Origin: a virus
Lineage: Duplodnaviria > Caudoviricetes
Strand: one strand, 5' to 3'
Length of the DNA: 64,000 bases
Virus record (IMG/VR): IMGVR_UViG_3300014059_000970
Location: 58,805 to 122,804 of that record
The notes under the pieces were generated by a model. It had not been told where the DNA came from and made no database searches. It worked only from the letters and a program-made list of their open reading frames with translations. Positions 1-64,000 of the stretch are shown piece after piece. Position numbers and translations under genes: made by a program. Positions within the stretch are counted from its first letter, which is position 1; each line of letters starts with the position of its first letter.

Positions 1-276
1 AGCGGTTGTACTTTCTGCGTTAGCAACAGCTCCAAAACTTTCAATATTCAAATACCCGCCACTTAAAGTAGCTCCACTTATATTATAAGTGTTGCTAGTA
101 ACTGTATTATCATAATAATTATTAACAACAGGAACATATCCATCGCCGGCCTGCCATCCAGTACCCACTATTTCGCCAAAAGCGTCTTGAGTGCCTAGTC
201 TTACAACCGTAGTTATTGAAGTGGTGCCCTTATTAAAGGTAATACCAGAGATGTTTTGTTCGCCTTGTATAGCCAT
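1..276 (-). CDS. Putative virion/tailspike protein, N-terminal part (runs off window edge)
   Basis: Hand-translated open frame MAIQGEQNISGITFNKG...YLNIESFGAVA. It is G/T/N-rich, and NIESFGAV resembles the start of pectate-lyase-3-type beta-helix domains. Confidence 0.5.
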   Translation of the reverse strand, partial: MAIQGEQNISGITFNKGTTSITTVVRLGTQDAFGEIVGTGWQAGDGYVPVVNNYYDNTVTSNTYNISGATLSGGYLNIESFGAVANAESTTA

Positions 277-406
277 TGTGCTTATTATAATATGTAGGAT
301 ATTGGTTGTCATTTCTACATACTAGTACACCAATCTGCAATTTTTTGAAATTGACACATAACTAGTTACCACTAATAGCTTTACGCTTATTTAGCAGGTT
401 TTTATA

Positions 407-1105
407 CTAAAAAAGGCCCTTATATTTACAAACCTTATAACACTGCTCTACATATTGCTCGTCTGTCATAGCCATTTTACTATGGTTGATTAATTTATGA
501 ACCCATTGTACGTTTTCTTCGCTATATCCTTTAGAGCTGTCTTTTCTATCAAGAGAAGCTGTTTTTTCTGGATAAAAAGATAAAACTTGTCCAGATAATG
601 CGCATTTTCTTTCTTGTTTTAGAAATAAATCCCAAATATATTCTATAGAAATATTGAAGTAAATATTCCTTAATTCCGCATTTGCTCTAATTTGTGAAAA
701 ATGCCCTCCCGATATTTCTCCATGACCACACCAGTCTCTATGATTTTCTCTTGTTTGTCTATGTAAACATCCGCAAGATATCCTTTGTGTTATTTTTTGA
801 GCTTTTAATTTAATTTTGTTTCCGCATTCACATTCACATTCACACATGGTGTGATTTATATTATCGTATTTTTCTTTATATATATTAGTAACTGTTAATT
901 TACCAAATTTATCGTTAATTTTGGTTTTACATTTTTTACTAGATTTTCTAACTTCAATTTTATAATGATGTAAGTAATTTAGTATTGTTTGTCCTCCACA
1001 CCCATACATCTCCCCTATTTTATCTGACGATAAGCCTTGTTTTACATATAGGTCATTTAGTATTTTAGGAGTTATCTCCTTGATGAATTTTTTCTTTTTT
1101 GGCAT
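407..1105 (-). CDS. HNH-like homing endonuclease with N-terminal HTH and CxCxCG module
   Basis: FGKLTV, CECECG, SCGC and ASLDRKDSSKGYSEENVQWVH motifs. Paralogous to 37459 and 43550. Confidence 0.8.
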   Translation of the reverse strand: MPKKKKFIKEITPKILNDLYVKQGLSSDKIGEMYGCGGQTILNYLHHYKIEVRKSSKKCKTKINDKFGKLTVTNIYKEKYDNINHTMCECECECGNKIKLKAQKITQRISCGCLHRQTRENHRDWCGHGEISGGHFSQIRANAELRNIYFNISIEYIWDLFLKQERKCALSGQVLSFYPEKTASLDRKDSSKGYSEENVQWVHKLINHSKMAMTDEQYVEQCYKVCKYKGLF

Positions 1106-1110
1106 GATAT

Positions 1111-1122
1111 ATTATACACCAA
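1111..1122 (-). promoter_or_regulatory. GGTGTATAAT promoter, probably giving a leaderless transcript
   Basis: TTTGGTGTATAAT-ATATC-ATG on the minus strand. The motif recurs across the window. Confidence 0.6.
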
Positions 1123-1123
1123 A

Positions 1124-1717
1124 TTATTTTACTCTTACTAAATTTTTGTAAAGTGGAGTCATATAGGGAACCCATTTTTCGCTTATTTTTGACCAAGGAG
1201 AAAGTCCCAAAATAAACTGTTGTGGACCTGGCTCTTTAGGTTCTTTTAATAAGGTCATATTTGCCTCTTTTGGAGTTCTATTAGCCTTTCTTCTATTACA
1301 GGTCATACAGCAAGTTACTATATTTGTCCAATTTGTTGGGGTTCCCTTATAGCCTTTTTTCTTCCAAGTTTCTCTAGGAACCACATGGTCGTAAGTAAGA
1401 TGCTCTCCATCTATTGATTGGTGACCGCAATAACAACAAGTCATCTGGTCTCTTAAAAAGACGTGTTTTCTAGAAAACGACAGCTTTTTCTTGTCCTGCC
1501 TAATATAGACCGGAGAACGAACTACTGCTGGAATAGGAAAATGTCTTCCACCACAAGTTAGAACTGAATCGTCATAGTAATCTATAACTTCAAGTCCTTC
1601 TCTTGGATTCTCCATATTAACAATTGCTTGAACTACCGCTCGTTTCCATTCTATTGTTGCCAAGGCACTAAAATCTGCGTTAAGCATCAGTACCCGTCTG
1701 TTGTGCTGTTTCCTCAT
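1124..1717 (-). CDS. HNH endonuclease (McrA-like)
   Basis: VLMLNAD, RDQMTCCYCG, LTYDHVVP and NIVTCCMTCNRRK motifs. Confidence 0.85.
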   Translation of the reverse strand: MRKQHNRRVLMLNADFSALATIEWKRAVVQAIVNMENPREGLEVIDYYDDSVLTCGGRHFPIPAVVRSPVYIRQDKKKLSFSRKHVFLRDQMTCCYCGHQSIDGEHLTYDHVVPRETWKKKGYKGTPTNWTNIVTCCMTCNRRKANRTPKEANMTLLKEPKEPGPQQFILGLSPWSKISEKWVPYMTPLYKNLVRVK

Positions 1718-2345
1718 TAAGTCTATCCAATATCTTTTGAATTATTGGCTCCCTTACAATGTCCGAGTTATTTAAATTAACCATTCCTATGCCTTCAATG
1801 TCATACAATTTAGACATTAAAATCTGCATTCCGCCCTGTTTTTCTTTGAAAAGGTCGCTCTGGAATATGTCTCCAGATAGTACCATTTTACTACCGTAGC
1901 CCATTCTTGTCAAGCCCAAAATTAGCTGGTCATAGGTACAATTCTGAACTTCGTCAAAAATAATGAAAGAGTTTTTGAAAGTAAGACCGCGCATATATCC
2001 GAATGGAACTATGTCGATTACTTTTGTAGCAACCATAGTCTCTATCTCTTTCTTGGTTGCGACTTCAGATATAATGTCCATTACTGGTCTGATATATGGA
2101 GTTAGATTTTCTTCTATATTTCCAGGTAAGTGTCCGGTTGGTAGGTCGGACTGTACTAATGGTCTGCTGATTATAAGTTTGTCGTATTTTTTAGCAAGTA
2201 GGGCGTTGATACCAAACAATGTTGCTAAAAATGTTTTTCCTGTTCCTGCTGGTCCGTTACAAAATGTTATTTTATTTTTTAATAATGAATCTAAATATAG
2301 TTGTTGGTTATCTGTTTTGGGTTGAATAGTATTCTTGTTCTTCAT
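1680..2345 (-). CDS. phoH: PhoH-like ATPase
   Basis: GPAGTGKT, GYMRGLTF, DEVQN, LTRMG, GDIFQSDL and DIVR motifs. Confidence 0.95.
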   Translation of the reverse strand: MKNKNTIQPKTDNQQLYLDSLLKNKITFCNGPAGTGKTFLATLFGINALLAKKYDKLIISRPLVQSDLPTGHLPGNIEENLTPYIRPVMDIISEVATKKEIETMVATKVIDIVPFGYMRGLTFKNSFIIFDEVQNCTYDQLILGLTRMGYGSKMVLSGDIFQSDLFKEKQGGMQILMSKLYDIEGIGMVNLNNSDIVREPIIQKILDRLNEETAQQTGTDA

Positions 2346-2928
2346 TAAAACGTACTTTCCATTCGTTGTTACCTTCTTCTGTTGTTTTTCTTACGCTTTT
2401 AATCCTTGGCAACTCTTCTGTAGTTATGTTCATATATTGAAGAATTGACACTACAGACTGTCCTATTCCGTCACAAATATCTATCTCGTATGATAATTTT
2501 AGATGGTTTTTGTCTTCAAAGTATTCTTCAAAAAATTGATTTTCTTTTTCGACTTCTTCTAAACACCACTTTATTCCTTCATAAGAATATTCTGGTCTTT
2601 CTCTTTTTTTATGCCATCCGTTTGTTTTATACGCTATATATCTAGAAATGGCCTGAAGAATGCTATCTTCTCTATATAACCATATTAGATAGTTGACCTG
2701 CATATTACTGTCAAAAAATGCCCGTAGCTGGTCAAAGCCGACAATTTTTACTCCAAACACAGAATTCTCTGTCTGAAATTTTCTAATCCACTCATGTTTA
2801 TTATCGCCAAATTTCATGGATTTGTTAAAGAATTCTTTAGGAAAACCACATCTATTAGTAGATGATAGCATATCGCAAAGATATGTACTTCCTGTACGAC
2901 TACCACAAATTATAGCAAATTTTTTCAT
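2308..2928 (-). CDS. Stf0-family sulfotransferase
   Basis: SRTGSTYL (PAPS 5'-PSB loop), VFGVK, REDSILQAIS and LSYE. Start placed at MKKF. Confidence 0.8.
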   Translation of the reverse strand: MKKFAIICGSRTGSTYLCDMLSSTNRCGFPKEFFNKSMKFGDNKHEWIRKFQTENSVFGVKIVGFDQLRAFFDSNMQVNYLIWLYREDSILQAISRYIAYKTNGWHKKRERPEYSYEGIKWCLEEVEKENQFFEEYFEDKNHLKLSYEIDICDGIGQSVVSILQYMNITTEELPRIKSVRKTTEEGNNEWKVRFNEEQEYYSTQNR

Positions 2929-3980
2929 AGAGACTCTATATGGATTAGGACTTCCTTTACAAAAAGTTCTGCATTGAGCCAAGTTTTATCCATGTTTTTA
3001 AGATATTCATGAGCTTCTTCGGCTCGTTCAGCTAGGGCTGGAATTTCTGACGGTTCTGTAAAATACAGTGGATAGTCTTCCCCTAAGTATTCTACAACCG
3101 CAGGATTTTTATTAATTATGATAGGAGTGTTTCTTACAATACAATCTAAAACGCCATTACTTGCGCTAGCATCAAACACTTCCATAACCACAATATTACT
3201 AGATAAATAAGAATCGTAATAGCTAGCAGGAATAAACGTCATACTGCTATATCCACCGTATTCTTGTCTAATGGCGGAATAATATTTTCTAACCCTTTCA
3301 TCAAATTCCTTAACCCAAACTTTATCTGTCCATAGTCTTAATTTGTGGAATTTTGACAATGGAATTTGGTTAATAAGCTGTGTGTTTCTTAAATAATATC
3401 CAACTTGGATTAAGGTCTTGTGCTTGTTTCTATTGTATTTTTCTGGAGTCCATTTTAGCTTTGGTACTGCGCATGGATGCTTTAATACTACAATTGGGCA
3501 CTTTAGATGTTTTCTTAAGAAGACCGCTAGATGTTCGCTTAAAGCGAAAGCTAATTTTAGATTTTTGGCACTTTCAATAAATTCTGGTTTTTTAAAGACC
3601 AGCTCTAGATTTTCTCTTTGGTTGCCAAAATATGGAATTGTAGGGGGGTGATGAAATACGCCGACCCAAGGTTCTGTATATACTGTTGGATTATCCTTAT
3701 AGCAGAAATTTTGTTCAATAAAGTCGTCAAATAAGATTCCTTTACGAGAACTAATAGTTTCGAGATATTTAAAAACATAGGGCCATCCACTACGATGAAA
3801 TCCTACGCCGATTGCGTCTTCACAATCTCTAACTAATTTTATTGATTTATATTTATGACTTCCTGTTCCACTTCCACTACCGCCTGGACAGCATCCATTT
3901 TTAAGCCTACATATTAGTTTAGCTAGAAAAGTCATGTTAACTTTCTCAATATTTTGAATGTATATATTAATATCTCTCAT
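2925..3980 (-). CDS. Hypothetical protein, possibly GT-B-like
   Basis: 351-aa ORF. The C-terminal ASASNGVLDCIVRNTPIIIN...EYLGEDYPLY loosely resembles a GT-B nucleotide-sugar-binding segment. Confidence 0.45.
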   Translation of the reverse strand: MRDINIYIQNIEKVNMTFLAKLICRLKNGCCPGGSGSGTGSHKYKSIKLVRDCEDAIGVGFHRSGWPYVFKYLETISSRKGILFDDFIEQNFCYKDNPTVYTEPWVGVFHHPPTIPYFGNQRENLELVFKKPEFIESAKNLKLAFALSEHLAVFLRKHLKCPIVVLKHPCAVPKLKWTPEKYNRNKHKTLIQVGYYLRNTQLINQIPLSKFHKLRLWTDKVWVKEFDERVRKYYSAIRQEYGGYSSMTFIPASYYDSYLSSNIVVMEVFDASASNGVLDCIVRNTPIIINKNPAVVEYLGEDYPLYFTEPSEIPALAERAEEAHEYLKNMDKTWLNAELFVKEVLIHIESL

Positions 3981-4007
3981 ACTATTATGTACACTCTTTT
4001 TGAGTTA

Positions 4008-6458
4008 TTAACAGGCGGAATATCCACAATCTTTACATGATTTACATCCATCTATTCTAACTAACCTACCAGAACACTCTGGACATTCTTCTCCCTTTAC
4101 TTCTGTATCATCAGTTATATATTTTTTCAAAGCCCTAGCAATGCTCTTTGAGAACGATTGAAGGTCGCCCTTTGACTTTTCTAATTGATGAACTATAAAT
4201 TCTACAGATGTGCCATGTCTTAATCCAGCACTAATAAGTCTGGTCGTAGTATCTTCTTCGTCGGTGGTAAATGCGCCAATTGGTGACAGTTCTGTTTCGT
4301 CATCAAATTCGGCCTTATACTTACCTCTGCCCCTTTTAACAATTTTGCCCTTCTTAACTTTCTTGTCTACAACGCCATTTCTACCAGCAAAAACTTCATA
4401 GGGCTGGCCTTCATAAAGTCCCACAAGAACGAAGTAGTCTTTGCCTTGAACCTTAATATGATAAACGTCGCACTCTAATTCTTTTGGTCTTTTCGGTGCG
4501 TCTGTTTTTTGTATACCAGTTACTTTAGTTGACTTACTAGAAAGTACGGCGGTCATCGTTCCTTCGCGGTATGTTGTAACTCCCTTAACTCCACTTTTCC
4601 AAGCCTTGGTATAAACATCCTTGAAGTCTTCATATGGATAGTCGGCTGGGAAATTTAAGGTCTTACTAATGGCCGAATCAATATACTTTGCAAAAATAGA
4701 CAAGGTAGAAATATGGGCGTCTACTCCTAAATTCATAGCAACCGTTGCCCATTCAGCATTTTCATCCCATTGGCCCGATTTCTTTAGTTCTGTAATACCA
4801 TAGTCTTCTACCCATTCTTCTTTAGTTAGGCCACGATTGCGGTCAATCTTATAGATAGAACCGTTAAATTCTTTAATTAGAATATCTTCGTCACCCTCTT
4901 TTACCCACTTCCAATCTTGGCGTGATGTATATTGTTTATTTGTCCAATCAATTCCGCTTGGTATTTCTAGACCTTCTGGTGAATGGTCTACAATAAATGT
5001 CCTATAGTACCCCTTATCAAAGATAGGCTCACAACCAGATGAGATTAGGTTAGCAAATACGGAAGTGTTACCGGTCGGCTGAATAGAACTAACATGGGAA
5101 TTGCGCATACCAAAAGACTTAATAAGGTTGCGAGTCTCCCAACTTAAAATCTTAACAAATTGTCCGGCAAGATACTTTTCTTCGTCATATTCTGGAAACG
5201 AACCCTTTTCTTTAGCTAGTTTAGCAGACGCCGAATATTCTCTATTTGTCTTAAACTTCATTAGGTCTTCTGTTAACTCTAGAGCTTTTTCAGAACCATA
5301 GCCGACCCTCATCATCATTAAAGCAGAAGCATATCCAACAACGCCAAGACCAATTCTGCGCTTCTTAAGCATTGTTTCTTTTTGCTCTGTCAGCGGTACG
5401 TTGGTTACATCATTAACATTATCTAGAAATCTAACGGCTACATCAATATATTCGCCCAACTTATCATAGTCCCAATTATCACCTTTTACGAACTGGGCCA
5501 GATTAAGAGAGCCTAATAAACATACGCCATGCTTTGGTAAAATCTGTTCGCCACAAGGATTAGTGGCGTTAATGAATTCTGTATACCATAAGTTGTTCAT
5601 CCTATTCATCGTGTCAACAAATAGAACGCCCGGCTCATTTCTTACATAAGTGCGATGAGTGATAAGTTCCCAAAGATAGCGGGCCTTAACTTTTTTATAG
5701 ACAACTACTTCATAGTCTTCTTCCCACTTATCTAGATTTCCGTCCCAATACAATTTGTATTCTTCTGGATATTTTTTATAATCTGGATAGACCAAACGCC
5801 AGTCTGTGTCTTTTTCTACAGCTTCCATAAATCTGTCATTAATAAGCACAGACATATTGAATTTAGATAGTTTACCGGCAGTTTCCTTAACGGTAATAAA
5901 TTCTTCAACATCTGGATGCCAAATTGACATCGTAACCATTTGGGCACCTTTGCGAATAAAAGCCTTTTCTCCTTTACCAGACTTATTTCCACTTCCAGCC
6001 GTTATAATTTCAGATGATTTATCCCATAGTTCTAGAAACTTAACAGCGCCTGGAGATTGGTTAGCAATACCGGCAATATTTGCGCCCCTTGGTCGCATAA
6101 CATCAGCACAGAACCCGTATCCACCTTCTGACTGTAAAGTTTTAGCTTGTCTAAAAACTGCATTATATATTCCCTCTATAGAATCTTGGTCCTCGCCGGT
6201 AAAACCGTCTACATAACAATTAAGAAGAGTGGTTCCTTTTAGTCCACGACCAGCATTAGATAGAACCCTTCCACCTGGAATGAATTTAAAACCTTCTAAA
6301 AGATTATAGAATTTCTCTGTCCAAAATTCCTTATCTTTTTCTGGTTCTGCTATCGCCCTAGCAACAACCCTAAATGTATCATCAACTGTCTCTTCACCTT
6401 CAAATTTATACTTACTTGCCCATTGGGACTTGCTAAACTCATTTGTAAATGCTGTCAT
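4008..6458 (-). CDS. nrdJ: Adenosylcobalamin-dependent class II ribonucleotide reductase
   Basis: PGGRVL, NCYV, TNPCGEQ, CLLGSLNL, QPTGNTS, AISKT and a C-terminal CPEC...CKDCGYSAC. No beta-subunit gene is adjacent. Confidence 0.92.
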   Translation of the reverse strand: MTAFTNEFSKSQWASKYKFEGEETVDDTFRVVARAIAEPEKDKEFWTEKFYNLLEGFKFIPGGRVLSNAGRGLKGTTLLNCYVDGFTGEDQDSIEGIYNAVFRQAKTLQSEGGYGFCADVMRPRGANIAGIANQSPGAVKFLELWDKSSEIITAGSGNKSGKGEKAFIRKGAQMVTMSIWHPDVEEFITVKETAGKLSKFNMSVLINDRFMEAVEKDTDWRLVYPDYKKYPEEYKLYWDGNLDKWEEDYEVVVYKKVKARYLWELITHRTYVRNEPGVLFVDTMNRMNNLWYTEFINATNPCGEQILPKHGVCLLGSLNLAQFVKGDNWDYDKLGEYIDVAVRFLDNVNDVTNVPLTEQKETMLKKRRIGLGVVGYASALMMMRVGYGSEKALELTEDLMKFKTNREYSASAKLAKEKGSFPEYDEEKYLAGQFVKILSWETRNLIKSFGMRNSHVSSIQPTGNTSVFANLISSGCEPIFDKGYYRTFIVDHSPEGLEIPSGIDWTNKQYTSRQDWKWVKEGDEDILIKEFNGSIYKIDRNRGLTKEEWVEDYGITELKKSGQWDENAEWATVAMNLGVDAHISTLSIFAKYIDSAISKTLNFPADYPYEDFKDVYTKAWKSGVKGVTTYREGTMTAVLSSKSTKVTGIQKTDAPKRPKELECDVYHIKVQGKDYFVLVGLYEGQPYEVFAGRNGVVDKKVKKGKIVKRGRGKYKAEFDDETELSPIGAFTTDEEDTTTRLISAGLRHGTSVEFIVHQLEKSKGDLQSFSKSIARALKKYITDDTEVKGEECPECSGRLVRIDGCKSCKDCGYSAC

Positions 6459-6781
6459 TAATCTTCCAGTTTATTCTTCTTTCTTATCTTTTGGATGTGA
6501 TTTTCAACTTCTTTCAAACCTTCCGTGATTTCTTTATCAGTAGCGGCCGGCTCTACTTTCTTCTTTTTCTTCTTTAATCTGCCACTATTTCTGTTGTAGT
6601 AGCTTTCTAAATCTTCTGCTCTGTTTGTAACAAATGACCTAGTTTTTCCAGTTGGATTGCCCTGTGCGTCCCTAACTTGGATAACTAATTCAAATTGATG
6701 TTCTTGCTTTTGGTCTGAACCGATGTTTATCATTTTGTCCTCGTACTGTGATTTAAAAAAGGTATGCGATAATGATTGCAC
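6458..6781 (-). CDS. Hypothetical protein
   Basis: ORF abutting the nrdJ start. True start uncertain. Confidence 0.5.
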   Translation of the reverse strand: MQSLSHTFFKSQYEDKMINIGSDQKQEHQFELVIQVRDAQGNPTGKTRSFVTNRAEDLESYYNRNSGRLKKKKKKVEPAATDKEITEGLKEVENHIQKIRKKNKLED

Positions 6782-6936
6782 TAGAAATGTGTGTTAAACA
6801 AAAATAATTGTCGTTGTTTCTTTAATAATAAGTGCCAGATTGTGTTGCTCCAAGAACATACCTTTTAGCGGAAGTGGACGATGCCATTACTCGCTTCTTT
6901 AATCTTGGTTGTACTAATATATACACTTTGGGAGCG

Positions 6937-7524
6937 TTAACAACTTTTGATTTTCTTAATTTTTTCTAGAGTTTCCTCGTCTGGCTCTATACATACAACT
7001 TTTACATTTTTCATAAGGTGTGACAGTATCTCGAATTGCGTGTCGTACTCTAAATTTTTAGTCATTTCTGCTTTATTTGCATTTAAGAAGTATATTTCAG
7101 ATATGCCGGCTTGATACATGTATTGTAGACAAGAACAGCATGGTGGTCCGGTAATATATGCCTTTGCTCCATTACAAGATATGCCGTTTTTGGCACAGTT
7201 TAATATGGCGTTGTGTTCGCTGTGAATCATAAACGGGTATTTGTCCGGCCTTAAATTAGGTAATACGTCGTCGTCTATGTTTCTGATAAAACTATTATAT
7301 CCCGTTCCTATTATTGTTTTATCTCTAACTAAAATGCATCCACATTTAGTCTGCGCGTCTAAACTTCTATTAGATACAAGGTATGCTTGTAATATAAAAT
7401 CTATGTCCCAACTATTCCTACTTACTTTTGTTCTTGAATTTGCCCACTGAAATATTTGTGTCTTGGCATTTTCAGATAGTTCTTCTGTACTCCATAGTTC
7501 TGAGTTCACCATAACTTTGTTCAA
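6937..7524 (-). CDS. dCMP deaminase
   Basis: RSLDAQTKCGC, GYN, HSEHNAI and PPCCSC zinc-deaminase motifs. Confidence 0.9.
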   Translation of the reverse strand: MNKVMVNSELWSTEELSENAKTQIFQWANSRTKVSRNSWDIDFILQAYLVSNRSLDAQTKCGCILVRDKTIIGTGYNSFIRNIDDDVLPNLRPDKYPFMIHSEHNAILNCAKNGISCNGAKAYITGPPCCSCLQYMYQAGISEIYFLNANKAEMTKNLEYDTQFEILSHLMKNVKVVCIEPDEETLEKIKKIKSC

Positions 7525-7825
7525 AATCCTGTATTGTTAAATCCTTACCAGTAGCCCTTACGGCTTCGTAGTATTGTTGTCCTTCTTTCCAATATTTAAT
7601 CCAACCCAATTGTTGTCTAATCTTTCTCTTTAGAAGTTTTTCTTCTCTTGGTGTTGGGTGATGTGCAACTACAACGGCCTCTTCTGGTTTGGCCTTGCAC
7701 TTTTGTATAGCAGAAATAATCGTAGACACCAGCGTTATAATAAGCATTATAGTCGCTGGGTCCACGAAAACTTTTTGTTCTTTTACAAGTTTATCTTGTA
7801 CTTTTTGGGCAATGTCTTCAATCAT
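7472..7825 (-). CDS. Hypothetical protein (paralog of 7825-8154)
   Basis: Shares CKxxPEEA, PT, LG.W and YY.AV with its neighbour. Confidence 0.6.
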   Translation of the reverse strand: MIEDIAQKVQDKLVKEQKVFVDPATIMLIITLVSTIISAIQKCKAKPEEAVVVAHHPTPREEKLLKRKIRQQLGWIKYWKEGQQYYEAVRATGKDLTIQDFEQSYGELRTMEYRRTI

Positions 7826-8154
7826 TACTTTGCTTGGTATGCTTCTTGGACATCGTTGACATTTGCGCCGTAACCAGCCTTTAGTACGGCATCATAATAT
7901 TCGCCACCGTCTTTTCTGTTCTTCCAGAAACCTAGCTCATTACGAACAGCCTTCCTAAGCACAACCTTTTGTACTCTTGTTGGGTTGTTTACATCAAGTG
8001 TTGCTTGTTCTGGTGTCTTCTTGCATTCCTTTAGGGCATTTACTATTTGCATAACAATTGCCATAATTTGTTGAATTGTTTCTTCATTTAGTTCAAACTT
8101 TACAGTTGAAGACTTCTTTAGGTTGTCAACTGCCTTTTGTACTATGCTTAACAT
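7825..8154 (-). CDS. Hypothetical protein (paralog of 7472-7825)
   Basis: Shares the same motifs as 7472-7825 and is coupled to it by a stop/start overlap. Confidence 0.6.
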   Translation of the reverse strand: MLSIVQKAVDNLKKSSTVKFELNEETIQQIMAIVMQIVNALKECKKTPEQATLDVNNPTRVQKVVLRKAVRNELGFWKNRKDGGEYYDAVLKAGYGANVNDVQEAYQAK

Positions 8155-8158
8155 TTTA

Positions 8159-8803
8159 TTATTCTCCGGTTGGGGTAAATAGGTATTGAATTCTAGGACT
8201 TAAAGCGATATGTCCAGGCTCTGTAGCCTCGTCGCTCTTATTATTAAGTAAATCAAAATTATTCATATTAAATGAATAGGCAACTGCGGTACTACAAACA
8301 GGATAAACTATTGCCCCTAATTTATCATTCATTAAATGCTCTTTAGACATAAATCTAAAAAACACTAATTTTTGTTTAATCATCCACCAAATTCGCTTCC
8401 ATCCATAAGGCAATCCGGTCATCTTTCTCATTATACGGGTAACTGACTTGCCAACAAAGTCTTTTTGGTAAATATTAACTTCTTTTGTCTCTGGATTAAA
8501 TATCATAGTAGTAAAACTAGGAATTGGACGATAAATGTCTATTAGTCCAGAATGTTTAGAAACCTCAACTTCTAAATTAACAGTTCTGCCTCCATAACCT
8601 TCCCTAAATTCAACGCATTCTAATATTCCCTCATCAGTATTAGCGTCTCCATTAGACCAAGAAGCAATTGCAACATGTGAATAAGAACTATCAGATTGTG
8701 ACGATATAATTCTAGAAACCCATCCTTGTCCTCTAAATAGTAAAACGTCTCCTTCGTTTATGAATTTTTTAATTTCCTTGTACGGGAGGAATTGTTTTTC
8801 CAT
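8159..8803 (-). CDS. Permuted papain-like NlpC/P60 amidase (YiiX/YebB-like)
   Basis: GDVLLFRG, YSHVAI, GLPY, VCSTAVAYS and EPGHIA, with His preceding Cys. Confidence 0.8.
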   Translation of the reverse strand: MEKQFLPYKEIKKFINEGDVLLFRGQGWVSRIISSQSDSSYSHVAIASWSNGDANTDEGILECVEFREGYGGRTVNLEVEVSKHSGLIDIYRPIPSFTTMIFNPETKEVNIYQKDFVGKSVTRIMRKMTGLPYGWKRIWWMIKQKLVFFRFMSKEHLMNDKLGAIVYPVCSTAVAYSFNMNNFDLLNNKSDEATEPGHIALSPRIQYLFTPTGE

Positions 8804-9137
8804 TTTGTAGTTGATTCACTTGTACTTCTAGTTGGTTAATCGTTTTTTGCTGAAATGAATTTTCTAATTCTATTGGAGCTAATGTTAGTTTATTATGATA
8901 AAGCATAGCAGAAACAGCAACACAGGCCACTCCGACCCATGCTGCTATTGTTGCCCAGTCTGTTTTATTTAAAGTATTGGATTTTTCTGTGAAAGTATTA
9001 AATGATATTATCAGTCCGCCAACATCGTCCTTGATGTTTTCAAGTTTTGTATCAATACTAACTACTTCGTTTTCTAAATCATTTAATCTACTATCAACAT
9101 TCCGGTTATTGTTATGCGGTCTTACCATTGTAGTCAT
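8769..9137 (-). CDS. Coiled-coil protein with one transmembrane helix
   Basis: Heptad-rich regions flank WATIAAWVGVACVAVSAML. Confidence 0.55.
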   Translation of the reverse strand: MTTMVRPHNNNRNVDSRLNDLENEVVSIDTKLENIKDDVGGLIISFNTFTEKSNTLNKTDWATIAAWVGVACVAVSAMLYHNKLTLAPIELENSFQQKTINQLEVQVNQLQNGKTIPPVQGN

Positions 9138-9954
9138 TTAGGCTACCAGAAGGACCACCGTAGCGATAAACAAATTCGCCCTTCAAACCGTAGTTTGTTG
9201 AACTGTTTTGAGTTACTTCATCAGTGCCCCATCCAGCGAAATCATTTGATTGTGTTGGAGGTGTGCTAAACTTACCACTTGCTAGAACAAGATTACCTGC
9301 CCTAATTGCAGTTGCTACCTTTTGTGTACGAACAGCCTTAACACTGTGTACCTTTGAACGACCATAATCTGAAGATGCTGACATTAGTTTAGTATTAGCA
9401 ACTCCGTGAGTTTGTCCAGTTCCCTTCATAAAGATGAAGTTTCTGCGGTCTTGACTTGCCACATCTCCATTTCCATTAGGGCCAGTACGAATTCTGATTT
9501 CTGTAGCTCCGCCGGTTGCGTCATATACATATGGAGTATTTAACACAAAAGCACTAACATTAGAAATGCCTACAACCCTATGGATACCGTCGTATATACC
9601 AGTAGTGGCACTTCCTGTAGAAAGGTTTCTAACATAGATTGGGTCTCCGACTACATATCCTCCTGAACTTATATTTATAAGAGCTAGTCCGGCCCATTGA
9701 CCAGTGCCGTTTGTTATTCCAGTAGCTGTTGCAGAAGACGCTGTAACTAGAGAGCCCCAATCAGCTTGTCCTAAATCAACACCAGCAACAACTTTAGTAT
9801 TTAGATTACTACCTTGTTGGTATAGTACATTACGAAAGTTTTCGTTTGATGCTGAATTTGACTTCATTGAACCACCATCTACTCTAGTAGATGAAGCACT
9901 AATACTAGTTCCGTTAGCTTGTTTGTATGGTCCGCCAGTGTATAATAAACTCAT
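9112..9954 (-). CDS. Putative virion structural protein (paralog of 9969-10763)
   Basis: G/S/T-rich. Shares LYTxGPYKQxNG, ASDYGR, ATAIR and KGE...R.GG with its neighbour. Confidence 0.55.
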   Translation of the reverse strand: MSLLYTGGPYKQANGTSISASSTRVDGGSMKSNSASNENFRNVLYQQGSNLNTKVVAGVDLGQADWGSLVTASSATATGITNGTGQWAGLALINISSGGYVVGDPIYVRNLSTGSATTGIYDGIHRVVGISNVSAFVLNTPYVYDATGGATEIRIRTGPNGNGDVASQDRRNFIFMKGTGQTHGVANTKLMSASSDYGRSKVHSVKAVRTQKVATAIRAGNLVLASGKFSTPPTQSNDFAGWGTDEVTQNSSTNYGLKGEFVYRYGGPSGSLNDYNGKTA

Positions 9955-9968
9955 TTATCATTCTCCAA

Positions 9969-10763
9969 TTAATTTGTTTTAGCTCTATAATCAGCAGATG
10001 TTGGATTGGCACCACCAGAACGGAAAGTTAATTCGCCCTTTGTTCCAATCTTTGTTGTACTATCTACTGTTTGGTCGTCTGCGCTTACTGAATCTGTTAC
10101 TGTTTGAGGATATCCGCTATCAAATGTTCCGCTATAAATATTGTATTTATCTGTTCTTATAGCTGTCGCTGTTTTGGTTGTTGCAGGAGTTAGGTGAAAA
10201 TCGGCAATTTTAGGACGACCGTAATCAGATGCTCCATATGCTAATTTACTATTTGCTTGACCATGTACTGTTGCATCATTCTTCATCATTACGAAGTTTT
10301 CGTCACCTTGGGTAGCAAATGAGCCTCTCTTAATTTTAGAAGCAATAGAAGTAAGAGTAATCATATAGGCAGTAGCTACAATATTTAGAACTACAACAGT
10401 GGTGCTTGTTACAGATACCACTCTATAATATTGAGTAAAGGCAGAATCTGATGGAAAACCAACCATATCACCAACAACTAATGAATGAGCAGAATTAAAA
10501 GTAACTTGTAAAAGACCATTTGAGGCTGCTGCGAAAGAGTCAGCTACTATGCCGGTTTGAATATCTGCTGGGCCAACGCCGTCAACTCCACCCTTAACAT
10601 CAGGAAATCCAACTTGTCCAGTAAGGTTTTCTACCCTATTTAGGACAACGCCATCTCTAACTTTTTTGGCTGTTCCAAGGTTAACATCTGTTGAACTGGC
10701 GGTAATTGCTGAACCATTATTTTGCTTATATGGTCCGCTTGTATAAAGTGTGTAATTAGACAT
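9969..10763 (-). CDS. Putative virion structural protein (paralog of 9112-9954)
   Basis: Shares the motifs listed for 9112-9954, plus an AHSLVVGDMV beta-rich module. Confidence 0.55.
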   Translation of the reverse strand: MSNYTLYTSGPYKQNNGSAITASSTDVNLGTAKKVRDGVVLNRVENLTGQVGFPDVKGGVDGVGPADIQTGIVADSFAAASNGLLQVTFNSAHSLVVGDMVGFPSDSAFTQYYRVVSVTSTTVVVLNIVATAYMITLTSIASKIKRGSFATQGDENFVMMKNDATVHGQANSKLAYGASDYGRPKIADFHLTPATTKTATAIRTDKYNIYSGTFDSGYPQTVTDSVSADDQTVDSTTKIGTKGELTFRSGGANPTSADYRAKTN

Positions 10764-10797
10764 TATTTGAGTCCATAGAAAGTGGGTTGATATCTAC

Positions 10798-11430
10798 TTA
10801 TTGATACACCAATTGGTATGATTTCAGCCTAACTCCGTATATTTTGGCCTTTTCTATGTCTTCGTATTGGGCTTTTGAACAAGAAATATTATTATAGATT
10901 GTTTTGATTTTCGGATTCTTATTCATTAGCATTTGACACATAATAAGATTATCAGTATGGTCTTCAACAAATTGGCCAGTAGCTGGAATGATATATACGA
11001 TTCCTAAATTTGATAATATATTGGCCACAGTATAGATGAGTCCATCGTAATACATGCGGTAGTCCAGAACAATGCGTAGTTCCGCTCCCTTTTCAGCGCA
11101 TATCTTTTTGTTGGCCTGAACGTCTTCAATAAACTTTTGTTTTTCGCAGTTGTAGAAATAAATAGGGTTGACGACCAAATCTACAAAATTGGCACCCCTA
11201 TTAATAGCAGAAATACAGCCGTGCTGGCGCATATAAGTATCGCCTAGACCGGCAGGATAATCTATTGGACATGCAAGTTTTATTGTTTTTGGCAATATTG
11301 CGCGAAGTTTACCAAGATAGTAGGGCGGGACAAACAGGCAGTCCATATCCATACGGATAAACTTAAAGGCTAGTTGAGTTATATCTTTTTCTGATAATGT
11401 CTGGTCGTATAAATTAGCTTCGTTGAACAA
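10798..11430 (-). CDS. DeoC/DERA-like aldolase fold, apparently lacking the Schiff-base lysine
   Basis: IDYPAG, GANFVDLVVN and LRIVLD are present, but the KTSTG motif reads IPATG. Confidence 0.7.
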   Translation of the reverse strand: MFNEANLYDQTLSEKDITQLAFKFIRMDMDCLFVPPYYLGKLRAILPKTIKLACPIDYPAGLGDTYMRQHGCISAINRGANFVDLVVNPIYFYNCEKQKFIEDVQANKKICAEKGAELRIVLDYRMYYDGLIYTVANILSNLGIVYIIPATGQFVEDHTDNLIMCQMLMNKNPKIKTIYNNISCSKAQYEDIEKAKIYGVRLKSYQLVYQ

Positions 11431-12058
11431 TTGATGTTAATCCATTAGGGTCTATTATTCTGTCAATAAAGCCGTATTTTAAAGCTTCTTCGGCAGTTAA
11501 ATACCAGTCTTCCTTTTCTTTAAAGAATGAGGCCAATTTATTTCTGACGGCCAAAACAGATTTTCCCTTAAAAAATTCGCCGTCTTTACATTTTTCCGCA
11601 TAAATATCAAGCATAAGGTCGCGCTGTTTTTTACAGATATAGGCCCAAGACTGTGCTTGTTTATGGGTTCCAGAAGCGTCTTCACTACCTTCGTGAAACA
11701 TGAACATACAATTAGGCATAGCAATGCGTTCATCCGCAGCCTGCAAAATAACTGTAGCAATAGACATTACAGAGCCATGACAGAGAATATTAATCGGCAT
11801 ACTAGACGCAGAAATGGCGTCATATATTAACATTCCGGCGTCAAATTGACCGCCTTGGCTAAATAAATGGATAAGAATTTCGGGCTCTTTTGATAATAGG
11901 GCCAGGTTTTTGATAAATCTGGTAGCAACCCTAAAATCTATACCGTCTTCACACTCTTCTTTTGTATTGTCGTGTAGGTATATTTGCCCATTGGCGGTAT
12001 CTATGCAAAAGTCATGAATTTCTTCAATCAGATTGTTTGTATCGTTTGTTCTTTTCAT
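11414..12058 (-). CDS. clpP: ClpP-like protease
   Basis: SQGG, IYD, MSIATVI (catalytic Ser), FMFHE (His) and DWYLTAEEALKYGFIDRI. Confidence 0.88.
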   Translation of the reverse strand: MKRTNDTNNLIEEIHDFCIDTANGQIYLHDNTKEECEDGIDFRVATRFIKNLALLSKEPEILIHLFSQGGQFDAGMLIYDAISASSMPINILCHGSVMSIATVILQAADERIAMPNCMFMFHEGSEDASGTHKQAQSWAYICKKQRDLMLDIYAEKCKDGEFFKGKSVLAVRNKLASFFKEKEDWYLTAEEALKYGFIDRIIDPNGLTSIVQRS

Positions 12059-12413
12059 AGTCTTTTAAGAACTTAATCACTGTATTTGTTACATTTAGCT
12101 TGATTTCCTTTTCGTCAAACCTCAATCCTACCGACATATGAAATCTATATGGGCTGATAACATCAAGAGTTTCTACGCCCAATGTATTATTTATTATAAG
12201 CGCAACAGCTTGACTAATCTTAAAATTAGTGTGGCCAGTCCATAATCTGTACTTTTTTAGTTGATAAAACGGATTAATCTGTTGTGGAAAGACTTGGGCT
12301 AATTGAAAATTTTCTGCGCCTTCGTCTTCAAATTCGCCACTTTCTTCATATTCATCATTTTCATCTTCTTCGTCAGGAAATTTAAACTTTTCCCATCCTA
12401 TCTCATAATTCAT
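12024..12413 (-). CDS. Hypothetical acidic protein
   Basis: ORF overlapping both neighbours. Confidence 0.55.
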   Translation of the reverse strand: MNYEIGWEKFKFPDEEDENDEYEESGEFEDEGAENFQLAQVFPQQINPFYQLKKYRLWTGHTNFKISQAVALIINNTLGVETLDVISPYRFHMSVGLRFDEKEIKLNVTNTVIKFLKDYEKNKRYKQSD

Positions 12414-13285
12414 ACGGCTACCTCCATTGAAATCTTCGGTGCGTGATTATAATTGTGAATCTCCATATCTTTATGGGTCCAGCGCCATATATTCTGCCAA
12501 TTAATTAACTCTAGTGTTGGTAATGGTTTAGGTTCTCTTGTTAGTTGTTCTTTTGCCCCGTCAATATGGTTTTCGTATATATGACAGTCACATAACATTC
12601 CAGAAAGATTGCCTGGAGTCATATTTGCTTCTTTACATAGAAGTTCTAATAATAGGGCGTAACTAGCAATATTGAACGGAACGCCCAACATTAAATCACA
12701 ACTGCGCTGAGTCCAGTGTAAGTTTAAGACTCCGTCTAAATGAGTAACTACGAACATTAAATGACATGGAGGAAGTGCCATTTCGTTAATCTGTAATGGA
12801 TTCCAAGCAGAACATACCATTCTTCTGTCATCTGGATTATAGTGTAATTTTCTTACTATTTCATATAACTGGTCATTATGATAAGGATATACAATAGCCC
12901 CGTTTGGAACATCCGTATAGTCCTGTGTTTTAGACTTTTTAGCAATATATTTCTGATTAAAACTTCTCCATTGAAACCCGTAAATTGGGCCAAGGTCTGT
13001 TTTATCTTCTTCTCTCCACAATTCTTTGGGCTTATTCCATTCGTCCCAAATATGACAACCCCTTTCCTGATACCAGTCCTTATCAGTAACTCCACCAATA
13101 AATCCTTCTAGCTCAACCGCCATAGCCTTAACGGCCATTTTCTTGGTAGTAAGTAGAGGAAACCCATCCGCCATATCGTGCGAAAAATGTACATTTGGTA
13201 CAACTAGAGTCCTAACTCCAGTTCTATTTCCTTTCCATCTACCTTTGTCTAATACTGTTTGAACTATATCAAGATATGACCGCAT
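12410..13285 (-). CDS. thyA: Thymidylate synthase
   Basis: RTG, FPLLTTKK, LGPIYGFQWR, MALPPCH, QRSCD, GVPFNIASY and HIYENH. Confidence 0.97.
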   Translation of the reverse strand: MRSYLDIVQTVLDKGRWKGNRTGVRTLVVPNVHFSHDMADGFPLLTTKKMAVKAMAVELEGFIGGVTDKDWYQERGCHIWDEWNKPKELWREEDKTDLGPIYGFQWRSFNQKYIAKKSKTQDYTDVPNGAIVYPYHNDQLYEIVRKLHYNPDDRRMVCSAWNPLQINEMALPPCHLMFVVTHLDGVLNLHWTQRSCDLMLGVPFNIASYALLLELLCKEANMTPGNLSGMLCDCHIYENHIDGAKEQLTREPKPLPTLELINWQNIWRWTHKDMEIHNYNHAPKISMEVAV

Positions 13286-13288
13286 GTT

Positions 13289-13684
13289 TTACTCCCTAAA
13301 TATACTTGATTGTCTAAAAACTTTTAGTGGCTGCACTAATGGTTCGTCGAGTAACAATTCGCTATGTTCTTTCATTAAGTCGTTTGTTTCTTTCCATACC
13401 AATATAACATCTTCAACGAACTGTCTTCCTTCTGGATTGCCCTTCATATATTCATCTAATATGGAAACAATTTCCTTTGTATATTTCCCAGAATTTAAAT
13501 CCGACAATAATGCGCCAAATTCTATAGCAAGGTCAGTGTCGTCTTCTGGTTGACACTTCCAATCAAACTCTACATTTGTTTTGCCATTTTCTACAGTAAA
13601 TGTAATTCGGGCGTAATTTTCATCTTCTAGAAAATCTTCTGGCTCTACGACTTTTTCTTCTTCTTGTTTTTTAAACGGCCACAT
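13289..13684 (-). CDS. Hypothetical protein
   Basis: ORF with a GGAG SD, in operon context. Confidence 0.55.
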   Translation of the reverse strand: MWPFKKQEEEKVVEPEDFLEDENYARITFTVENGKTNVEFDWKCQPEDDTDLAIEFGALLSDLNSGKYTKEIVSILDEYMKGNPEGRQFVEDVILVWKETNDLMKEHSELLLDEPLVQPLKVFRQSSIFRE

Positions 13685-14124
13685 ATAATTTCTCCTATTT
13701 CTTCTATAGGCACTAGTATTGTCATAATATGCTCTATTGTATAAAGTTTAAGACTTGCATTCCCGTCGCCAGCCTTTTTAATATCTCTTTTTGGCTCTGC
13801 TGTATTAACAAAATTTCTCAAATCTTCCGTTTTAACAACATATATAATACCGGAAATTATATGACACCAAATATCTGATTTAGTTATATTGATACCGCTT
13901 GGTTTATCAGATTTTGGATTGTAATATTCTATGGCGACATTACCACTTTTACCAGAATATAGGTCGTTCTTAATTTCAACCGTACCAATACCATTTATAA
14001 TTAAATCATAGTCGCTTCGTAGGCTCTTATCTGAATTAAATTCACATTCATAACCCATCTCTTCTAAAACTTTTTTAACTCTCTTTTCGCCATTTTTGCC
14101 GTCTTCTAAATCTTTAAGAATCAT
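13645..14124 (-). CDS. PD-(D/E)XK nuclease-like protein
   Basis: GE...YDL...VEIKND...SGNVAIEY...PSGI...SDIW. Confidence 0.65.
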   Translation of the reverse strand: MILKDLEDGKNGEKRVKKVLEEMGYECEFNSDKSLRSDYDLIINGIGTVEIKNDLYSGKSGNVAIEYYNPKSDKPSGINITKSDIWCHIISGIIYVVKTEDLRNFVNTAEPKRDIKKAGDGNASLKLYTIEHIMTILVPIEEIGEIICGRLKNKKKKKS

Positions 14125-14657
14125 TCAGTCTTACCTATTTTATTTAACCCCCTTCTAATAGTGGACTTAACGCATTCTTTAGAAACGCCAAGGTTCTCTG
14201 ATATATAGGCCAGTCCTTTATTAGAAAAGTATAAGTTCATACATTTCTTTTCTTTTTCTGTTAAGACTGGTGACTTTTCTATCTTATTTAGAAGAGCTTC
14301 TAGTTTATCGTTAAATTCGACCAAGTCTGGCCCAATAACGTCCGGTATAGTTTCTAATAACTCCATTGTATCTGTAATATTGAAGTTTAAAGAAACTGGC
14401 TTCTTTTTCTCTTTGTTAAGCATCGACCTAACACACCAAACAACTCTTTGTTTACGATATCCTACTAAACTTCCTCGCCCATCCCAGTGCATATCTCCCT
14501 GTATAACAGCAGAGACTACCTCTCCAAACTTATCGTTGTCCTTAAATATCCATCCCGATATCTTTGGAAACGAGGCGTTTAGAATCTTTTTTGCTATCAG
14601 TTCATATTCAGGCAAGCTTAAATAATTTCTAGTAGTTTCTTTGCTGAATTCTCCCAA
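14121..14657 (-). CDS. Sigma-70-like factor (region 2 plus region 4 HTH)
   Basis: WDGRGSLVGY (region 2-like) and LTEKEK...ISENLGVSKECVKSTIRRGLNKI (region 4). Confidence 0.7.
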   Translation of the reverse strand: MGEFSKETTRNYLSLPEYELIAKKILNASFPKISGWIFKDNDKFGEVVSAVIQGDMHWDGRGSLVGYRKQRVVWCVRSMLNKEKKKPVSLNFNITDTMELLETIPDVIGPDLVEFNDKLEALLNKIEKSPVLTEKEKKCMNLYFSNKGLAYISENLGVSKECVKSTIRRGLNKIGKTE

Positions 14658-15664
14658 GTAAAACTCCTTCCAGTTGCGATACCCTCATTATTATAGGGTC
14701 GGTTCTTGTAACAGTATCTCATATGTTCGATAATTTGCTCTTTTTGGGACTCTCCGATATAGGCCCAATTACCCTTATTCCCGTCGAACCAAATGCCGTC
14801 ATAAGCAGGTTCAACATCGTCTATTTCGACAAGATAAGAATTGTCTTTATTGCAAAACTCTGTATGGGCGGAATAATTCGTAGCTATGACTGACTTTCCA
14901 CACGCCATAGATTCTAGTAATTCTAGATTCCAACCCTCTGCTTTTGCTGGGAAAACTCCACAGTCCATTCTTCTAATAAAATCGCCTATATCTTGATGAG
15001 TATTTGCCCTTGGATGTATAAATACCTTTTCGTGCAGGTCGCAATCTTCACAAACATCTATCCAAGAGCGAACTTGTTGTTCATTTAGAAAAGGATTATG
15101 ACATACCATATGAAGTTCTACATCATCATGATGTTCAAAAGCCCTATTAAAACATTCGACTATAACATCGTGGGCTTTTCTAATCTCCCATTTTCCAATG
15201 GTGAAAAACCTATATGTTCCAGTATGTTTGTCACTACCTGGAAAGAAAATATCCGTATCAATACCAAGTGGTACGACGGATACTTTTTGCTTCACGAATT
15301 GTTCTAGAACGGTTTTTGCCCATTGACTACAAACGATGTGTTCGTCGGGTGTAGATAAGCTGAAAAGTTCTGGCGTAGAAAAGTTGTCTAGCTCAAAGAT
15401 TGGGAAGCCAAAATATTTGCCTCGACCAATCCTATCAATTAACTGATGTTGGTGCCAGATTTTAACAGTTGGAGAAGAAAAGTCTGTGGCGAAATTGGCG
15501 TTTGTTCGATTAAAAACATCTTCAATCTTCTTGTCTGTAATCTCTACTCCACCAATAGGAAATAAATCTACTTGAACTAATTTATCTAGCTCAAATAGAA
15601 TATTTGTTCCGGCTACTCCATAACCCATTTGGTTTATAGGGAATTGTGCTATTATTTCTTTCAT
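14618..15664 (-). CDS. GT4-family glycosyltransferase
   Basis: VPLGID, GKWEIRK and EGWNLELLESMACG (EX7E). Confidence 0.9.
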   Translation of the reverse strand: MKEIIAQFPINQMGYGVAGTNILFELDKLVQVDLFPIGGVEITDKKIEDVFNRTNANFATDFSSPTVKIWHQHQLIDRIGRGKYFGFPIFELDNFSTPELFSLSTPDEHIVCSQWAKTVLEQFVKQKVSVVPLGIDTDIFFPGSDKHTGTYRFFTIGKWEIRKAHDVIVECFNRAFEHHDDVELHMVCHNPFLNEQQVRSWIDVCEDCDLHEKVFIHPRANTHQDIGDFIRRMDCGVFPAKAEGWNLELLESMACGKSVIATNYSAHTEFCNKDNSYLVEIDDVEPAYDGIWFDGNKGNWAYIGESQKEQIIEHMRYCYKNRPYNNEGIATGRSFTWENSAKKLLEII

Positions 15665-16614
15665 ACTTGAACGTAGTCTATATTCTTTCTATACTCATCT
15701 AAATTACGGGCATTAAAATAAGACATACTAGAGCGTAGTCCTTCACTAAATCTATTTAGTAGTTCTTTTACTGTCTCTTCTTTATATTCTAACAAAGTGG
15801 TTCGCCCTTCAATATATCGGGGCACATCTTTGTAGATTTGCTGTGTCTTTTCTGAAGCGGAGCCGCTGTATTGTGTATACCGTTTTCCGCCCTTATTAAT
15901 CTTTTCAGCAGGGCTTTCTTTGGTATTAGCTAGAAGCGAACCGAACATCGCAACATCCGCACCAAAAATCACGGCCTTACAGAAGTCGCCCGGTTCTTTA
16001 ATTCCGCCATCAGCAATAATAGAGATATGTCTATCTTGACGCCCATGATAAGTTTCTTTGATAAGGCTAATCATTGGCTGATAGATGCCCGTTGCGTTTT
16101 TAGTAGTGCATCCAGCACCACCAGCAACTCCAACCCTAACAGCGTTTGCTTTGGAAAATTCTAGAAACAAGAAACCTTCTGTTGACACAGTGTTTCCAAC
16201 TATAACATATGTGTCTTCATCAAGGCGGATTTTATTAATAATGGGCTGGATATTCCAGTTTGCTCCAGAAGCCACATCAATACAGAAAATTCTGCATCCG
16301 GCCTTATACAGAGCATTATAGCGTTCTTCCCAGTCATTATTAATTCCCACAGCACAACCAGCACCAGGAGCCTTCTTGTATTCTGCAACTTGTTGTGCTA
16401 CACTAGAAAAGCGATGAATAATGCCAAAGGCTCCATTATCCATCATTATACTTGCAAGATAGCCGTCGCAAACATCTTTCATTGGACTGGCTATAATTGG
16501 AATAGATAACTTCGTACCGCAGAATTCAACAGAAGTATCTATTTCGTCTCTACTTGAGATAGTTGAGACCTGACGGGAAACGAGACTTACATCTTTGTAG
16601 TCTAGGGCTTTCAT
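15661..16614 (-). CDS. GMP reductase / IMP dehydrogenase family
   Basis: ASPM, GIIHR, IDVASG, GVAGGAGCTT, IIADGGIK and GLRSSMSY. No CBS domain. Confidence 0.88.
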   Translation of the reverse strand: MKALDYKDVSLVSRQVSTISSRDEIDTSVEFCGTKLSIPIIASPMKDVCDGYLASIMMDNGAFGIIHRFSSVAQQVAEYKKAPGAGCAVGINNDWEERYNALYKAGCRIFCIDVASGANWNIQPIINKIRLDEDTYVIVGNTVSTEGFLFLEFSKANAVRVGVAGGAGCTTKNATGIYQPMISLIKETYHGRQDRHISIIADGGIKEPGDFCKAVIFGADVAMFGSLLANTKESPAEKINKGGKRYTQYSGSASEKTQQIYKDVPRYIEGRTTLLEYKEETVKELLNRFSEGLRSSMSYFNARNLDEYRKNIDYVQV

Positions 16615-16651
16615 AGAACCTTTCTTGTGTCATGCTTGGTGCTGTTCTTTT

Positions 16652-16679
16652 ATTATACCAGAACTATTTCAGTTGTCAA
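16652..16679 (-). promoter_or_regulatory. Sigma70-type promoter
   Basis: TTGACA-N16-TATAAT on the minus strand. Confidence 0.7.
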
Positions 16680-16697
16680 GTGGCAAATTTAAATTTT

Positions 16698-17144
16698 CTA
16701 AAGCCCCGACGAGCCGAACCCGTTATCTCCACGGCTAGTTATGTCGACTGTATTAACGAAGTCAAACTCTACTTCAACTTCACGTTGAATAATCATTTGG
16801 GCAATTTTAGAACCGGCCGGCAATTCTACCGGCTTTTCAGAGTGATTAATAAGAGCGACTTTAATTTCTCCCCTATAAGAGCTATCAATTAGTCCAGCTA
16901 AAACGTCAATACCGTTTTTGACAGCTAGACCAGAACGAGGCCAAATAAGCCCATATATTCCATCTGGAAAATTGCATACTAGGCCAGTATTAACTAAAAT
17001 ACGTTCTCCTGGCCAAATTACTACATCTTCAATAGAGAACAAATCCCATCCATTATTTCCTTTGTCTTTTCTTGGTAATTTTACGTCAACATCACGTTCT
17101 GGTAATACCACACCAATAAAATATTCGCCACCGTCCTCAGACAT
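16698..17144 (-). CDS. dut: dUTPase (trimeric)
   Basis: GWDL, PRSGLA, GLIDSSYRGEI, KIAQ and RGDNGFGSSG. Confidence 0.95.
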   Translation of the reverse strand: MSEDGGEYFIGVVLPERDVDVKLPRKDKGNNGWDLFSIEDVVIWPGERILVNTGLVCNFPDGIYGLIWPRSGLAVKNGIDVLAGLIDSSYRGEIKVALINHSEKPVELPAGSKIAQMIIQREVEVEFDFVNTVDITSRGDNGFGSSGL

Positions 17145-17304
17145 CAGTTCTCCTTATAAACCTAAAATCAATTAATTCTCCACTAGAATCTACTTTTACC
17201 AAATCTGGAGTATCAGATTCGCATGGAGGGTCACGCCCTTCTTCTGGAGTTTGAACTATATCAAACGACCAGTATTTCTTAATTAAGAATCCTAATTTAA
17301 TCAT
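17137..17304 (-). CDS. Small hypothetical protein (55 aa, not in ORF track)
   Basis: Hand-translated MIKLGFLIKKYW...RRTDV*. Overlaps the dut start. Confidence 0.35.
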   Translation of the reverse strand: MIKLGFLIKKYWSFDIVQTPEEGRDPPCESDTPDLVKVDSSGELIDFRFIRRTDV

Positions 17305-17306
17305 AG

Positions 17307-17379
17307 TAGGGGCTGTCGGGGTCGAACCGACGCTACATAGTTCTTAAAACTATTGACTCTACCTTTGGTCTAAACCCCC
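17307..17379 (-). tRNA. tRNA-Leu(TAA), short variable arm
   Basis: Cloverleaf with ATAGT-TTTAAGA-ACTAT and T arm GTCGG-TTCGACC-CCGAC. Confidence 0.9.
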
Positions 17380-17383
17380 AAAG

Positions 17384-17456
17384 TACCATCTGTGGGATTC
17401 GGACCCACACTGTCAAATTTTTGAAATTTGTGACTCTGCCGTTGGTCTAAGATGGT
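17384..17456 (-). tRNA. tRNA-Leu(CAA), short variable arm
   Basis: ACCATCT/AGATGGT acceptor and CAAAT-TTCAAAA-ATTTG. Confidence 0.9.
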
Positions 17457-17461
17457 TCAAG

Positions 17462-17534
17462 TAGTTCCGGTCGGATTTGAACCGACACATTTTACGTTCT
17501 AAGCGTAATGCCTCTGCCGTTGGGCTACGGAACC
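17462..17534 (-). tRNA. tRNA-Leu(TAG), short variable arm
   Basis: GGTTCCG/CGGAACT and TTACG-CTTAGAA-CGTAA. Confidence 0.92.
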
Positions 17535-17610
17535 ATAAGTATTATACACTAATCCTCGTTAGGAATAGCGGAAATTATAAAAACCCAGATAATTAAAAGC
17601 CAAAAGAACA

Positions 17611-18069
17611 TCATATCTTTGTCCTCATTAATTTGTCCACCCAAAAGAAGCAAACCCCAAAATTCTTATTTGGATGTTCGTGATGCTTAATGTGGTGGTC
17701 GTACATCTTCCAATAAAACGGCCTCCAAACCATCCAATTTATTTCTAACCCATGAATCGCCCTGTGTGCTTTTGTCCATAAGTATGAATGATAAACCATT
17801 ATAGTAAGCCAACCCAATAAAGCTGGAATTGAAAAATATGCCAAGACAGCAATAATTGGGGAACTTAATATTAGATGATACCAAATCGGCAAATCAATAT
17901 TTAGGTCTAAACGCTCATCCTTATGGTGCAGAATCGCGTGATTTTCAAAAACATCGTCAAACCAGCCTTTAGGAAAGAATCTCTTATGCATTGTCCATCT
18001 ATGTAATGTATATTCTGCTACGGCCATTACTAGATATGATACGAACAATGATACAAAAAATGTTATCAT
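17611..18069 (-). CDS. Fatty acid hydroxylase / sterol desaturase family membrane protein
   Basis: His boxes EYTLHRWTMH, HAILHH, HRAIH and HHIKHH...KNFG. Confidence 0.85.
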   Translation of the reverse strand: MITFFVSLFVSYLVMAVAEYTLHRWTMHKRFFPKGWFDDVFENHAILHHKDERLDLNIDLPIWYHLILSSPIIAVLAYFSIPALLGWLTIMVYHSYLWTKAHRAIHGLEINWMVWRPFYWKMYDHHIKHHEHPNKNFGVCFFWVDKLMRTKI

Positions 18070-18455
18070 ATATGATATTGCGTGCCACGTTCTATAAAAT
18101 GCTCCTCGCAGTCTTCAAACTCGAAGGTCTTCCGTGCAAATTCCTTGGCTATTTCCGTATCTAGCTCACCGCATGTATAAATGTCTAAAGTAATGAAGCG
18201 CTTTGGCTCAACAGAATGAATCATTATACCAGACTCAATCAAAAATATTGCACCAGAAACGCCAGCCTTATCTGGAAAGACTTCTATTAGATTTTTGTCT
18301 CTTGGTCCGTGAATTACAAATGGCGGAATAGTTGGCGTCATCTTAATTAGAACGACCAATTCTTCTAGGAATCTGTAAATTAACTCTAAATCGTCAGCAG
18401 AGCCAACTCTGCAATTGTACATATCTAATAGATAGCTTCTTCCAAATGGTTTCAT
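18066..18455 (-). CDS. speD: S-adenosylmethionine decarboxylase proenzyme
   Basis: GVSGAIFLIES (pyruvoyl cleavage site), IHS.P, LDIYTCG and IERG. Confidence 0.82.
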   Translation of the reverse strand: MKPFGRSYLLDMYNCRVGSADDLELIYRFLEELVVLIKMTPTIPPFVIHGPRDKNLIEVFPDKAGVSGAIFLIESGIMIHSVEPKRFITLDIYTCGELDTEIAKEFARKTFEFEDCEEHFIERGTQYHI

Positions 18456-19279
18456 TTAATATACTTAAGGTCTGGAGGATAGTGGAAAATTATTAATTCA
18501 TTAACTTTAGCTTGATTCCCTAATGTCACAGCATTTGCTACGGCCTTTGATAGTCTAGAACCTTGAGCCCTAGCCATTTCAAATCCCATTTTTGTTCCGC
18601 GTTTTGCCGCGTTGACAACGATAGTGTTGTGGTCTGCACTTAATGAAGTGTCTGATTTTAGAGCGTTATTCTTAACCCCAAAACGGCCACCAAGTTCTTT
18701 AATGCCAAATTCTACAATGCCATTTACATAACCCCTTGCTGCCTTTTGACCACTAATGGCTAGCCATAAAGTTTGTGTAGTAAATGACCTAGCCGCTGCA
18801 TCAATAAAGTCTTCATAAGCACTAATTATTCTGCCGTCGTTTTTTAGTCCCCACTTTGGGTCTGGATGCATTTCTTCGGAAGTACCACCACGAGTTCCGC
18901 CAGTAATATGAATGTGCTTACATAGCTGGTGTTTATTATATCTATCTCCTAATTCCTCATAGATAGCAGTGACATATTCAATATTTCTGAGCGACCAAGG
19001 TAATGGCGCGTCGTTTATCTTTTCGCTAGACGGTAGACTATCTACTAACCATTGAGCCGTACTATCTCCAGACATTGGAAGTAAACTAAAGGGCTTATTT
19101 GCCTTTTCCATTCTGGCTACGCAACGGTCGATAAAAGAAAAGTCCCACTTACTAGCAGTTGGCCTAATCCAGTCGCCTCTAAATCTAATAGCCATTCCTT
19201 CAACTTTTGGTAACATAATATCGTTTATAGATACTTCACGACCGTCGCCAGGTTGTAATATAAAATCCTTTATAATCAT
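18452..19279 (-). CDS. Glycoside-hydrolase-like TIM-barrel protein
   Basis: IRP...WDFSFID, PLPW, LGDRYN and SEEMH resemble clan GH-A folds. Confidence 0.5.
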   Translation of the reverse strand: MIIKDFILQPGDGREVSINDIMLPKVEGMAIRFRGDWIRPTASKWDFSFIDRCVARMEKANKPFSLLPMSGDSTAQWLVDSLPSSEKINDAPLPWSLRNIEYVTAIYEELGDRYNKHQLCKHIHITGGTRGGTSEEMHPDPKWGLKNDGRIISAYEDFIDAAARSFTTQTLWLAISGQKAARGYVNGIVEFGIKELGGRFGVKNNALKSDTSLSADHNTIVVNAAKRGTKMGFEMARAQGSRLSKAVANAVTLGNQAKVNELIIFHYPPDLKYIK

Positions 19280-19308
19280 TTTTTATTCCTTTGTAATTGT
19301 TAGTAAAA

Positions 19309-19380
19309 TAACTCCAGTAAGAATCGAACTTACATCTGAACTTTAGGAAAGTGCCGTGTTATCCATTACACTATGAAGTC
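19309..19380 (-). tRNA. tRNA-Arg(CCT)
   Basis: Cloverleaf with loop TTCCTAA and T loop TTCGATT. Confidence 0.88.
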
Positions 19381-19549
19381 TCTTTTTAAACTCTATCTGA
19401 TGTTCGTAATGAAGCGAATACCATAAGGGGTCCATTTCATCTCTTAATTTATCAGCTTCTTCACTATCTAAATCCAACTGCATTAACTCGTTGTGTAGAA
19501 CCCACAAACGGTCAAAAGTTTCTTGTTGAATTTTACTATAATTTTCCAT
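19343..19549 (-). CDS. Hypothetical protein (start MENYSK; 3' end overlaps tRNA-Arg)
   Basis: ORF filling the gap between two tRNAs. Confidence 0.45.
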   Translation of the reverse strand: MENYSKIQQETFDRLWVLHNELMQLDLDSEEADKLRDEMDPLWYSLHYEHQIEFKKRLHSVMDNTALS

Positions 19550-19559
19550 AAAAACCCCA

Positions 19560-19631
19560 AGTCGATTATAGGAATTGAACCTATCTCTCAAACTTACCAA
19601 GTTTGAATAATATCCACTATACTAAACCGAC
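19560..19631 (-). tRNA. tRNA-Thr(GGT)
   Basis: GTCGGTT/AATCGAC and CAAAC-TTGGTAA-GTTTG. Confidence 0.9.
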
Positions 19632-19634
19632 GTA

Positions 19635-19702
19635 TAGCCCGTCAGAGAATCGAACTCTATCAGGAAGATTCAAAGTCTTCCGTTTACCCCAGTAACCGGG
19701 CA
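19635..19702 (-). tRNA. tRNA-Gln(TTG), reduced D arm
   Basis: GAAGA-CTTTGAA-TCTTC and T arm TAGAG-TTCGATT-CTCTG. Confidence 0.78.
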
Positions 19703-19849
19703 ATAAAACCCACCACCATCCCCTTCTTGCGAAGTAATCACCTGATTGACCACTAAACTTCGGGGACCAACCCAAAGCCGGAAACTTGGTCGAATACAAT
19801 CAATCCTAATTTAATTTAGGGCTTGTAATTCAGTTACCAACGCAGTCAG
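19703..19849 (-). ncRNA. Candidate multi-stem structured RNA between tRNAs
   Basis: Nested helices TTGATT/AATCAG and GACCA/TGGTC, plus hairpins CCTAA/TTAGG and CTTC-GCAA-GAAG. Confidence 0.4.
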
Positions 19850-19919
19850 TACCAAACAAGGGATTTGAACCCTTTTAACTTCCTTATGAGAGAAATTCCG
19901 CTAGCCCAGCGCGTTTGGC
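19850..19919 (-). tRNA. tRNA-Met or Ile2 (CAT), short D arm
   Basis: GCCAAAC/GTTTGGT, loop CTCATAA and T arm AAGGG-TTCAAAT-CCCTT. Confidence 0.8.
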
Positions 19920-19938
19920 AACTTATTATACACTAGTT

Positions 19939-20406
19939 TTACAACAAATCGGCCGTATTTTCAAAAATTTTGACCAATTGTGGAGACATTTCAAATCTAG
20001 TGCCGTTATGTTCAATAGACTTCCTAATATTACCATCATTATGGCGTTCACTAGAAGCTTTCCAGTCACAAAACATTTCTAATATATCTAGTATATTCAT
20101 GTCATTTACCCCATTCTTAAAGTGCTGGGGATGATGACGATTATGAGCATAATGATGGTCTAATGCCGGCTTCATATCCTGAAGACTATCCTTATACTCT
20201 TGTGTACCATAAGTCATTTTACATAACTTTTCAGTATATTCAGTAAAATACTCAACTTCTGGCGATTCCAATTTAGATTTATCGTGCTTATCGGCCCTGT
20301 CTAATAAATCCTTGACAAAGAAATGAATTAGCTCCTGAACCCGTCTAATATGCTTGCTCGTATCAAAATTCGTTGCCTGTTCCTCTAAAGTCAAACCAGT
20401 TGACAT
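19939..20406 (-). CDS. HD-like hypothetical protein (DUF5662-like)
   Basis: HDKSKL, HHYAHNRHHPQHF and EMFCDWKA. Confidence 0.7.
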   Translation of the reverse strand: MSTGLTLEEQATNFDTSKHIRRVQELIHFFVKDLLDRADKHDKSKLESPEVEYFTEYTEKLCKMTYGTQEYKDSLQDMKPALDHHYAHNRHHPQHFKNGVNDMNILDILEMFCDWKASSERHNDGNIRKSIEHNGTRFEMSPQLVKIFENTADLL

Positions 20407-20407
20407 T

Positions 20408-20626
20408 TTATTCTATTCCTTTCGTCTTAAGATATTCTAATAATTCGGCCGCTTCAGATGGAGATAAATTGGCCAGCTTATTTTTTAAGTCGTCAAAACC
20501 ATCTCCGCACGCAATTCCTCCGGTATTTTTATTACCGTTTCCGCCCCATGAGACGACCCTATTACACATTCCGCATTTTGTTGTTTCTGCTTGTGGGTCT
20601 ATATAATCTCTTGAAAAATCTATCAT
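20408..20626 (-). CDS. Small hypothetical protein
   Basis: ORF in operon context, with CxxC. Confidence 0.5.
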   Translation of the reverse strand: MIDFSRDYIDPQAETTKCGMCNRVVSWGGNGNKNTGGIACGDGFDDLKNKLANLSPSEAAELLEYLKTKGIE

Positions 20627-20635
20627 CCTGCGGAG

Positions 20636-21109
20636 CTATCCTCCAAGTATTTCATATTCTTTAATTACCTTGCCCGCTTCTGCAAGAAGCTTTTCTGCTT
20701 CTTCGGCTGGGTCAAATACTCTTGGCTTAATCTCGTCATAAACTAGGAAAGGAGTTTCCGTTTCTAGTTCCATGTGACACTTCTTAAACTTACGTCCACT
20801 TCCACATGGGCACGGCTTATTTCTTGGCGGCTTATATCCTCGCTTAAGTTGTTCTCCATAAGGAGGAGTTAGATTTGGTAAGAGTTTTGTCTTATCAATT
20901 TGTGGGTTTGCAGAATATGGGTTATCTACTACTGATTCGATAAATCTGCGAACTCTTCTGGCGCGTTTTCCTGGCATTCTATTCCTCTGTCTTGGTTTGT
21001 GTTTTATTGCTGCAAAACCTTCTTTTACTATTTTATAGTCCTCTGGAGAGATATTACAATCATCGTCCAACATTATAAAATTTGTTCTTATTCCTCTGAT
21101 TTTTTCCAT
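20636..21109 (-). CDS. SEC-C motif protein
   Basis: RNKPCPCGSGRKFKKCH, with a GGAGG SD. Confidence 0.75.
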   Translation of the reverse strand: MEKIRGIRTNFIMLDDDCNISPEDYKIVKEGFAAIKHKPRQRNRMPGKRARRVRRFIESVVDNPYSANPQIDKTKLLPNLTPPYGEQLKRGYKPPRNKPCPCGSGRKFKKCHMELETETPFLVYDEIKPRVFDPAEEAEKLLAEAGKVIKEYEILGG

Positions 21110-21123
21110 AAATCCTCCTAAAG

Positions 21124-21196
21124 TACCCGCTGATGGAATCGAACCAACTACTCAACCTTGTAAGGGTAGCGTGAAAAGCCATTTCACTAAGCGGGC
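21124..21196 (-). tRNA. tRNA-Val(TAC)
   Basis: GCCCGCT/AGCGGGT and loop CTTACAA. Confidence 0.88.
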
Positions 21197-21209
21197 AGCG
21201 TATAGCCTT

Positions 21210-21237
21210 ATTATACACCAATTATTTCGGTTGTCAA
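21210..21237 (-). promoter_or_regulatory. Sigma70-type promoter
   Basis: TTGACA-N16-TATAAT with GGTG before the -10. Confidence 0.75.
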
Positions 21238-21240
21238 GCC

Positions 21241-21852
21241 CTAATTTATGTCTTTTTCGTTCTTTTTTCCGCCGGGTGCAAAATAGTATTGTGGTAAAAG
21301 TCGCTTTCTGGTCGCAAATTCCTTTAGGCGAGCCTCGTCTTCGGCGTCTCCATAAATAACACAAGCGTAGTTCTTAAATCTCTTGTGAAATTGTTCAATT
21401 GTAAGATGTAGAGGATATCTATTGTTTTGATGATTATTTAATACCTCTGCCCTATTAGCTAAATCATCATAGCCAACTAGATTAACACAATGCGCAGTAT
21501 CAAAAAATATAATAACAGGGCGACCTTCGGCTACTGCTTCTTTAATGAGCTTTACGCAAGCATCCCGACCTGAAGCATCTTTATATTTAACTCCATAACT
21601 AGTAATCACTCTCCTTAAATCACTAGCCGACGCACCACCCTGACATCTTCTATCTTTTCTTACATCATATAGTTGCTCAATCCCTTGAGTCATAGCGCAA
21701 TTATATAGAGAATTCCATACACATGTTCCTCTAGTGTTTAGACTGCGGTATTCCTTTGGAATTGGAGACTGTATATCCCAACAGTCATCCAACTCCGCAG
21801 AATATAAATTACTGACAAATAAAAGTATAAATAGGGAAAGTAAATATCTCAT
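21241..21852 (-). CDS. Secreted papain-like (C39-like) cysteine peptidase
   Basis: Signal peptide, GTCVWNS, GRPVII, HCVNLVGYD and LNN. Confidence 0.7.
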   Translation of the reverse strand: MRYLLSLFILLFVSNLYSAELDDCWDIQSPIPKEYRSLNTRGTCVWNSLYNCAMTQGIEQLYDVRKDRRCQGGASASDLRRVITSYGVKYKDASGRDACVKLIKEAVAEGRPVIIFFDTAHCVNLVGYDDLANRAEVLNNHQNNRYPLHLTIEQFHKRFKNYACVIYGDAEDEARLKEFATRKRLLPQYYFAPGGKKNEKDIN

Positions 21853-23441
21853 TATTCGCCCTTTTCAAAAATACGAACAACAACTCTGTTCAAAAATTCG
21901 TTTACAGCGTGCATTGTTTCATCATGTAGGATTGCCTTTGCTACTGGATTTAGAACTGTTTTATGTGCTTCTACCAGTGTCATAGGTGCTTCTTCTGCAA
22001 CAAAAGCAACTTGTTCTCCCATTACTGGAGCTACTATTGTTGTTGTTATGCCCAACTTCTTGGCAATAGCTGCGTCAACCCTTCTTGCTACTTCGTTGTC
22101 TAGTTCGTCTGCTCTAGCTCTTAATCTTTCAGCGCTTTCGGCACCAATATATGGAGCTACGGCATTTGCTACTCTTTGTTCAACTTTGTCTAGGGTAGCT
22201 TCGCGCACTTCATCTTTCTTTGCTAGGGCCTTTGTTAAGTAGCCGTTCTTATATAGATAACGAACAACCATTACAACTACGGTAGCTAAACCGCCACCGC
22301 CTAACCACTTAACTAGATTTTGATAAAAGTCCGCTTCGGCTTGTGCTTCGTCGGCCTTCTTATCTGCGTCTTCTAGTTCTTGGATTACTGGTGGAACTTC
22401 AACTGGAACATTAAAATCTGGTACGCCGTCAAGATATGGGTTTTCTGATGGATTAATATTTGGAGATGGACTTGGATTAAGAGTCACATCTGGACTTGGT
22501 GTTACATCAGGTGTCTTATCAGGACGAATAATTGGAATTAGCTTTGTTCTGTCCCTGACTGGTTCTGGCACCGTTACCATTGGTACATCAACTACCTTTG
22601 GTGGTAATTGAGCTGGTTGTACAACCTTTGGTTTAGCTGGAACAACAGGACGAACATTGTAATTATACTTACTAGGGGCAAATCTAGCCCTCTTTAGTCT
22701 ATTAAAAATAACTTGTTCATAGTTATCTGGTAGTTGAATTACGCTTGGTTCTGAAACTTGACCATTTAGGCTAGCTAAAATTGAATCAACTAGAACTGCA
22801 CCACCATGATTTTCTTCATAGCCCATTGATGTTGGCTTACCGGCAACTCCACCGCCGATTCTCCAAGTAATCATACCCTTTAAATATGTTTCATATCCGC
22901 TTGGACCCTTTGCTACAATATATAGACCAGAGCCTGATTGTCCGCCTAATGGGGGTGGATAGAATAAAATACGGTCTGATTCTTGGCTAATAATAAAACC
23001 TTCAAAAGCAGAAGGCCAACGAGCCCCTGGACATCCTGCGCTAACTACATAATTACCAACAGCTTCTAGTCCTGCTGGAGCTAATTTAGCAACTCTTGGT
23101 GGATACTTACCGAAGTATCTTTCATCAATAGATAGCAGGGCGTAGTCTGTGCTTGTCCTTTCAACAAACTTTGTCCATACAACGGTTGCAGGTAATGGGG
23201 TTGTTTTGCGTCCATTCTTAAAGAATTCTAACTGAACATTGTTATTGTTACCAACAACATGTGCATTAGTTAGTATGTAATACATGCCGTTCTCATGCTT
23301 AATACATGAACCACTTCCATAGTATTGGCCAGCAGTAACTCTACAAGTTGCTTCCAGTATTTGGTTAGCGCCCCATAGTTCTGCTTTAGCAGATACAGGA
23401 ATTAGGAGTAGGCATAAAGTTAAAAAAAGTGACTTAAACAT
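21852..23441 (-). CDS. Trypsin-like serine protease with signal peptide, Pro-rich linker and TM segment
   Basis: LTNAHVV, DYALL and GQSGSG triad, with a PV/PD-rich linker. Confidence 0.82.
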   Translation of the reverse strand: MFKSLFLTLCLLLIPVSAKAELWGANQILEATCRVTAGQYYGSGSCIKHENGMYYILTNAHVVGNNNNVQLEFFKNGRKTTPLPATVVWTKFVERTSTDYALLSIDERYFGKYPPRVAKLAPAGLEAVGNYVVSAGCPGARWPSAFEGFIISQESDRILFYPPPLGGQSGSGLYIVAKGPSGYETYLKGMITWRIGGGVAGKPTSMGYEENHGGAVLVDSILASLNGQVSEPSVIQLPDNYEQVIFNRLKRARFAPSKYNYNVRPVVPAKPKVVQPAQLPPKVVDVPMVTVPEPVRDRTKLIPIIRPDKTPDVTPSPDVTLNPSPSPNINPSENPYLDGVPDFNVPVEVPPVIQELEDADKKADEAQAEADFYQNLVKWLGGGGLATVVVMVVRYLYKNGYLTKALAKKDEVREATLDKVEQRVANAVAPYIGAESAERLRARADELDNEVARRVDAAIAKKLGITTTIVAPVMGEQVAFVAEEAPMTLVEAHKTVLNPVAKAILHDETMHAVNEFLNRVVVRIFEKGE

Positions 23442-23527
23442 AGAAGTAAACCCTAAACAGGTGAAGATAGTTATACACTATATGATACACCTGGATAGGG
23501 CTACTTCTTTCAACATCAACTATATAA

Positions 23528-23728
23528 CTAGTTGATTATGCCACGTCTCTTTAACGCCTTACGAGCTAAAGACCTGCTCTCATGTACTCTGCGCTCTCTA
23601 ATTAATTGACGAGCCTCATTTGGGTTTCCTCTAAAGTAGTGATTGTAGAAATCCCTACCGCTTACTTGACCAGTAGCAAAACCCTTTACTGCCTTTACGT
23701 TTCTCTTGATTAACTTGTCCCAATTCAT
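23528..23728 (-). CDS. Small basic hypothetical protein
   Basis: GGAGG SD followed by ATG. Confidence 0.6.
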   Translation of the reverse strand: MNWDKLIKRNVKAVKGFATGQVSGRDFYNHYFRGNPNEARQLIRERRVHESRSLARKALKRRGIIN

Positions 23729-23742
23729 TTTTTGTCCTCCGA

Positions 23743-24207
23743 TTAACGAAATAAATAAACTCTTCTTAATTGATACGCTTCATTTGGAAATTCAATATTC
23801 TTATCTGTCCAATAAGTTATTTTGGTTCCTATGTCCCAGCTATATTTGTAGTATCCAAATCTATGATAGCTGGCCCATCTTTCTTCTGATTCTTTTAAAT
23901 GCTCAACAGTGTATGGAATGTCTTGTTCTTCTAGATATTCTGTAATATAGTAATCTAGAACCCATACTGGTAGAATTACTTCGTGTTTTTTACCTCTTTT
24001 CCCTGTCCTATATTGGTTTCTACGCCTTGATTTCCAGCACTTGTCTTTATGAACATGGACATCGTCGTATGAGTCTGGTAGATTATGTCCATATCTTTTA
24101 GCGCGAACATATTTCTTACCATGAGCATAATTCCACCTACGCTCTTGAGTTGTCTTTGGGCTTCTGTACCATGAATCGGTTTTTGGCCCGTACTTCTTTT
24201 CTTTCAT
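23743..24207 (-). CDS. Basic hypothetical phage protein (start MKEKK)
   Basis: GGAGG SD 6 nt before the ATG, and RSPKTTQERR...VRAKR...LPDSYDD. Confidence 0.65.
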   Translation of the reverse strand: MKEKKYGPKTDSWYRSPKTTQERRWNYAHGKKYVRAKRYGHNLPDSYDDVHVHKDKCWKSRRRNQYRTGKRGKKHEVILPVWVLDYYITEYLEEQDIPYTVEHLKESEERWASYHRFGYYKYSWDIGTKITYWTDKNIEFPNEAYQLRRVYLFR

Positions 24208-24209
24208 TT

Positions 24210-24283
24210 TTGCCTCCACGGTTAATTAGGTTACGACCTAATTCGTGTGGCAATCGCGCAAGCAATCATCCTATTTTCTCCTG
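24210..24283 (-). promoter_or_regulatory. uORF (MIACAIATRIRS*, 24231-24269) plus SD-sequestering hairpin
   Basis: A CAGGAG SD precedes the uORF. The hairpin TTGCC-ACACG-AATTAGGT-CGTA-ACCTAATT-AAC-CGTG-GA-GGCAA buries the next SD. Confidence 0.55.
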
Positions 24284-24299
24284 TGTTAATTGTTAAAAG

Positions 24300-24373
24300 T
24301 ACCCCACTAAAGGAATCGAACCTTTTCTTAGAAGTCCGTAGCTTCTCGTGCGAATCCGGCACACTCAGAGGGC
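24300..24373 (-). tRNA. tRNA-Arg(ACG)
   Basis: AGAAG-CTACGGA-CTTCT and AAAGG-TTCGATT-CCTTT, with a bulged acceptor stem. Confidence 0.82.
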
Positions 24374-24601
24374 TTATAGTTGTTCTTTAAATCTTAAATC
24401 TTCTATTTCTTGTTTGTGGCTTTTAATTCCAATTACTTTGTGACCACTACATACCATACACTTTGGCCGTCCACAATCTAAAGGATGTTGTTTTCTAAAA
24501 CGCCCTTTTGATTTTTCTGGAAATCTTATTCCCATCTTCTTTGCTTGTTTTTCTCGTCTAGTTTCCCAGTGTTTGTCATTATCGTGGTTGTTATATCTCA
24601 T
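24374..24601 (-). CDS. Small basic Cys-containing protein
   Basis: CGRPKCMVC motif. Confidence 0.6.
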   Translation of the reverse strand: MRYNNHDNDKHWETRREKQAKKMGIRFPEKSKGRFRKQHPLDCGRPKCMVCSGHKVIGIKSHKQEIEDLRFKEQL

Positions 24602-24638
24602 TGTAAATCATCCCAAATGAATTGTCTTGGAAAGTAAG

Positions 24639-24715
24639 AGTCGAAAGGCGGATTTGAACCACTTATTAAGAGATTTGCAGTCTCTCTCCTAACCATTAGG
24701 ATTAATTCTATCGAC
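24639..24715 (-). tRNA. tRNA-Cys(GCA), atypical acceptor-D linker
   Basis: AGAGA-CTGCAAA-TCTCT, U73, and extra nucleotides before the D arm. Confidence 0.75.
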
Positions 24716-25289
24716 AGCAACGCCTTGGGTGACAAAAATATGTTTTAATTATTGTCTGCTTTGTTAAGATGCTCTTTTCTTGTGACTCTACTTTATCTAG
24801 TCTAGTATCAAGAGTTACAAGTTCTGCACTAATTGAACCTAAAGCTTCTCCAAGGGTTTGGAAAATAGCATTCATTGTTAGTTTGTATTCATTAAACTCT
24901 TTATAGTGGGCTTCCGCTCCAGCTAATAAGGCTTTATCAACTTGACTTGATGTATTTGCTTTGTCTTCTAAATTGGCAATATAAATCTTAAGCTGACCGT
25001 TTTCTGTAACTAAATTAGAAACTTGTTCTTGTAGTTCAAGGACTTCTTTTGTCAGGTCGTTCTTTTCTAGAGAGGCTACTCGCTCTTCTAAACTTTTTGT
25101 GGTTATCTTTGTACTTTCTACAGCGTCTCTGGCCTTTTTATCAACATAAAGTTTGACTTGCTCTGCCGTATTTTTTACATTACGTTCGGCGTTTTCAATT
25201 GTAGTTTTATTAGGAATAAACCAAAATATTAAAAACACTAGTAAGGTAAATCCTCCCAGCATTAGAATTGCTCTTGTTGGTTCTGTCAT
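24708..25289 (-). CDS. Membrane-anchored coiled-coil protein (start MTEPTR)
   Basis: GGAG SD, an N-terminal TM helix and a long heptad region. Confidence 0.6.
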   Translation of the reverse strand: MTEPTRAILMLGGFTLLVFLIFWFIPNKTTIENAERNVKNTAEQVKLYVDKKARDAVESTKITTKSLEERVASLEKNDLTKEVLELQEQVSNLVTENGQLKIYIANLEDKANTSSQVDKALLAGAEAHYKEFNEYKLTMNAIFQTLGEALGSISAELVTLDTRLDKVESQEKSILTKQTIIKTYFCHPRRCCR

Positions 25290-25311
25290 ATTTACTCCAA
25301 GATAGATTAAG

Positions 25312-25396
25312 CGGATAGGACGGGTACGACCCCGCATTGCTTTTACACATCACAATTTAGCAAATTGGACCAACAAACTTATTTGGCTCTCTATCC
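25312..25396 (-). tRNA. tRNA-Ser(GCT), divergent
   Basis: GGATAG/CTATCC-G73, loop TTGCTAA, long variable region and non-canonical T loop. Confidence 0.6.
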
Positions 25397-25401
25397 GTAT
25401 T

Positions 25402-26028
25402 TTATTTCAACCAGCCAAGTTTCTTATATTCTTGTTCTAGCCAAAGTACCCTGTTATTATACACGAAATCTAGAAACTCGTCAAGTTCTTTTTGTTCGGA
25501 AAATCCAGATTTTCTTGATAATTCTCTGGCCGAATTTACATACTCTTGGAATTCAAGGACGTGATTATAGCTATCTATCGAGCGTTTTTCCATTCCTTCA
25601 TCAAGGCCAACTAAACATCCTCCTATATAAGCGATATATTCGTCTAGGACGTAAAACGGAGTGTCATTCCAATACTTTTGCTGTTCCACAAGATAGAGTT
25701 GATAATTTGGTCCACGCCTTTTGACATTATCAGCAACTTCTTTTAGTGTAACTTTTGGATTACTAAATAAAAAAGCCCTATCTTTTAGTAAGTAATAGGC
25801 GTTTGGTCTTTTGTGCTTAAGTCTTATTTTTGAATGCAAAACATGTAAACTTTCATGTCCGCTTGTTATGAGGTCTGTATCTTTAAAAACCTCTCCTTCG
25901 TTCAGATGTGAGCAAATGTCTCCATATACTCCAACGCCAAACCTTCTTAATGGCTTATATTCTATCGTTTCGGCATTACAAATACTAGACAAGAAAAATA
26001 GTATAAGGGCACTAACGGCTATTCGCAT
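25402..26028 (-). CDS. Secreted hypothetical protein with HExxH
   Basis: Signal peptide, HESLH and LDEYIAY. Confidence 0.55.
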   Translation of the reverse strand: MRIAVSALILFFLSSICNAETIEYKPLRRFGVGVYGDICSHLNEGEVFKDTDLITSGHESLHVLHSKIRLKHKRPNAYYLLKDRAFLFSNPKVTLKEVADNVKRRGPNYQLYLVEQQKYWNDTPFYVLDEYIAYIGGCLVGLDEGMEKRSIDSYNHVLEFQEYVNSARELSRKSGFSEQKELDEFLDFVYNNRVLWLEQEYKKLGWLK

Positions 26029-26233
26029 TATATGCCAGAGTTAACTGGACTTGTTCCTCAAAGTCTAATTCTGAAATTATGGCGAAAAACTCTTTTCTTT
26101 CCATTGAGACCAAACCAGCCTCGGCCGCAGCCTTTAGTGCATTCTTTTTAGAATTTGGGCCAATATAGCAATGGCCGTTGTCACCATAGCGGTGCCCTAC
26201 CTTCTCATCGACAACACAAATTTGTAAAGACAT
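26012..26233 (-). CDS. Small hypothetical protein
   Basis: ORF in operon context. Confidence 0.5.
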   Translation of the reverse strand: MSLQICVVDEKVGHRYGDNGHCYIGPNSKKNALKAAAEAGLVSMERKEFFAIISELDFEEQVQLTLAYNANSR

Positions 26234-26983
26234 CTACCACCCCATGTATTTTTTATAAATATCGTCCATTATTACCCACTTTCTTTCTAGTCTAGGAGTA
26301 TTCCACCCTAAACAAAATGAGTAAAACTTCATTATGTCTGTTTTATTAGACATTTCTACGCTCACACAAAAATCACTAGCTGATTGCTTATATATTTTGC
26401 ATTCACATGGTAATACACTTTTTAGCCATTCCGAACATTTTGGGCTACAAGCAATTCTTGCTCTTTCTGAGTCACAACATCCGTCTCCATCAAATAGACC
26501 TCTTACAAAGTCGCCTAAATATCTATTTGGTATTTTTGGTTCTAAAAAATTATAAGTTTTATTAGGAATAACTCCAAATTTTTCTAAACTTGGTCGGAGA
26601 TTATAGTTGTCTATATTTAGATAGCATTTACTATAACTTTCGCTTTCATATGGCTTTACATTATCGACACCAAGTACAGATAAAGAAAACTTTTTAAGAT
26701 GATTTATGTCTTTCTCGGCAAGGTGGACACTTAATCTATTTCTATCCGAATAGATACATCCATCAGCAAAAATGAATCCTGCCCAATACGCAGACAAGGG
26801 ATTTACCTCATTGAAGAATGAGATTGTTTTCTTGTCTAGTTTTGATTCCAGTTCTTCTTTTAATATTCTATTTTTAGAACGTGTTCCGCCATAAAGATTT
26901 AATTTACCAGCTTTTGCCCAGCGTCTTATGGTTTTTTCTCCACAATTTGCTATTTGGGCAGCCTCTTTATAATTTATATACAT
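26234..26983 (-). CDS. LAGLIDADG homing endonuclease with N-terminal HTH
   Basis: AYWAGFIFADGC and FVRGLFDGDG, with an N-terminal YKEAAQ...TIRRW HTH. Confidence 0.88.
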   Translation of the reverse strand: MYINYKEAAQIANCGEKTIRRWAKAGKLNLYGGTRSKNRILKEELESKLDKKTISFFNEVNPLSAYWAGFIFADGCIYSDRNRLSVHLAEKDINHLKKFSLSVLGVDNVKPYESESYSKCYLNIDNYNLRPSLEKFGVIPNKTYNFLEPKIPNRYLGDFVRGLFDGDGCCDSERARIACSPKCSEWLKSVLPCECKIYKQSASDFCVSVEMSNKTDIMKFYSFCLGWNTPRLERKWVIMDDIYKKYMGW

Positions 26984-27029
26984 GGTATGATGTCCTTTCT
27001 ACCCTTGTATACACCATTTCAGTCCAAAG

Positions 27030-27101
27030 TACGCTTGGAGAGACTCGAACTCTCACAAAATGATTGGAAATCATTTATGCTAACCATTACATCACAAACG
27101 C
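27030..27101 (-). tRNA. tRNA-Gly(TCC)
   Basis: AATGA-TTTCCAA-TCATT and GAGAG-TTCGAGT-CTCTC. Confidence 0.92.
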
Positions 27102-27105
27102 TCAA

Positions 27106-27177
27106 AGCGACTAGTCAAACTTGAATTGACCCCTCAATGTTGGCAACATTGTGTACGAACCCCTATACTATAGTCGC
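27106..27177 (-). tRNA. tRNA-Gly(GCC)
   Basis: GCGACTA/TAGTCGC-U73 and CAATG-TTGCCAA-CATTG. Confidence 0.9.
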
Positions 27178-28007
27178 GCTAATTCTTTTTCAAGCAGAAC
27201 TATTAACTGTCCAATACATTCAGTATTCTGCGTTTTTTTCTGCTTACTATAAATATACACTTCTTTTAAGTATTCTAACCTAATTTCTGCTCTATTTTTG
27301 TAACTTTTATAGTCCAAACCGGCCTGTTTACCAATTTTGGCAGCCGCTATGTAAGCTCCTAACTCATTAACAAACCCAAATTTAAGTTTCGTACTAGGAA
27401 TATAGTAGATTTGGCCATAGTCGTCATATAGTTTGATATCTTTTTTGGGAGAAAAATACTTCTGTATTATCTTTGAGTCATAGACCCTAATATGTGGCAC
27501 GCTATCTATTATATCAATGAATGGAAAGTTTATATGGACAACCCTATTTTCTAGTAGATAAAGAGATTCCACCCTATCTTCATCAACAAAATTACCACCA
27601 CCATAAATATAAAAGTCCTCTGCCTTTTCTGTATATCTTTCTTTGATTCTTGCATTTAATTTTAAAACCGCAAAGTAATATGCTCGTAGTGGATTTTGCC
27701 CCTCTTTAACCCTTATTCTTTGATTTCTTACTTCTTGTTTTAGGTCAGATGTATAATCTCCAACCTGGGGGCCAACCATTTCAATTATTATGTCGTTCTT
27801 AACTTCAATTTGTTCGTATGGCTTTTCCGCCGCTTCTTCTAGCTCTTTTCTGCTAAAGGTTTGTGCATTGCAGATATTGCTGGAATATGTCGCGGTCCAT
27901 AGAAATAGTATCGCCGTGCTGATTAATAAATAAGTTTGTCTTTTTCTTTGAAAAGTTAAACCCATCGAACACGCCCTTTTCCTTTTGTTCTGATAAGCAC
28001 ATCCCAA
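27168..28007 (-). CDS. Hypothetical protein, distant paralog of 25402-26028
   Basis: Hydrophobic N-region. YLLENR resembles YLLKDR and NELGAYI resembles DEYIAYI. Confidence 0.5.
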   Translation of the reverse strand: MGCAYQNKRKRACSMGLTFQRKRQTYLLISTAILFLWTATYSSNICNAQTFSRKELEEAAEKPYEQIEVKNDIIIEMVGPQVGDYTSDLKQEVRNQRIRVKEGQNPLRAYYFAVLKLNARIKERYTEKAEDFYIYGGGNFVDEDRVESLYLLENRVVHINFPFIDIIDSVPHIRVYDSKIIQKYFSPKKDIKLYDDYGQIYYIPSTKLKFGFVNELGAYIAAAKIGKQAGLDYKSYKNRAEIRLEYLKEVYIYSKQKKTQNTECIGQLIVLLEKELARL

Positions 28008-28165
28008 TCTTTTTAATATCTTGCCTATCTAGGACTACCCACTCTCCATTTTGGCCCAGTATTATACTTCCTTTGTCATTACGCCCAATTAAAAGACCAG
28101 AGTTTTCGTATAGTGTTTCTTTTATGTATTCTTGCATGGTAGCTCCTTTCTACTATATAGAACAC

Positions 28166-28450
28166 CTAAACTATTAGGTTTTTCTTTTTAGGAGTTACTA
28201 ATTTGGACTTTTCTGAAAATGTTAGCAAATGATAGTTTACGACTTTTTCGTTTGGATTCAAAGTAAACAAGATTTCGCTATTTTCTAGTGTTATAGAGTC
28301 GTCTGACGACAAAGACTTTAAAATATCAACAAATTTATAGTCATGGTCAGTAACAACGACAAATAACGGATTTTTGATTGTTGTAAATTTATCGTCTACC
28401 GATAACTCTCCGACTATCATTTGTCCATTTTTCAATCTAACTATCTTCAT
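28166..28450 (-). CDS. Sm-like small phage protein
   Basis: MKIVRLKNGQMIVGEL...IKNP pattern. Confidence 0.55.
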   Translation of the reverse strand: MKIVRLKNGQMIVGELSVDDKFTTIKNPLFVVVTDHDYKFVDILKSLSSDDSITLENSEILFTLNPNEKVVNYHLLTFSEKSKLVTPKKKNLIV

Positions 28451-29119
28451 TCATTCTCCTAAATTGTTGTCCTCTAATAACTTGCGTATAGCTTCTATAT
28501 TAGATGCCATAGCGTATGTTGGAATTTCCTTTCCATTTACATACTTTGCTTGGCACATTATTGCCATGCCAACTACCTCGGTCCCATCCTCATTTAGAAC
28601 GGGGGAGCCACTGCGACCGGGAATAATTGGCGGATTAAAATTAAATATATTTGGCTTTTCTTTATTTGATTCAAGAAAGACGCCTTTGAACGCACTTGGC
28701 CACGCCCCGTTTGAGCAGCCGTAGCTCCAAATTGTATATAATTCTTTGCTGTCTTTTGCTAGTTTGAGTGGTTTAAACGGCCTATAGTCACCAAAGTCTG
28801 TTTTAGCCACTTTTACCACAGAAATGTCTGTAGTTGTCCATTCTTCATATAGCCACAAAAGCTTAGTTGCTTTTACGTTTTTGGCCTTACCTCCATGAGT
28901 TAACATTAAGGTTATTTCTTTATCATCTAGCCCACCAACAAAATGGCCGGCACTTATAAGATAATAATTTTCATCGTCTTCTTTATAGCACCAAGCCGTT
29001 CCAAAAGCCTGGCCATTACTTATTCTGCAAATCGAATCACAGACTTCATTAATCCCGGCGTCAGATAAGTTTGATAAGGAGGCCAGAATTAATAAAGAGA
29101 AAAGAAATTGTTTAATCAT
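28451..29119 (-). CDS. Secreted trypsin-like serine protease
   Basis: Signal peptide, SAGH, DISVV and GRSGSP. Confidence 0.82.
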   Translation of the reverse strand: MIKQFLFSLLILASLSNLSDAGINEVCDSICRISNGQAFGTAWCYKEDDENYYLISAGHFVGGLDDKEITLMLTHGGKAKNVKATKLLWLYEEWTTTDISVVKVAKTDFGDYRPFKPLKLAKDSKELYTIWSYGCSNGAWPSAFKGVFLESNKEKPNIFNFNPPIIPGRSGSPVLNEDGTEVVGMAIMCQAKYVNGKEIPTYAMASNIEAIRKLLEDNNLGE

Positions 29120-29120
29120 A

Positions 29121-29591
29121 CTACTTAAATTTTAGAGTATCAATTGTTACCTCGACGCTGTTAATGGTTTTGAGTCTCTTAAGTTTATGCGCCAATTTTA
29201 GCGCGTTTCTATAAGATTCACATTCCAAAGTTAATATAAACTCAAGATGTTGAGAATAAGGGTCAATTGTTAGGAAATTGAATCTTTTTATTGGATAGCC
29301 TCTATATGAGGAAGGATTATCTGGCAAGTATTTGTCTTTATGTTCATCAAAAAACCTAATTGATATTTTGGCTGGCGTTTTATTTAGCTTTGATTTTAAT
29401 AAGCCTTTTTGCATAACTTTCATTGCCCTATCTAGAATATCCCATTTTACATCTTGCTTATATGTCAATGTCCAGTTTTGGAAATTAGACTTGATTTCAT
29501 CTTTACCCATTAATTTAGGAAATGTATGAATGTCGTCATTTTTATTAAACATTATTTTACGGCTTGGCCTCCCATTCTTCTCTAAAATCAC
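29121..29591 (-). CDS. Hypothetical protein
   Basis: ORF in operon context. Confidence 0.5.
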   Translation of the reverse strand: MILEKNGRPSRKIMFNKNDDIHTFPKLMGKDEIKSNFQNWTLTYKQDVKWDILDRAMKVMQKGLLKSKLNKTPAKISIRFFDEHKDKYLPDNPSSYRGYPIKRFNFLTIDPYSQHLEFILTLECESYRNALKLAHKLKRLKTINSVEVTIDTLKFK

Positions 29592-29808
29592 GAATCACAA
29601 AAAGTCCTCCTAAAATTAGGAAACCGTAATTTATTACCGTTTGAATATTTATTGAATCTTGCTGGTCTGTTTTAACTATGCTTTCAGTGTGTTCTGGACT
29701 TACTTGTTTTACCTCAACTGCTTCGTTAACATTAACTGACGAAGTTGTCGTATAAAGTCTAAATCCTAAAAAACAAACCAGCAACACCAAATACTTAATC
29801 ACTAACAT
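29557..29808 (-). CDS. Small membrane protein
   Basis: Two hydrophobic segments. Confidence 0.5.
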   Translation of the reverse strand: MLVIKYLVLLVCFLGFRLYTTTSSVNVNEAVEVKQVSPEHTESIVKTDQQDSINIQTVINYGFLILGGLFVIRDFREEWEAKP

Positions 29809-30109
29809 CTCCTTTATTTAAATTATCTATTAAACCCTTGCCAAGTTCTGTAATGCCATAAACCACATCTTCACCGTCTAGCTCTGCTTCTACTAGACCC
29901 TTTTTAGTCATTTCACTTAATGTGTGTTGAACAATAAGTTGATTGATGAATTCTGCAAACTCCTCTTCGCTAAATTCGTCCTTTGTTTTAGCAATTTCTT
30001 GGACTGCGTACATCGCAATAGAATCAAGGGCTAGTTCAGAAAGGTCCGATTCTGCTTCTGCGTGGTTAAATGTTTCTAGGGCCAAATACAAATGCTGTTC
30101 TGTTATCAC
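29795..30109 (-). CDS. Acidic hypothetical protein, winged-helix-like C-terminus
   Basis: LSEMTKKGLVE...YGITELGK. Confidence 0.5.
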   Translation of the reverse strand: MITEQHLYLALETFNHAEAESDLSELALDSIAMYAVQEIAKTKDEFSEEEFAEFINQLIVQHTLSEMTKKGLVEAELDGEDVVYGITELGKGLIDNLNKGDVSD

Positions 30110-30254
30110 AAACCGTCCTTTTGTTAAGAGACTTCATAGAAGTACATATAAATAGAAAATGCGGTAGATATTATATTCCTTCGCCAATAACGTCTTATTG
30201 GCTGAGCCTTACTCCACAGCCAAATAATATCCTAGGTAAGTCTTTCCGCAAAAG

Positions 30255-30326
30255 TAGCGTGCCGGGGAGTCGAACCCCGCTTATGATGTTTCCAGAACAC
30301 CCAACTCACCCCGAGTTCTGCACACT
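30255..30326 (-). tRNA. tRNA-Pro(TGG), atypical (C33, A37)
   Basis: AGTGTGC/GCACGCT and GGTGT-TCTGGAA-ACATC. Confidence 0.75.
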
Positions 30327-30776
30327 ATAAATCTTCAAATTTCCAACAACCTCGATGTATACCATGATGGCAATTACAACAAAGCGGTATCAAATTTGAT
30401 TTATCGTTATTTTCTCTGTTGTGGTCTATATGATGAATATCTACACAACTTTTGAATTCATCGTAACCACATCTAACACAAACTAACTCTTCTTTTGACC
30501 AAATTCTTTACATTTTCTTGAACAGAAGTATAATCCGCTTCTAGAGCCACCTAAATGGTTCTTCCTTCTTGAAAAGGACTTCTTACATTGATAGCATTCT
30601 AGTTCAACATATGAAGTGCTATTTTGTCTTCTGTATTCGTTAGAACATGCAAATTTACAACAAGTATAGTCTTGACTGATTCTGGTGAAAAAACTGTTGT
30701 TGCAAATTGGACAAACTTTTTCGTACCCTTTTCTAGTTTTACCATACGGGTCTGTAAATGTAATTAATTCTGGCAT
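30325..30776 (-). pseudogene. Zn-finger/HNH endonuclease split by a -1 frame change
   Basis: Frame 0 has CPIC...FCSRKC and stops at 30483. The -1 frame encodes CVRCGY...IHHIDHNRENNDKSNLIPLCCNCH...* to 30325. Confidence 0.75.
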
Positions 30777-30838
30777 AACTTAATATACACCAGAATTGTA
30801 TTGCAAAGTACATTAAATCCACAATATTTGGTAAAAAA

Positions 30839-30906
30839 TGGAGCTTACGAGAATCGAACTCGTTAGCCGATTTTGCAGGAATCAGCGCTTACCCATAAGA
30901 AACCCC
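30839..30906 (-). tRNA. tRNA-Ala(TGC), atypical D arm, C33
   Basis: GGGGTTT/AAGCTCC-A with G3:U70, and loop CCTGCAA. Confidence 0.75.
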
Positions 30907-30907
30907 A

Positions 30908-30965
30908 TATACGGACCAATGATACTCGTCATTTGGTTGAACCAAAGAGTGGAGTGGTCCGTGTG
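30908..30965 (-). ncRNA. Promoter-proximal hairpin RNA
   Basis: ACGGACCA/TGGTCCGT enclosing ACTC/GAGT and TTTGGT-TCA-ACCAAA. Confidence 0.4.
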
Positions 30966-30973
30966 TTACTTAC

Positions 30974-31001
30974 ATTATACACTATTTATTTCGATTGTCA
31001 A
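30974..31001 (-). promoter_or_regulatory. Sigma70-type promoter
   Basis: TTGACA-N16-TATAAT. Confidence 0.75.
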
Positions 31002-31079
31002 GGGAAAATTTGCGAGATTTTGTAAGTTTTTCCATCGACCACAAAAGGCTTGGCATTAAAAGGGTCTAAATGGAAGAAA

Positions 31080-31283
31080 TTAACGCTCATAAGAGTCTCT
31101 TTTCCAACTAGAAAGTCTATTCTTAATAAGATTGCCCCATTTATCCCGTTCGTGCCTATTTATTGCTTCTAACCAAGTCCAACATTGCTGTTTAACGTCT
31201 TCAAGTTCATGATATCCATAAATAAAATTTGGAGCTATTTTATCTATAATGGTGCTTAAAATAATCCTGTCTTCTTCTGTCAT
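31080..31283 (-). CDS. Small protein resembling a sigma region-2 fragment
   Basis: ELEDVKQQCW...IKNRLSSWKRD. Confidence 0.35.
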   Translation of the reverse strand: MTEEDRIILSTIIDKIAPNFIYGYHELEDVKQQCWTWLEAINRHERDKWGNLIKNRLSSWKRDSYER

Positions 31284-31302
31284 TGTATTTTTATGAAATA
31301 AC

Positions 31303-31380
31303 CTAGACACATTTTGGGAGTCGAACCCTTTAAAAAACTTTCACATTTTTTATTTACTATTTAATTGCTGTTCGTGCCTA
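31303..31380 (-). ncRNA. ACAGCAA-family RNA, copy with T-arm cargo
   Basis: TAGGCAC-GAACAGCAA ... GGG-TTCGACT-CCC ... GTGTCTAG. Confidence 0.7.
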
Positions 31381-31382
31381 AG

Positions 31383-31455
31383 TGGGGCCTACTGGTTACG
31401 CTCCAGTTCCTCTAGCTTTTCAGACTAGCGCTTCTACTAAGTTAGCTTCGACCCC
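31383..31455 (-). tRNA. tRNA-Phe(GAA), non-canonical T loop AGCGTAA
   Basis: CTAGT-CTGAAAA-GCTAG. Confidence 0.82.
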
Positions 31456-31459
31456 ATAA

Positions 31460-31572
31460 CTAGATACATTTTAAGGGTTTTACCATTAAACTACACCACC
31501 ATTAGGCGGTGACAGGACTCGAACCTGCGTCACTACATTAAAAGTGTAATTTTAAACTGCTGTTAGTATCTA
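31460..31572 (-). ncRNA. ACAGCAA-family RNA carrying a circularly permuted tRNA-Lys(UUU)
   Basis: TAGATAC-TAACAGCAG, then anticodon arm, T arm, acceptor stem closed by TAAT, D arm, and GTATCTAG. Confidence 0.85.
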
Positions 31573-31574
31573 AG

Positions 31575-31647
31575 CGGCTATTACGAGGATTGCACTCGCC
31601 ACGGTCTGCTTGACGGGCAGATATCACCTCTAGGTGAACTAATAGCC
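31575..31647 (-). tRNA. tRNA-Asp(GTC), atypical (C33, T loop TGCAATC)
   Basis: GGCTATT/AATAGCC-G73 and TCTGC-CCGTCAA-GCAGA. Confidence 0.75.
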
Positions 31648-31651
31648 AAAA

Positions 31652-31740
31652 CTAGATAGTAGTGCCCTTTAGGTGGGCCTCCGCACCTTTGCCTTTCGGC
31701 GTTACTACAACGTATTATGGTTGATTGCTGTAACTATCTA
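31652..31740 (-). ncRNA. ACAGCAA-family RNA, copy with GC-rich multi-hairpin cargo
   Basis: TAGATAG-TTACAGCAA ... GCC-GAAA-GGC ... CTATCTAG. Confidence 0.7.
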
Positions 31741-31743
31741 AAG

Positions 31744-31828
31744 TCGGTCGTAGAAGAATTGAACTACTTGCCGCCACCACACATATTAATGGCAATTGTT
31801 TTACAGACAACCGTGTGGATTACGACCG
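31744..31828 (-). tRNA. tRNA-Tyr(GTA) lacking a D arm
   Basis: CGGTCGT/ACGACCG-A, GTTGT-CTGTAAA-ACAAT and a long V arm. Only ~10 nt replace the D arm. Confidence 0.65.
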
Positions 31829-31830
31829 AT

Positions 31831-31900
31831 TATAATTGTATCACGCCAGTCGGTCTATTTCTAGGGAAACTGGAATAACTTTTATCGACATACAATTATA
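31831..31900 (-). ncRNA. Hairpin element between tRNAs
   Basis: Perfect 11-bp TATAATTGTAT/ATACAATTATA enclosing CCAGT/ACTGG. Confidence 0.4.
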
Positions 31901-31901
31901 G

Positions 31902-31985
31902 CAGTTGGGAAGAGAGTCGAACTCTTCGGGCTTGTTACACCTGATTGTTTTCAAAACAATTTGACACGCCAATGTCCGCCCAACT
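31902..31985 (-). tRNA. tRNA-Ser(TGA)
   Basis: AGTTGGG/CCCAACT-G73, loop TTTGAAA and a long V arm. Confidence 0.85.
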
Positions 31986-32116
31986 ATGTTTTACTAGAAT
32001 ATCTCCGCGCTTAACCTCTGTATCTTTTGGCAATAATACGCCAATACGGTCGCCTGGACCAATAGCTCTATTAGTCATACAAAGTTCTACACCAAGAACT
32101 CTAACAATTTCATTTT

Positions 32117-32296
32117 TCACGGGTTTTCTTTTCTCCAAGTCTTTTCAAACTCAGTTTGTACATTTTCTATCGAAAGTTCTAATAGTGTCTTTTCTATTAT
32201 CGCCTTACTCTCAAGAATCTCTTTTTGCAATTGTCTGATATGTCTTCTATGGTATAGCATACAATCAATTTTGATTCTTATTTCGTAATCTTTCAT
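32117..32296 (-). CDS. Small hypothetical protein (start MKDYE)
   Basis: The part of the ORF that lies outside tRNA-Lys. Confidence 0.4.
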   Translation of the reverse strand: MKDYEIRIKIDCMLYHRRHIRQLQKEILESKAIIEKTLLELSIENVQTEFEKTWRKENP

Positions 32297-32299
32297 AAG

Positions 32300-32375
32300 T
32301 GCAACCGGAGGGATTTGAACCCACATTGTGTCATCGCTTAAAAGGCGAGTGCATTTGCCATTCTGCCACAGTTGC
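32300..32375 (-). tRNA. tRNA-Lys(TTT)
   Basis: GCAACTG/CGGTTGC-A and loop CTTTTAA. Confidence 0.88.
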
Positions 32376-32437
32376 ATAAAAAGTCGCCCCATCCCTATAA
32401 CAATTCGCGAACGAAAAGTTCAAGTGAGGAGCGACTA

Positions 32438-32509
32438 CTGTGTAGACAAGATTTGAACTTGTATCCCCGAAGTTAACAGCTTCGTGCATTACCGTTATGC
32501 TACCACACA
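32438..32509 (-). tRNA. tRNA-Asn(GTT)
   Basis: CGAAG-CTGTTAA-CTTCG and G73. Confidence 0.93.
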
Positions 32510-32513
32510 AAAA

Positions 32514-32553
32514 CCATACACTCTAGCTTAAAGTCGTCTGTATGGGAACGACT
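32514..32553 (-). ncRNA. H-type pseudoknot in tRNA spacer
   Basis: Stem AGTCGT/ACGACT. The loop CCATACA pairs with downstream TGTATGG. Confidence 0.5.
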
Positions 32554-32555
32554 AG

Positions 32556-32637
32556 TGGCAGGGGCGGGACTCGAACCACTTTAATGCGTTCTCTTGGTTA
32601 TGAGCCAAGTGAGATAACCAGCCTTCTCTACCCTGCG
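32556..32637 (-). tRNA. tRNA-Met(CAT), initiator-like, with insertion at the V/T junction
   Basis: C1xC72 mismatch and CTTGG-CTCATAA-CCAAG. Confidence 0.75.
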
Positions 32638-32642
32638 TCAAA

Positions 32643-32713
32643 AGTTGCAAAAAGGAATCGAACCCAATCTTTCAGCTTTGAGGGCTGACGTGCTTCCGTT
32701 ACACTATCGCAAC
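32643..32713 (-). tRNA. tRNA with UCA anticodon (opal-suppressor-like)
   Basis: GTTGCGA/TTGCAAC-U73 and TCAGC-CCTCAAA-GCTGA, with a weak T stem. Confidence 0.65.
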
Positions 32714-32716
32714 AAG

Positions 32717-32789
32717 TCGCGTATTAGGGAATTAAACCCCGTTCTCCACCAATATGCACGGTGGCGAGTTAACATTACTCCATTACGCA
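32717..32789 (-). tRNA. tRNA-like gene with 9-nt anticodon loop (central CAT)
   Basis: CCACC-GTGCATATT-GGTGG, D arm GAGT/ACTC and T loop TTTAATT. Confidence 0.5.
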
Positions 32790-32791
32790 AG

Positions 32792-32862
32792 TGGGCGAGG
32801 TAGGACTCACACCTACAAACACCGGTTTTAATCCCGGCCGCTTTAAATTAGCGTACCCGCCC
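32792..32862 (-). tRNA. tRNA-like gene with 8-nt anticodon loop GATTAAAA
   Basis: GGGCGGG/CTCGCCC-A, GCCGG/CCGGT and GTAGG-TGTGAGT-CCTAC. Confidence 0.5.
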
Positions 32863-32926
32863 AAAAACCCGGCCATTATTTCCATAACCTATTCGGTTAG
32901 CGGGATACCGGGGAATTAATTTTCAG

Positions 32927-32998
32927 TAACCCATAAGAGAATCGAACTCTTTTCTGCTCCTTGAAAGGGAACCGACATCACCAGTAGTCCAATGGGTC
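32927..32998 (-). tRNA. tRNA-Glu(TTC)
   Basis: GTTCC-CTTTCAA-GGAGC. Confidence 0.92.
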
Positions 32999-33038
32999 AT
33001 TACGATAGTTTAACCTACACCACTATCAAAGGGACTAA

Positions 33039-33109
33039 CAGGTTTACTCCGATTCGGACGGAGGATAATTGTTTTGGAGACAATTGTGATACCGCTTCAC
33101 TATAAACCT
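33039..33109 (-). tRNA. tRNA-Trp(CCA)
   Basis: AGGTTTA/TAAACCT-G73 and ATTGT-CTCCAAA-ACAAT. Confidence 0.9.
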
Positions 33110-33110
33110 A

Positions 33111-33203
33111 TGGTCAGGATGCTGGAATTGAACCAGACAATTACGTGTGACGAGCCTAAGCTCAGCATCCATTGGATTTCAGGTCCGCCGGTCACTCATC
33201 CTG
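33111..33203 (-). ncRNA. tRNA-like RNA with acceptor stem, T arm and encoded CCA but no canonical D or anticodon arm
   Basis: CAGGATG/CATCCTG-ACCA, CTGG-TTCAATT-CCAG and an internal GTGAC/GTCAC multiloop. Confidence 0.65.
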
Positions 33204-33210
33204 TAAGTCT

Positions 33211-33238
33211 ATTATACACTATTTAAAACGATTGTCAA
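33211..33238 (-). promoter_or_regulatory. Sigma70-type promoter driving the main tRNA/ncRNA array
   Basis: TTGACA-N16-TATAAT. Confidence 0.78.
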
Positions 33239-33268
33239 GCCATTTTTCGGAAAAATCTTGGAAAATTT

Positions 33269-33499
33269 TTAATGGGGAGGCTCTAGGTCTATATGTAGGT
33301 CTTTTATAGCCTTAAGCACTTTTCTTGCCCAGATTCTGTCCTGCTCTTTAACCGCCTCTGATAACTCGCAGTAAGGCACCCAAAAATGCTCCCAGCGTGA
33401 CAGTCTTGATTCCGACACTTCTCCTGCGACCGATTTGGACCACTCTACCCATTGGTCGTGTTCTAATTCTGCTAGTTTTTCGACTAATTCATCCTTCAT
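33269..33499 (-). CDS. RyR-domain-like small protein
   Basis: LAELEHDQW...VPYCELSEAVKEQDR. Confidence 0.65.
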   Translation of the reverse strand: MKDELVEKLAELEHDQWVEWSKSVAGEVSESRLSRWEHFWVPYCELSEAVKEQDRIWARKVLKAIKDLHIDLEPPH

Positions 33500-33882
33500 T
33501 GAAATAGCTCCAAATCCTGTTCTGGGTATATAACACTTCTAACTAATTGTGTTTGCATTTCATATAATTTTTCAAGAGCGCCTTCTTTGTATAAGTCTTG
33601 CACTTCTTGAGAAATTCCACTTATATATTCTTCAAAAGTAGCATATCTGCGCGGTTCATCAAAAAGAACCATATATACATAGTCTTGTCTCCAGCCTTCA
33701 AAAATATCCCACCTTTTTAGAGTAAAATCATTTTTAAGGCCACAAAATGTCAGGGCCGGCATGGAGGCAACAATTCTACCAACTCCAGGAAAACCAGTTA
33801 CTTTAGAACAAACAATATCCCCAATTTTATATATTGGCTCATTTGTCTGGGATATTAAATCTTCAAACTCCAGTGTCGTCAT
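33496..33882 (-). CDS. Hypothetical protein
   Basis: ATGA-coupled ORF. Confidence 0.55.
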   Translation of the reverse strand: MTTLEFEDLISQTNEPIYKIGDIVCSKVTGFPGVGRIVASMPALTFCGLKNDFTLKRWDIFEGWRQDYVYMVLFDEPRRYATFEEYISGISQEVQDLYKEGALEKLYEMQTQLVRSVIYPEQDLELFQ

Positions 33883-34189
33883 TCTTTTCTTCCTCCCTTA
33901 TTAGTTTATTGGCCAATTCCATCATCCTATCATATCTCTCGTCTTTTTTCTTTTGTTTTTCTGTCCTAGGATATTGGTCTGTCCAAGTAGCAAATTGTCT
34001 CACTCCACATTTATCACAAACCACATTAGTTGAGCTAGAATGATATTCTGTATGTTCTATTGTTTGGTGTTCACGCATCCATTTGTGGTCACAATAACCT
34101 GGATATTTAAAGTCACATCGCTGGCATTGCTTATCTAGAAAAAACCAAAAGGACTTTTTATGTCCAAAGATTTTACAGAGTAAACTCAT
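33863..34189 (-). CDS. Cys/His-rich small protein
   Basis: LCKIFGHK, CQRC, CDHKW and CDKCG. Confidence 0.55.
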   Translation of the reverse strand: MSLLCKIFGHKKSFWFFLDKQCQRCDFKYPGYCDHKWMREHQTIEHTEYHSSSTNVVCDKCGVRQFATWTDQYPRTEKQKKKDERYDRMMELANKLIREEEKNDDTGV

Positions 34190-35403
34190 ATGTCCGTCCG
34201 AATTTCTTTCCCGACAGGAAAATTAGGTACTGGCTTATCTGTTGTTGTATATCCGAAAAACTCTACTGTGAGCATATCACCAACCTTAATTTTACCAGCT
34301 TTCCAGTCTTCCCAAAACTCTGCCCTGGTATCGTAATCCCCTTTAGGCATAACATTAAATTCATTTCCGTCTTTTGTTACACAGCGGAATGTGCAAGTAC
34401 CAACCCAATCCCCAATTACATTCTCTGTAGCTCCAACAATAGGAAATTCATCATCGTCAAATTTTTTATACTTCTGTAAATCCTTGGAACGGCCATTAAT
34501 TTTATAACCGCCGGCACGATTCCTTAACATTATTCCTTCATAACCCTGTGATACATATTGGTCGTGTAAAGTATCTATAGAATTTGCATTTGTTAAGTAT
34601 ACTGTTTCTACCTGTTGGATAAACTTCGTTCCGCTTGGAATCTTCGCCCATCTTTTAACATAGTCTGTGTTTTCTTCTACTATGTCGTAGATATGAAGTT
34701 CTATTTGGGCAGATAACTCATTAGCCTCGTCTCTTTTAACTGCCCCAATAATCTTGTTAAATAATGGGCCGTGAATGTATAATTCTCCATCATATACGCC
34801 GTCTTGAAAGTTAGATAGTTCTTCTACTAAATGTGAAAGGGATTTCCATTCAACGTTCTTACGCGAGACTAATTTAACCTTACCATCTTTAACGAAAGCT
34901 AGACATCTCAATCCATTGAGTTTGGGCTGGACTAGACATGGGAATTTAATATGTTTGCCGTCATCCTTGTACTTTTTGGCCAACATAGGTCGCAATGGTT
35001 TTTCAGTTGGAATATGCTCTGTATAACCGTCTCTATCGCGCTTTTTAGTCCAGAGACTTTCTGCTTTTGATTCGCACTGTTCTTGAACTGTTGTTTCGTT
35101 CTTCTTGCCGATATTTTTACCAGCAGAGATTTCAGTTATACTTTTAGTAAGTTTACCACCTAGCGTTCCGTGATACTGGCAATAGCCCCATACATTGGGC
35201 CTTATTTCCCCAACCTGGACCTCCCAAAATCTTACTTTACCTTTGTTGTCTAACTTATGTAACGCGGGCCAAGTCTTCATAAATTTCCTAATATAATGGT
35301 CCTGTTGATTTATTTCTGCTTTTAATGCCGATAGACTTTTAGGAGTTGCTCTTTGTGGTCCAATATCACTCATTCCATAGTTCCATATAAACTGGATTGC
35401 CAA
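34186..35403 (-). CDS. ATP-dependent DNA ligase
   Basis: PMLA, QPKLNGLR (motif I), DGELY, YD, YEGIMLR, LQKYK and an OB domain ending PNFPV. Start uncertain. Confidence 0.92.
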   Translation of the reverse strand: MAIQFIWNYGMSDIGPQRATPKSLSALKAEINQQDHYIRKFMKTWPALHKLDNKGKVRFWEVQVGEIRPNVWGYCQYHGTLGGKLTKSITEISAGKNIGKKNETTVQEQCESKAESLWTKKRDRDGYTEHIPTEKPLRPMLAKKYKDDGKHIKFPCLVQPKLNGLRCLAFVKDGKVKLVSRKNVEWKSLSHLVEELSNFQDGVYDGELYIHGPLFNKIIGAVKRDEANELSAQIELHIYDIVEENTDYVKRWAKIPSGTKFIQQVETVYLTNANSIDTLHDQYVSQGYEGIMLRNRAGGYKINGRSKDLQKYKKFDDDEFPIVGATENVIGDWVGTCTFRCVTKDGNEFNVMPKGDYDTRAEFWEDWKAGKIKVGDMLTVEFFGYTTTDKPVPNFPVGKEIRTDI

Positions 35404-35554
35404 ACTTGTATATCGAAATAGCCGTATTAAATTCCTGTCTGTTAGTATAATCTAAAAAACAGTCTCCATATTTCCAAAATACTACAGAATGTGGAACCAT
35501 ATGAAAATTACCATCTTTTAGCATTTTCATCATTTGTTTGTAGGTTAGAATCAT
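35366..35554 (-). CDS. Small hypothetical protein
   Basis: ATGA-coupled ORF. Confidence 0.45.
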   Translation of the reverse strand: MILTYKQMMKMLKDGNFHMVPHSVVFWKYGDCFLDYTNRQEFNTAISIYKFGNPVYMELWNE

Positions 35555-35709
35555 AAAAAGTTAATTTCCACCCCTAGTTCTTTGGCTAAATCTAGTATTC
35601 TTTGCTTTTTAGATTCCATTTCACAATCCGGCTCATCCCTTTTATAAGGAATTGTCTTTGGTTCCTGAACCTTTTTATTCCACTTGTCGTCGTAATAATC
35701 CTTAATCAT
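35551..35709 (-). CDS. Small hypothetical protein (start MIKDYY)
   Basis: The part of the ORF that lies outside tRNA-His. Confidence 0.45.
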   Translation of the reverse strand: MIKDYYDDKWNKKVQEPKTIPYKRDEPDCEMESKKQRILDLAKELGVEINFL

Positions 35710-35713
35710 ATCA

Positions 35714-35799
35714 GGTGTAGTACGGAAATCGAATCCGCTCAGCATTTTCAGCCACTAGATTCACAGTCTAGCTCCGCTCTCCAACTCGGACGACTACAC
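35714..35799 (-). tRNA. tRNA-His(GTG) with long variable region
   Basis: GTGTAGT/ACTACAC-C73 and CTAGA-CTGTGAA-TCTAG. Confidence 0.8.
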
Positions 35800-35801
35800 A
35801 G

Positions 35802-35874
35802 TAGCAGTAGTTGGAATCGGACCAACCGCGAAAATCTTATCAGGATTCTCAGAACAACCAGTTCGTTTACTGCT
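35802..35874 (-). tRNA. tRNA-Ile(GAT)
   Basis: AGCAGTA/TACTGCT-A and GAATC-CTGATAA-GATTT. Confidence 0.8.
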
Positions 35875-35883
35875 ATTATACAA

Positions 35884-35954
35884 AGCCAACACTCAGAATT
35901 GAACTGAAATTTGATGATTACAAGTCAACTGTTTTGCCGTTAAACTATGCTGGC
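35884..35954 (-). tRNA. tRNA-Thr(TGT)
   Basis: GCCAGCA/TGTTGGC and loop CTTGTAA. Confidence 0.9.
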
Positions 35955-35957
35955 GAG

Positions 35958-36029
35958 TGACTCCAGAGAGACTCGAACTCTCACCCCGTTCGTTAAGAGC
36001 GAAGAATGCAACCATAACACCTTGGAGCC
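35958..36029 (-). tRNA. tRNA-Lys(CTT)
   Basis: GGCTCCA/TGGAGTC-A and loop CTCTTAA. Confidence 0.87.
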
Positions 36030-36037
36030 GTGTACTC

Positions 36038-36065
36038 ATTATACACTAATTAAATCAATTGTCAA
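36038..36065 (-). promoter_or_regulatory. Sigma70-type promoter
   Basis: TTGACA-N16-TATAAT. Confidence 0.75.
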
Positions 36066-36480
36066 GGGCTTTTTTGAAGAATTTCACAGGTTTTTCAAAG
36101 ATTTTCAACAGAGGGCGATTGACCGCCTGCTTATCGAGGTACTTTGTAAGGACGGACTTTAAAGTCGTCTTGGTTGGGTAGACCTCTCTATAAAGAACGG
36201 TTTCAACTTCCTTACCATCCACTATCTTTTCATCCACAATTACTATCGTTGGTATTCTTTTAACTTCATACTCTGATTTTAACTCTGGATGTTCATCTAT
36301 ATCTACATAGAAATTATTATACTGCACTAAAAGTTTTGCAACATCGGGCTCGTGTAATGTCTTCTTAAAAATCTGGCATGGACCACACCAAGAAGCTCCA
36401 AAGTACAGAACTGTTTTTTCTGCATTTATTTTAGGCGTTGACAATAAAACTATTACTAGACACAAAATTACTTTGTACAT
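36055..36480 (-). CDS. Thioredoxin with signal peptide
   Basis: FGASWCGPC, VDIDEHPEL and IPT. Confidence 0.9.
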   Translation of the reverse strand: MYKVILCLVIVLLSTPKINAEKTVLYFGASWCGPCQIFKKTLHEPDVAKLLVQYNNFYVDIDEHPELKSEYEVKRIPTIVIVDEKIVDGKEVETVLYREVYPTKTTLKSVLTKYLDKQAVNRPLLKIFEKPVKFFKKALDN

Positions 36481-36481
36481 T

Positions 36482-37462
36482 TCACTCCTTAAAAATTACT
36501 TTAGCTCCTGTATAGTCGACTCCAACATCTATATATGGAAGTCCGACACGCTTTATGAGGTTCTCTCTATTCTTTTCATTAAAAATCACATAGAAAAATC
36601 CTCCATTTCCAGAGCCACAAATTTTCCCACCATATGCTCCCGCCTGCATGATATTATCATATACAGCATCTATATAGGGATTAGATACTAGTGGTGAAAT
36701 TTCCCTCTTATTTAACCAAGACTCGTTTAGTAATTTTCCTATTTCTTCAATATTCTCTTTTACAAACGCAGCCTGGGTCAACTTTGATAACTCCATTATC
36801 CTTAATTTTGACGCCTCACTATCTGGATTATTATGACTAATTGCTACTTCATAGCTGGTTCTATTACCATTTAGATAAAAAAGCAAAGAAGAACGGCACA
36901 ATTTATCAACAAAGTTTTCTGATACTGGCAATGGCTTTATATTAACCACTCCCTTTTTAGATATATCCATCGAGCGTAATCCAGCATACGCCGACCAATA
37001 CGAATCTTGAATACCTCCAGCCTGCTCTAATAAAACCCTTTCAATATAGACGGCTTCTTCGGCTATTTGCTTTTTAGTTACTTCTTCGTCATAAAAACAA
37101 TACAAGGCTCTTAATAATGCACAAACTAAAGCAGAACTGGTCGCTAATCCGCTTTGGTGTGAAGCGTCGTTTGCCACATAAACAGAAAGCATATCGAGGT
37201 CGGGGTGGTTTCTTTTAAAGAATTCTAGAGTTCCCCTAATAGTAGCATTTTTGATATCTTCTATTTTTTCTACCTTCTCTACGCTACTATAGAATATTTC
37301 CCAGTGGCTTGGAGATGTTTTTGGCAATCTCTTTACGCTAACATAGCAATATAGGTCTAAAGCAAATCCCGTTATTACACATCCATGTTTTTGATAAAAG
37401 CTGGGATAGTCGCAAGACCCCCCACTGATAGATACCCTATATGGGGCCTTTGCGCAAATCAT
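36482..37462 (-). CDS. hddA: GHMP kinase, HddA-like heptose 7-phosphate kinase
   Basis: APYRVSISGGSCD, SGLATSSA, GIQD and GGKICGSGNGGF. Confidence 0.8.
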   Translation of the reverse strand: MICAKAPYRVSISGGSCDYPSFYQKHGCVITGFALDLYCYVSVKRLPKTSPSHWEIFYSSVEKVEKIEDIKNATIRGTLEFFKRNHPDLDMLSVYVANDASHQSGLATSSALVCALLRALYCFYDEEVTKKQIAEEAVYIERVLLEQAGGIQDSYWSAYAGLRSMDISKKGVVNIKPLPVSENFVDKLCRSSLLFYLNGNRTSYEVAISHNNPDSEASKLRIMELSKLTQAAFVKENIEEIGKLLNESWLNKREISPLVSNPYIDAVYDNIMQAGAYGGKICGSGNGGFFYVIFNEKNRENLIKRVGLPYIDVGVDYTGAKVIFKE

Positions 37463-38184
37463 ACATTATTTTCTCCAACTAGTCTGCAAAGACTAATAAA
37501 TTCTTGTTGTTCTATGTCCATTTTCATGTAATTAATAATTTTATGCACCCATTGTATATTGCCTTCAACATAACCTTGTTTAGAGTCAATTCTATCTAAT
37601 GATGCAGTTTTTTCTCTTTTATTAGTATCTCTATAATCTAAATATATTGGAATTTTTGTTAATTTACATAGTCTATTTTGACTTTCATAAATTTTCCAAG
37701 CATATTCTATACTAATAGTAAATTCTAGATTTCTAGTTTTTGCACCTCTTTGTATAGAAGACCAATGAGAACCGCGAATACCTTCGTATCCTGTCCAGTT
37801 TGGGTTTTTATCCATTCTGTATTTTTTGATTACGTCTCCGTGAAGACAACCACACGAATTTTTGTGTCCACTTTTTACCCTAGTGGCTTGTGCTTCAATA
37901 ATTTGACCACATTCGCATTCAAAAATCCATATAATGTTTTTTCTAACCCTTTTATCTGTTGGCTCTTTAGCTGTAAGTCTACCAAATTTTTGGCCAGTTA
38001 TATCTATTCTTTTTGCAATATTTGACGTTGAGACTTTTCTTTTACGTTTTTTAATATTTAGAGACTTTAATAATCTATAAAATGTTGCATTAGCAATATT
38101 GCATTCTTGACAAATATCTACTACGTTTAGATTGTCTACTAAGTAGAGTTTTTCTAATTTTTCTTTAAAGTTTGTGTCTCTCAT
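37459..38184 (-). CDS. HNH-like homing endonuclease (paralog of 407-1105)
   Basis: GQKFGRL, CECG, SCGC and ASLDRIDSKQGYVEGNIQWVH. Confidence 0.82.
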   Translation of the reverse strand: MRDTNFKEKLEKLYLVDNLNVVDICQECNIANATFYRLLKSLNIKKRKRKVSTSNIAKRIDITGQKFGRLTAKEPTDKRVRKNIIWIFECECGQIIEAQATRVKSGHKNSCGCLHGDVIKKYRMDKNPNWTGYEGIRGSHWSSIQRGAKTRNLEFTISIEYAWKIYESQNRLCKLTKIPIYLDYRDTNKREKTASLDRIDSKQGYVEGNIQWVHKIINYMKMDIEQQEFISLCRLVGENNV

Positions 38185-38226
38185 GTAATATTATACATGC
38201 CAAATAGAAATATTTTTTATATTTCT

Positions 38227-39138
38227 TTAGCAATTACTATAATATTCTTTAAGTTTTAATATTTCTTCTTTAAAGTCAGTTTGAATTGAAAATCCAGTAT
38301 TATAAAGTTTCTGTGATGAACAATTATAATTTCTTTGGTCAGGGTCTTTTCCTTCTGAATTAAAGGTAACAGTACCACCAACTATGTTTGCAATATTTTG
38401 TGCTAGCTCGCCTTTAGTTGTATTTAAGGCATCGTCTCCCACATTATACACTCCTTCCAAGTCTGCCTCAATAGCATGTATAAATGCATTTGATACGTCA
38501 ACTATATTAATAAAGTTGCGCTTGTAATGTGGCTCAAACATATCTATGGTTCCTTCTTGCACTAACTTCTTAACGAAGCTATTTACTAGAAGGTCGTCTC
38601 TCATCCTAGTTGGAGAAAGACCATAAACCGTTGCCAGTCTTAACGATACAGAGTTTGGCCTATTTAATACTAGCGCTTCTGAAATACATTTTGTGACAGA
38701 ATAAAGGGAAATTGGGTCGGTCGGAGTATCTTCTGTGCATAAAACATCAGCGCCGACATTTCCATATTGTGAATTAGTATTTGGGGCAATAAACTTGACT
38801 TCTGGTGCAATATTTTCTAGGAATAGGCGGGTAGCCTCTGTGTTTACCATAATTGCCAATTCTGGATTAGCCTTACAAATAGGCATTCCTACCATTGCAG
38901 CAAGATGGATAACAACATCTGGCATAGCCACTACAAGTGCTTTTTTGATAGTTTCTAGTTTTGTAATATCTCCAGTTAATAGAATTGGGGCGTCTGGATT
39001 ACCTATATAATCAACAAATTGTTGACCAAAAAATAAATTGTCAACTCCCCAAACTTCGTAACCAGCACGATATAGTTTTTCACATAACACGGAACCTATG
39101 TATCCGCCAGCTCCAGTAACTAACACTATCTTACTCAT
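38227..39138 (-). CDS. NAD-dependent epimerase/dehydratase
   Basis: TGAGGYIGS, HLAA, YSVTK and LRLATVYG. Confidence 0.9.
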   Translation of the reverse strand: MSKIVLVTGAGGYIGSVLCEKLYRAGYEVWGVDNLFFGQQFVDYIGNPDAPILLTGDITKLETIKKALVVAMPDVVIHLAAMVGMPICKANPELAIMVNTEATRLFLENIAPEVKFIAPNTNSQYGNVGADVLCTEDTPTDPISLYSVTKCISEALVLNRPNSVSLRLATVYGLSPTRMRDDLLVNSFVKKLVQEGTIDMFEPHYKRNFINIVDVSNAFIHAIEADLEGVYNVGDDALNTTKGELAQNIANIVGGTVTFNSEGKDPDQRNYNCSSQKLYNTGFSIQTDFKEEILKLKEYYSNC

Positions 39139-39650
39139 TTATTTTCCTTTACTATATCGTCCAAAATACTATGTAAAAATATGCCGGCAAACTGCTCATG
39201 AACACCAAAACTTTCTGTGGCCAGATGAACATTGACATCGCCTAATTGGTTTAGTTTATTGTCTGGACTAAACGCCGTAATAGTAACAACTGGATTACTA
39301 TACCACTTCATCCTCTTAACTGCATTAACTAGATTTTGCGAATTACCACTACTAGATATTACTATCAATAGGTCGTCTGGTTCGCGCTGTATATTCAACC
39401 ATTCTATCCACATGTCTTCAACGCCATAATCATTAGCTAAACATGTGATTAGATTGGGCGATTCAGGACATAGGGTTTTAATTCCGCCAACTTTTAGAAA
39501 GTCGTGAGCCATATGACTACAACTACTCATCGAACCACCATTTCCTAGAAAGATAACTCGATGAGATTTCTTAATCAGGGCCTTAACTTCATCATGTTCT
39601 TTTTGAAGGCCCGATAAAAGTAGAGCCCCTTTCATGTAATCTTCAAGCAT
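39135..39650 (-). CDS. gmhA: SIS-domain phosphoheptose isomerase
   Basis: GNGGS, TCLANDYG and ISSSGNSQN. Confidence 0.85.
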   Translation of the reverse strand: MLEDYMKGALLLSGLQKEHDEVKALIKKSHRVIFLGNGGSMSSCSHMAHDFLKVGGIKTLCPESPNLITCLANDYGVEDMWIEWLNIQREPDDLLIVISSSGNSQNLVNAVKRMKWYSNPVVTITAFSPDNKLNQLGDVNVHLATESFGVHEQFAGIFLHSILDDIVKENK

Positions 39651-40822
39651 TAGATAGCCTTAAGTATATTTCTTAATGTGTCGCAAACATAATCAACATC
39701 TTCATCTGTCATCCAATAGTGGCAACCAATATGGATTCCATAATCACCTACATATTCTGCATTTTCAAATCTTTGTTTGTGTTGGAAGTGGTCTTTAAAA
39801 CAGCCATGTTGTGGCATACTTCCGAAATTTTTCTTCCAATGAATACCCGCCTCCTCTAATCCTTTTTGGATTGTAGTAATTTTTATACTAGTTCCAAATG
39901 GGTCTAAATATCCACCAGGTTTAACGGTTATTGAAAATCCGTGTGGAGCATTTACACAACCAGCCCTCTCCTGTACAAAATAAACCTTATCTGCAAATTC
40001 CGCAGTCGCATTATAATACTTGTATAGAATTTCTTTACGACGGGCGAATATCTTCCAGAAGTCGTCTATCTCACCTAATCCCACAGAAGCGTTAAGGTCT
40101 GTCGGCTTTAAATTTAACCCATACCTCTGATGGTCAAAGAATAAACTACCGGGTTGTCTACCATGAGAACGCACTGATAGTATAGCATCGTTAATAACTT
40201 TGTCTTTAGAACTTACTGTGCCACCTTCTGCACTACAAATAATATGGGCGATATAATGAGAGGTTGTCTCCATATCTGCGTAGTCTAGCGAAAACTTTCC
40301 ATTTAGTTGACAGCCGTATCCTTCGCAGTTGTCTATAATTAGTTTAACATTATATTTCTTGGCTAAATCTGATAAAATATCCATTCTACATGGATTGCCC
40401 ATTAAATTTACAGCCATAATACCAACTATTTTTTTACCTGATAAAAACTTACCATTAATCTTTAAAACTTGTTCAACAATAGCTTCATCTATATTAAGAG
40501 TTTCTTTCTTAATGTCAACGAAATAAGGAGTAAATCCGGCCGCACGAATCGCATTAGCTGTAGCGATAAAAGAAAGAGCGGGACAAATAATATAATCTCC
40601 CGGTTTGGCCCCAAACTCATATAATGCCATACACGCAGCAATATCGGCGCTAGTTCCAGAAGAAACCATTGTGGTATATGGATAGTTAAATATCTGTGCC
40701 CATTTTTGCTCAAATTCTTTAACCTTTGGACCAATACTAACCCAGTTATTTTCTAGACATTCTGCTATGTGTTTTTTAGCTAGGTCTGTAACTCGTAATT
40801 CACCAAACTCAATCTTGCGCAT
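39650..40822 (-). CDS. DegT-family PLP enzyme, ColD/E1-type 3-dehydratase
   Basis: SSGTSA, FIAT, DNCE and SHYIAHII..EGG, with His in place of the PLP Lys. Confidence 0.82.
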   Translation of the reverse strand: MRKIEFGELRVTDLAKKHIAECLENNWVSIGPKVKEFEQKWAQIFNYPYTTMVSSGTSADIAACMALYEFGAKPGDYIICPALSFIATANAIRAAGFTPYFVDIKKETLNIDEAIVEQVLKINGKFLSGKKIVGIMAVNLMGNPCRMDILSDLAKKYNVKLIIDNCEGYGCQLNGKFSLDYADMETTSHYIAHIICSAEGGTVSSKDKVINDAILSVRSHGRQPGSLFFDHQRYGLNLKPTDLNASVGLGEIDDFWKIFARRKEILYKYYNATAEFADKVYFVQERAGCVNAPHGFSITVKPGGYLDPFGTSIKITTIQKGLEEAGIHWKKNFGSMPQHGCFKDHFQHKQRFENAEYVGDYGIHIGCHYWMTDEDVDYVCDTLRNILKAI

Positions 40823-41282
40823 TTTTACCTACCATACTTGAATTATAATTATTAATGGCTTTTCCAAGATAGTCCGAACTAGAGCCAGATTTTTCTCCAC
40901 CCACCCCAAACATCATCTGAACGCCATATCTTTTACAAACTACGGATTCCTCTGAATCTCCTACCGTTTGGTCGCCGCCGTTTGCGAAGATTATTCTATT
41001 ATAGCCGTCTCTAGCTAAATGGCAAAGGTTTTCTAGGCTTTTTGCAACAGAACGTCCACTATCAATTGATAGCACGCCATTAGTAACGCATTTCAATGAC
41101 TTTATTAACCTAAGCCTCTCATCTTCATTATAAAATAGTATTGAGCCTTTAAGTTTTACCTGTCTGTCATTATTCACTATTACTATATGTTGGTCTCCAA
41201 AAGCACTAGCCGACTCTAAATAGTTTAGATGGTGTGGTCCAATTGGATTAAAATATCCTGATGTGATTACTAGAGTTTTCAT
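40809..41282 (-). CDS. Cytidylyltransferase-like nucleotidyltransferase
   Basis: SGYFNPIGPHH, VNND, FANGGD and KSGSSS. Confidence 0.85.
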   Translation of the reverse strand: MKTLVITSGYFNPIGPHHLNYLESASAFGDQHIVIVNNDRQVKLKGSILFYNEDERLRLIKSLKCVTNGVLSIDSGRSVAKSLENLCHLARDGYNRIIFANGGDQTVGDSEESVVCKRYGVQMMFGVGGEKSGSSSDYLGKAINNYNSSMVGKNAQD

Positions 41283-41476
41283 ATAGGGTTTCGCTCATTT
41301 ATTTCCTTAATTGTAGGATATCCTTTTAATATCTCTTTTAGACTTACCGGTTTTGCTTCTAATGCTCTTTTAATAGCTTCTGCCTCTTCTACGGTCATTT
41401 CTTCATCTAAATTAGACATTTTCATAGCATGACCACAAAGCATTATATCTTCATTTATATTAGTCTCAGCTTCCAT
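41279..41476 (-). CDS. Small hypothetical protein
   Basis: Coupled ORF. Confidence 0.45.
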   Translation of the reverse strand: MEAETNINEDIMLCGHAMKMSNLDEEMTVEEAEAIKRALEAKPVSLKEILKGYPTIKEINERNPI

Positions 41477-41685
41477 CCACGCCCCTGATAATCTTGTCTT
41501 ACTTGTTTGGCCACAGTACGACGGTTTTTACCAACTACTTCAATTGGCTCGCCCCACTTATCTTCACTTCCCTTTACTTTAGGGTCTGGCAATAACCATA
41601 GATTAAAGGTCACAGGACCAGAGTTTGGAACTGGAGCTTGTCTATTCTTTGTTGGTGCTTTCTTATCTCTTACTTTACGTCCCAT
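41455..41685 (-). CDS. Small basic hypothetical protein
   Basis: Coupled ORF. Confidence 0.5.
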   Translation of the reverse strand: MGRKVRDKKAPTKNRQAPVPNSGPVTFNLWLLPDPKVKGSEDKWGEPIEVVGKNRRTVAKQVRQDYQGRGWKLRLI

Positions 41686-42154
41686 TGTTATTTTCCTTTA
41701 AAAAGTCTACTAACTTATTAACGCCTTCATCACGAACTAGATTAAAACACAATGCCGTTACTGGAGAATCTTCTCTATATGGTTTTGTATCATTAACGAG
41801 CACCCTGATTGCGTTAGAACAACCTAATATAAGCTGGTCATATGGAATACATGCGTTTTTTAATTGTCTTTTTGTTATTTCTCTAAAGGATTCTCTACGG
41901 CCACTGGTTAATATCACAATATGCCCATTCTTACCGCATAATTGAAAAAATTCTCTAACCCCAGGCAATACTTCTATCTTGTCTTCAAATTGCTCTTGTT
42001 TGTCTCCAAAGTGTTTTAGGAGAGTTCCATCAATATCTAGAAAGAAACAATATCGTTCTTTTTGCTTTGACTTTTCTATATTTGCTAGCATAACCATATC
42101 GTTATAATCTAATCCGTATGGAGAACTATTTTCATCAGCCATAATAAATCCCAC
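41675..42154 (-). CDS. HAD-superfamily phosphatase
   Basis: LDIDGTL, LPGV, TSGR and LVND. Confidence 0.8.
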   Translation of the reverse strand: MGFIMADENSSPYGLDYNDMVMLANIEKSKQKERYCFFLDIDGTLLKHFGDKQEQFEDKIEVLPGVREFFQLCGKNGHIVILTSGRRESFREITKRQLKNACIPYDQLILGCSNAIRVLVNDTKPYREDSPVTALCFNLVRDEGVNKLVDFLKENNNGT

Positions 42155-42998
42155 TCTCTATGTATTTTGTGTCGTCTTTTTCTACTTCTAAATCAAACCA
42201 AGCAAAACTTCTAATCTTTTCTACATATTTAGGATTTTGAATCCAGTTGCCGTTATATTGTATCTTAACATATTCGTTAAAATTAAGGTGAAGTCCGGCC
42301 TTTCCTATGTTTAATGTACGCCCGATTACAGGATATAGACAAGGTAAATCTCTAAAATACTTCTCAAAAGGAGTATCCCAACCCAGTCTATCAGAGACCG
42401 TTACTTCCTTTAGCCACTCCTCTCCTCTACAGCCGTATTCTTTACCTTTAGGAGATTCGTATTCTATACCAAAAACTTCTGCCTTTTCCTTAATCCTTTC
42501 ATAAGTCTTACGATTCATAGAGAACGCATTTGCCCCTTCAAACCATTCTCTAGAAACTAGATTGTGAGTTTTACTTACCGATGGCTCTATTAATTGGTGG
42601 CATGGCCGGTGCATAGTACACGCAGCAAAATAGTCATCTAATAAGTGGGCGGTCTGCTCGAAGTATTCAAGTAGGTCTATAGATGGATAAGTATCGTCCT
42701 CTAGGAAAATGGCCCAATCCTGGTTGTTTTCAAAAGACTTATCCAGAGTATATCTAAAATTTCCAGCACATCCTACATTTTCATCATGGAAAACCAATTC
42801 AGATTCTATGACAGATGCTATTTGAGACATTTCAACAGCCTCTAATATCTGTTGGGCCATCATAGGATTATAATGGTCGCATACTATTAGTAGCTTATAT
42901 TTTTCCAATCCACGACATCTGCGTAGTCCATCTAGTGTCTTCAATAAATATATGGGACGCGCCCAGCATCTTAAACTAATTACTGTTTTAGTATCCAT
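42135..42998 (-). CDS. GT-A glycosyltransferase
   Basis: WARPIYL, NVGC, FLEDD, GWD and RTLNIG. Confidence 0.75.
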   Translation of the reverse strand: MDTKTVISLRCWARPIYLLKTLDGLRRCRGLEKYKLLIVCDHYNPMMAQQILEAVEMSQIASVIESELVFHDENVGCAGNFRYTLDKSFENNQDWAIFLEDDTYPSIDLLEYFEQTAHLLDDYFAACTMHRPCHQLIEPSVSKTHNLVSREWFEGANAFSMNRKTYERIKEKAEVFGIEYESPKGKEYGCRGEEWLKEVTVSDRLGWDTPFEKYFRDLPCLYPVIGRTLNIGKAGLHLNFNEYVKIQYNGNWIQNPKYVEKIRSFAWFDLEVEKDDTKYIESGIYYG

Positions 42999-43557
42999 AT
43001 ATTTCTGAACTTTCTTCTATAAGGTTTGCGTAATAAAAATTTTGATGATATAGGTCTTTCCAAGTTAATTGGGTCTTATTATCCGTTGGTCCTAATCTTG
43101 GAGTCTTAAGAGCCCAATCAATTTTTGACCTATCATATTCTACATCAAATAGGTCTAGAATTTCTATTAAATCTTCAATTTGTTCAACTTGATATTGAAA
43201 TGTGCAGTTTTCTAAATCTAGATTCCACCGATAGTAATATTCCATTGCCCTATCTAAAAGTGGCCTAGTTAAATCCATTTGAAGGGCACGTCGTATATAT
43301 CTCCAACTTACCATATCAAGTTTTAGTATAGAACTTATTGTTGTTAGAGGCTCACGAGTCTGATGTAAACAGATATGTTCTTCTGTATTTATATTTAGCT
43401 GGTCTGGATAATGTTCTGGACTATGATGTATATACCATGTAACTATTCCGTCATAACTTGGATATTCATGACCTATTCGCAGTCCAAGCCTATTTAGGAA
43501 TTCTGTGGTATAATGCGTTCCAGATTTTGCTGTTGCACCTATGTAGATTTTATCCAT
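42988..43557 (-). CDS. Sulfotransferase-like protein
   Basis: AKSGTHY, IGHE, HQTREPLTTISS and YYRWN. Confidence 0.65.
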   Translation of the reverse strand: MDKIYIGATAKSGTHYTTEFLNRLGLRIGHEYPSYDGIVTWYIHHSPEHYPDQLNINTEEHICLHQTREPLTTISSILKLDMVSWRYIRRALQMDLTRPLLDRAMEYYYRWNLDLENCTFQYQVEQIEDLIEILDLFDVEYDRSKIDWALKTPRLGPTDNKTQLTWKDLYHQNFYYANLIEESSEIYGY

Positions 43558-44227
43558 GTATTTTTGCTATCTTTATACAATATTCTATAAAAATATCTTT
43601 TTTCATAGCCATTTTCATTTTATTAATATCTTTATGACACCATACTACGTTTCCTTCAATATATCCTTTGGATGAATCAATTCTATCTAATGAAGCCGTT
43701 CTATCTTTATGTCCATATGAATTAAAATGTATGTCTAAGCCAGTGTAGTAACATTTTCTGTTTTGTGATATAAATAAATTCCATATATATTCTTGAGTTA
43801 ATTGGAATTGTAAATTTCTATTTTTAGCACCTCTCTGTATGGAACTCCAACATTTTCCAGGTATTTCTTCGTATCCTGTCCACATACCATTTGTGCAGCA
43901 TGATTTGTGTTTTCCTCTAACTAAATCTATCCCATAGCAAACCGTTATCTTTCCGCAGTCGCATAAACACTTCCATCTAACTCCTGTTTTGTCTGTAGAA
44001 TCATATTCTATTACTTTTAGTTTATTAAATTTTTTTCCCAATAGTCTTGTTTGAGATATTTCTATAATATTTTTAATTGGTAGGCCGTGTTTAATAACAT
44101 ACCGTCTTACTGTCATATCATTTGAACCTATTTCTATAGCTATCTCTTTTAGTGTTTTATTTTTAGATATATATTCTTGTTCTAGAAATTCTTTAGTTAA
44201 TATCTTATTCCATACTGTCTTTGGCAT
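43550..44227 (-). CDS. HNH-like homing endonuclease (paralog of 407-1105)
   Basis: WKCLCDCG and ASLDRIDSSKGYIEGNVVWCH. Confidence 0.82.
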   Translation of the reverse strand: MPKTVWNKILTKEFLEQEYISKNKTLKEIAIEIGSNDMTVRRYVIKHGLPIKNIIEISQTRLLGKKFNKLKVIEYDSTDKTGVRWKCLCDCGKITVCYGIDLVRGKHKSCCTNGMWTGYEEIPGKCWSSIQRGAKNRNLQFQLTQEYIWNLFISQNRKCYYTGLDIHFNSYGHKDRTASLDRIDSSKGYIEGNVVWCHKDINKMKMAMKKDIFIEYCIKIAKIHG

Positions 44228-44288
44228 GGTTACTCCAATTTATGTTGACAAAATTGTTATCACAATCTTATACACCAAATCTTGGATA

Positions 44289-44837
44289 TCAACTATACAA
44301 TTCTGTATGTTCTATAATTATTAGGGGCCTTTTTTCATTTAGAAATTTTTCATAGGCCGGAAAAACTTCCTCTGTTGTTTTTAGCTCTAAAACTTCAATA
44401 TATTTGCATAGATGTTTAAAGGCTTCGCTATGGTTTGCCGTGTGTTGATGTCCTGCGTCAATTGGTTTTTTTGCACCTACTAAAATTTTTGTTAGTATTG
44501 GTAATACTTGTCCGGTTAATTGCTCCCATTTATCTATATGGTTAACAAGTTGGTCACAAGCTAATATAGCAAAATCGCATCGTGGATAGCAACTAATGGG
44601 CATAAAACCCTCTATTGCTAGACCAAGACAAAACCCTGCTTGCATATTTTCCGCAACAGGGAATTCCAATAACTTCTCTTTTGGATATTGATTAACTTGT
44701 CTAGATATGGCGTGGCCTTTAAATTGCATAGCCTGACCAACAAAAATTGCATTTGGGTCGGATGCTAAAAGGTCCATTCCGCGTTGAACGTATTCTAAAT
44801 ATGTCATAAAATTCCTAGAACGAGACAAAGGTTCCAA
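44289..44837 (-). CDS. TPP-dependent E1-beta/transketolase pyrimidine-binding domain (short)
   Basis: EFPVAEN, GLAIEG, DQLVNH and GHQH. Confidence 0.8.
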   Translation of the reverse strand: MEPLSRSRNFMTYLEYVQRGMDLLASDPNAIFVGQAMQFKGHAISRQVNQYPKEKLLEFPVAENMQAGFCLGLAIEGFMPISCYPRCDFAILACDQLVNHIDKWEQLTGQVLPILTKILVGAKKPIDAGHQHTANHSEAFKHLCKYIEVLELKTTEEVFPAYEKFLNEKRPLIIIEHTELYS

Positions 44838-45438
44838 CTCCTGAATGTGGCCATGTACTCTTAAACTTATAATAACTTATCTTACAATTATGGCAATCTT
44901 TTGCTAAATCACGCCAACGCACATAATCTACATAAGCGTGGTCGCCCCAAGCCTCATTAGTTGGAGTGTCAACTGACTTATTATTGTCTTCTACTATCCA
45001 AGTTATAGGAAGGTCGTGATTAATTGAATATCGAATACATTCATTAGCTATGCCAGTTAGAAATGTCATGTCTCCAATAAATGCAAAGACACGATTCTTC
45101 TTTTGTTTTCTTTTAAGACCATAGGCTACACCCGTAGCAATTGGACAGATTCCGCCAACAATAGCAGATGTATAGAACTTATATTCTGGAAAATTCATAG
45201 CCATTGACTCTCCTTCGAGTATTCTGGCTTTGACCTTTTCTGGAGGAATTCCTTTTAATAAGGCGTGTAAATGGTTTGCCCAAGTTGAAAACACATAGTC
45301 TTTATCATAAATAAAGTTGAATATATCTAAAAGAACTTCTTCATTACCGTTTCTTAAATGGATTGGACCTTTAATTATGCCCGTTTTATAAATCTCGGCT
45401 ATGTCGTTTTCAAAGTCTATTAGCTGTTTTTTGTTCAT
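44815..45438 (-). CDS. TPP-dependent E1-alpha-like protein (short)
   Basis: GPIHLRNGNE, SAIVGG and GD...EDN TPP motif. Confidence 0.82.
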   Translation of the reverse strand: MNKKQLIDFENDIAEIYKTGIIKGPIHLRNGNEEVLLDIFNFIYDKDYVFSTWANHLHALLKGIPPEKVKARILEGESMAMNFPEYKFYTSAIVGGICPIATGVAYGLKRKQKKNRVFAFIGDMTFLTGIANECIRYSINHDLPITWIVEDNNKSVDTPTNEAWGDHAYVDYVRWRDLAKDCHNCKISYYKFKSTWPHSGVGTFVSF

Positions 45439-46354
45439 AGTATTTTACAGTCTCTCTCAATCCATCTTCTAAAGAGGTTTTTGGTTCCCAGCCCAATTTT
45501 TTAGCTTTATCACAATTAAATATAACGGTCGTTGGAATGTCTAATTTTCCATTATACTTTATTGTAAGAGACTTGCCGGTAATCCTCTGTAAAATCTCGA
45601 TAATTGTCTCAACAGAATATGCCTGTCCGGCCCCACAGTTTATTAATTCATAAGGAGTAGTCTGTTGTTCTAGGCACCTATCTACTAAATCTACTAGGTC
45701 GCCCACATAAAGCAAATCTCTTCTAGCCTTACCAGTGCCCCAAACCTCTAAAGTGTCTGTGGCGTCACAAACCTTTTTAACCATAGCTGGTAACATATGA
45801 CACTTATCTAAATCGAACTTATCATAAGGTCCATATATATTAGAGTTTCTAAATACTGTAAATTTACAAGCTCCTTGACGGGAATAAAACTGTGCTAATT
45901 TCTCTGTATATACCTTCATATTTCCAACGCCAAAATATGTGGGATATAGCTCCTCTCCATCTTTCCAGTCTGTTTCGCTTTGAGGAGTGTCTTTTGGCTG
46001 ATACATAACTCCACAACTAAACCAAACGCATTGCTTAACCCCAAAAGTATGGCAATATTCCATAACTAGGGCGTTCATTCTTACATTATCAGTAACATGC
46101 AACCACGGTCTTTCTAAAGTATCTTTTGCGCCAGTCGTAACCGCCGCTGCGTGGATTACTATATCTGGTTTAACTATCCTAAATAGCTTATCAACATGTT
46201 CCTTATTAGTTAGGTCCGCCTGATGGCTATTAAAACCTTGTCTAAATTCCATTCCGTGATAACATTTAGTTATAATATATTTCTTATCTAGGTGATTTGC
46301 TAGGTTTGTTGCGATAAATCCGTTTGCGCCTAAAAGTAGTATTCTTTTTTCCAT
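45410..46354 (-). CDS. GDP-L-fucose-synthase-like SDR
   Basis: GANGFI, NIYGPYD and VWGTGKARRDLLY. Confidence 0.85.
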   Translation of the reverse strand: MEKRILLLGANGFIATNLANHLDKKYIITKCYHGMEFRQGFNSHQADLTNKEHVDKLFRIVKPDIVIHAAAVTTGAKDTLERPWLHVTDNVRMNALVMEYCHTFGVKQCVWFSCGVMYQPKDTPQSETDWKDGEELYPTYFGVGNMKVYTEKLAQFYSRQGACKFTVFRNSNIYGPYDKFDLDKCHMLPAMVKKVCDATDTLEVWGTGKARRDLLYVGDLVDLVDRCLEQQTTPYELINCGAGQAYSVETIIEILQRITGKSLTIKYNGKLDIPTTVIFNCDKAKKLGWEPKTSLEDGLRETVKYYEQKTANRL

Positions 46355-47046
46355 ATGTTATAAATCTCGTGTGAAGTTTTGTTTAAGTTTGGTACGAATA
46401 GGGCCGATTTCATATTACTAATATCGCCGGCCTTGTATATAAATTTGTTATCTTGTTTTGGAAATTTAATTAGCTCATGAAGTTTAACATTCTTTCTTGA
46501 TGTAAAATTAAAAATCCCAGTCAGTTTTCCGTATGAGTATTTTATAAAATCTAATAAGTCAGAATACAGAACCAAGTTATAATCAGACGATGTAGAAGTC
46601 CTAATCTCTGGCTGTAATGATGTTGCTATTGTTTTAATAGCTCCTCTTGTATATGGCCCCAAAAGAATTGAGGGGCGAATAATTAAAGGATTTGTAGCAG
46701 TTTTTAATACTATATCTTCTACTATTAGTTTTGTAACACCATATATTCCACAAACATCCCTAATATCTATTTCGTCATATTCTGTCCATAGTTTGTCGTT
46801 CTTTGGATAAACATCAATTGATGATATAAATATAAATTGTTCATGAGGTATTTTTATAAGTTCTTTTGCTAAATTTATTGCATTAGTTACATATTGTTCT
46901 GGATTACTAACGTCTTGTCCCCAAGCACAATGAATGATAGTTTCTTGTTGTAATAAATTAGTTGGTTCGTCTCTTTTAAATGGCGTACTTAACATCTGTT
47001 CTGATAAGTATTGTCCAAGTCCAGATGATGTGCCGGATATTATCAT
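46330..47046 (-). CDS. NAD-dependent epimerase/dehydratase (short)
   Basis: SGTSSGLG, IHCA, ISSIDVY and YGVTK. Confidence 0.8.
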   Translation of the reverse strand: MIISGTSSGLGQYLSEQMLSTPFKRDEPTNLLQQETIIHCAWGQDVSNPEQYVTNAINLAKELIKIPHEQFIFISSIDVYPKNDKLWTEYDEIDIRDVCGIYGVTKLIVEDIVLKTATNPLIIRPSILLGPYTRGAIKTIATSLQPEIRTSTSSDYNLVLYSDLLDFIKYSYGKLTGIFNFTSRKNVKLHELIKFPKQDNKFIYKAGDISNMKSALFVPNLNKTSHEIYNIWKKEYYF

Positions 47047-47399
47047 ATATCTACTTCTTCTAGGCCTTTATTCTTATCTAATTCTATTGCGGTTGCACAT
47101 GTTTGTCCATCCGGTCTTTTATCGTTAATTAAAATCCTTGGACAATGTCCGCACTCCATAATAAGTTGACTATAATACAACCCATTAGAAACTAATTGAT
47201 TATGAGTTAACTCTCTATGGCTTTCCGGTCTACCAGTTGTTATTATAATCTTATAGTGTTTATTAAACCATAGGTCGAACTTTTCTCTAACTCCAGGAAG
47301 TAATAGTTGATTATTACTATATAATGAATCAGCTACAGCTACCATACTATTTGGAGATTTAAAGACACATCCATCTAGGTCTAAAAAAATTGTTTTCAT
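47043..47399 (-). CDS. HAD-superfamily phosphatase (paralog of 41675)
   Basis: LDLDGC, LPGV, TTGR and LIND. Confidence 0.78.
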   Translation of the reverse strand: MKTIFLDLDGCVFKSPNSMVAVADSLYSNNQLLLPGVREKFDLWFNKHYKIIITTGRPESHRELTHNQLVSNGLYYSQLIMECGHCPRILINDKRPDGQTCATAIELDKNKGLEEVDI

Positions 47400-48304
47400 A
47401 CTAAACTCCTAATCATTTCAACTATCTCATTTTTGCTTGGAGTCATGTTATCACAATGAGAACCAAAACCAGCAGTTCTGTCCTCAAGACCCATAGTAAC
47501 ACAACTTTTGGCAAATCCAATTTGCGTTTGTATTATATACGCTATATGTTCAGAGATACCACACTGTGTGAAATCGGTATCTACAATAAGAACTTCTTTG
47601 CTAAAGATAATACTTCTTAATATTTCATTACTAAAGACCGCTGGTTTAAGTTGAAACTGATGAACTAAATTTATTTTATATCCTTCTTTTTCTAACTCTT
47701 CAACAGCCATTTCGGCTTCTAACCTAGCTGCTGATATAGCTATTATAGTCACATCTGGCGATTTATGGTCCAATTTATTCTCTAAATCTCTATCTAAATC
47801 ATAGGCCCTACGATGTTCACTACAAAAAACTGGCTCGTCATGAGTTAAATAATAATCCCAGACATACTGCCATTCTTTAGAGGTCATAGGGGCGAACACT
47901 TTAATTCCAGGCATATGACAAATAATACTATGGTGCATATTACTTGCAACCGGACCTATTCCACCCTCAACTCCAATACCTCTAATAAATACCGGGCATG
48001 GCATTCCCCACATCTCTTTAGATTTAGCGGCATAATTTACTAAACTAACAGCATTATACCATAAAAAGCCCTGAAACCTTATGACATAAATTGGTCGCCT
48101 TCCCATTAAAGCAGCGCCACAGACAACTCCTCCGTTAGACGAGTCAGAAGTTGGAAGTTCCTCTATTCCTTTATGGTTTGGTATATCATTTGGTACGGTA
48201 TTTTGAACAAATCCACACCCCAAAGCAGCCTGACAAAATAATAGTCCATTGTCTTCAACTAGATGTTTTCTTATATTGGATTTAATCGTTTCTCTTGTTG
48301 TCAT
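47396..48304 (-). CDS. TPP-dependent E1-beta-like subunit
   Basis: ELPTSD, LVNYAAK, MPGIKVFAP and EHR, with a transketolase C-terminal domain. Confidence 0.85.
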   Translation of the reverse strand: MTTRETIKSNIRKHLVEDNGLLFCQAALGCGFVQNTVPNDIPNHKGIEELPTSDSSNGGVVCGAALMGRRPIYVIRFQGFLWYNAVSLVNYAAKSKEMWGMPCPVFIRGIGVEGGIGPVASNMHHSIICHMPGIKVFAPMTSKEWQYVWDYYLTHDEPVFCSEHRRAYDLDRDLENKLDHKSPDVTIIAISAARLEAEMAVEELEKEGYKINLVHQFQLKPAVFSNEILRSIIFSKEVLIVDTDFTQCGISEHIAYIIQTQIGFAKSCVTMGLEDRTAGFGSHCDNMTPSKNEIVEMIRSLV

Positions 48305-49136
48305 TTTTGACCATATCCCATATTTTTCTAGCTTTAGTTTTTTCTTGTTCTTCTATTTTTTGATGCTCTGGTATTATTTTCTTAAAATCATCCAAAAAAT
48401 CATACTTAATACCGTCTTCCCCCGCCCCTACATGCCAGAAATGTCTACAAACTTTGATATTTAATAAATTTGGTATATTGTTTACAGCCAAATCTATTGC
48501 GTTTTCCATTAGGGACGGAACATTATTCCATTCATCTTCTAATGAAATCTCTGATTTAATCCCCATAGACCTTGCAACATCAACAACGTCCCAACTTCTT
48601 CTTTCTTTAGTTGGAGTTAGAATAGATAATCCATTATCTTCAATGATAAATAATATTGGAGACTTCTTTGTTATGGCATATCCCATTGCCCCTAAAACAT
48701 AATCCTCTTCTGCGGCGGCGTCTCCTAGAATAACAACTGTTAATATTTGACTAGAGTGCGCAGCTCCAGCAGCTATTGGTACTTGGTCACCTAATAATCC
48801 AGAATGGCCCCAAATTTGGTATTTGCCTTCATTATGACTGATAGACGCAGAACCACCATATCCTTTATTACAGCCCTTTTTACTACCACATAATTCATAC
48901 GCTAACTCTAGCGGCTTATCTGCGAAGGTTAGGTGATACGAATGCCCTCTATGTTGTGGAAAAATATTACAACGAGTAATTCCTTTTTTAATCAAGGCTG
49001 ACTTTAAGACAGGCGGTATAAATTCTGAACCAACAGATAAATATATTGGTGGCCTAACATAACCTTCTTTAAGGCCTTCTGCTACACAATATTCAAAATG
49101 TCTATTGAAACATGTTTGTCTAAAAATTTCTAACAT
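48282..49136 (-). CDS. TPP-dependent E1-alpha-like subunit
   Basis: YLSVGSE, HRGH, GYGGS and GDAAAEE...EDN. Confidence 0.85.
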   Translation of the reverse strand: MLEIFRQTCFNRHFEYCVAEGLKEGYVRPPIYLSVGSEFIPPVLKSALIKKGITRCNIFPQHRGHSYHLTFADKPLELAYELCGSKKGCNKGYGGSASISHNEGKYQIWGHSGLLGDQVPIAAGAAHSSQILTVVILGDAAAEEDYVLGAMGYAITKKSPILFIIEDNGLSILTPTKERRSWDVVDVARSMGIKSEISLEDEWNNVPSLMENAIDLAVNNIPNLLNIKVCRHFWHVGAGEDGIKYDFLDDFKKIIPEHQKIEEQEKTKARKIWDMVKNDNKRND

Positions 49137-49810
49137 TGTAAAGTTAATACTAAAATATCGTTGTCGGTGCTAAATTTTTCTAACATCTGTATCAGATTTT
49201 TACCATAAGATACATCTCCTGGTCCAGCCACTATTAGTTCTCCAGATTTAATATGTCCCTTTAGAATAACATATGTAAAATCATCATAAATGGAACTGTA
49301 TGGTTTTGCATGACTGCCATTTTTAAATGGATATCTTAATTCAACCATCCGGCCAATACATTTGCCCAACGGATAATGTATACAATTATCTCCCATTAAT
49401 TTTGGTTCTTTTAATTCTGTCAACGACGATTGACTATAATGGCTTTCATCTTCATATGGCTGACCGGCCCTTCCATAATTGTCTTCTAGTCTTACTAAAT
49501 CTAACTTATCTTTAGGGGTTTCTATTTCTATAAGTTCTACATCGCCAACAACCGCCGTGGTTTTATGAAAAACGCCCTGACGAATCATTATCTTTTCAGC
49601 GGGGAATAATCTATTTTCGCCATTTAAAAACGAGACCTTTGCCGCCCCCTGTAGAACAACCAGTCCAGTTTTTTTATTTGGATGTGCGTGTAATGATGTT
49701 GAAAATCCTTCCTTAATCTTCAAGTGCCATAGGGCTACATTTTCATTTTCATATAATAGGTATTCTTCTCCCCATGGCTTTTTAACTAACTTATTATGAA
49801 AATCTGTCAT
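49130..49810 (-). CDS. Cupin protein (type II mannose-6-phosphate-isomerase-like N-terminus)
   Basis: KPWGEE, TSLHAH, FH and IEIETP...DLVRLEDNYGR. Confidence 0.8.
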   Translation of the reverse strand: MTDFHNKLVKKPWGEEYLLYENENVALWHLKIKEGFSTSLHAHPNKKTGLVVLQGAAKVSFLNGENRLFPAEKIMIRQGVFHKTTAVVGDVELIEIETPKDKLDLVRLEDNYGRAGQPYEDESHYSQSSLTELKEPKLMGDNCIHYPLGKCIGRMVELRYPFKNGSHAKPYSSIYDDFTYVILKGHIKSGELIVAGPGDVSYGKNLIQMLEKFSTDNDILVLTLQC

Positions 49811-50448
49811 TGATTATTCCAAGTATACTCATTATTGTATGGCGGAAGTTTTGTAGAAAAGACTCGCTTCTTTTCAAATTCTTCATTCCTTCCTGCTAAT
49901 ACAGCAGTTATTCTGTCAACAAATTCTGGATTGTACTTATAATGTGAGCATGTTATGATATTCCTTTCTACTACTAAAGGCTCATTAGGATAAATATATC
50001 CGGCGTTTTCAATGTCGTGCTTTGTTCCTATATATCCCGTTAACTTCATCCCTCTCGGCAAATTATTCGCAGAAAGAAGAACCTGCGTTCCGTGACAAAT
50101 CGCGGCGACAATACTATCCTTATCAATATTATAACGGACGATAGCTAATAGTTCGGCATCTAATCTCATAACTTCTGGAGCAAATCCGCCGGGAATAACA
50201 ATACAGTCGTACAGCAACTTTCCAGAAGCCACTACTTCTTGGGCGGTTTTATCCCAAAATAACTTCGTTCCATTTTTTGCAGTAGGTTCTGGATATTTCC
50301 TTTTTGGAGCAAGAACTACTTCTACGTCTAGACCGGCCTTTTTAAGTTCTTCATATGGATATTCAAATTCTTCATATTGGACATCTTGTGCTACGAATAT
50401 TGCTACTTTAATCATTTTTAATCCAAATTGGTGGTTGTTTGTTATCAC
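49807..50448 (-). CDS. DJ-1/PfpI family protein
   Basis: EFEYP, IPGGFAPE and AAICHG. Confidence 0.9.
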   Translation of the reverse strand: MITNNHQFGLKMIKVAIFVAQDVQYEEFEYPYEELKKAGLDVEVVLAPKRKYPEPTAKNGTKLFWDKTAQEVVASGKLLYDCIVIPGGFAPEVMRLDAELLAIVRYNIDKDSIVAAICHGTQVLLSANNLPRGMKLTGYIGTKHDIENAGYIYPNEPLVVERNIITCSHYKYNPEFVDRITAVLAGRNEEFEKKRVFSTKLPPYNNEYTWNNQ

Positions 50449-51037
50449 ACTCTCTGACAGAGATATTAGAAAATTTCTCGTTAACAGCCCTAATTACATC
50501 GGGGTGTTCTCCATCATAATCATGGCCACATAAAATTCCTCCGTCTTTTACTTTTGGTAAGTATAATTCAATGTCTTTGACTACCGCTTCATAGCTATGG
50601 TCCGCATCAATAAAACATATATCTAGTGATTTATCTGGAATTAAATGAACCATATCTTCGGTTTTACCTTTTAATACATTACAGATATCCGAACATCCGG
50701 TTTCTTCTATATTTTTTAGAAAGAACGGATATACTACCTTGTCATATTCGTCTCTATAGTAGTGCCTATTTGTGTTTTCATCTAAATTAGTTGGTAGGTT
50801 CTCTTCAAAAGTTCCCATAAACCAGTCTATAGCATAGTATAGTCCTTCTACCTCTTTAATCATAGGCAGTATATATTTAGTTGTGGCTCCATCAAAACAG
50901 CCCAGTTCTGCAACTACCAGTCCAGGTTTTAGATTTTCTTTTACTAATTTTATAAAAGCGTCTGTTGGTGGATACGTTCCCCAAATATCTAGACTTTTAT
51001 TAAAAATTTCTTTAGTGTTCATACCGTTCTTCTCCAT
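50408..51037 (-). CDS. Class I SAM methyltransferase (Methyltransf_24-like)
   Basis: ELGCFDG, FIDADHSY and GGILCGHDY. Confidence 0.85.
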   Translation of the reverse strand: MEKNGMNTKEIFNKSLDIWGTYPPTDAFIKLVKENLKPGLVVAELGCFDGATTKYILPMIKEVEGLYYAIDWFMGTFEENLPTNLDENTNRHYYRDEYDKVVYPFFLKNIEETGCSDICNVLKGKTEDMVHLIPDKSLDICFIDADHSYEAVVKDIELYLPKVKDGGILCGHDYDGEHPDVIRAVNEKFSNISVRECDNKQPPIWIKND

Positions 51038-51765
51038 ACGTCTGGCGTATATTTATAATTATCTAAATCAATTCTAATTCTATCTGGTACTGTATGATGG
51101 ATATATTGATATAGTGGAGCATCTTCATATCCATGACTTAATTCAATCGGCATATGGTCAGACTGTCCATGCTCACAGTGACATAAACTTTCTTTAATAA
51201 ACGAAACTTTAACCCCGTCTCTTTGAGCCCTGACCGCTAAATCAGCATGTCCTAAACACGGCACTTGAAATCTTGTATCCCATCCACCCAAATACTTTAT
51301 ATATTCTGCCCAAAATATAGCTGAATTAAAAATCCACCATTCTGGATTAATATATTGAGCTTTTGGATATGCGTTGATTAATCTATAATAGTCATCACCA
51401 TGTAATATGTCGTTTCCTTCTGTATATTTTGTTAATACTACATGCTTTTTATTATCTGGTTCTTCCATTAAGGTGTCTATACATTTGTCTATTATATTAG
51501 GAACAAACATACAGTCGTCTGCAAAGTGCGTAACTATATCAAACTTTGCATTTACCAGTCCAATTTGCTGACATTTATTTGGAGAAGCTAAAGACTGGAT
51601 AAAACTTACATTGTCTTGTTTAATAGCTTTACATTCTGTGTTAGCTACAGGACCAATAAAAATTATTTCAAATGGATATTTAGTACAAGCAGAACTCATA
51701 GAGTCTAAAACTCTATCCCAATGCTCTATTCTAATACTTGGAACTATTAAACTAATACCTAACAT
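51019..51765 (-). CDS. GT2-like glycosyltransferase
   Basis: ISLIVPS, EIIFIGP, ADD, GGWD and DLAVR. Confidence 0.75.
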   Translation of the reverse strand: MLGISLIVPSIRIEHWDRVLDSMSSACTKYPFEIIFIGPVANTECKAIKQDNVSFIQSLASPNKCQQIGLVNAKFDIVTHFADDCMFVPNIIDKCIDTLMEEPDNKKHVVLTKYTEGNDILHGDDYYRLINAYPKAQYINPEWWIFNSAIFWAEYIKYLGGWDTRFQVPCLGHADLAVRAQRDGVKVSFIKESLCHCEHGQSDHMPIELSHGYEDAPLYQYIHHTVPDRIRIDLDNYKYTPDVWRRTV

Positions 51766-52515
51766 TTATACCTCTTCGTTATATTTGCAACCATTTGAAT
51801 ATAGTTTGTTGCGTAATTTATTTAACACATCAATATCATATCGGTCATTATGGTTAAATGACTGCATTCTATCAAAATCGCAATGTTGCTTAATCCACAC
51901 AGACTTTGGCCAAAACGACATACATCCATTAATATATTCAGCGTATACTCCAAGCCAATGGTCACAATAATGATGTTTAAAAGAAGTATTCCAACATACT
52001 CCATCCAAATATTTAAAAACATCCTCTCTTAAGATAACCGGAACATTTAAAGACTGATAAGGTATTTGATATTTATCGTCTATTGGTATTGCTTCATGCA
52101 ATGGATACAATGGCTCGTTAGTATATCCTTGCGGACTAACTGTTTTGTGCCAAGTTTGATGTCCCGGCCCCCAAAATTGGGGTATTAATTGTCCGACATG
52201 GATTGTTAGCTTTTTAAAATCTTCTGATTCCGTTTCTTTAAATGTATCTAAAAAGTTTTCTGGCAAAGAGTTGTCGTCTAATACATTAACGACCCAATCT
52301 CCATTTGCGTGTTCGTATCCTTTATTATAAGCGTGAACGCCTCCGCTCCTCTTATCATCTAAAACAAATTTGACTTCTTTATTATCTGCAAACTCGGTAT
52401 TGCTTGAAACCAATATAATTTCTTTATTATGACTTGGTAGGTCTAAAATACTCTTAAGTACGGTTTCGGCACAAAACCTTGGTTTTTCAGTTGCTAGAAC
52501 ATACGAAATTTTCAT
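51766..52515 (-). CDS. GT2-like glycosyltransferase
   Basis: AYNKG...LDD and FKHHYCDHWLG. Confidence 0.72.
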   Translation of the reverse strand: MKISYVLATEKPRFCAETVLKSILDLPSHNKEIILVSSNTEFADNKEVKFVLDDKRSGGVHAYNKGYEHANGDWVVNVLDDNSLPENFLDTFKETESEDFKKLTIHVGQLIPQFWGPGHQTWHKTVSPQGYTNEPLYPLHEAIPIDDKYQIPYQSLNVPVILREDVFKYLDGVCWNTSFKHHYCDHWLGVYAEYINGCMSFWPKSVWIKQHCDFDRMQSFNHNDRYDIDVLNKLRNKLYSNGCKYNEEV

Positions 52516-53425
52516 ACCACTCCACTGTTTGTTTTATTCCTTGACTCATTGGAGTAAACTCTAACTCACCAAGAATATTTTTCATTTTACTATTTTGTAA
52601 TAATTTACGTTTTTGGCCATCGTCTGAACCATTCCATCTAATCTCTCCATTAAATCCAGTAGCTTCTTTGACTAGGCCGGCTAATTCTTTTATTGATATC
52701 TCTTCTCCAGACGCTATATTTAGCAAATTAAAAGAGTCGTTATATTTTTCAAAAGCCACTGGTAGGTATTTTGCTACATCCGAAACATATATAAATTCTC
52801 TAAATACATTTCCGGCACCCCATAGCTCAACATATTCTTCATTATTTTGTTTAGCGTCATGGAATTTTCTAATCAGCGAACCCATTACTTTTGTTTTATT
52901 TGGGTCAAAAGAATCGTAAGGTCCGTAAACATGGTTAACGCATACATTTATGCAGTCCATTCCATATTGTTTTTTTATCTGCCTTCCGTATTCAACTAAT
53001 ATCTTTTTGGCAAATCCGTGGGCTTCAACAGACTCATGAGGACTACCTTTAAAGAAATCTGTTTCAGACAAAGGATAGTCTGGAGAATATGCACACGAAG
53101 ATATTAAACAACAGGTTTTTTCAACGCCCGTTTCTTGACTTGCCTTTAGTACATTTAATCCTAATTGGGAAGTCCTATAAAAAATATCGGCCGGATATAG
53201 GCTATTGAATTTAATGTTCCCATTATAACCAGCGAGATGAAAAACATAATTTGCGCCTATTTGTTTAAACACATCTTTTGTTGCTTTAAAGTCTAATAGG
53301 TCAAAATGTGTATGTGGAATGGCGTATACAAACGAACCCAATTTTTTAAGTTCACTAATTAGTGCCCTACCAATCATACTATCTGGGCCAGTAACAATTA
53401 CTACCTTATCTTTAAGTAAGGACAT
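52487..53425 (-). CDS. GDP-L-fucose-synthase-like SDR
   Basis: SSCAY, VYGPYD, LIRKF and WGAGNVFREFIY. The catalytic YxxxK reads HGFAK. Confidence 0.85.
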   Translation of the reverse strand: MSLLKDKVVIVTGPDSMIGRALISELKKLGSFVYAIPHTHFDLLDFKATKDVFKQIGANYVFHLAGYNGNIKFNSLYPADIFYRTSQLGLNVLKASQETGVEKTCCLISSCAYSPDYPLSETDFFKGSPHESVEAHGFAKKILVEYGRQIKKQYGMDCINVCVNHVYGPYDSFDPNKTKVMGSLIRKFHDAKQNNEEYVELWGAGNVFREFIYVSDVAKYLPVAFEKYNDSFNLLNIASGEEISIKELAGLVKEATGFNGEIRWNGSDDGQKRKLLQNSKMKNILGELEFTPMSQGIKQTVEWYENFVCSSN

Positions 53426-54266
53426 ATCCTTCGCCTTCCGCTAGTTCTTCATATGATTTATATTCTTGTCCAAACCTTACTTTCCACGGCTTATCAAATT
53501 GTTTGTAATTATTGATATCAATATGGGTTTCTCGTGGATTGCTCCATAGTTCATCAAATACAGGCTTGTCTATTACATCTTGAACCGCAACTATTGGTCC
53601 GTGGTCTTTACTTGTTCCTGGAGCCCAATCTGCTTTGGATACTCCAAGTCTAGAATGGTATACTATAGACCCATTTAATTGGGCTCGAAATATTAAGTCA
53701 TGATGAGAATGATTAGAGTATTGAAATCTACAATCTAGTCCGCCAATTTCTAATATATAGTCTCTTTTCATTAGGGGCTGACAAGAAGTTTGCCAACTTC
53801 TATTTATGTATGGTAGCCAAAACTCTGGAAAATTTCTAACCATCCAGTTTTGTGGACCTTGAATTTCGCCAGAATAATCCCGTCCTTCTGAATATAACAT
53901 ATTAATGATATCTATGTCTCTCAAATTTGAGAAATACCAGTCGTTAACACATTGCTCTATGGCGTTTGGAATAAAAACAGCGTCATCGACAGTCTGATAT
54001 ATAAACTCTTTCTCTGCTGCCAAAAATCCCTTTTGGATACATACTCCCACAGGAGCGTAACTCTTAATATATTTTACTGGGTAATCTAATTTTGGCGGGT
54101 CAAAAGGCCCAACAAAAATGACCTCCCAATCATATTTGCCAACCGATTCTTTAAGGGTTTTACAAACGTTTTCCCAAAGATGAGTTCTAATTCCCGGTAT
54201 AACTACAGATATCATTTTGTTGCCTGAAGATTTAAAGAAAGTAATATGCCGCCGTTTTCTATCCAT
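53412..54266 (-). CDS. GT2-like glycosyltransferase (paralog of 51019)
   Basis: ISVVIPGIR, EVIFVGP, VDD and GGLD. Probable start is MISVV. Confidence 0.75.
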   Translation of the reverse strand: MDRKRRHITFFKSSGNKMISVVIPGIRTHLWENVCKTLKESVGKYDWEVIFVGPFDPPKLDYPVKYIKSYAPVGVCIQKGFLAAEKEFIYQTVDDAVFIPNAIEQCVNDWYFSNLRDIDIINMLYSEGRDYSGEIQGPQNWMVRNFPEFWLPYINRSWQTSCQPLMKRDYILEIGGLDCRFQYSNHSHHDLIFRAQLNGSIVYHSRLGVSKADWAPGTSKDHGPIVAVQDVIDKPVFDELWSNPRETHIDINNYKQFDKPWKVRFGQEYKSYEELAEGEGYVLT

Positions 54267-54778
54267 TTACCATTAGACATCTTATAGTCCTTTTGCATGT
54301 CTGGAAAATAAGACTGACTATAATCGTCGCAATAATTGTGCGGTTCTACATGTTGCCAAGACCACTGTTCTACTGTAGAAAATCCTGCGTCATACAGGTC
54401 TTTTTCTAAATCTTCTTTACTCCATCCGTTTTTATGGAAATCAAATTCATGCCTTTGACTTCCCCAAAACATAGATTTTAGTTTTTCCTTATTTTTAATA
54501 AGTAGGTATAAAGAACAGGCCTTTTCCAAATCTGGAACAGCTAATCTTAATATACCTCCGGTTTTTAATTTTCTATACCATAGTTTTAAAGCTTTTACTG
54601 ATTCGTCATAGGATAAGTGTTCCAACATATGACAGCAATAAATTAAATCTACAGACTCGTCCTTAATTGTCTCTAATGTAAAGGCATTGTCTATTATATC
54701 TGGACCGCATTCTTCCCTTATGTCTATATTCGTAAAACCTGGAAGTTTTTTATTATAACATCCTAAATTTAGCTTCAT
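54212..54778 (-). CDS. SAM-dependent methyltransferase (Methyltransf_11-like)
   Basis: KLNLGC, HMLEH and LKTGGILRLAVPD. Confidence 0.85.
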   Translation of the reverse strand: MKLNLGCYNKKLPGFTNIDIREECGPDIIDNAFTLETIKDESVDLIYCCHMLEHLSYDESVKALKLWYRKLKTGGILRLAVPDLEKACSLYLLIKNKEKLKSMFWGSQRHEFDFHKNGWSKEDLEKDLYDAGFSTVEQWSWQHVEPHNYCDDYSQSYFPDMQKDYKMSNGKWIENGGILLSLNLQATK

Positions 54779-55533
54779 AGTTCTTCCACATATTTTATGT
54801 TATTATTTTCTACATATTTATCAGCTAATAGTCTGAGGGTTGCATTATCTTCGTTATCTGTATGCGAACTACTTATTCTTTGATATCCAGACAAACTATA
54901 TCTAACACCTGGACAAACCCAACTTAAAGGTTTAAAGTCTTCGTGTCTTGATATAAAGAAGCCTAACCAATGGTCAGGGCAATGATTTTTGAATGAAGGA
55001 TGAAAAATATGTCCGTCTAGATATTTAGCTATTGTTTCTAATTCAATAAACGGTAATGGTATAACTGGATACGGCCCATATTCTGCTGGTATTGGAGTAG
55101 AACGAATATCATGTGCCCATAATTTACCATTAGCGCTTTCATCTAAATGATGCTGAATTATACAGCCGGGTCCGCCGTCCCACATAAGATTAACTAATTT
55201 AAACTTTTTATTTCTACCTTCTCCATTTTCTAGATATTCTACTACATCTAGCACATTATCTGGATATACGATATCGTTTAGCAAATAAGATATATATTTT
55301 CCTCTAGCATGTTTGGCCGCCAAATTAAAGGCGTTAGGACTACCTTGCATAGTATCGCAAATTAGCCTAGCTTTTGTTTGAAGCAATATTTGTTCGTCTT
55401 CACGACTATAAATAGACGACTCTGGACAAACTATAACAAGTTCAAACTCATGCTTTGGCAGTCTATATATTGCGTCAATACATGTTTTAGAATACGATAA
55501 ACTATCTTTAGTTACTAAAGCGTATGAAATCAT
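54775..55533 (-). CDS. GT2-like glycosyltransferase (paralog of 51766)
   Basis: AFNLAA...LND and FKNHCPDHWLG. Confidence 0.72.
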   Translation of the reverse strand: MISYALVTKDSLSYSKTCIDAIYRLPKHEFELVIVCPESSIYSREDEQILLQTKARLICDTMQGSPNAFNLAAKHARGKYISYLLNDIVYPDNVLDVVEYLENGEGRNKKFKLVNLMWDGGPGCIIQHHLDESANGKLWAHDIRSTPIPAEYGPYPVIPLPFIELETIAKYLDGHIFHPSFKNHCPDHWLGFFISRHEDFKPLSWVCPGVRYSLSGYQRISSSHTDNEDNATLRLLADKYVENNNIKYVEEL

Positions 55534-57047
55534 TAATCCCCTAATATCTTTCTTTTAATTTTAACAGTTAGTTGCTTTTTAATAGTGTCTACGGCTTCTT
55601 GCCCAAATCTTTGTAAGACTAACTTATGAAAATTTGGATTACTCCAATAAGTATGCCAAGCTTCATCTCTGAACTTTAGCACTTGTGCTGGTGACAAATA
55701 TTTTGTTGGTAATGGTTGAGCGTTATAAGAATAGAACGACCACCCATCAAAGTTTTTTGGTAATTCCCATTTATTTTCAAGAGCCTCATAATATAGCGGA
55801 CTACCGGGTAAAGCCATAGCATGGTAGAAATTAGCATTTTCTGTATTAAGTTCTAGTGCTAAATCTAGAGTCTCCTGCATTGTCTCTATAGTTTCTTCTG
55901 GATGTCCAAAAATATAATTTGCCCCAACATAAATACCATGATTATGTATTTGCTTAATTACATCCCTAATATTTAGGTTTTGGAATTTCCCTTTATATAG
56001 CTCTTGACGAATTTCTTGATTTGCGGCCTCGATTCCAACCCCAAGTAATTTTACTCCTCCCTCTCTGAATAAATCTAGAAATCTATCATTAACAGTATCT
56101 ATACGAGAATATGTCCACATTTGTAGATGTTCGCCATATCCTCTTTCTTTTAGTCCTAAAAGGAGTGGCTCGTAATACTTTTTATTAAGGAAAAACATTT
56201 CATCTGACAGGCGAATTGTAGTAATTCCATACTCAATTAACTTGTCAAATTCTTTTAGCATTAGCTCTGGCGACCAGAACCGCATATTGTTAAAGTCTGA
56301 CGATACCGCCTTTTCGTTTGTACTAGTCCTGTTAACTATATTAATCATGCAAAAATTGCATTTAAACTTACATCCCAAACTAGTATATAGGGCTGCGTAT
56401 GGTCTACGATTTTTTTCTTGATACCAAGCGTGCCATAAAGGAGCGCGATATAGGTCAAATGGTTTTCTATCGTATGGTAGTAAGTCCCAAGCATAACCTG
56501 GTAAAAGTTTATCTAAATCTTGCTCATTACTAACTTGATATGGAGAAACTGAATTAAAATTTAATCCGCCGTGTTTCCAGCCAAGTCCGCCTATAGCTAC
56601 TATTTTGTCATCTTGTAACCCACTTAATAGTCCGTGTAAAACACTCGTTCCGTCATTAAGTGCGACATAATCAATATTCGGGTCTGCTAATACTTCTCTA
56701 GGTAAAGCTTGAGTATGCGACCCAATAGAAATTGTTGTTATGCCGGAACCTTCTTTAACTAATTTAGCCACTTCATAGACCCCAACCATATTGGTTGTGC
56801 CAGAATTTGGATTCTGCCCATAAGTAACAAAACAACAAAACCTAGGCTTTAGGTCTATAATTTTTTGTGCAGTTTCCTCATGCGTAAGATTTTCAGCTAT
56901 GGCATCAAGTATAGCAACTCCGTATCCTTTTGCTCTACAGCTTTGCGCTAATAATAGAGACCATACAGGAGGCTCAATTGCAGAATAGTTATCAGCAAGA
57001 ACGCCATATACGCTACGGTTATTTGTGTTTACAAAAATTATATCCAT
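55533..57047 (-). CDS. Cobalamin-binding radical SAM enzyme (class B methyltransferase-like)
   Basis: N-terminal B12-binding region, GCKFKCNFC, SDE and GIE. Confidence 0.9.
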   Translation of the reverse strand: MDIIFVNTNNRSVYGVLADNYSAIEPPVWSLLLAQSCRAKGYGVAILDAIAENLTHEETAQKIIDLKPRFCCFVTYGQNPNSGTTNMVGVYEVAKLVKEGSGITTISIGSHTQALPREVLADPNIDYVALNDGTSVLHGLLSGLQDDKIVAIGGLGWKHGGLNFNSVSPYQVSNEQDLDKLLPGYAWDLLPYDRKPFDLYRAPLWHAWYQEKNRRPYAALYTSLGCKFKCNFCMINIVNRTSTNEKAVSSDFNNMRFWSPELMLKEFDKLIEYGITTIRLSDEMFFLNKKYYEPLLLGLKERGYGEHLQMWTYSRIDTVNDRFLDLFREGGVKLLGVGIEAANQEIRQELYKGKFQNLNIRDVIKQIHNHGIYVGANYIFGHPEETIETMQETLDLALELNTENANFYHAMALPGSPLYYEALENKWELPKNFDGWSFYSYNAQPLPTKYLSPAQVLKFRDEAWHTYWSNPNFHKLVLQRFGQEAVDTIKKQLTVKIKRKILGD

Positions 57048-58012
57048 TGTGATGACATTTGCTCGTAATTAAATTGGTCCTGTGATAAAAACATGTTTCT
57101 TTTGATATAATCTTTAAGTCTGTCGTCTTTTGCGAATCCGTTTTCATCAAAACAGTCTGGATTATGTTGTACTTTTCCTTCTCCGTCTAAATGACCCTCT
57201 GCGTATCCCATTCCATACTCGGTTCCCCTGCCAATAATATCTAAAATAGACTCGTTCGTATTAATTAAATGGTCCCACTTTTTTCCGCCACTATACTCCC
57301 ATGCATTAGGAGAAAAACCTATACTTGGTATGTCTAATCCAGTAATATGCTCTATTTCTGTATCGTGACTTATGACCGTATTTGTTTTTATTGCCGCAGC
57401 CAAAAATGTCATAACTGACTCTGTGCATTGTCCAGCAAATATATCTGGGATTAATTTTTCATAAGCCTTATATAGTTCTTTTCCATGAAGTTGGACATGA
57501 GTATTTACTGCCATACCTACTGGAACAATATATGGGCCATGTTCTTTAAAATATTCCCTATAACTCAAATAGTCGTTTTCATGATGTGGTAATCCAGAAA
57601 AAGACTGGAATCCCGTATCAGACATAGCTCTTCCATGAACTATACTATATGGTCCAGACTTGTATAAGTCATATAATTTTTGCAACACCAAATTGTCGCT
57701 TTCAAAATTAATTCCACTGTCCACAAAAAGATAACATTCATATTCTCCTAAATGTTCTATGGCTTTTAGGACGGAGGCATTAAAGCTGATATTTACTGGA
57801 ACCCTATCGTCAATTAGGTTGTAGTTTATAATGTTTCCAAAATAACTTATAAGCCTACCCCTAGTAGCATGATTACATAGACAGTCTGAAACAACAATGT
57901 TAAAATCTTCAAAACTTTGATTAATGATAGAACTTATCGCTCTCCTATAGTATTCGGAGTTTTCCCTACCAGATATTCCACAAGTATTGTAAACCACTAA
58001 CATTTTAGACAT
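57038..58012 (-). CDS. GT-A-like protein
   Basis: SIINQSF..NIVVSD, SFN and FVDSG. Confidence 0.6.
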   Translation of the reverse strand: MSKMLVVYNTCGISGRENSEYYRRAISSIINQSFEDFNIVVSDCLCNHATRGRLISYFGNIINYNLIDDRVPVNISFNASVLKAIEHLGEYECYLFVDSGINFESDNLVLQKLYDLYKSGPYSIVHGRAMSDTGFQSFSGLPHHENDYLSYREYFKEHGPYIVPVGMAVNTHVQLHGKELYKAYEKLIPDIFAGQCTESVMTFLAAAIKTNTVISHDTEIEHITGLDIPSIGFSPNAWEYSGGKKWDHLINTNESILDIIGRGTEYGMGYAEGHLDGEGKVQHNPDCFDENGFAKDDRLKDYIKRNMFLSQDQFNYEQMSSQWI

Positions 58013-58967
58013 TTTGTTTATTCCTATAGTGGTCTAGTAAGAAATCTACACTTTCATCTATCGAGTATCTTGGAGTCCATCCAGTAATACTGATAAACTT
58101 TTCAATATTTGGAATTTGTAAGGTAACGTCTTGAGGCCTTAATAGGTCTGGATTTAACTGTGTCTTTATCGGAACCTTTGATTTTGCCTTCAATAGTTCA
58201 ATAAAATCTCCAACGCTAATCGTTGTATTACCTCCAATATTATATGCTTCGCCCCATTGACATTTTTGTGAAGCGTGCCAATAAGATTCCATTGCGTCCC
58301 TAACATCTATTAGTGTGCGGACAGAATCTAAATTTCCATGATATAATATGTCTTGTTGGCCCCTTTCTATTCTAACCACTTGTTTTGCAAATGCACTAGA
58401 AAAGATGTCTTCTCTACGAGGATTTATATACGCAAACATCCTTGTTATGAATGTTCTAAAATGATAGCAATAATAATATGACATTGCTATTTTTTCTTGA
58501 GTTAACTTTGATACGGCGTATATATTTACTGGCTGTAATGGATGGCTTTCAAAGATAGGTATGTCTTTTTCTAAAACCTGTCCATAGGCTTCCGAAGTTC
58601 CACACATTTGTATAATTGGGTCGAGTTTAAGAATTCTTACAGCTTCAAATAAATTGACCGTATTATTAACATTGTTATTTAATACTGATAATGGGTTGTC
58701 GAAACAAACTTTAACATTAGCATGTGCAGCCAAATGGAATATATAATCGGGTTGTATCTTCTCTAATGCTCTAATTACAGAACTTAAGTCCGTTAAGTCA
58801 CATTCATGCAATACTACTCTATCTGATATATTACTTAAATTATGCTGACTAGTAGTGCTATGCCATCTAGATATACCATGTACTATTGCATTAGGTATGT
58901 TTTCTAATATATATTCTGCTAGATACGAAGCGCCACTACCAGTTATTCCGGTAATTAAAACATTCAT
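58005..58967 (-). CDS. gmd: GDP-mannose 4,6-dehydratase-like SDR
   Basis: ITGITG, HLAAHANV, TSEAYG, YAVSK, GNLDSVR and LRPQDV. Confidence 0.8.
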   Translation of the reverse strand: MNVLITGITGSGASYLAEYILENIPNAIVHGISRWHSTTSQHNLSNISDRVVLHECDLTDLSSVIRALEKIQPDYIFHLAAHANVKVCFDNPLSVLNNNVNNTVNLFEAVRILKLDPIIQMCGTSEAYGQVLEKDIPIFESHPLQPVNIYAVSKLTQEKIAMSYYYCYHFRTFITRMFAYINPRREDIFSSAFAKQVVRIERGQQDILYHGNLDSVRTLIDVRDAMESYWHASQKCQWGEAYNIGGNTTISVGDFIELLKAKSKVPIKTQLNPDLLRPQDVTLQIPNIEKFISITGWTPRYSIDESVDFLLDHYRNKQNV

Positions 58968-59905
58968 ACTTTAATTTTTCCAATCACAGTGTCCCAGAAA
59001 ATCTTCGCCGTGTATTTTTTCATATATTTATTATAGCCATTGCTTGCTATTTCGAGCCTTTCTTTGTCGTTTTTTTGATAGTATTTGATTTTGTCACATA
59101 GGTCGTCCTTTGAGGAAAACTCCACATAATCTATTCCTGGCTCTAATAAGTTTCTTGTACTTGCGTTTTCTCTTTCTAAAAGAAGAGTCCTACAGGCTAG
59201 TGCATGTAGAACTTTTCCTTTAACTTGCTTATATCCCATTCCATGGCTAGGGAAGTTAATAGTCATCATGCTTCTTGCTATGTATTCTGCATACTTATAG
59301 ACTGAAACATTATCTTCCCTTTGTCCGCCTCCGGTAAATAATTCTGGTATCTTTTCTTTGACATAAGGAATATATTCTGCTCTTTCTGCATATCTCAAAC
59401 TCCCTATAAAACTTACTGGAATATCCTGTTCCATTGGATGGTATATTCTGGTACTTTCTGGAGTCCAAAGAGTAGCGTATTTTGGCTGACTGTTTACATA
59501 AACCTTATCTTGGTAGCTTGGGTTGTCCAAAATCACATTTAGGTCTATTAAATCTTCATTTTCATGTTGATATTGTAAATCCCAAGGATTACTGTCTTCC
59601 CAAATAAAACATATAAACTTTTTACCTTTATATTTTTTAAGACATTCTACTGAAGGATTTAATCCAGATACGCCAATTCTAATTACTATTATTGCATCTA
59701 CATTTGTTTTACTACAATAGGTATCTATGGCAGAATCTACATGTTGGTCATATATGTCGTATGACTCGTCGAGTGCCAACATGTCATATTCATAACCATT
59801 AACACATTCAGCAAATGTCTGTATTAATCCTTCATAATGAAAAGAGACTGGGCTATTTGGTCCATCTACCCATTTGTTTGTTATAAATAATACTTTTGGT
59901 TTCAT
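58964..59905 (-). CDS. CgeB-like (Glyco_trans_1_2) glycosyltransferase
   Basis: VSFIGS, QVKGKV..ALAC, EPGIDYVEF and ERLEIASNG. Confidence 0.8.
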   Translation of the reverse strand: MKPKVLFITNKWVDGPNSPVSFHYEGLIQTFAECVNGYEYDMLALDESYDIYDQHVDSAIDTYCSKTNVDAIIVIRIGVSGLNPSVECLKKYKGKKFICFIWEDSNPWDLQYQHENEDLIDLNVILDNPSYQDKVYVNSQPKYATLWTPESTRIYHPMEQDIPVSFIGSLRYAERAEYIPYVKEKIPELFTGGGQREDNVSVYKYAEYIARSMMTINFPSHGMGYKQVKGKVLHALACRTLLLERENASTRNLLEPGIDYVEFSSKDDLCDKIKYYQKNDKERLEIASNGYNKYMKKYTAKIFWDTVIGKIKV

Positions 59906-60882
59906 TTTGTGAATACATCATATCTTTTTGTAGTTATGTCTTTATTTGCTAAATACCAAACCATAGCTTCTTTAATTCCGTCTTCTAAAGATTTTGAAGC
60001 ACTAAAGCCGTAATTATGGAGTCTGGTCATATCCATTTTCCTAATGGCGTCTCCAGTTGGTTTTGATGTATCCCATTCAATACTTACTATATTTCCTGTA
60101 ATCCCTTCGTAAACTTTAACAACAGTATCGACTATATCCTTAATTAGAACTCCGTTTCCACTACCTATGTTTAGGGGTTCAGAAATCTTATTTTCCACAG
60201 CAAAAATCATCGCCTTTGCAACATCTTCCGCATGAACGAAATCTCTAATGGCGCTTCCGTTACCCCAAACTACTAATGGATTCTCTCCAGAACAAATTCT
60301 TGCAATTAGGGCTGGAATAACCATTGATGTTGCTGGATTAAAATTATCATATTCTCCATAAACATTTGCCGGCCTAATTATAGAATAGTTCTTTTCTCCA
60401 TATTGGATTGCATATGCGTCGGCCTGCAATTCTCCCATTCTTTTAGCCCATCCTGCAAACCAATCATATTCAGAAGGAACTGTCTTCCATACATCGTCTT
60501 CAACAAATAAATCAGCCGGCGCATAAACTCCAACAGAGCTTGTATATAAGTACCACTTTACATTCGCTCTGCGGGCGGCTTCCATCATATTAGTATTAAA
60601 CATTAACATAGGAACCATAAAAGACGCAGGATTTTTCCTTGTCATTTCTGGAGAACCCTTAATTCCGGCCAAATGGAATACATAGTCCATACCTTCACAT
60701 AATGTGACACATTTATCTAAATATGTAAGGTCTGCCTTAATACATTCAACCCCATCAATTTTAGTGTCGTCCATTGACACAGAAACTATTTTATTTGGGT
60801 TGTGTTGCTTTAGTAATTTTACTAACGCCCTTCCTATCATTCCAGTAGCGCCGGTAATTAATATGTTTGAATCTTTAAACAT
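59902..60882 (-). CDS. GDP-L-fucose-synthase-like SDR
   Basis: TGATGMIG, RPANVYG and VWGNGSAIRDF. The catalytic YxxxK reads AGWAK. Confidence 0.85.
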   Translation of the reverse strand: MFKDSNILITGATGMIGRALVKLLKQHNPNKIVSVSMDDTKIDGVECIKADLTYLDKCVTLCEGMDYVFHLAGIKGSPEMTRKNPASFMVPMLMFNTNMMEAARRANVKWYLYTSSVGVYAPADLFVEDDVWKTVPSEYDWFAGWAKRMGELQADAYAIQYGEKNYSIIRPANVYGEYDNFNPATSMVIPALIARICSGENPLVVWGNGSAIRDFVHAEDVAKAMIFAVENKISEPLNIGSGNGVLIKDIVDTVVKVYEGITGNIVSIEWDTSKPTGDAIRKMDMTRLHNYGFSASKSLEDGIKEAMVWYLANKDITTKRYDVFTK

Positions 60883-61585
60883 TATTTTCCTTTATGTAGT
60901 TTTCTAATTTTTCTATATCTTTGTTAATATCATATGTCCAGGCAAGATGCTCGTTTGTAACTCTTCTCATTTCACTAGCAGTGTCGTCTGGAGAAAATAC
61001 TAATTCTATTGTTTCATGCATTAGGTGTCGTAAATTAATTGGTAGGTCGACTATCTTATTAATTTTCTCATATATACGAAATACTGCTACATCTCCACCT
61101 AAAGTCTTAATAACATCCGGCATGAAAAAGCCCAGAACATCACATGCCTTTTTACTGATTATTGGAAATGAGGCGTATTTCGTTACAGGACAATGGTCGG
61201 CAGAATTACAAGAAGTTCTTCCATATATAATGTCTCCTTGTTCTTTTAACAAAGGATACGCTATCTTATCCCAGTCTTGTGTCTCAATTCTTGCGTCATC
61301 ATTTAATACAAATATGTATTCTCCAGACGCATACGATACCATTCTATTATAACTCTTAATTAGCTCTTGGTCTCTATAACGAAATTCAAACTTTAATATA
61401 TTATTAATTGGATGGTCTAAAGAACGTATTTCTGACATTAGTTGCAATGATTGGACATCATCACTGTCAAAATTAATTAAAATTTCAATATCGTCTAAAG
61501 AAGATGTCTTCTCAATAATATTGTTGAGTAGTCCAAATAATAGCTCTATTCTTTTTCTAGAATTTAATATAAGGGAGAATTTCAT
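60875..61585 (-). CDS. GT2-like glycosyltransferase
   Basis: EILINFDSDD, LNDD, WD and FPIISK. Confidence 0.75.
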   Translation of the reverse strand: MKFSLILNSRKRIELLFGLLNNIIEKTSSLDDIEILINFDSDDVQSLQLMSEIRSLDHPINNILKFEFRYRDQELIKSYNRMVSYASGEYIFVLNDDARIETQDWDKIAYPLLKEQGDIIYGRTSCNSADHCPVTKYASFPIISKKACDVLGFFMPDVIKTLGGDVAVFRIYEKINKIVDLPINLRHLMHETIELVFSPDDTASEMRRVTNEHLAWTYDINKDIEKLENYIKENNV

Positions 61586-62445
61586 TTATTTTTTACTATA
61601 TTTATATATGTTTCTATTGCTTCTTTTGAAGACCTAATATTAGGAAAATTACTTTCTAGTGATACATATTCTGTATCCCCTAGCCATCCGCCGTTAATAA
61701 ACTTAATTGGTTTTTGAATATTCAAACCCGACATTATAGTTGTCGCAACCTCCTGCACTGTAAGATTACCATTTGGACACAAATTATAAGTTCCAGAAGG
61801 AAGATTAAGACTTTCTATAATTGAGCTAACACTATCATCTATCCATAGAAATGGTTTTCTAGCACCAGGCATATTACCAAATAATTCAAGAACTGGATTA
61901 TCTGATTTTAATTTCAAATAAATATCGTGAACTAATCCGTGGGTGCTTTCTGCTGCAACATGGGCGCAAAATCTTAAAATCTTAAAATTATCTAACTTAT
62001 TATAAACCGTATGGTACTTCTGTATAAGTTTTTCACAGAATAATTTCGTTTCTGCGTAGATAGAATCTGGCTTTGTATCGTCTCCAACTTTTCTTGGAGT
62101 AGTATGATAGCCATAAACTGTGGCAGAACTAGCAAATATTAGCTGACATTCTTTTGGAACGACTTCTAATACTTTATGTAGAGGAATGATATTATTTTGG
62201 GTTACTTCCCAACTATAATTTTTTACCAAGGCATAGCCGGCTAAATGAAAGATAGCGTCAGGCTGAAAATCCTCTACTACTTTTTTAAGAACTTCTGGAT
62301 TGACTTCGACTAAATTTAGTATTTCTCTTTTGTAGTCCGTCTTTATATTGCTACGCGAAATACCTAAAACTTCATGTTCTTTACTTAATCTCTGTGCTAG
62401 TGGCTTTCCTATAAAACCGCTATCTCCAGTTATAATAAATTTCAC
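61582..62445 (-). CDS. NAD-dependent epimerase (GalE-like)
   Basis: TGDSGFIG, ASSATVYG, YAETK and GWLGD. Confidence 0.87.
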   Translation of the reverse strand: MKFIITGDSGFIGKPLAQRLSKEHEVLGISRSNIKTDYKREILNLVEVNPEVLKKVVEDFQPDAIFHLAGYALVKNYSWEVTQNNIIPLHKVLEVVPKECQLIFASSATVYGYHTTPRKVGDDTKPDSIYAETKLFCEKLIQKYHTVYNKLDNFKILRFCAHVAAESTHGLVHDIYLKLKSDNPVLELFGNMPGARKPFLWIDDSVSSIIESLNLPSGTYNLCPNGNLTVQEVATTIMSGLNIQKPIKFINGGWLGDTEYVSLESNFPNIRSSKEAIETYINIVKNK

Positions 62446-62465
62446 ATTAAATCCTTATAAATAAT

Positions 62466-62511
62466 CTAGACCCACTATTACTTTTTCTAAGTATTTTGCT
62501 GTTGGGGTCTA
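62466..62511 (-). ncRNA. ACAGCAA-family RNA, array unit 4
   Basis: TAGACCC-CAACAGCAA-...-GGGTCTAG. Confidence 0.75.
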
Positions 62512-62517
62512 TTGTGC

Positions 62518-62560
62518 CTAGGCTCACTTATCACTTAGGATAGATTGCTGTACGAGCCTT
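62518..62560 (-). ncRNA. ACAGCAA-family RNA, array unit 3
   Basis: AAGGCTC-GTACAGCAA-...-GAGCCTAG. Confidence 0.72.
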
Positions 62561-62588
62561 ATCGCCGGATTGTCAATTCTAAAATTAT

Positions 62589-62643
62589 CTAGACAGGTTT
62601 TAAAACATTAATGGTGTTTATTTTTGATTGCTGTATCTGTCTA
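62589..62643 (-). ncRNA. ACAGCAA-family RNA, array unit 2
   Basis: TAGACAG-ATACAGCAA-...-CTGTCTAG. Confidence 0.75.
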
Positions 62644-62654
62644 ATATGTTAAAT

Positions 62655-62712
62655 CTAGACGCGGTTTTTCACCAATTGAAAGTGGAGGTATTTTGGTTGC
62701 TGTATGCGTCTA
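62655..62712 (-). ncRNA. ACAGCAA-family RNA, array unit 1
   Basis: TAGACGC-ATACAGCAA-...-GCGTCTAG, starting 5 nt after the DUF2828 stop. Confidence 0.75.
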
Positions 62713-62717
62713 ATATA

Positions 62718-63998
62718 TTATAGTACGATTTGTTCGTACCTTGGTCCATTTAGGACTTCGTGCATTAACTCAACTGCGCTCTTATGCTCAACTGCATACT
62801 TAAATGCTGATTGATTGCTACCGCTAATAAGTGTTACCTTATCGTCGTACTTGGTCGCAGGACTTTCCTGACGGGCATTAACATTCCAGAATACAACATG
62901 TGGCAATTCGTATCCAGCTTCCTTAAACTTCCTTTGAGCGGTCTCAAAGTTAGTTTCACTAGAATTACTCATTTGACTATCAAATTGCATGTCTGAAATA
63001 ATATACAATACCGCAGGCATTTCTTCTTGAGTACACTTTGCTTCTACGGCAGCCCTTAAGATTGCATCAAAAGCGGCAGCTAAATCTGTATTATAACCAA
63101 CGTCGTGGTGCTCTACGAAATTTAACTTATCAAATAAATCTCCGCCTTGGATTGTAACAACCGATGGCCTGTTAGTAAAGGTCATATTAGTGTTAGCAAA
63201 ACGACCCTTATTCCTTTCTGCAAAGTATACCGCTAGAGTTGTTGAAACGCTCATTGGGCGTCCCATCATAGAGCCCGAAACATCTGCTAGAACTAACGCA
63301 TTTGTATCGTTAGTATAATCTGGCAAAGCATTCCATAATGCTGTCATAGCATCTAAAACAGCCTTTGTTGGGCGCTCACGACGATATCCCTTAAATAACT
63401 CGTCATAAATCTCATAAGTCATTAAGGTGCCGGCGTTAATCTTCTTTTCGCCCTTTTCTACTGCTTGTAGATATTCTGCATATCCAATTTCATCATGCTT
63501 GCTAAAAGCCTTAACATGCTTACGGTGTGCTTGTGATGGTAGCTTTGAATAATCAATATTGCTCCACTCACGGCTACTCATCTTTTGCTCTAGCAAACCG
63601 ATATACTTACGCAAAGCGCTAACCCTCTTACGATATTGCTTTGGAGCCATATCCCAAAAGCTCATTAGACTACGCGCCTTACGGATTGTTTCCTTTGAAG
63701 ACGCATTTTCTGATGGTAGCCACTTTGCTAAAAGGCTTACGCTTTCGCCCTTAACCATATTTTGTTCGTCTAAAATGAATTGGTCATATAGAATTTCCGC
63801 AGTTTCTTCAACTACTGGAATATCATCAAAACGGCCATATTCTGGCACATAACCAACAACCTTTAGTAACAATTCCTTGTCTAAAGACTTTAGAGTTTCT
63901 TGGAAAACCTTACGCTCTCCTGCACCACCACGAATATCCCGCGCCCATAGCAGGATTCGAATAGCAACATCCTGATTTTCAACCCAAGCCTTAACAAA
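62718..63998 (-). CDS. DUF2828-type TROVE-like/vWA protein (Ro60-related), N-terminus beyond window
   Basis: Frame is open to the window edge. Motifs WARDIRGGAGER, YGRFDD, LAKWLPSE, DVSGSM (MIDAS), NTD, ISDMQFD and VFWNV. Confidence 0.85.
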   Translation of the reverse strand, partial: FVKAWVENQDVAIRILLWARDIRGGAGERKVFQETLKSLDKELLLKVVGYVPEYGRFDDIPVVEETAEILYDQFILDEQNMVKGESVSLLAKWLPSENASSKETIRKARSLMSFWDMAPKQYRKRVSALRKYIGLLEQKMSSREWSNIDYSKLPSQAHRKHVKAFSKHDEIGYAEYLQAVEKGEKKINAGTLMTYEIYDELFKGYRRERPTKAVLDAMTALWNALPDYTNDTNALVLADVSGSMMGRPMSVSTTLAVYFAERNKGRFANTNMTFTNRPSVVTIQGGDLFDKLNFVEHHDVGYNTDLAAAFDAILRAAVEAKCTQEEMPAVLYIISDMQFDSQMSNSSETNFETAQRKFKEAGYELPHVVFWNVNARQESPATKYDDKVTLISGSNQSAFKYAVEHKSAVELMHEVLNGPRYEQIVL

Positions 63999-64000
63999 AT

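What the first reader, a model, noticed from the sequence alone, without database searches (positions are those of the whole stretch)
31460..31572. Complete circularly permuted tRNA-Lys(UUU) mounted on the ACAGCAA scaffold
Seen, 5'->3' on the minus strand: TAGATAC TAACAGCAG TTTAAAA, then anticodon arm [TTACA-CTTTTAA-TGTAG], TGAC, T arm [GCAGG-TTCGAGT-CCTGT], acceptor stem closed by a tetraloop [CACCGCC-TAAT-GGTGGTG], TA, D arm [GTTT-AATGGTA-AAAC], and C CTTAAAAT GTATCTAG. Re-ordering gives a near-canonical tRNA-Lys opened between positions 26 and 27. Known: YrlA RNAs are permuted tRNA mimics in which the Ro-binding stem replaces the anticodon arm. Here the anticodon arm is kept. tRNA-Lys is the target of the anti-phage nucleases PrrC and PARIS AriB. 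Inference: this is either a non-chargeable decoy or bait displayed by DUF2828, or a precursor matured by cleavage and ligation.
Basis: partly seen in the sequence, partly recalled or inferred. Interest (0 to 1): 0.92.

Follow-up and report, generated by a model that had tools for sequence, protein, structure and literature searches.

The report
Sealed tRNA-Lys mimic on Y-like RNA
A wastewater phage encodes a 113-base RNA that is a complete tRNA-Lys look-alike written in rotated order, with its amino-acid end looped shut and its two ends clamped by a short conserved "handle"; the handle marks RNAs that travel with a protein predicted to fold like Ro60, so this is most likely a new variant of the known tRNA-mimicking Y RNAs.

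Summary
The sequence at 31460-31572(-) reads exactly as described. Re-ordered, ARAGORN calls it tRNA-Lys(UUU). A covariance model built only from 19 similar RNAs of other viral contigs scores it 80.6 bits (E 2e-15). It is identical in contigs from four independent studies, so it is not an assembly artefact.

It belongs to a recurrent class: a 7-bp closing stem, an ACAGCAR box, and a permuted tRNA with a capped acceptor. All four tRNA helices covary across the class. Covariation puts the class's break at 28/29, inside the anticodon stem, not at 26/27; this element allows both.

The class co-occurs with DUF2828 genes: 22/31 records against 4/40 controls. A 96%-identical full-length homologue of the window's truncated DUF2828 protein is predicted to fold like Ro60.

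The closest known relative is YrlA. This RNA differs by keeping the anticodon loop, by its handle and by its protein family. It scores 34 bits on Rfam's YrlA model (cut-off 69).

Expression, protein binding and the decoy role are untested. I found no support for maturation into a working tRNA.

This scan has noted the same RNA-protein pairing many times on other DNA; I found no publication describing it.

The parts
31566..31572 (-). Handle, 5' strand of the closing stem (UAGAUAC)
   Evidence: Pairs 7/7 with 31461-31467. The same stem position covaries among the seven handle RNAs of the window.
31557..31563 (-). Handle box ACAGCAG (ACAGCAA in the other six copies), 2 nt after the stem
   Evidence: DNA search hit at 31557-31563. 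It is invariant ACAGCA in the alignment of 19 RNAs from other viral contigs.
31550..31556 (-). A/U-rich 5' linker (UUUAAAA)
   Evidence: Sequence. Its possible pairing with the 3' linker is not conserved in relatives.
31533..31549 (-). Anticodon arm UUACA-CUUUUAA-UGUAG; anticodon UUU at 31540-31542
   Evidence: ARAGORN on the re-ordered sequence. In the class, the lower three pairs are 89.5% paired, with double-sided changes at all three.
31529..31532 (-). Variable loop UGAC
   Evidence: ARAGORN cloverleaf; R1 alignment.
31512..31528 (-). T arm GCAGG-UUCGAGU-CCUGU
   Evidence: The class T stem is 100% paired.
31494..31511 (-). Acceptor stem closed by a UAAU tetraloop (CACCGCC-UAAU-GGUGGUG); no CCA
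   Evidence: The class acceptor is 97% paired and all 7 pairs covary.
31477..31493 (-). U8 A9 and the D arm GUUU-AAUGGUA-AAAC
   Evidence: The class D stem is 98.7% paired.
31468..31476 (-). C26, then C27'U28' (able to pair with A42 G43), then the A-rich 3' linker
   Evidence: R1 aligns CU with AG as the 2-bp closing helix. In the class these two pairs are 94.7% paired, with 12 and 6 double-sided changes.
31460..31467 (-). Handle, 3' strand GUAUCUA plus the trailing G
31652..31740 (-). Handle RNA A: UAGAUAGU / UACAGCAA / non-tRNA cargo / ACUAUCUAG
   Evidence: Sequence; fold z -2.9.
31303..31380 (-). Handle RNA C: UAGGCAC / ACAGCAA / cargo with a T-arm-like hairpin / GUGUCUAG
   Evidence: Sequence; weak R1 match of 16.9 bits.
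62466..62712 (-). Four short handle RNAs in tandem, starting 5 nt after the DUF2828 stop codon
   Evidence: Sequence; ACAGCAA hits at 62496, 62545, 62628 and 62697.
62718..63998 (-). DUF2828 + DUF7788 (vWA-like) gene, 5' end cut by the end of the contig; proposed protein partner
   Evidence: Pfam matches PF11443 (3.5e-25) and PF25043 (2e-40), no TROVE. AF2 model of the 96%-identical full-length homologue: pLDDT 89.9. Its 13 best PDB matches are all Ro60.
33211..33238 (-). Perfect sigma-70 consensus promoter upstream of the tRNA/small-RNA array that holds the element
   Evidence: 12/12 match, TTGACA-16-TATAAT. That it drives the element is inferred.
31383..31455 (-). tRNA-Phe(GAA) starting 4 nt after the element; its 5' processing would set the element's 3' end (inferred)
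   Evidence: Rfam tRNA 37.6 bits.
32299..32375 (-). The phage's conventional tRNA-Lys(UUU), not similar to the mimic (44/70 identities)
   Evidence: ARAGORN and Rfam 56.2 bits; comparison.

Best explanation
What it is: the element is a gene for a roughly 113-nt non-coding RNA of the Y-RNA type.

How it is built (shown from sequence and covariation):
- The two ends form a 7-bp stem followed by a single-stranded ACAGCAG box. This is the handle.
- The interior folds as a whole tRNA-Lys(UUU) look-alike in rotated order: anticodon arm, T arm, acceptor stem sealed by a UAAU loop, then D arm.

How it most likely works (inferred):
1. It is transcribed with the phage's tRNAs from the consensus promoter at 33238.
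2. It is cut out by the tRNA-processing enzymes that release its neighbours.
3. Its handle docks on the phage's DUF2828 protein, which is predicted to fold like Ro60.
4. The tRNA-shaped body then serves as the effector-binding module, as in Rsr-YrlA.

Because the acceptor end is sealed it cannot be charged. It still presents an authentic anticodon stem-loop and elbow to proteins that read tRNA-Lys.

My favoured function, about 0.3 in absolute terms, is a competitive decoy or bait for host nucleases that cut anticodon arms, of the PrrC or PARIS-AriB type. It would work alongside the phage's own replacement tRNAs.
For: Structure of this element:
- Exact sequence, and ARAGORN calls the re-ordered form tRNA-Lys.
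- Independent model R1 scores 80.6 bits, E 2e-15.
- Rfam YrlA aligns the T arm, capped acceptor and D arm at 34.3 bits.

Structure across the class (19 RNAs from other contigs):
- 96.7% of cells are paired, 19 of 21 pairs change on both sides, and 0 of 500 shuffles reach this. Slid controls give 27-43% paired.

Link to the handle and to DUF2828:
- Seven copies of the handle lie in the window. Four begin 5 nt after the DUF2828 stop codon.
- DUF2828 is found in 22/31 records that carry such RNAs (12/13 of those at least 90% complete), against 4/40 control records. Fisher p = 2e-7.
- Mycobacteriophage Whirlwind gp55 is 45% identical and annotated as a Ro-like RNA-binding protein in the duplicate GenBank record of this phage and in most related records. 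It is followed by three handle RNAs, one of them a permuted tRNA.
- The AF2 model has pLDDT 89.9 and pTM 0.89. Its 13 best PDB matches are all Ro60 over the full length (1yvr E 1.8e-8, TM 0.57; also Thermus phage phiLo Ro60).

Precedent: Ro60 binds Y RNAs through their terminal stem, and YrlA carries a sealed tRNA-like module (PMC4201824; 10.1101/312249; PMC12135203).

For the decoy idea:
- AriB cuts tRNA-Lys(UUU), Thr(UGU) and Asn(GUU), all of which contain U36-A-A-U39 (PMC12409363).
- The mimic has U36-A-A-U39, while the phage's own tRNA-Lys(UUU) has G39.
- Class anticodons lean towards these three: 13/36 against 58/573 ordinary tRNAs of the same loci.

The DNA is real: it is identical in contigs of four studies.
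Against: - There are no RNA data. Transcription, RNA ends and stability are inferred only.
- Binding to DUF2828 rests on gene linkage and on analogy with Ro60. Here the element lies 31 kb from the gene.
- 9 of 31 carrier records show no DUF2828. Most are fragments, but one is 99% complete.
- The anticodon skew is weak once the model is set aside: 4/12, p 0.03, or 0.10 without this element. The counts ignore relatedness, and the target set was chosen after I had seen the tally.
- Other Lys-type members do not keep U39.
- The host is unknown, and no PrrC or PARIS system is known to face this phage.
- At 40-41 the mimic has G-U, not the C-A of the E. coli cleavage site.
Confidence: 0.7

Rival explanations
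1. The same RNP, but the tRNA-like body is an adaptor rather than a decoy. It would tether a tRNA-recognising host enzyme (an exoribonuclease, a modification or repair enzyme, or the CCA-adding enzyme) to the Ro-like ring. That would steer RNA decay or repair during infection, as the Y RNA does for PNPase in the Ro60-Y RNA-PNPase complex.
For: - D. radiodurans Y RNA tethers Ro60 to PNPase.
- Thermus phage phiLo Ro60 with its Yrl RNAs forms ternary complexes with host PNPase (PMC12135203).
- YrlA is a substrate of tRNA-modifying enzymes (PMC4201824).
- The class shows at least 17 anticodons and also non-anticodon hairpins at the same place. This fits a generic tRNA-shape adaptor.
Against: - A generic adaptor would not need a canonical 7-nt anticodon loop with U33 and R37, yet 36 of 68 class members keep one.
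- No RNA-repair genes (RtcB, RNA ligase) lie in the held record.
- No enzyme partner is indicated by gene context here.
Confidence: 0.25
2. It is a precursor of a working tRNA. RNase P and a 3' nuclease open the UAAU cap and CCA is added. This would give a chargeable tRNA-Lys held together by the handle, or one re-joined by ligation, like the permuted or split tRNA genes of some algae and archaea.
For: - The re-ordered sequence is a near-canonical tRNA-Lys.
- The two neighbouring tRNA genes I read are not followed by CCA, so the host must add CCA after transcription.
- About a third of class members carry (N)CCA at the start of a longer cap loop.
Against: - The cap is only 4 nt and has no CCA.
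- YrlA, the solved precedent, keeps its loop closed (10.1101/312249).
- The record has no RtcB, no RNA ligase (PF09414) and no CCA-adding enzyme.
- The phage already encodes a conventional tRNA-Lys(UUU) 0.8 kb away.
- A 7-bp helix plus a bound protein emerging from the anticodon stem should hinder use on the ribosome (inference).
Confidence: 0.07
3. The handle is only a processing or stability cassette of the tRNA operon, and the permuted tRNA is a by-product of a junction between two tandem tRNA genes. There would be no specific protein partner and no function of its own.
For: - Tandem tRNA pairs give partial matches to the class model (35 bits).
- Two metagenome contigs carry tandem tRNAs whose T arm and D arm are identical to those of the element.
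- The element lies 31 kb from the DUF2828 gene.
Against: - All five helices are perfect.
- The acceptor strands, which would come from two different tRNAs, pair 7/7.
- The class recurs in many unrelated viral contigs with compensatory changes.
- The invariant single-stranded ACAGCA box points to sequence-specific recognition.
- The class is strongly linked with DUF2828.
Confidence: 0.08

Closest known systems
YrlA, the tRNA-like Y RNA bound by bacterial and phage Ro60/Rsr (Rfam RF02553; Chen et al. 2014, PMC4201824; Wang et al. 2018, bioRxiv 10.1101/312249)
   Same: - Terminal stem joining the 5' and 3' ends.
- Interior in the order T arm, loop-closed acceptor stem, D arm.
- No free CCA.
- Encoded in genomes that carry a Ro60-shaped protein.
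- The Rfam model aligns these three arms.
   Different: - It scores 34.3 bits against a gathering score of 69.
- YrlA lacks the anticodon loop, whereas this RNA keeps a canonical 5-bp/7-nt Lys-UUU arm.
- The connecting module is a 7-bp stem plus ACAGCAR, not the YrlA or Y RNA Ro-binding helix.
- The protein is DUF2828 + DUF7788 by Pfam, not TROVE.
Thermus phage phiLo Ro60 with Yrl1/Yrl2 (PMC12135203; PDB 9KOP, 9L5Y)
   Same: A phage-encoded Ro60-type ring with phage-encoded partner RNAs. The phiLo structure is among the best fold matches of the DUF2828 model (TM 0.54-0.56).
   Different: - Those RNAs were picked by a CGAA bulge motif and are not described as tRNA-like.
- That protein was identified as a Ro60 homologue in UniProt and has the canonical HEAT-repeat ring plus vWA domain.
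D. radiodurans Yrn1 (Chen et al. 2014)
   Same: A Y RNA that can be drawn with an anticodon-arm-like 5-bp hairpin.
   Different: That loop has 6 nt, no full D arm is evident and no V arm is present, and the arms are arranged differently. Here all four arms are canonical.
Dictyostelium Class I RNAs (Rfam RF01414; Kjellin et al. 2021, PMC7919456)
   Same: A short stem joining the 5' and 3' ends, followed by a conserved box. The Rfam consensus reads UACAGCAAU, the same box as here.
   Different: - The match is not significant as a whole (13.7 bits, E 8.9).
- Those RNAs are eukaryotic, 42-65 nt long, have variable non-tRNA interiors, and their known binder is an RRM protein.
- A shared origin is untested.
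Circularly permuted and split tRNA genes (Cyanidioschyzon merolae, Nanoarchaeum; from my own knowledge)
   Same: The 3' part of the tRNA is encoded upstream of the 5' part.
   Different: Those are matured by the splicing endonuclease, a ligase and RNase P into ordinary chargeable tRNAs. Here the acceptor is sealed by 4 nt and no such machinery was found.
Phage tRNAs that neutralise tRNA-cutting defences (T5 tRNAs against PARIS AriB; PMC11464382, PMC12409363)
   Same: A phage tRNA-operon product with a Lys-UUU anticodon arm, the arm that AriB cuts at 40/41.
   Different: Those are working tRNAs that escape cleavage. This RNA cannot be charged and would have to act by competition.

Membership tests
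YrlA (Rfam RF02553) | Reaches the curated gathering score of the covariance model (69 bits) | tested here: not met
   34.3 bits at 31450-31556(-).
YrlA (Rfam RF02553) | tRNA-like module in the order T arm, loop-closed acceptor, D arm, enclosed by a terminal stem | tested here: met
YrlA (Rfam RF02553) | No anticodon loop; the anticodon-stem equivalent runs on into the Ro-binding stem | tested here: not met
   A 5-bp/7-nt hairpin CUUUUAA is present.
YrlA (Rfam RF02553) | Partner is a TROVE-domain Ro60/Rsr encoded nearby | tested here: inconclusive
   No TROVE match in the record. DUF2828 + DUF7788 is present instead, and its predicted fold matches Ro60 over the full length. The gene lies 31 kb away.
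DUF2828-linked stem + ACAGCAR handle RNAs (noted repeatedly by this scan; I found no publication) | A 7-bp stem joining the 5' and 3' ends, with an ACAGCAR box 0-3 nt after the 5' strand | tested here: met
   UAGAUAC-UA-ACAGCAG ... GUAUCUA.
DUF2828-linked stem + ACAGCAR handle RNAs (noted repeatedly by this scan; I found no publication) | A DUF2828 gene in the same genome, with handle RNAs next to it | tested here: met
   Gene at 62718-63998(-), with four handle RNAs from 5 nt after its stop codon. Class-wide, 22/31 against 4/40.
DUF2828-linked stem + ACAGCAR handle RNAs (noted repeatedly by this scan; I found no publication) | Matches a covariance model built from independent members that carry a permuted tRNA | tested here: met
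   R1: 80.6 bits, E 2e-15, positions 1-117 of 117.
DUF2828-linked stem + ACAGCAR handle RNAs (noted repeatedly by this scan; I found no publication) | The RNA is expressed and bound by the DUF2828 protein | not testable with these tools
   Only assembled contigs were available. No RNA-protein prediction tool was on hand.
tRNA (Rfam RF00005) | Contiguous cloverleaf with open acceptor ends, at or above 29 bits | tested here: not met
   Native order gives 25.6 bits with a mispaired acceptor, and ARAGORN finds nothing. Only the re-ordered sequence is called a tRNA.
Ro60 (for the protein partner) | Helical-repeat ring plus a C-terminal vWA domain | tested here: met
   AF2 model with pLDDT 89.9. Its 13 best PDB matches are all Ro60 over about 500-570 columns, followed by vWA domains. 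This is a prediction made on a 96%-identical full-length homologue, because the window's copy lacks its N-terminus.
Ro60 (for the protein partner) | Sequence membership of Pfam TROVE (PF05731) | tested here: not met
   No match. No PDB sequence match at E <= 1.
Permuted tRNA genes matured to working tRNAs | Removable linker between the 3' and 5' acceptor ends, CCA end formed, and joining of the outer ends | tested here: inconclusive
   4-nt cap without CCA. No RtcB, RNA ligase or CCA-adding enzyme in the record, which is 81% complete. Host enzymes and RNA ends were not testable.

The most novel reading that the evidence does not exclude
Phages use a Ro60-like ring (DUF2828) loaded with sealed, non-chargeable copies of whole tRNAs as an anti-defence particle. 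Each cargo would display the anticodon arm of a tRNA that host immune nucleases cut (Lys-UUU here; Thr-UGU and Asn-GUU elsewhere). The particle would soak up or trap PARIS-, PrrC- or RloC-type nucleases while the phage's own variant tRNAs keep translation going.
Probability: 0.2. Interest if true: 0.85.

Novelty: new variant of a known kind. Interest (0 to 1): 0.64.

Why it matters
Ro60-Y RNA particles are known from animals to bacteria, but what their tRNA-like modules bind is still open.

This variant adds three things:
- Its protein shares no detectable sequence family with Ro60 (Pfam DUF2828, function unknown) yet is predicted to have the Ro60 fold.
- Its RNA handle is absent from Rfam.
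- Its cargo is a whole tRNA, anticodon arm included.

An intact, identifiable anticodon arm makes the question "what does the tRNA-like module recognise?" directly testable with defined tRNA-binding proteins. It also ties the particle to the current picture of tRNAs as a battleground between phages and bacterial immunity.

It would also give DUF2828 a function, and perhaps explain the unexplained ACAGCAA box of the Dictyostelium Class I RNAs.

Tried and rejected
- Close relatives in GenBank phages: megablast found none. Distant blastn matched only the neighbouring tRNA-Phe.
- The search for related loci with the single DUF2828 protein found nothing in viral contigs.
- The exact T-arm/acceptor string hit only an ordinary tRNA-Leu.
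- The one metagenome scan, anchored on the element's T loop and D arm, hit only tandem ordinary tRNAs. I therefore found no diverged ortholog, and covariation could be tested only across the class, not within orthologs.
- Sequencing runs: only Logan contigs were available. They show presence in four studies but no RNA ends, no strand, no expression and no sequence variation in the element.
- The supplement of Chen et al. 2014 is not held, so I could not check whether DUF2828-type mycobacteriophages were in their phage list.
- Alternative fold in which UUUUAA of the anticodon loop pairs with the 3' UUAAAA, as the YrlA model aligned it: -20.3 against -24.7 kcal/mol, and the pairing is absent from relatives. 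Rejected.
- Linker helix UUUAA/UUAAA: not conserved in relatives.
- Origin from the phage's own tRNAs: best identity 48/70, and 44/70 to its tRNA-Lys(UUU). It is not a recent copy.
- Anticodon enrichment for the AriB targets: clear with model-derived members (p 7e-5), weak in a model-free tally (p 0.03; 0.10 without this element). I keep it only as a lead.
- No complex prediction was run, because the tool takes proteins only.

Full report
OBSERVATION

- The outer stem UAGAUAC/GUAUCUA closes the RNA.
- ACAGCAG follows two bases after the 5' strand.
- The interior holds, in order: a 5-bp/7-nt hairpin with loop CUUUUAA, a 4-nt variable loop, a T arm with UUCGAGU, a 7-bp acceptor stem closed by UAAU, U8-A9, and a D arm with AAUGGUA.

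Re-ordered, ARAGORN calls it tRNA-Lys(ttt). In native order it finds nothing. The MFE fold keeps the outer stem, the anticodon hairpin, the T arm and the acceptor (z -3.6).

Rfam gives two sub-threshold matches:
- YrlA at 34.3 bits (gathering score 69), aligned through the T arm, capped acceptor and D arm.
- tRNA at 25.6 bits (gathering score 29), through the anticodon arm, T arm and 3' acceptor strand.

SURROUNDINGS

The window is the last 64 kb of a 122.8-kb IMG/VR virus record. The element lies in a dense minus-strand array of tRNAs and odd small RNAs. A perfect TTGACA-16-TATAAT promoter at 33238-33211 lies upstream, and the next such promoter is at 31001.

Two more RNAs with the same stem-plus-ACAGCAA scaffold flank the element: 31740-31652 and 31380-31303. 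Four short ones follow the stop codon of a DUF2828 gene at 62712-62466.

That gene (62718-63998, cut by the contig end) matches Pfam DUF2828 and DUF7788 (vWA-like) but not TROVE.

The DNA is real. Contigs of four runs from four studies (wastewater, aquaculture, activated sludge, sludge) cover the element without a single difference.

A RECURRENT CLASS

A pattern scan of viral contigs for ACAGCAR, then 24-40 nt, then a T loop returned many RNAs of the same design. A second scan that also required CUUUUAA returned about a dozen further Lys-type members, some in giant-virus bins.

I aligned 19 members from other contigs, leaving the window out (A3). On this alignment:
- T stem: 100% paired.
- Acceptor: 97% paired, and all seven pairs change on both sides.
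- D stem: 98.7% paired.

The anticodon stem needs a finer reading.
- Its lower three pairs are 89.5% paired and all covary.
- Its upper two positions (42-43) pair only about half the time with the two bases 5' of the hairpin.
- The same two positions pair 94.7% of the time with the two bases that follow position 26 after the D arm, with 12 and 6 double-sided changes.

So in the class the rotation point lies at 28/29, inside the anticodon stem, and the handle emerges from a three-way junction. In the window's element both registers can form. Nearest-neighbour energy prefers the contiguous hairpin (-24.7 against -18.6 kcal/mol), and homology prefers the split one. Either way a 5-bp anticodon stem with a canonical loop is present.

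A covariance model built from A3 (R1) scores the window's element 80.6 bits, E 2e-15, over the full length. The next best matches are tandem ordinary tRNAs at 35 bits or less.

Across 100 sources R1 found 90 matches, of which 68 are distinct handle-bearing RNAs. Of these, 36 carry a canonical anticodon hairpin (7-nt loop, U33, R37), with 17 different anticodons.

THE PROTEIN PARTNER

DUF2828 is present in 22 of 31 records that carry such RNAs, and in 12 of 13 of those at least 90% complete. It is present in 4 of 40 records whose pattern hit was not such an RNA (Fisher p 2e-7).

In GenBank phages, 695 of 50,697 records encode a homologue. The best matches are mycobacteriophage proteins at 45% identity, annotated 'Ro-like RNA binding protein'. 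In phage Whirlwind that gene is followed by three handle RNAs, the middle one a permuted tRNA with CCA in its cap. Rfam YrlA scores it 38 bits, again below the cut-off.

The window's copy lacks its N-terminus, so I modelled a full-length homologue that is 96% identical (P0001) with 51 relatives. The model has pLDDT 89.9 and pTM 0.89. Its 13 best PDB matches are all Ro60 over the full length: Xenopus, Deinococcus, human and Thermus phage phiLo. vWA domains come after them. No PDB sequence is detectably similar.

COMPARISON WITH WHAT IS KNOWN

YrlA RNAs are tRNA mimics with a closed acceptor. They lack the anticodon loop and were found next to TROVE-annotated Ro60 genes in bacteria and phages (PMC4201824; 10.1101/312249).

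Thermus phage phiLo Ro60 binds two phage Y-like RNAs and host PNPase (PMC12135203).

I found no paper that links DUF2828 to RNAs.

The handle box matches the conserved box of the Dictyostelium Class I RNAs. The Rfam RF01414 consensus reads UACAGCAAU, but the overall match is not significant.

The element is therefore a variant of the Y RNA/YrlA kind, with a different protein family by sequence, a different handle, and a cargo that keeps the anticodon arm.

FUNCTION

Nothing here shows expression or binding.

The sealed 4-nt cap without CCA argues against a working or maturable tRNA-Lys. So do the absence of RtcB, RNA ligase and CCA-adding enzyme from the record and the presence of a conventional tRNA-Lys(UUU) at 32299-32375.

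For the decoy idea there are leads only.
- PARIS AriB cuts tRNA-Lys(UUU), Thr(UGU) and Asn(GUU) at 40/41, and these tRNAs share U36-A-A-U39 (PMC12409363).
- The mimic has U36-A-A-U39, whereas the phage's own tRNA-Lys(UUU) has G39.
- Those three anticodons make up 13 of 36 class cargos, against 58 of 573 ordinary tRNAs in the same loci (p 7e-5).
- The skew shrinks to 4 of 12 (p 0.03; 0.10 without this element) in a model-free tally. It also ignores relatedness.

The adaptor reading, in which the RNA tethers a tRNA-recognising enzyme to the ring, remains a serious rival.

EARLIER NOTES OF THIS SCAN

The same pairing of DUF2828 with stem-plus-ACAGCAA RNAs, including whole permuted tRNAs, has been noted many times on other genomes. 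I re-tested the main claims here independently: the handle, the gene linkage, the Ro60 fold and the variety of anticodons.

Noticed in passing
window 31574-31651 (-): The spacer between handle RNA A and the element folds as a cloverleaf. It has an 8-bp acceptor, a 5-bp D-like hairpin with a 4-nt loop, an anticodon arm UCUGC-CCGUCAA-GCAGA (GUC, but C33 instead of U33) and an odd T loop UGCAAUC. ARAGORN and the Rfam tRNA model do not call it (MFE z -2.4).
   Followed up: partly
window 31383-31455 (-): A tRNA-Phe(GAA) with an unusual T loop (GCGUAAC), found only by Rfam (37.6 bits) and missed by ARAGORN. It starts 4 nt after the element.
   Followed up: no
window 33211-33238 (-) and 30974-31001 (-): Two perfect sigma-70 consensus promoters (TTGACA-16-TATAAT) with nearly identical surrounding sequence. 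They bracket the tRNA/small-RNA block.
   Followed up: no
L031, L035, L054, L066, L083, L094, L101, L120, L133; L122:2892-3017: About a third of the class members have a longer acceptor cap that begins with (N)CCA followed by an A/U-rich spacer. Either they mimic the CCA end or the cap can be opened. The window's element is not of this type.
   Followed up: partly
class alignment A4 (loci L004-L102): Cargo anticodons lean towards U36 (readers of ANN codons): 24/36 against 204/573 ordinary tRNAs. They also lean towards Asn-GUU, Thr-UGU and Lys-UUU, the published AriB targets. The effect is weak in a model-free tally.
   Followed up: partly
L057:1129-1235, L088:2098-2205: Some members carry, in place of the anticodon arm, a 5-bp hairpin with a shared 6-nt loop AUAAAC and covarying stems (CUAAC/GUUAG against CUAUC/GAUAG).
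   Followed up: no
L149:2140-2300, L150:760-925: Tandem ordinary tRNAs in two metagenome contigs share the element's T arm and D arm exactly. The junction of two tandem tRNA genes has the same order as the permuted cargo, which suggests how such cargo could arise.
   Followed up: no
L122:2820-3090 (Mycobacterium phage Whirlwind): Three unannotated stem-plus-ACAGCAA RNAs lie just after gp55, a DUF2828 protein whose product line reads 'RNA-binding protein' in this record and 'Ro-like RNA binding protein' in the duplicate GenBank record.
   Followed up: partly
window 31720: One wastewater run carries G>A at this place, inside handle RNA A. It was the only difference seen in 461 bases across four studies.
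   Followed up: no
window 32643-32713 (-): ARAGORN calls a tRNA-SeC(UCA), which would read the stop codon UGA, in the same array. Rfam scores it as a tRNA at 47.8 bits.
   Followed up: no
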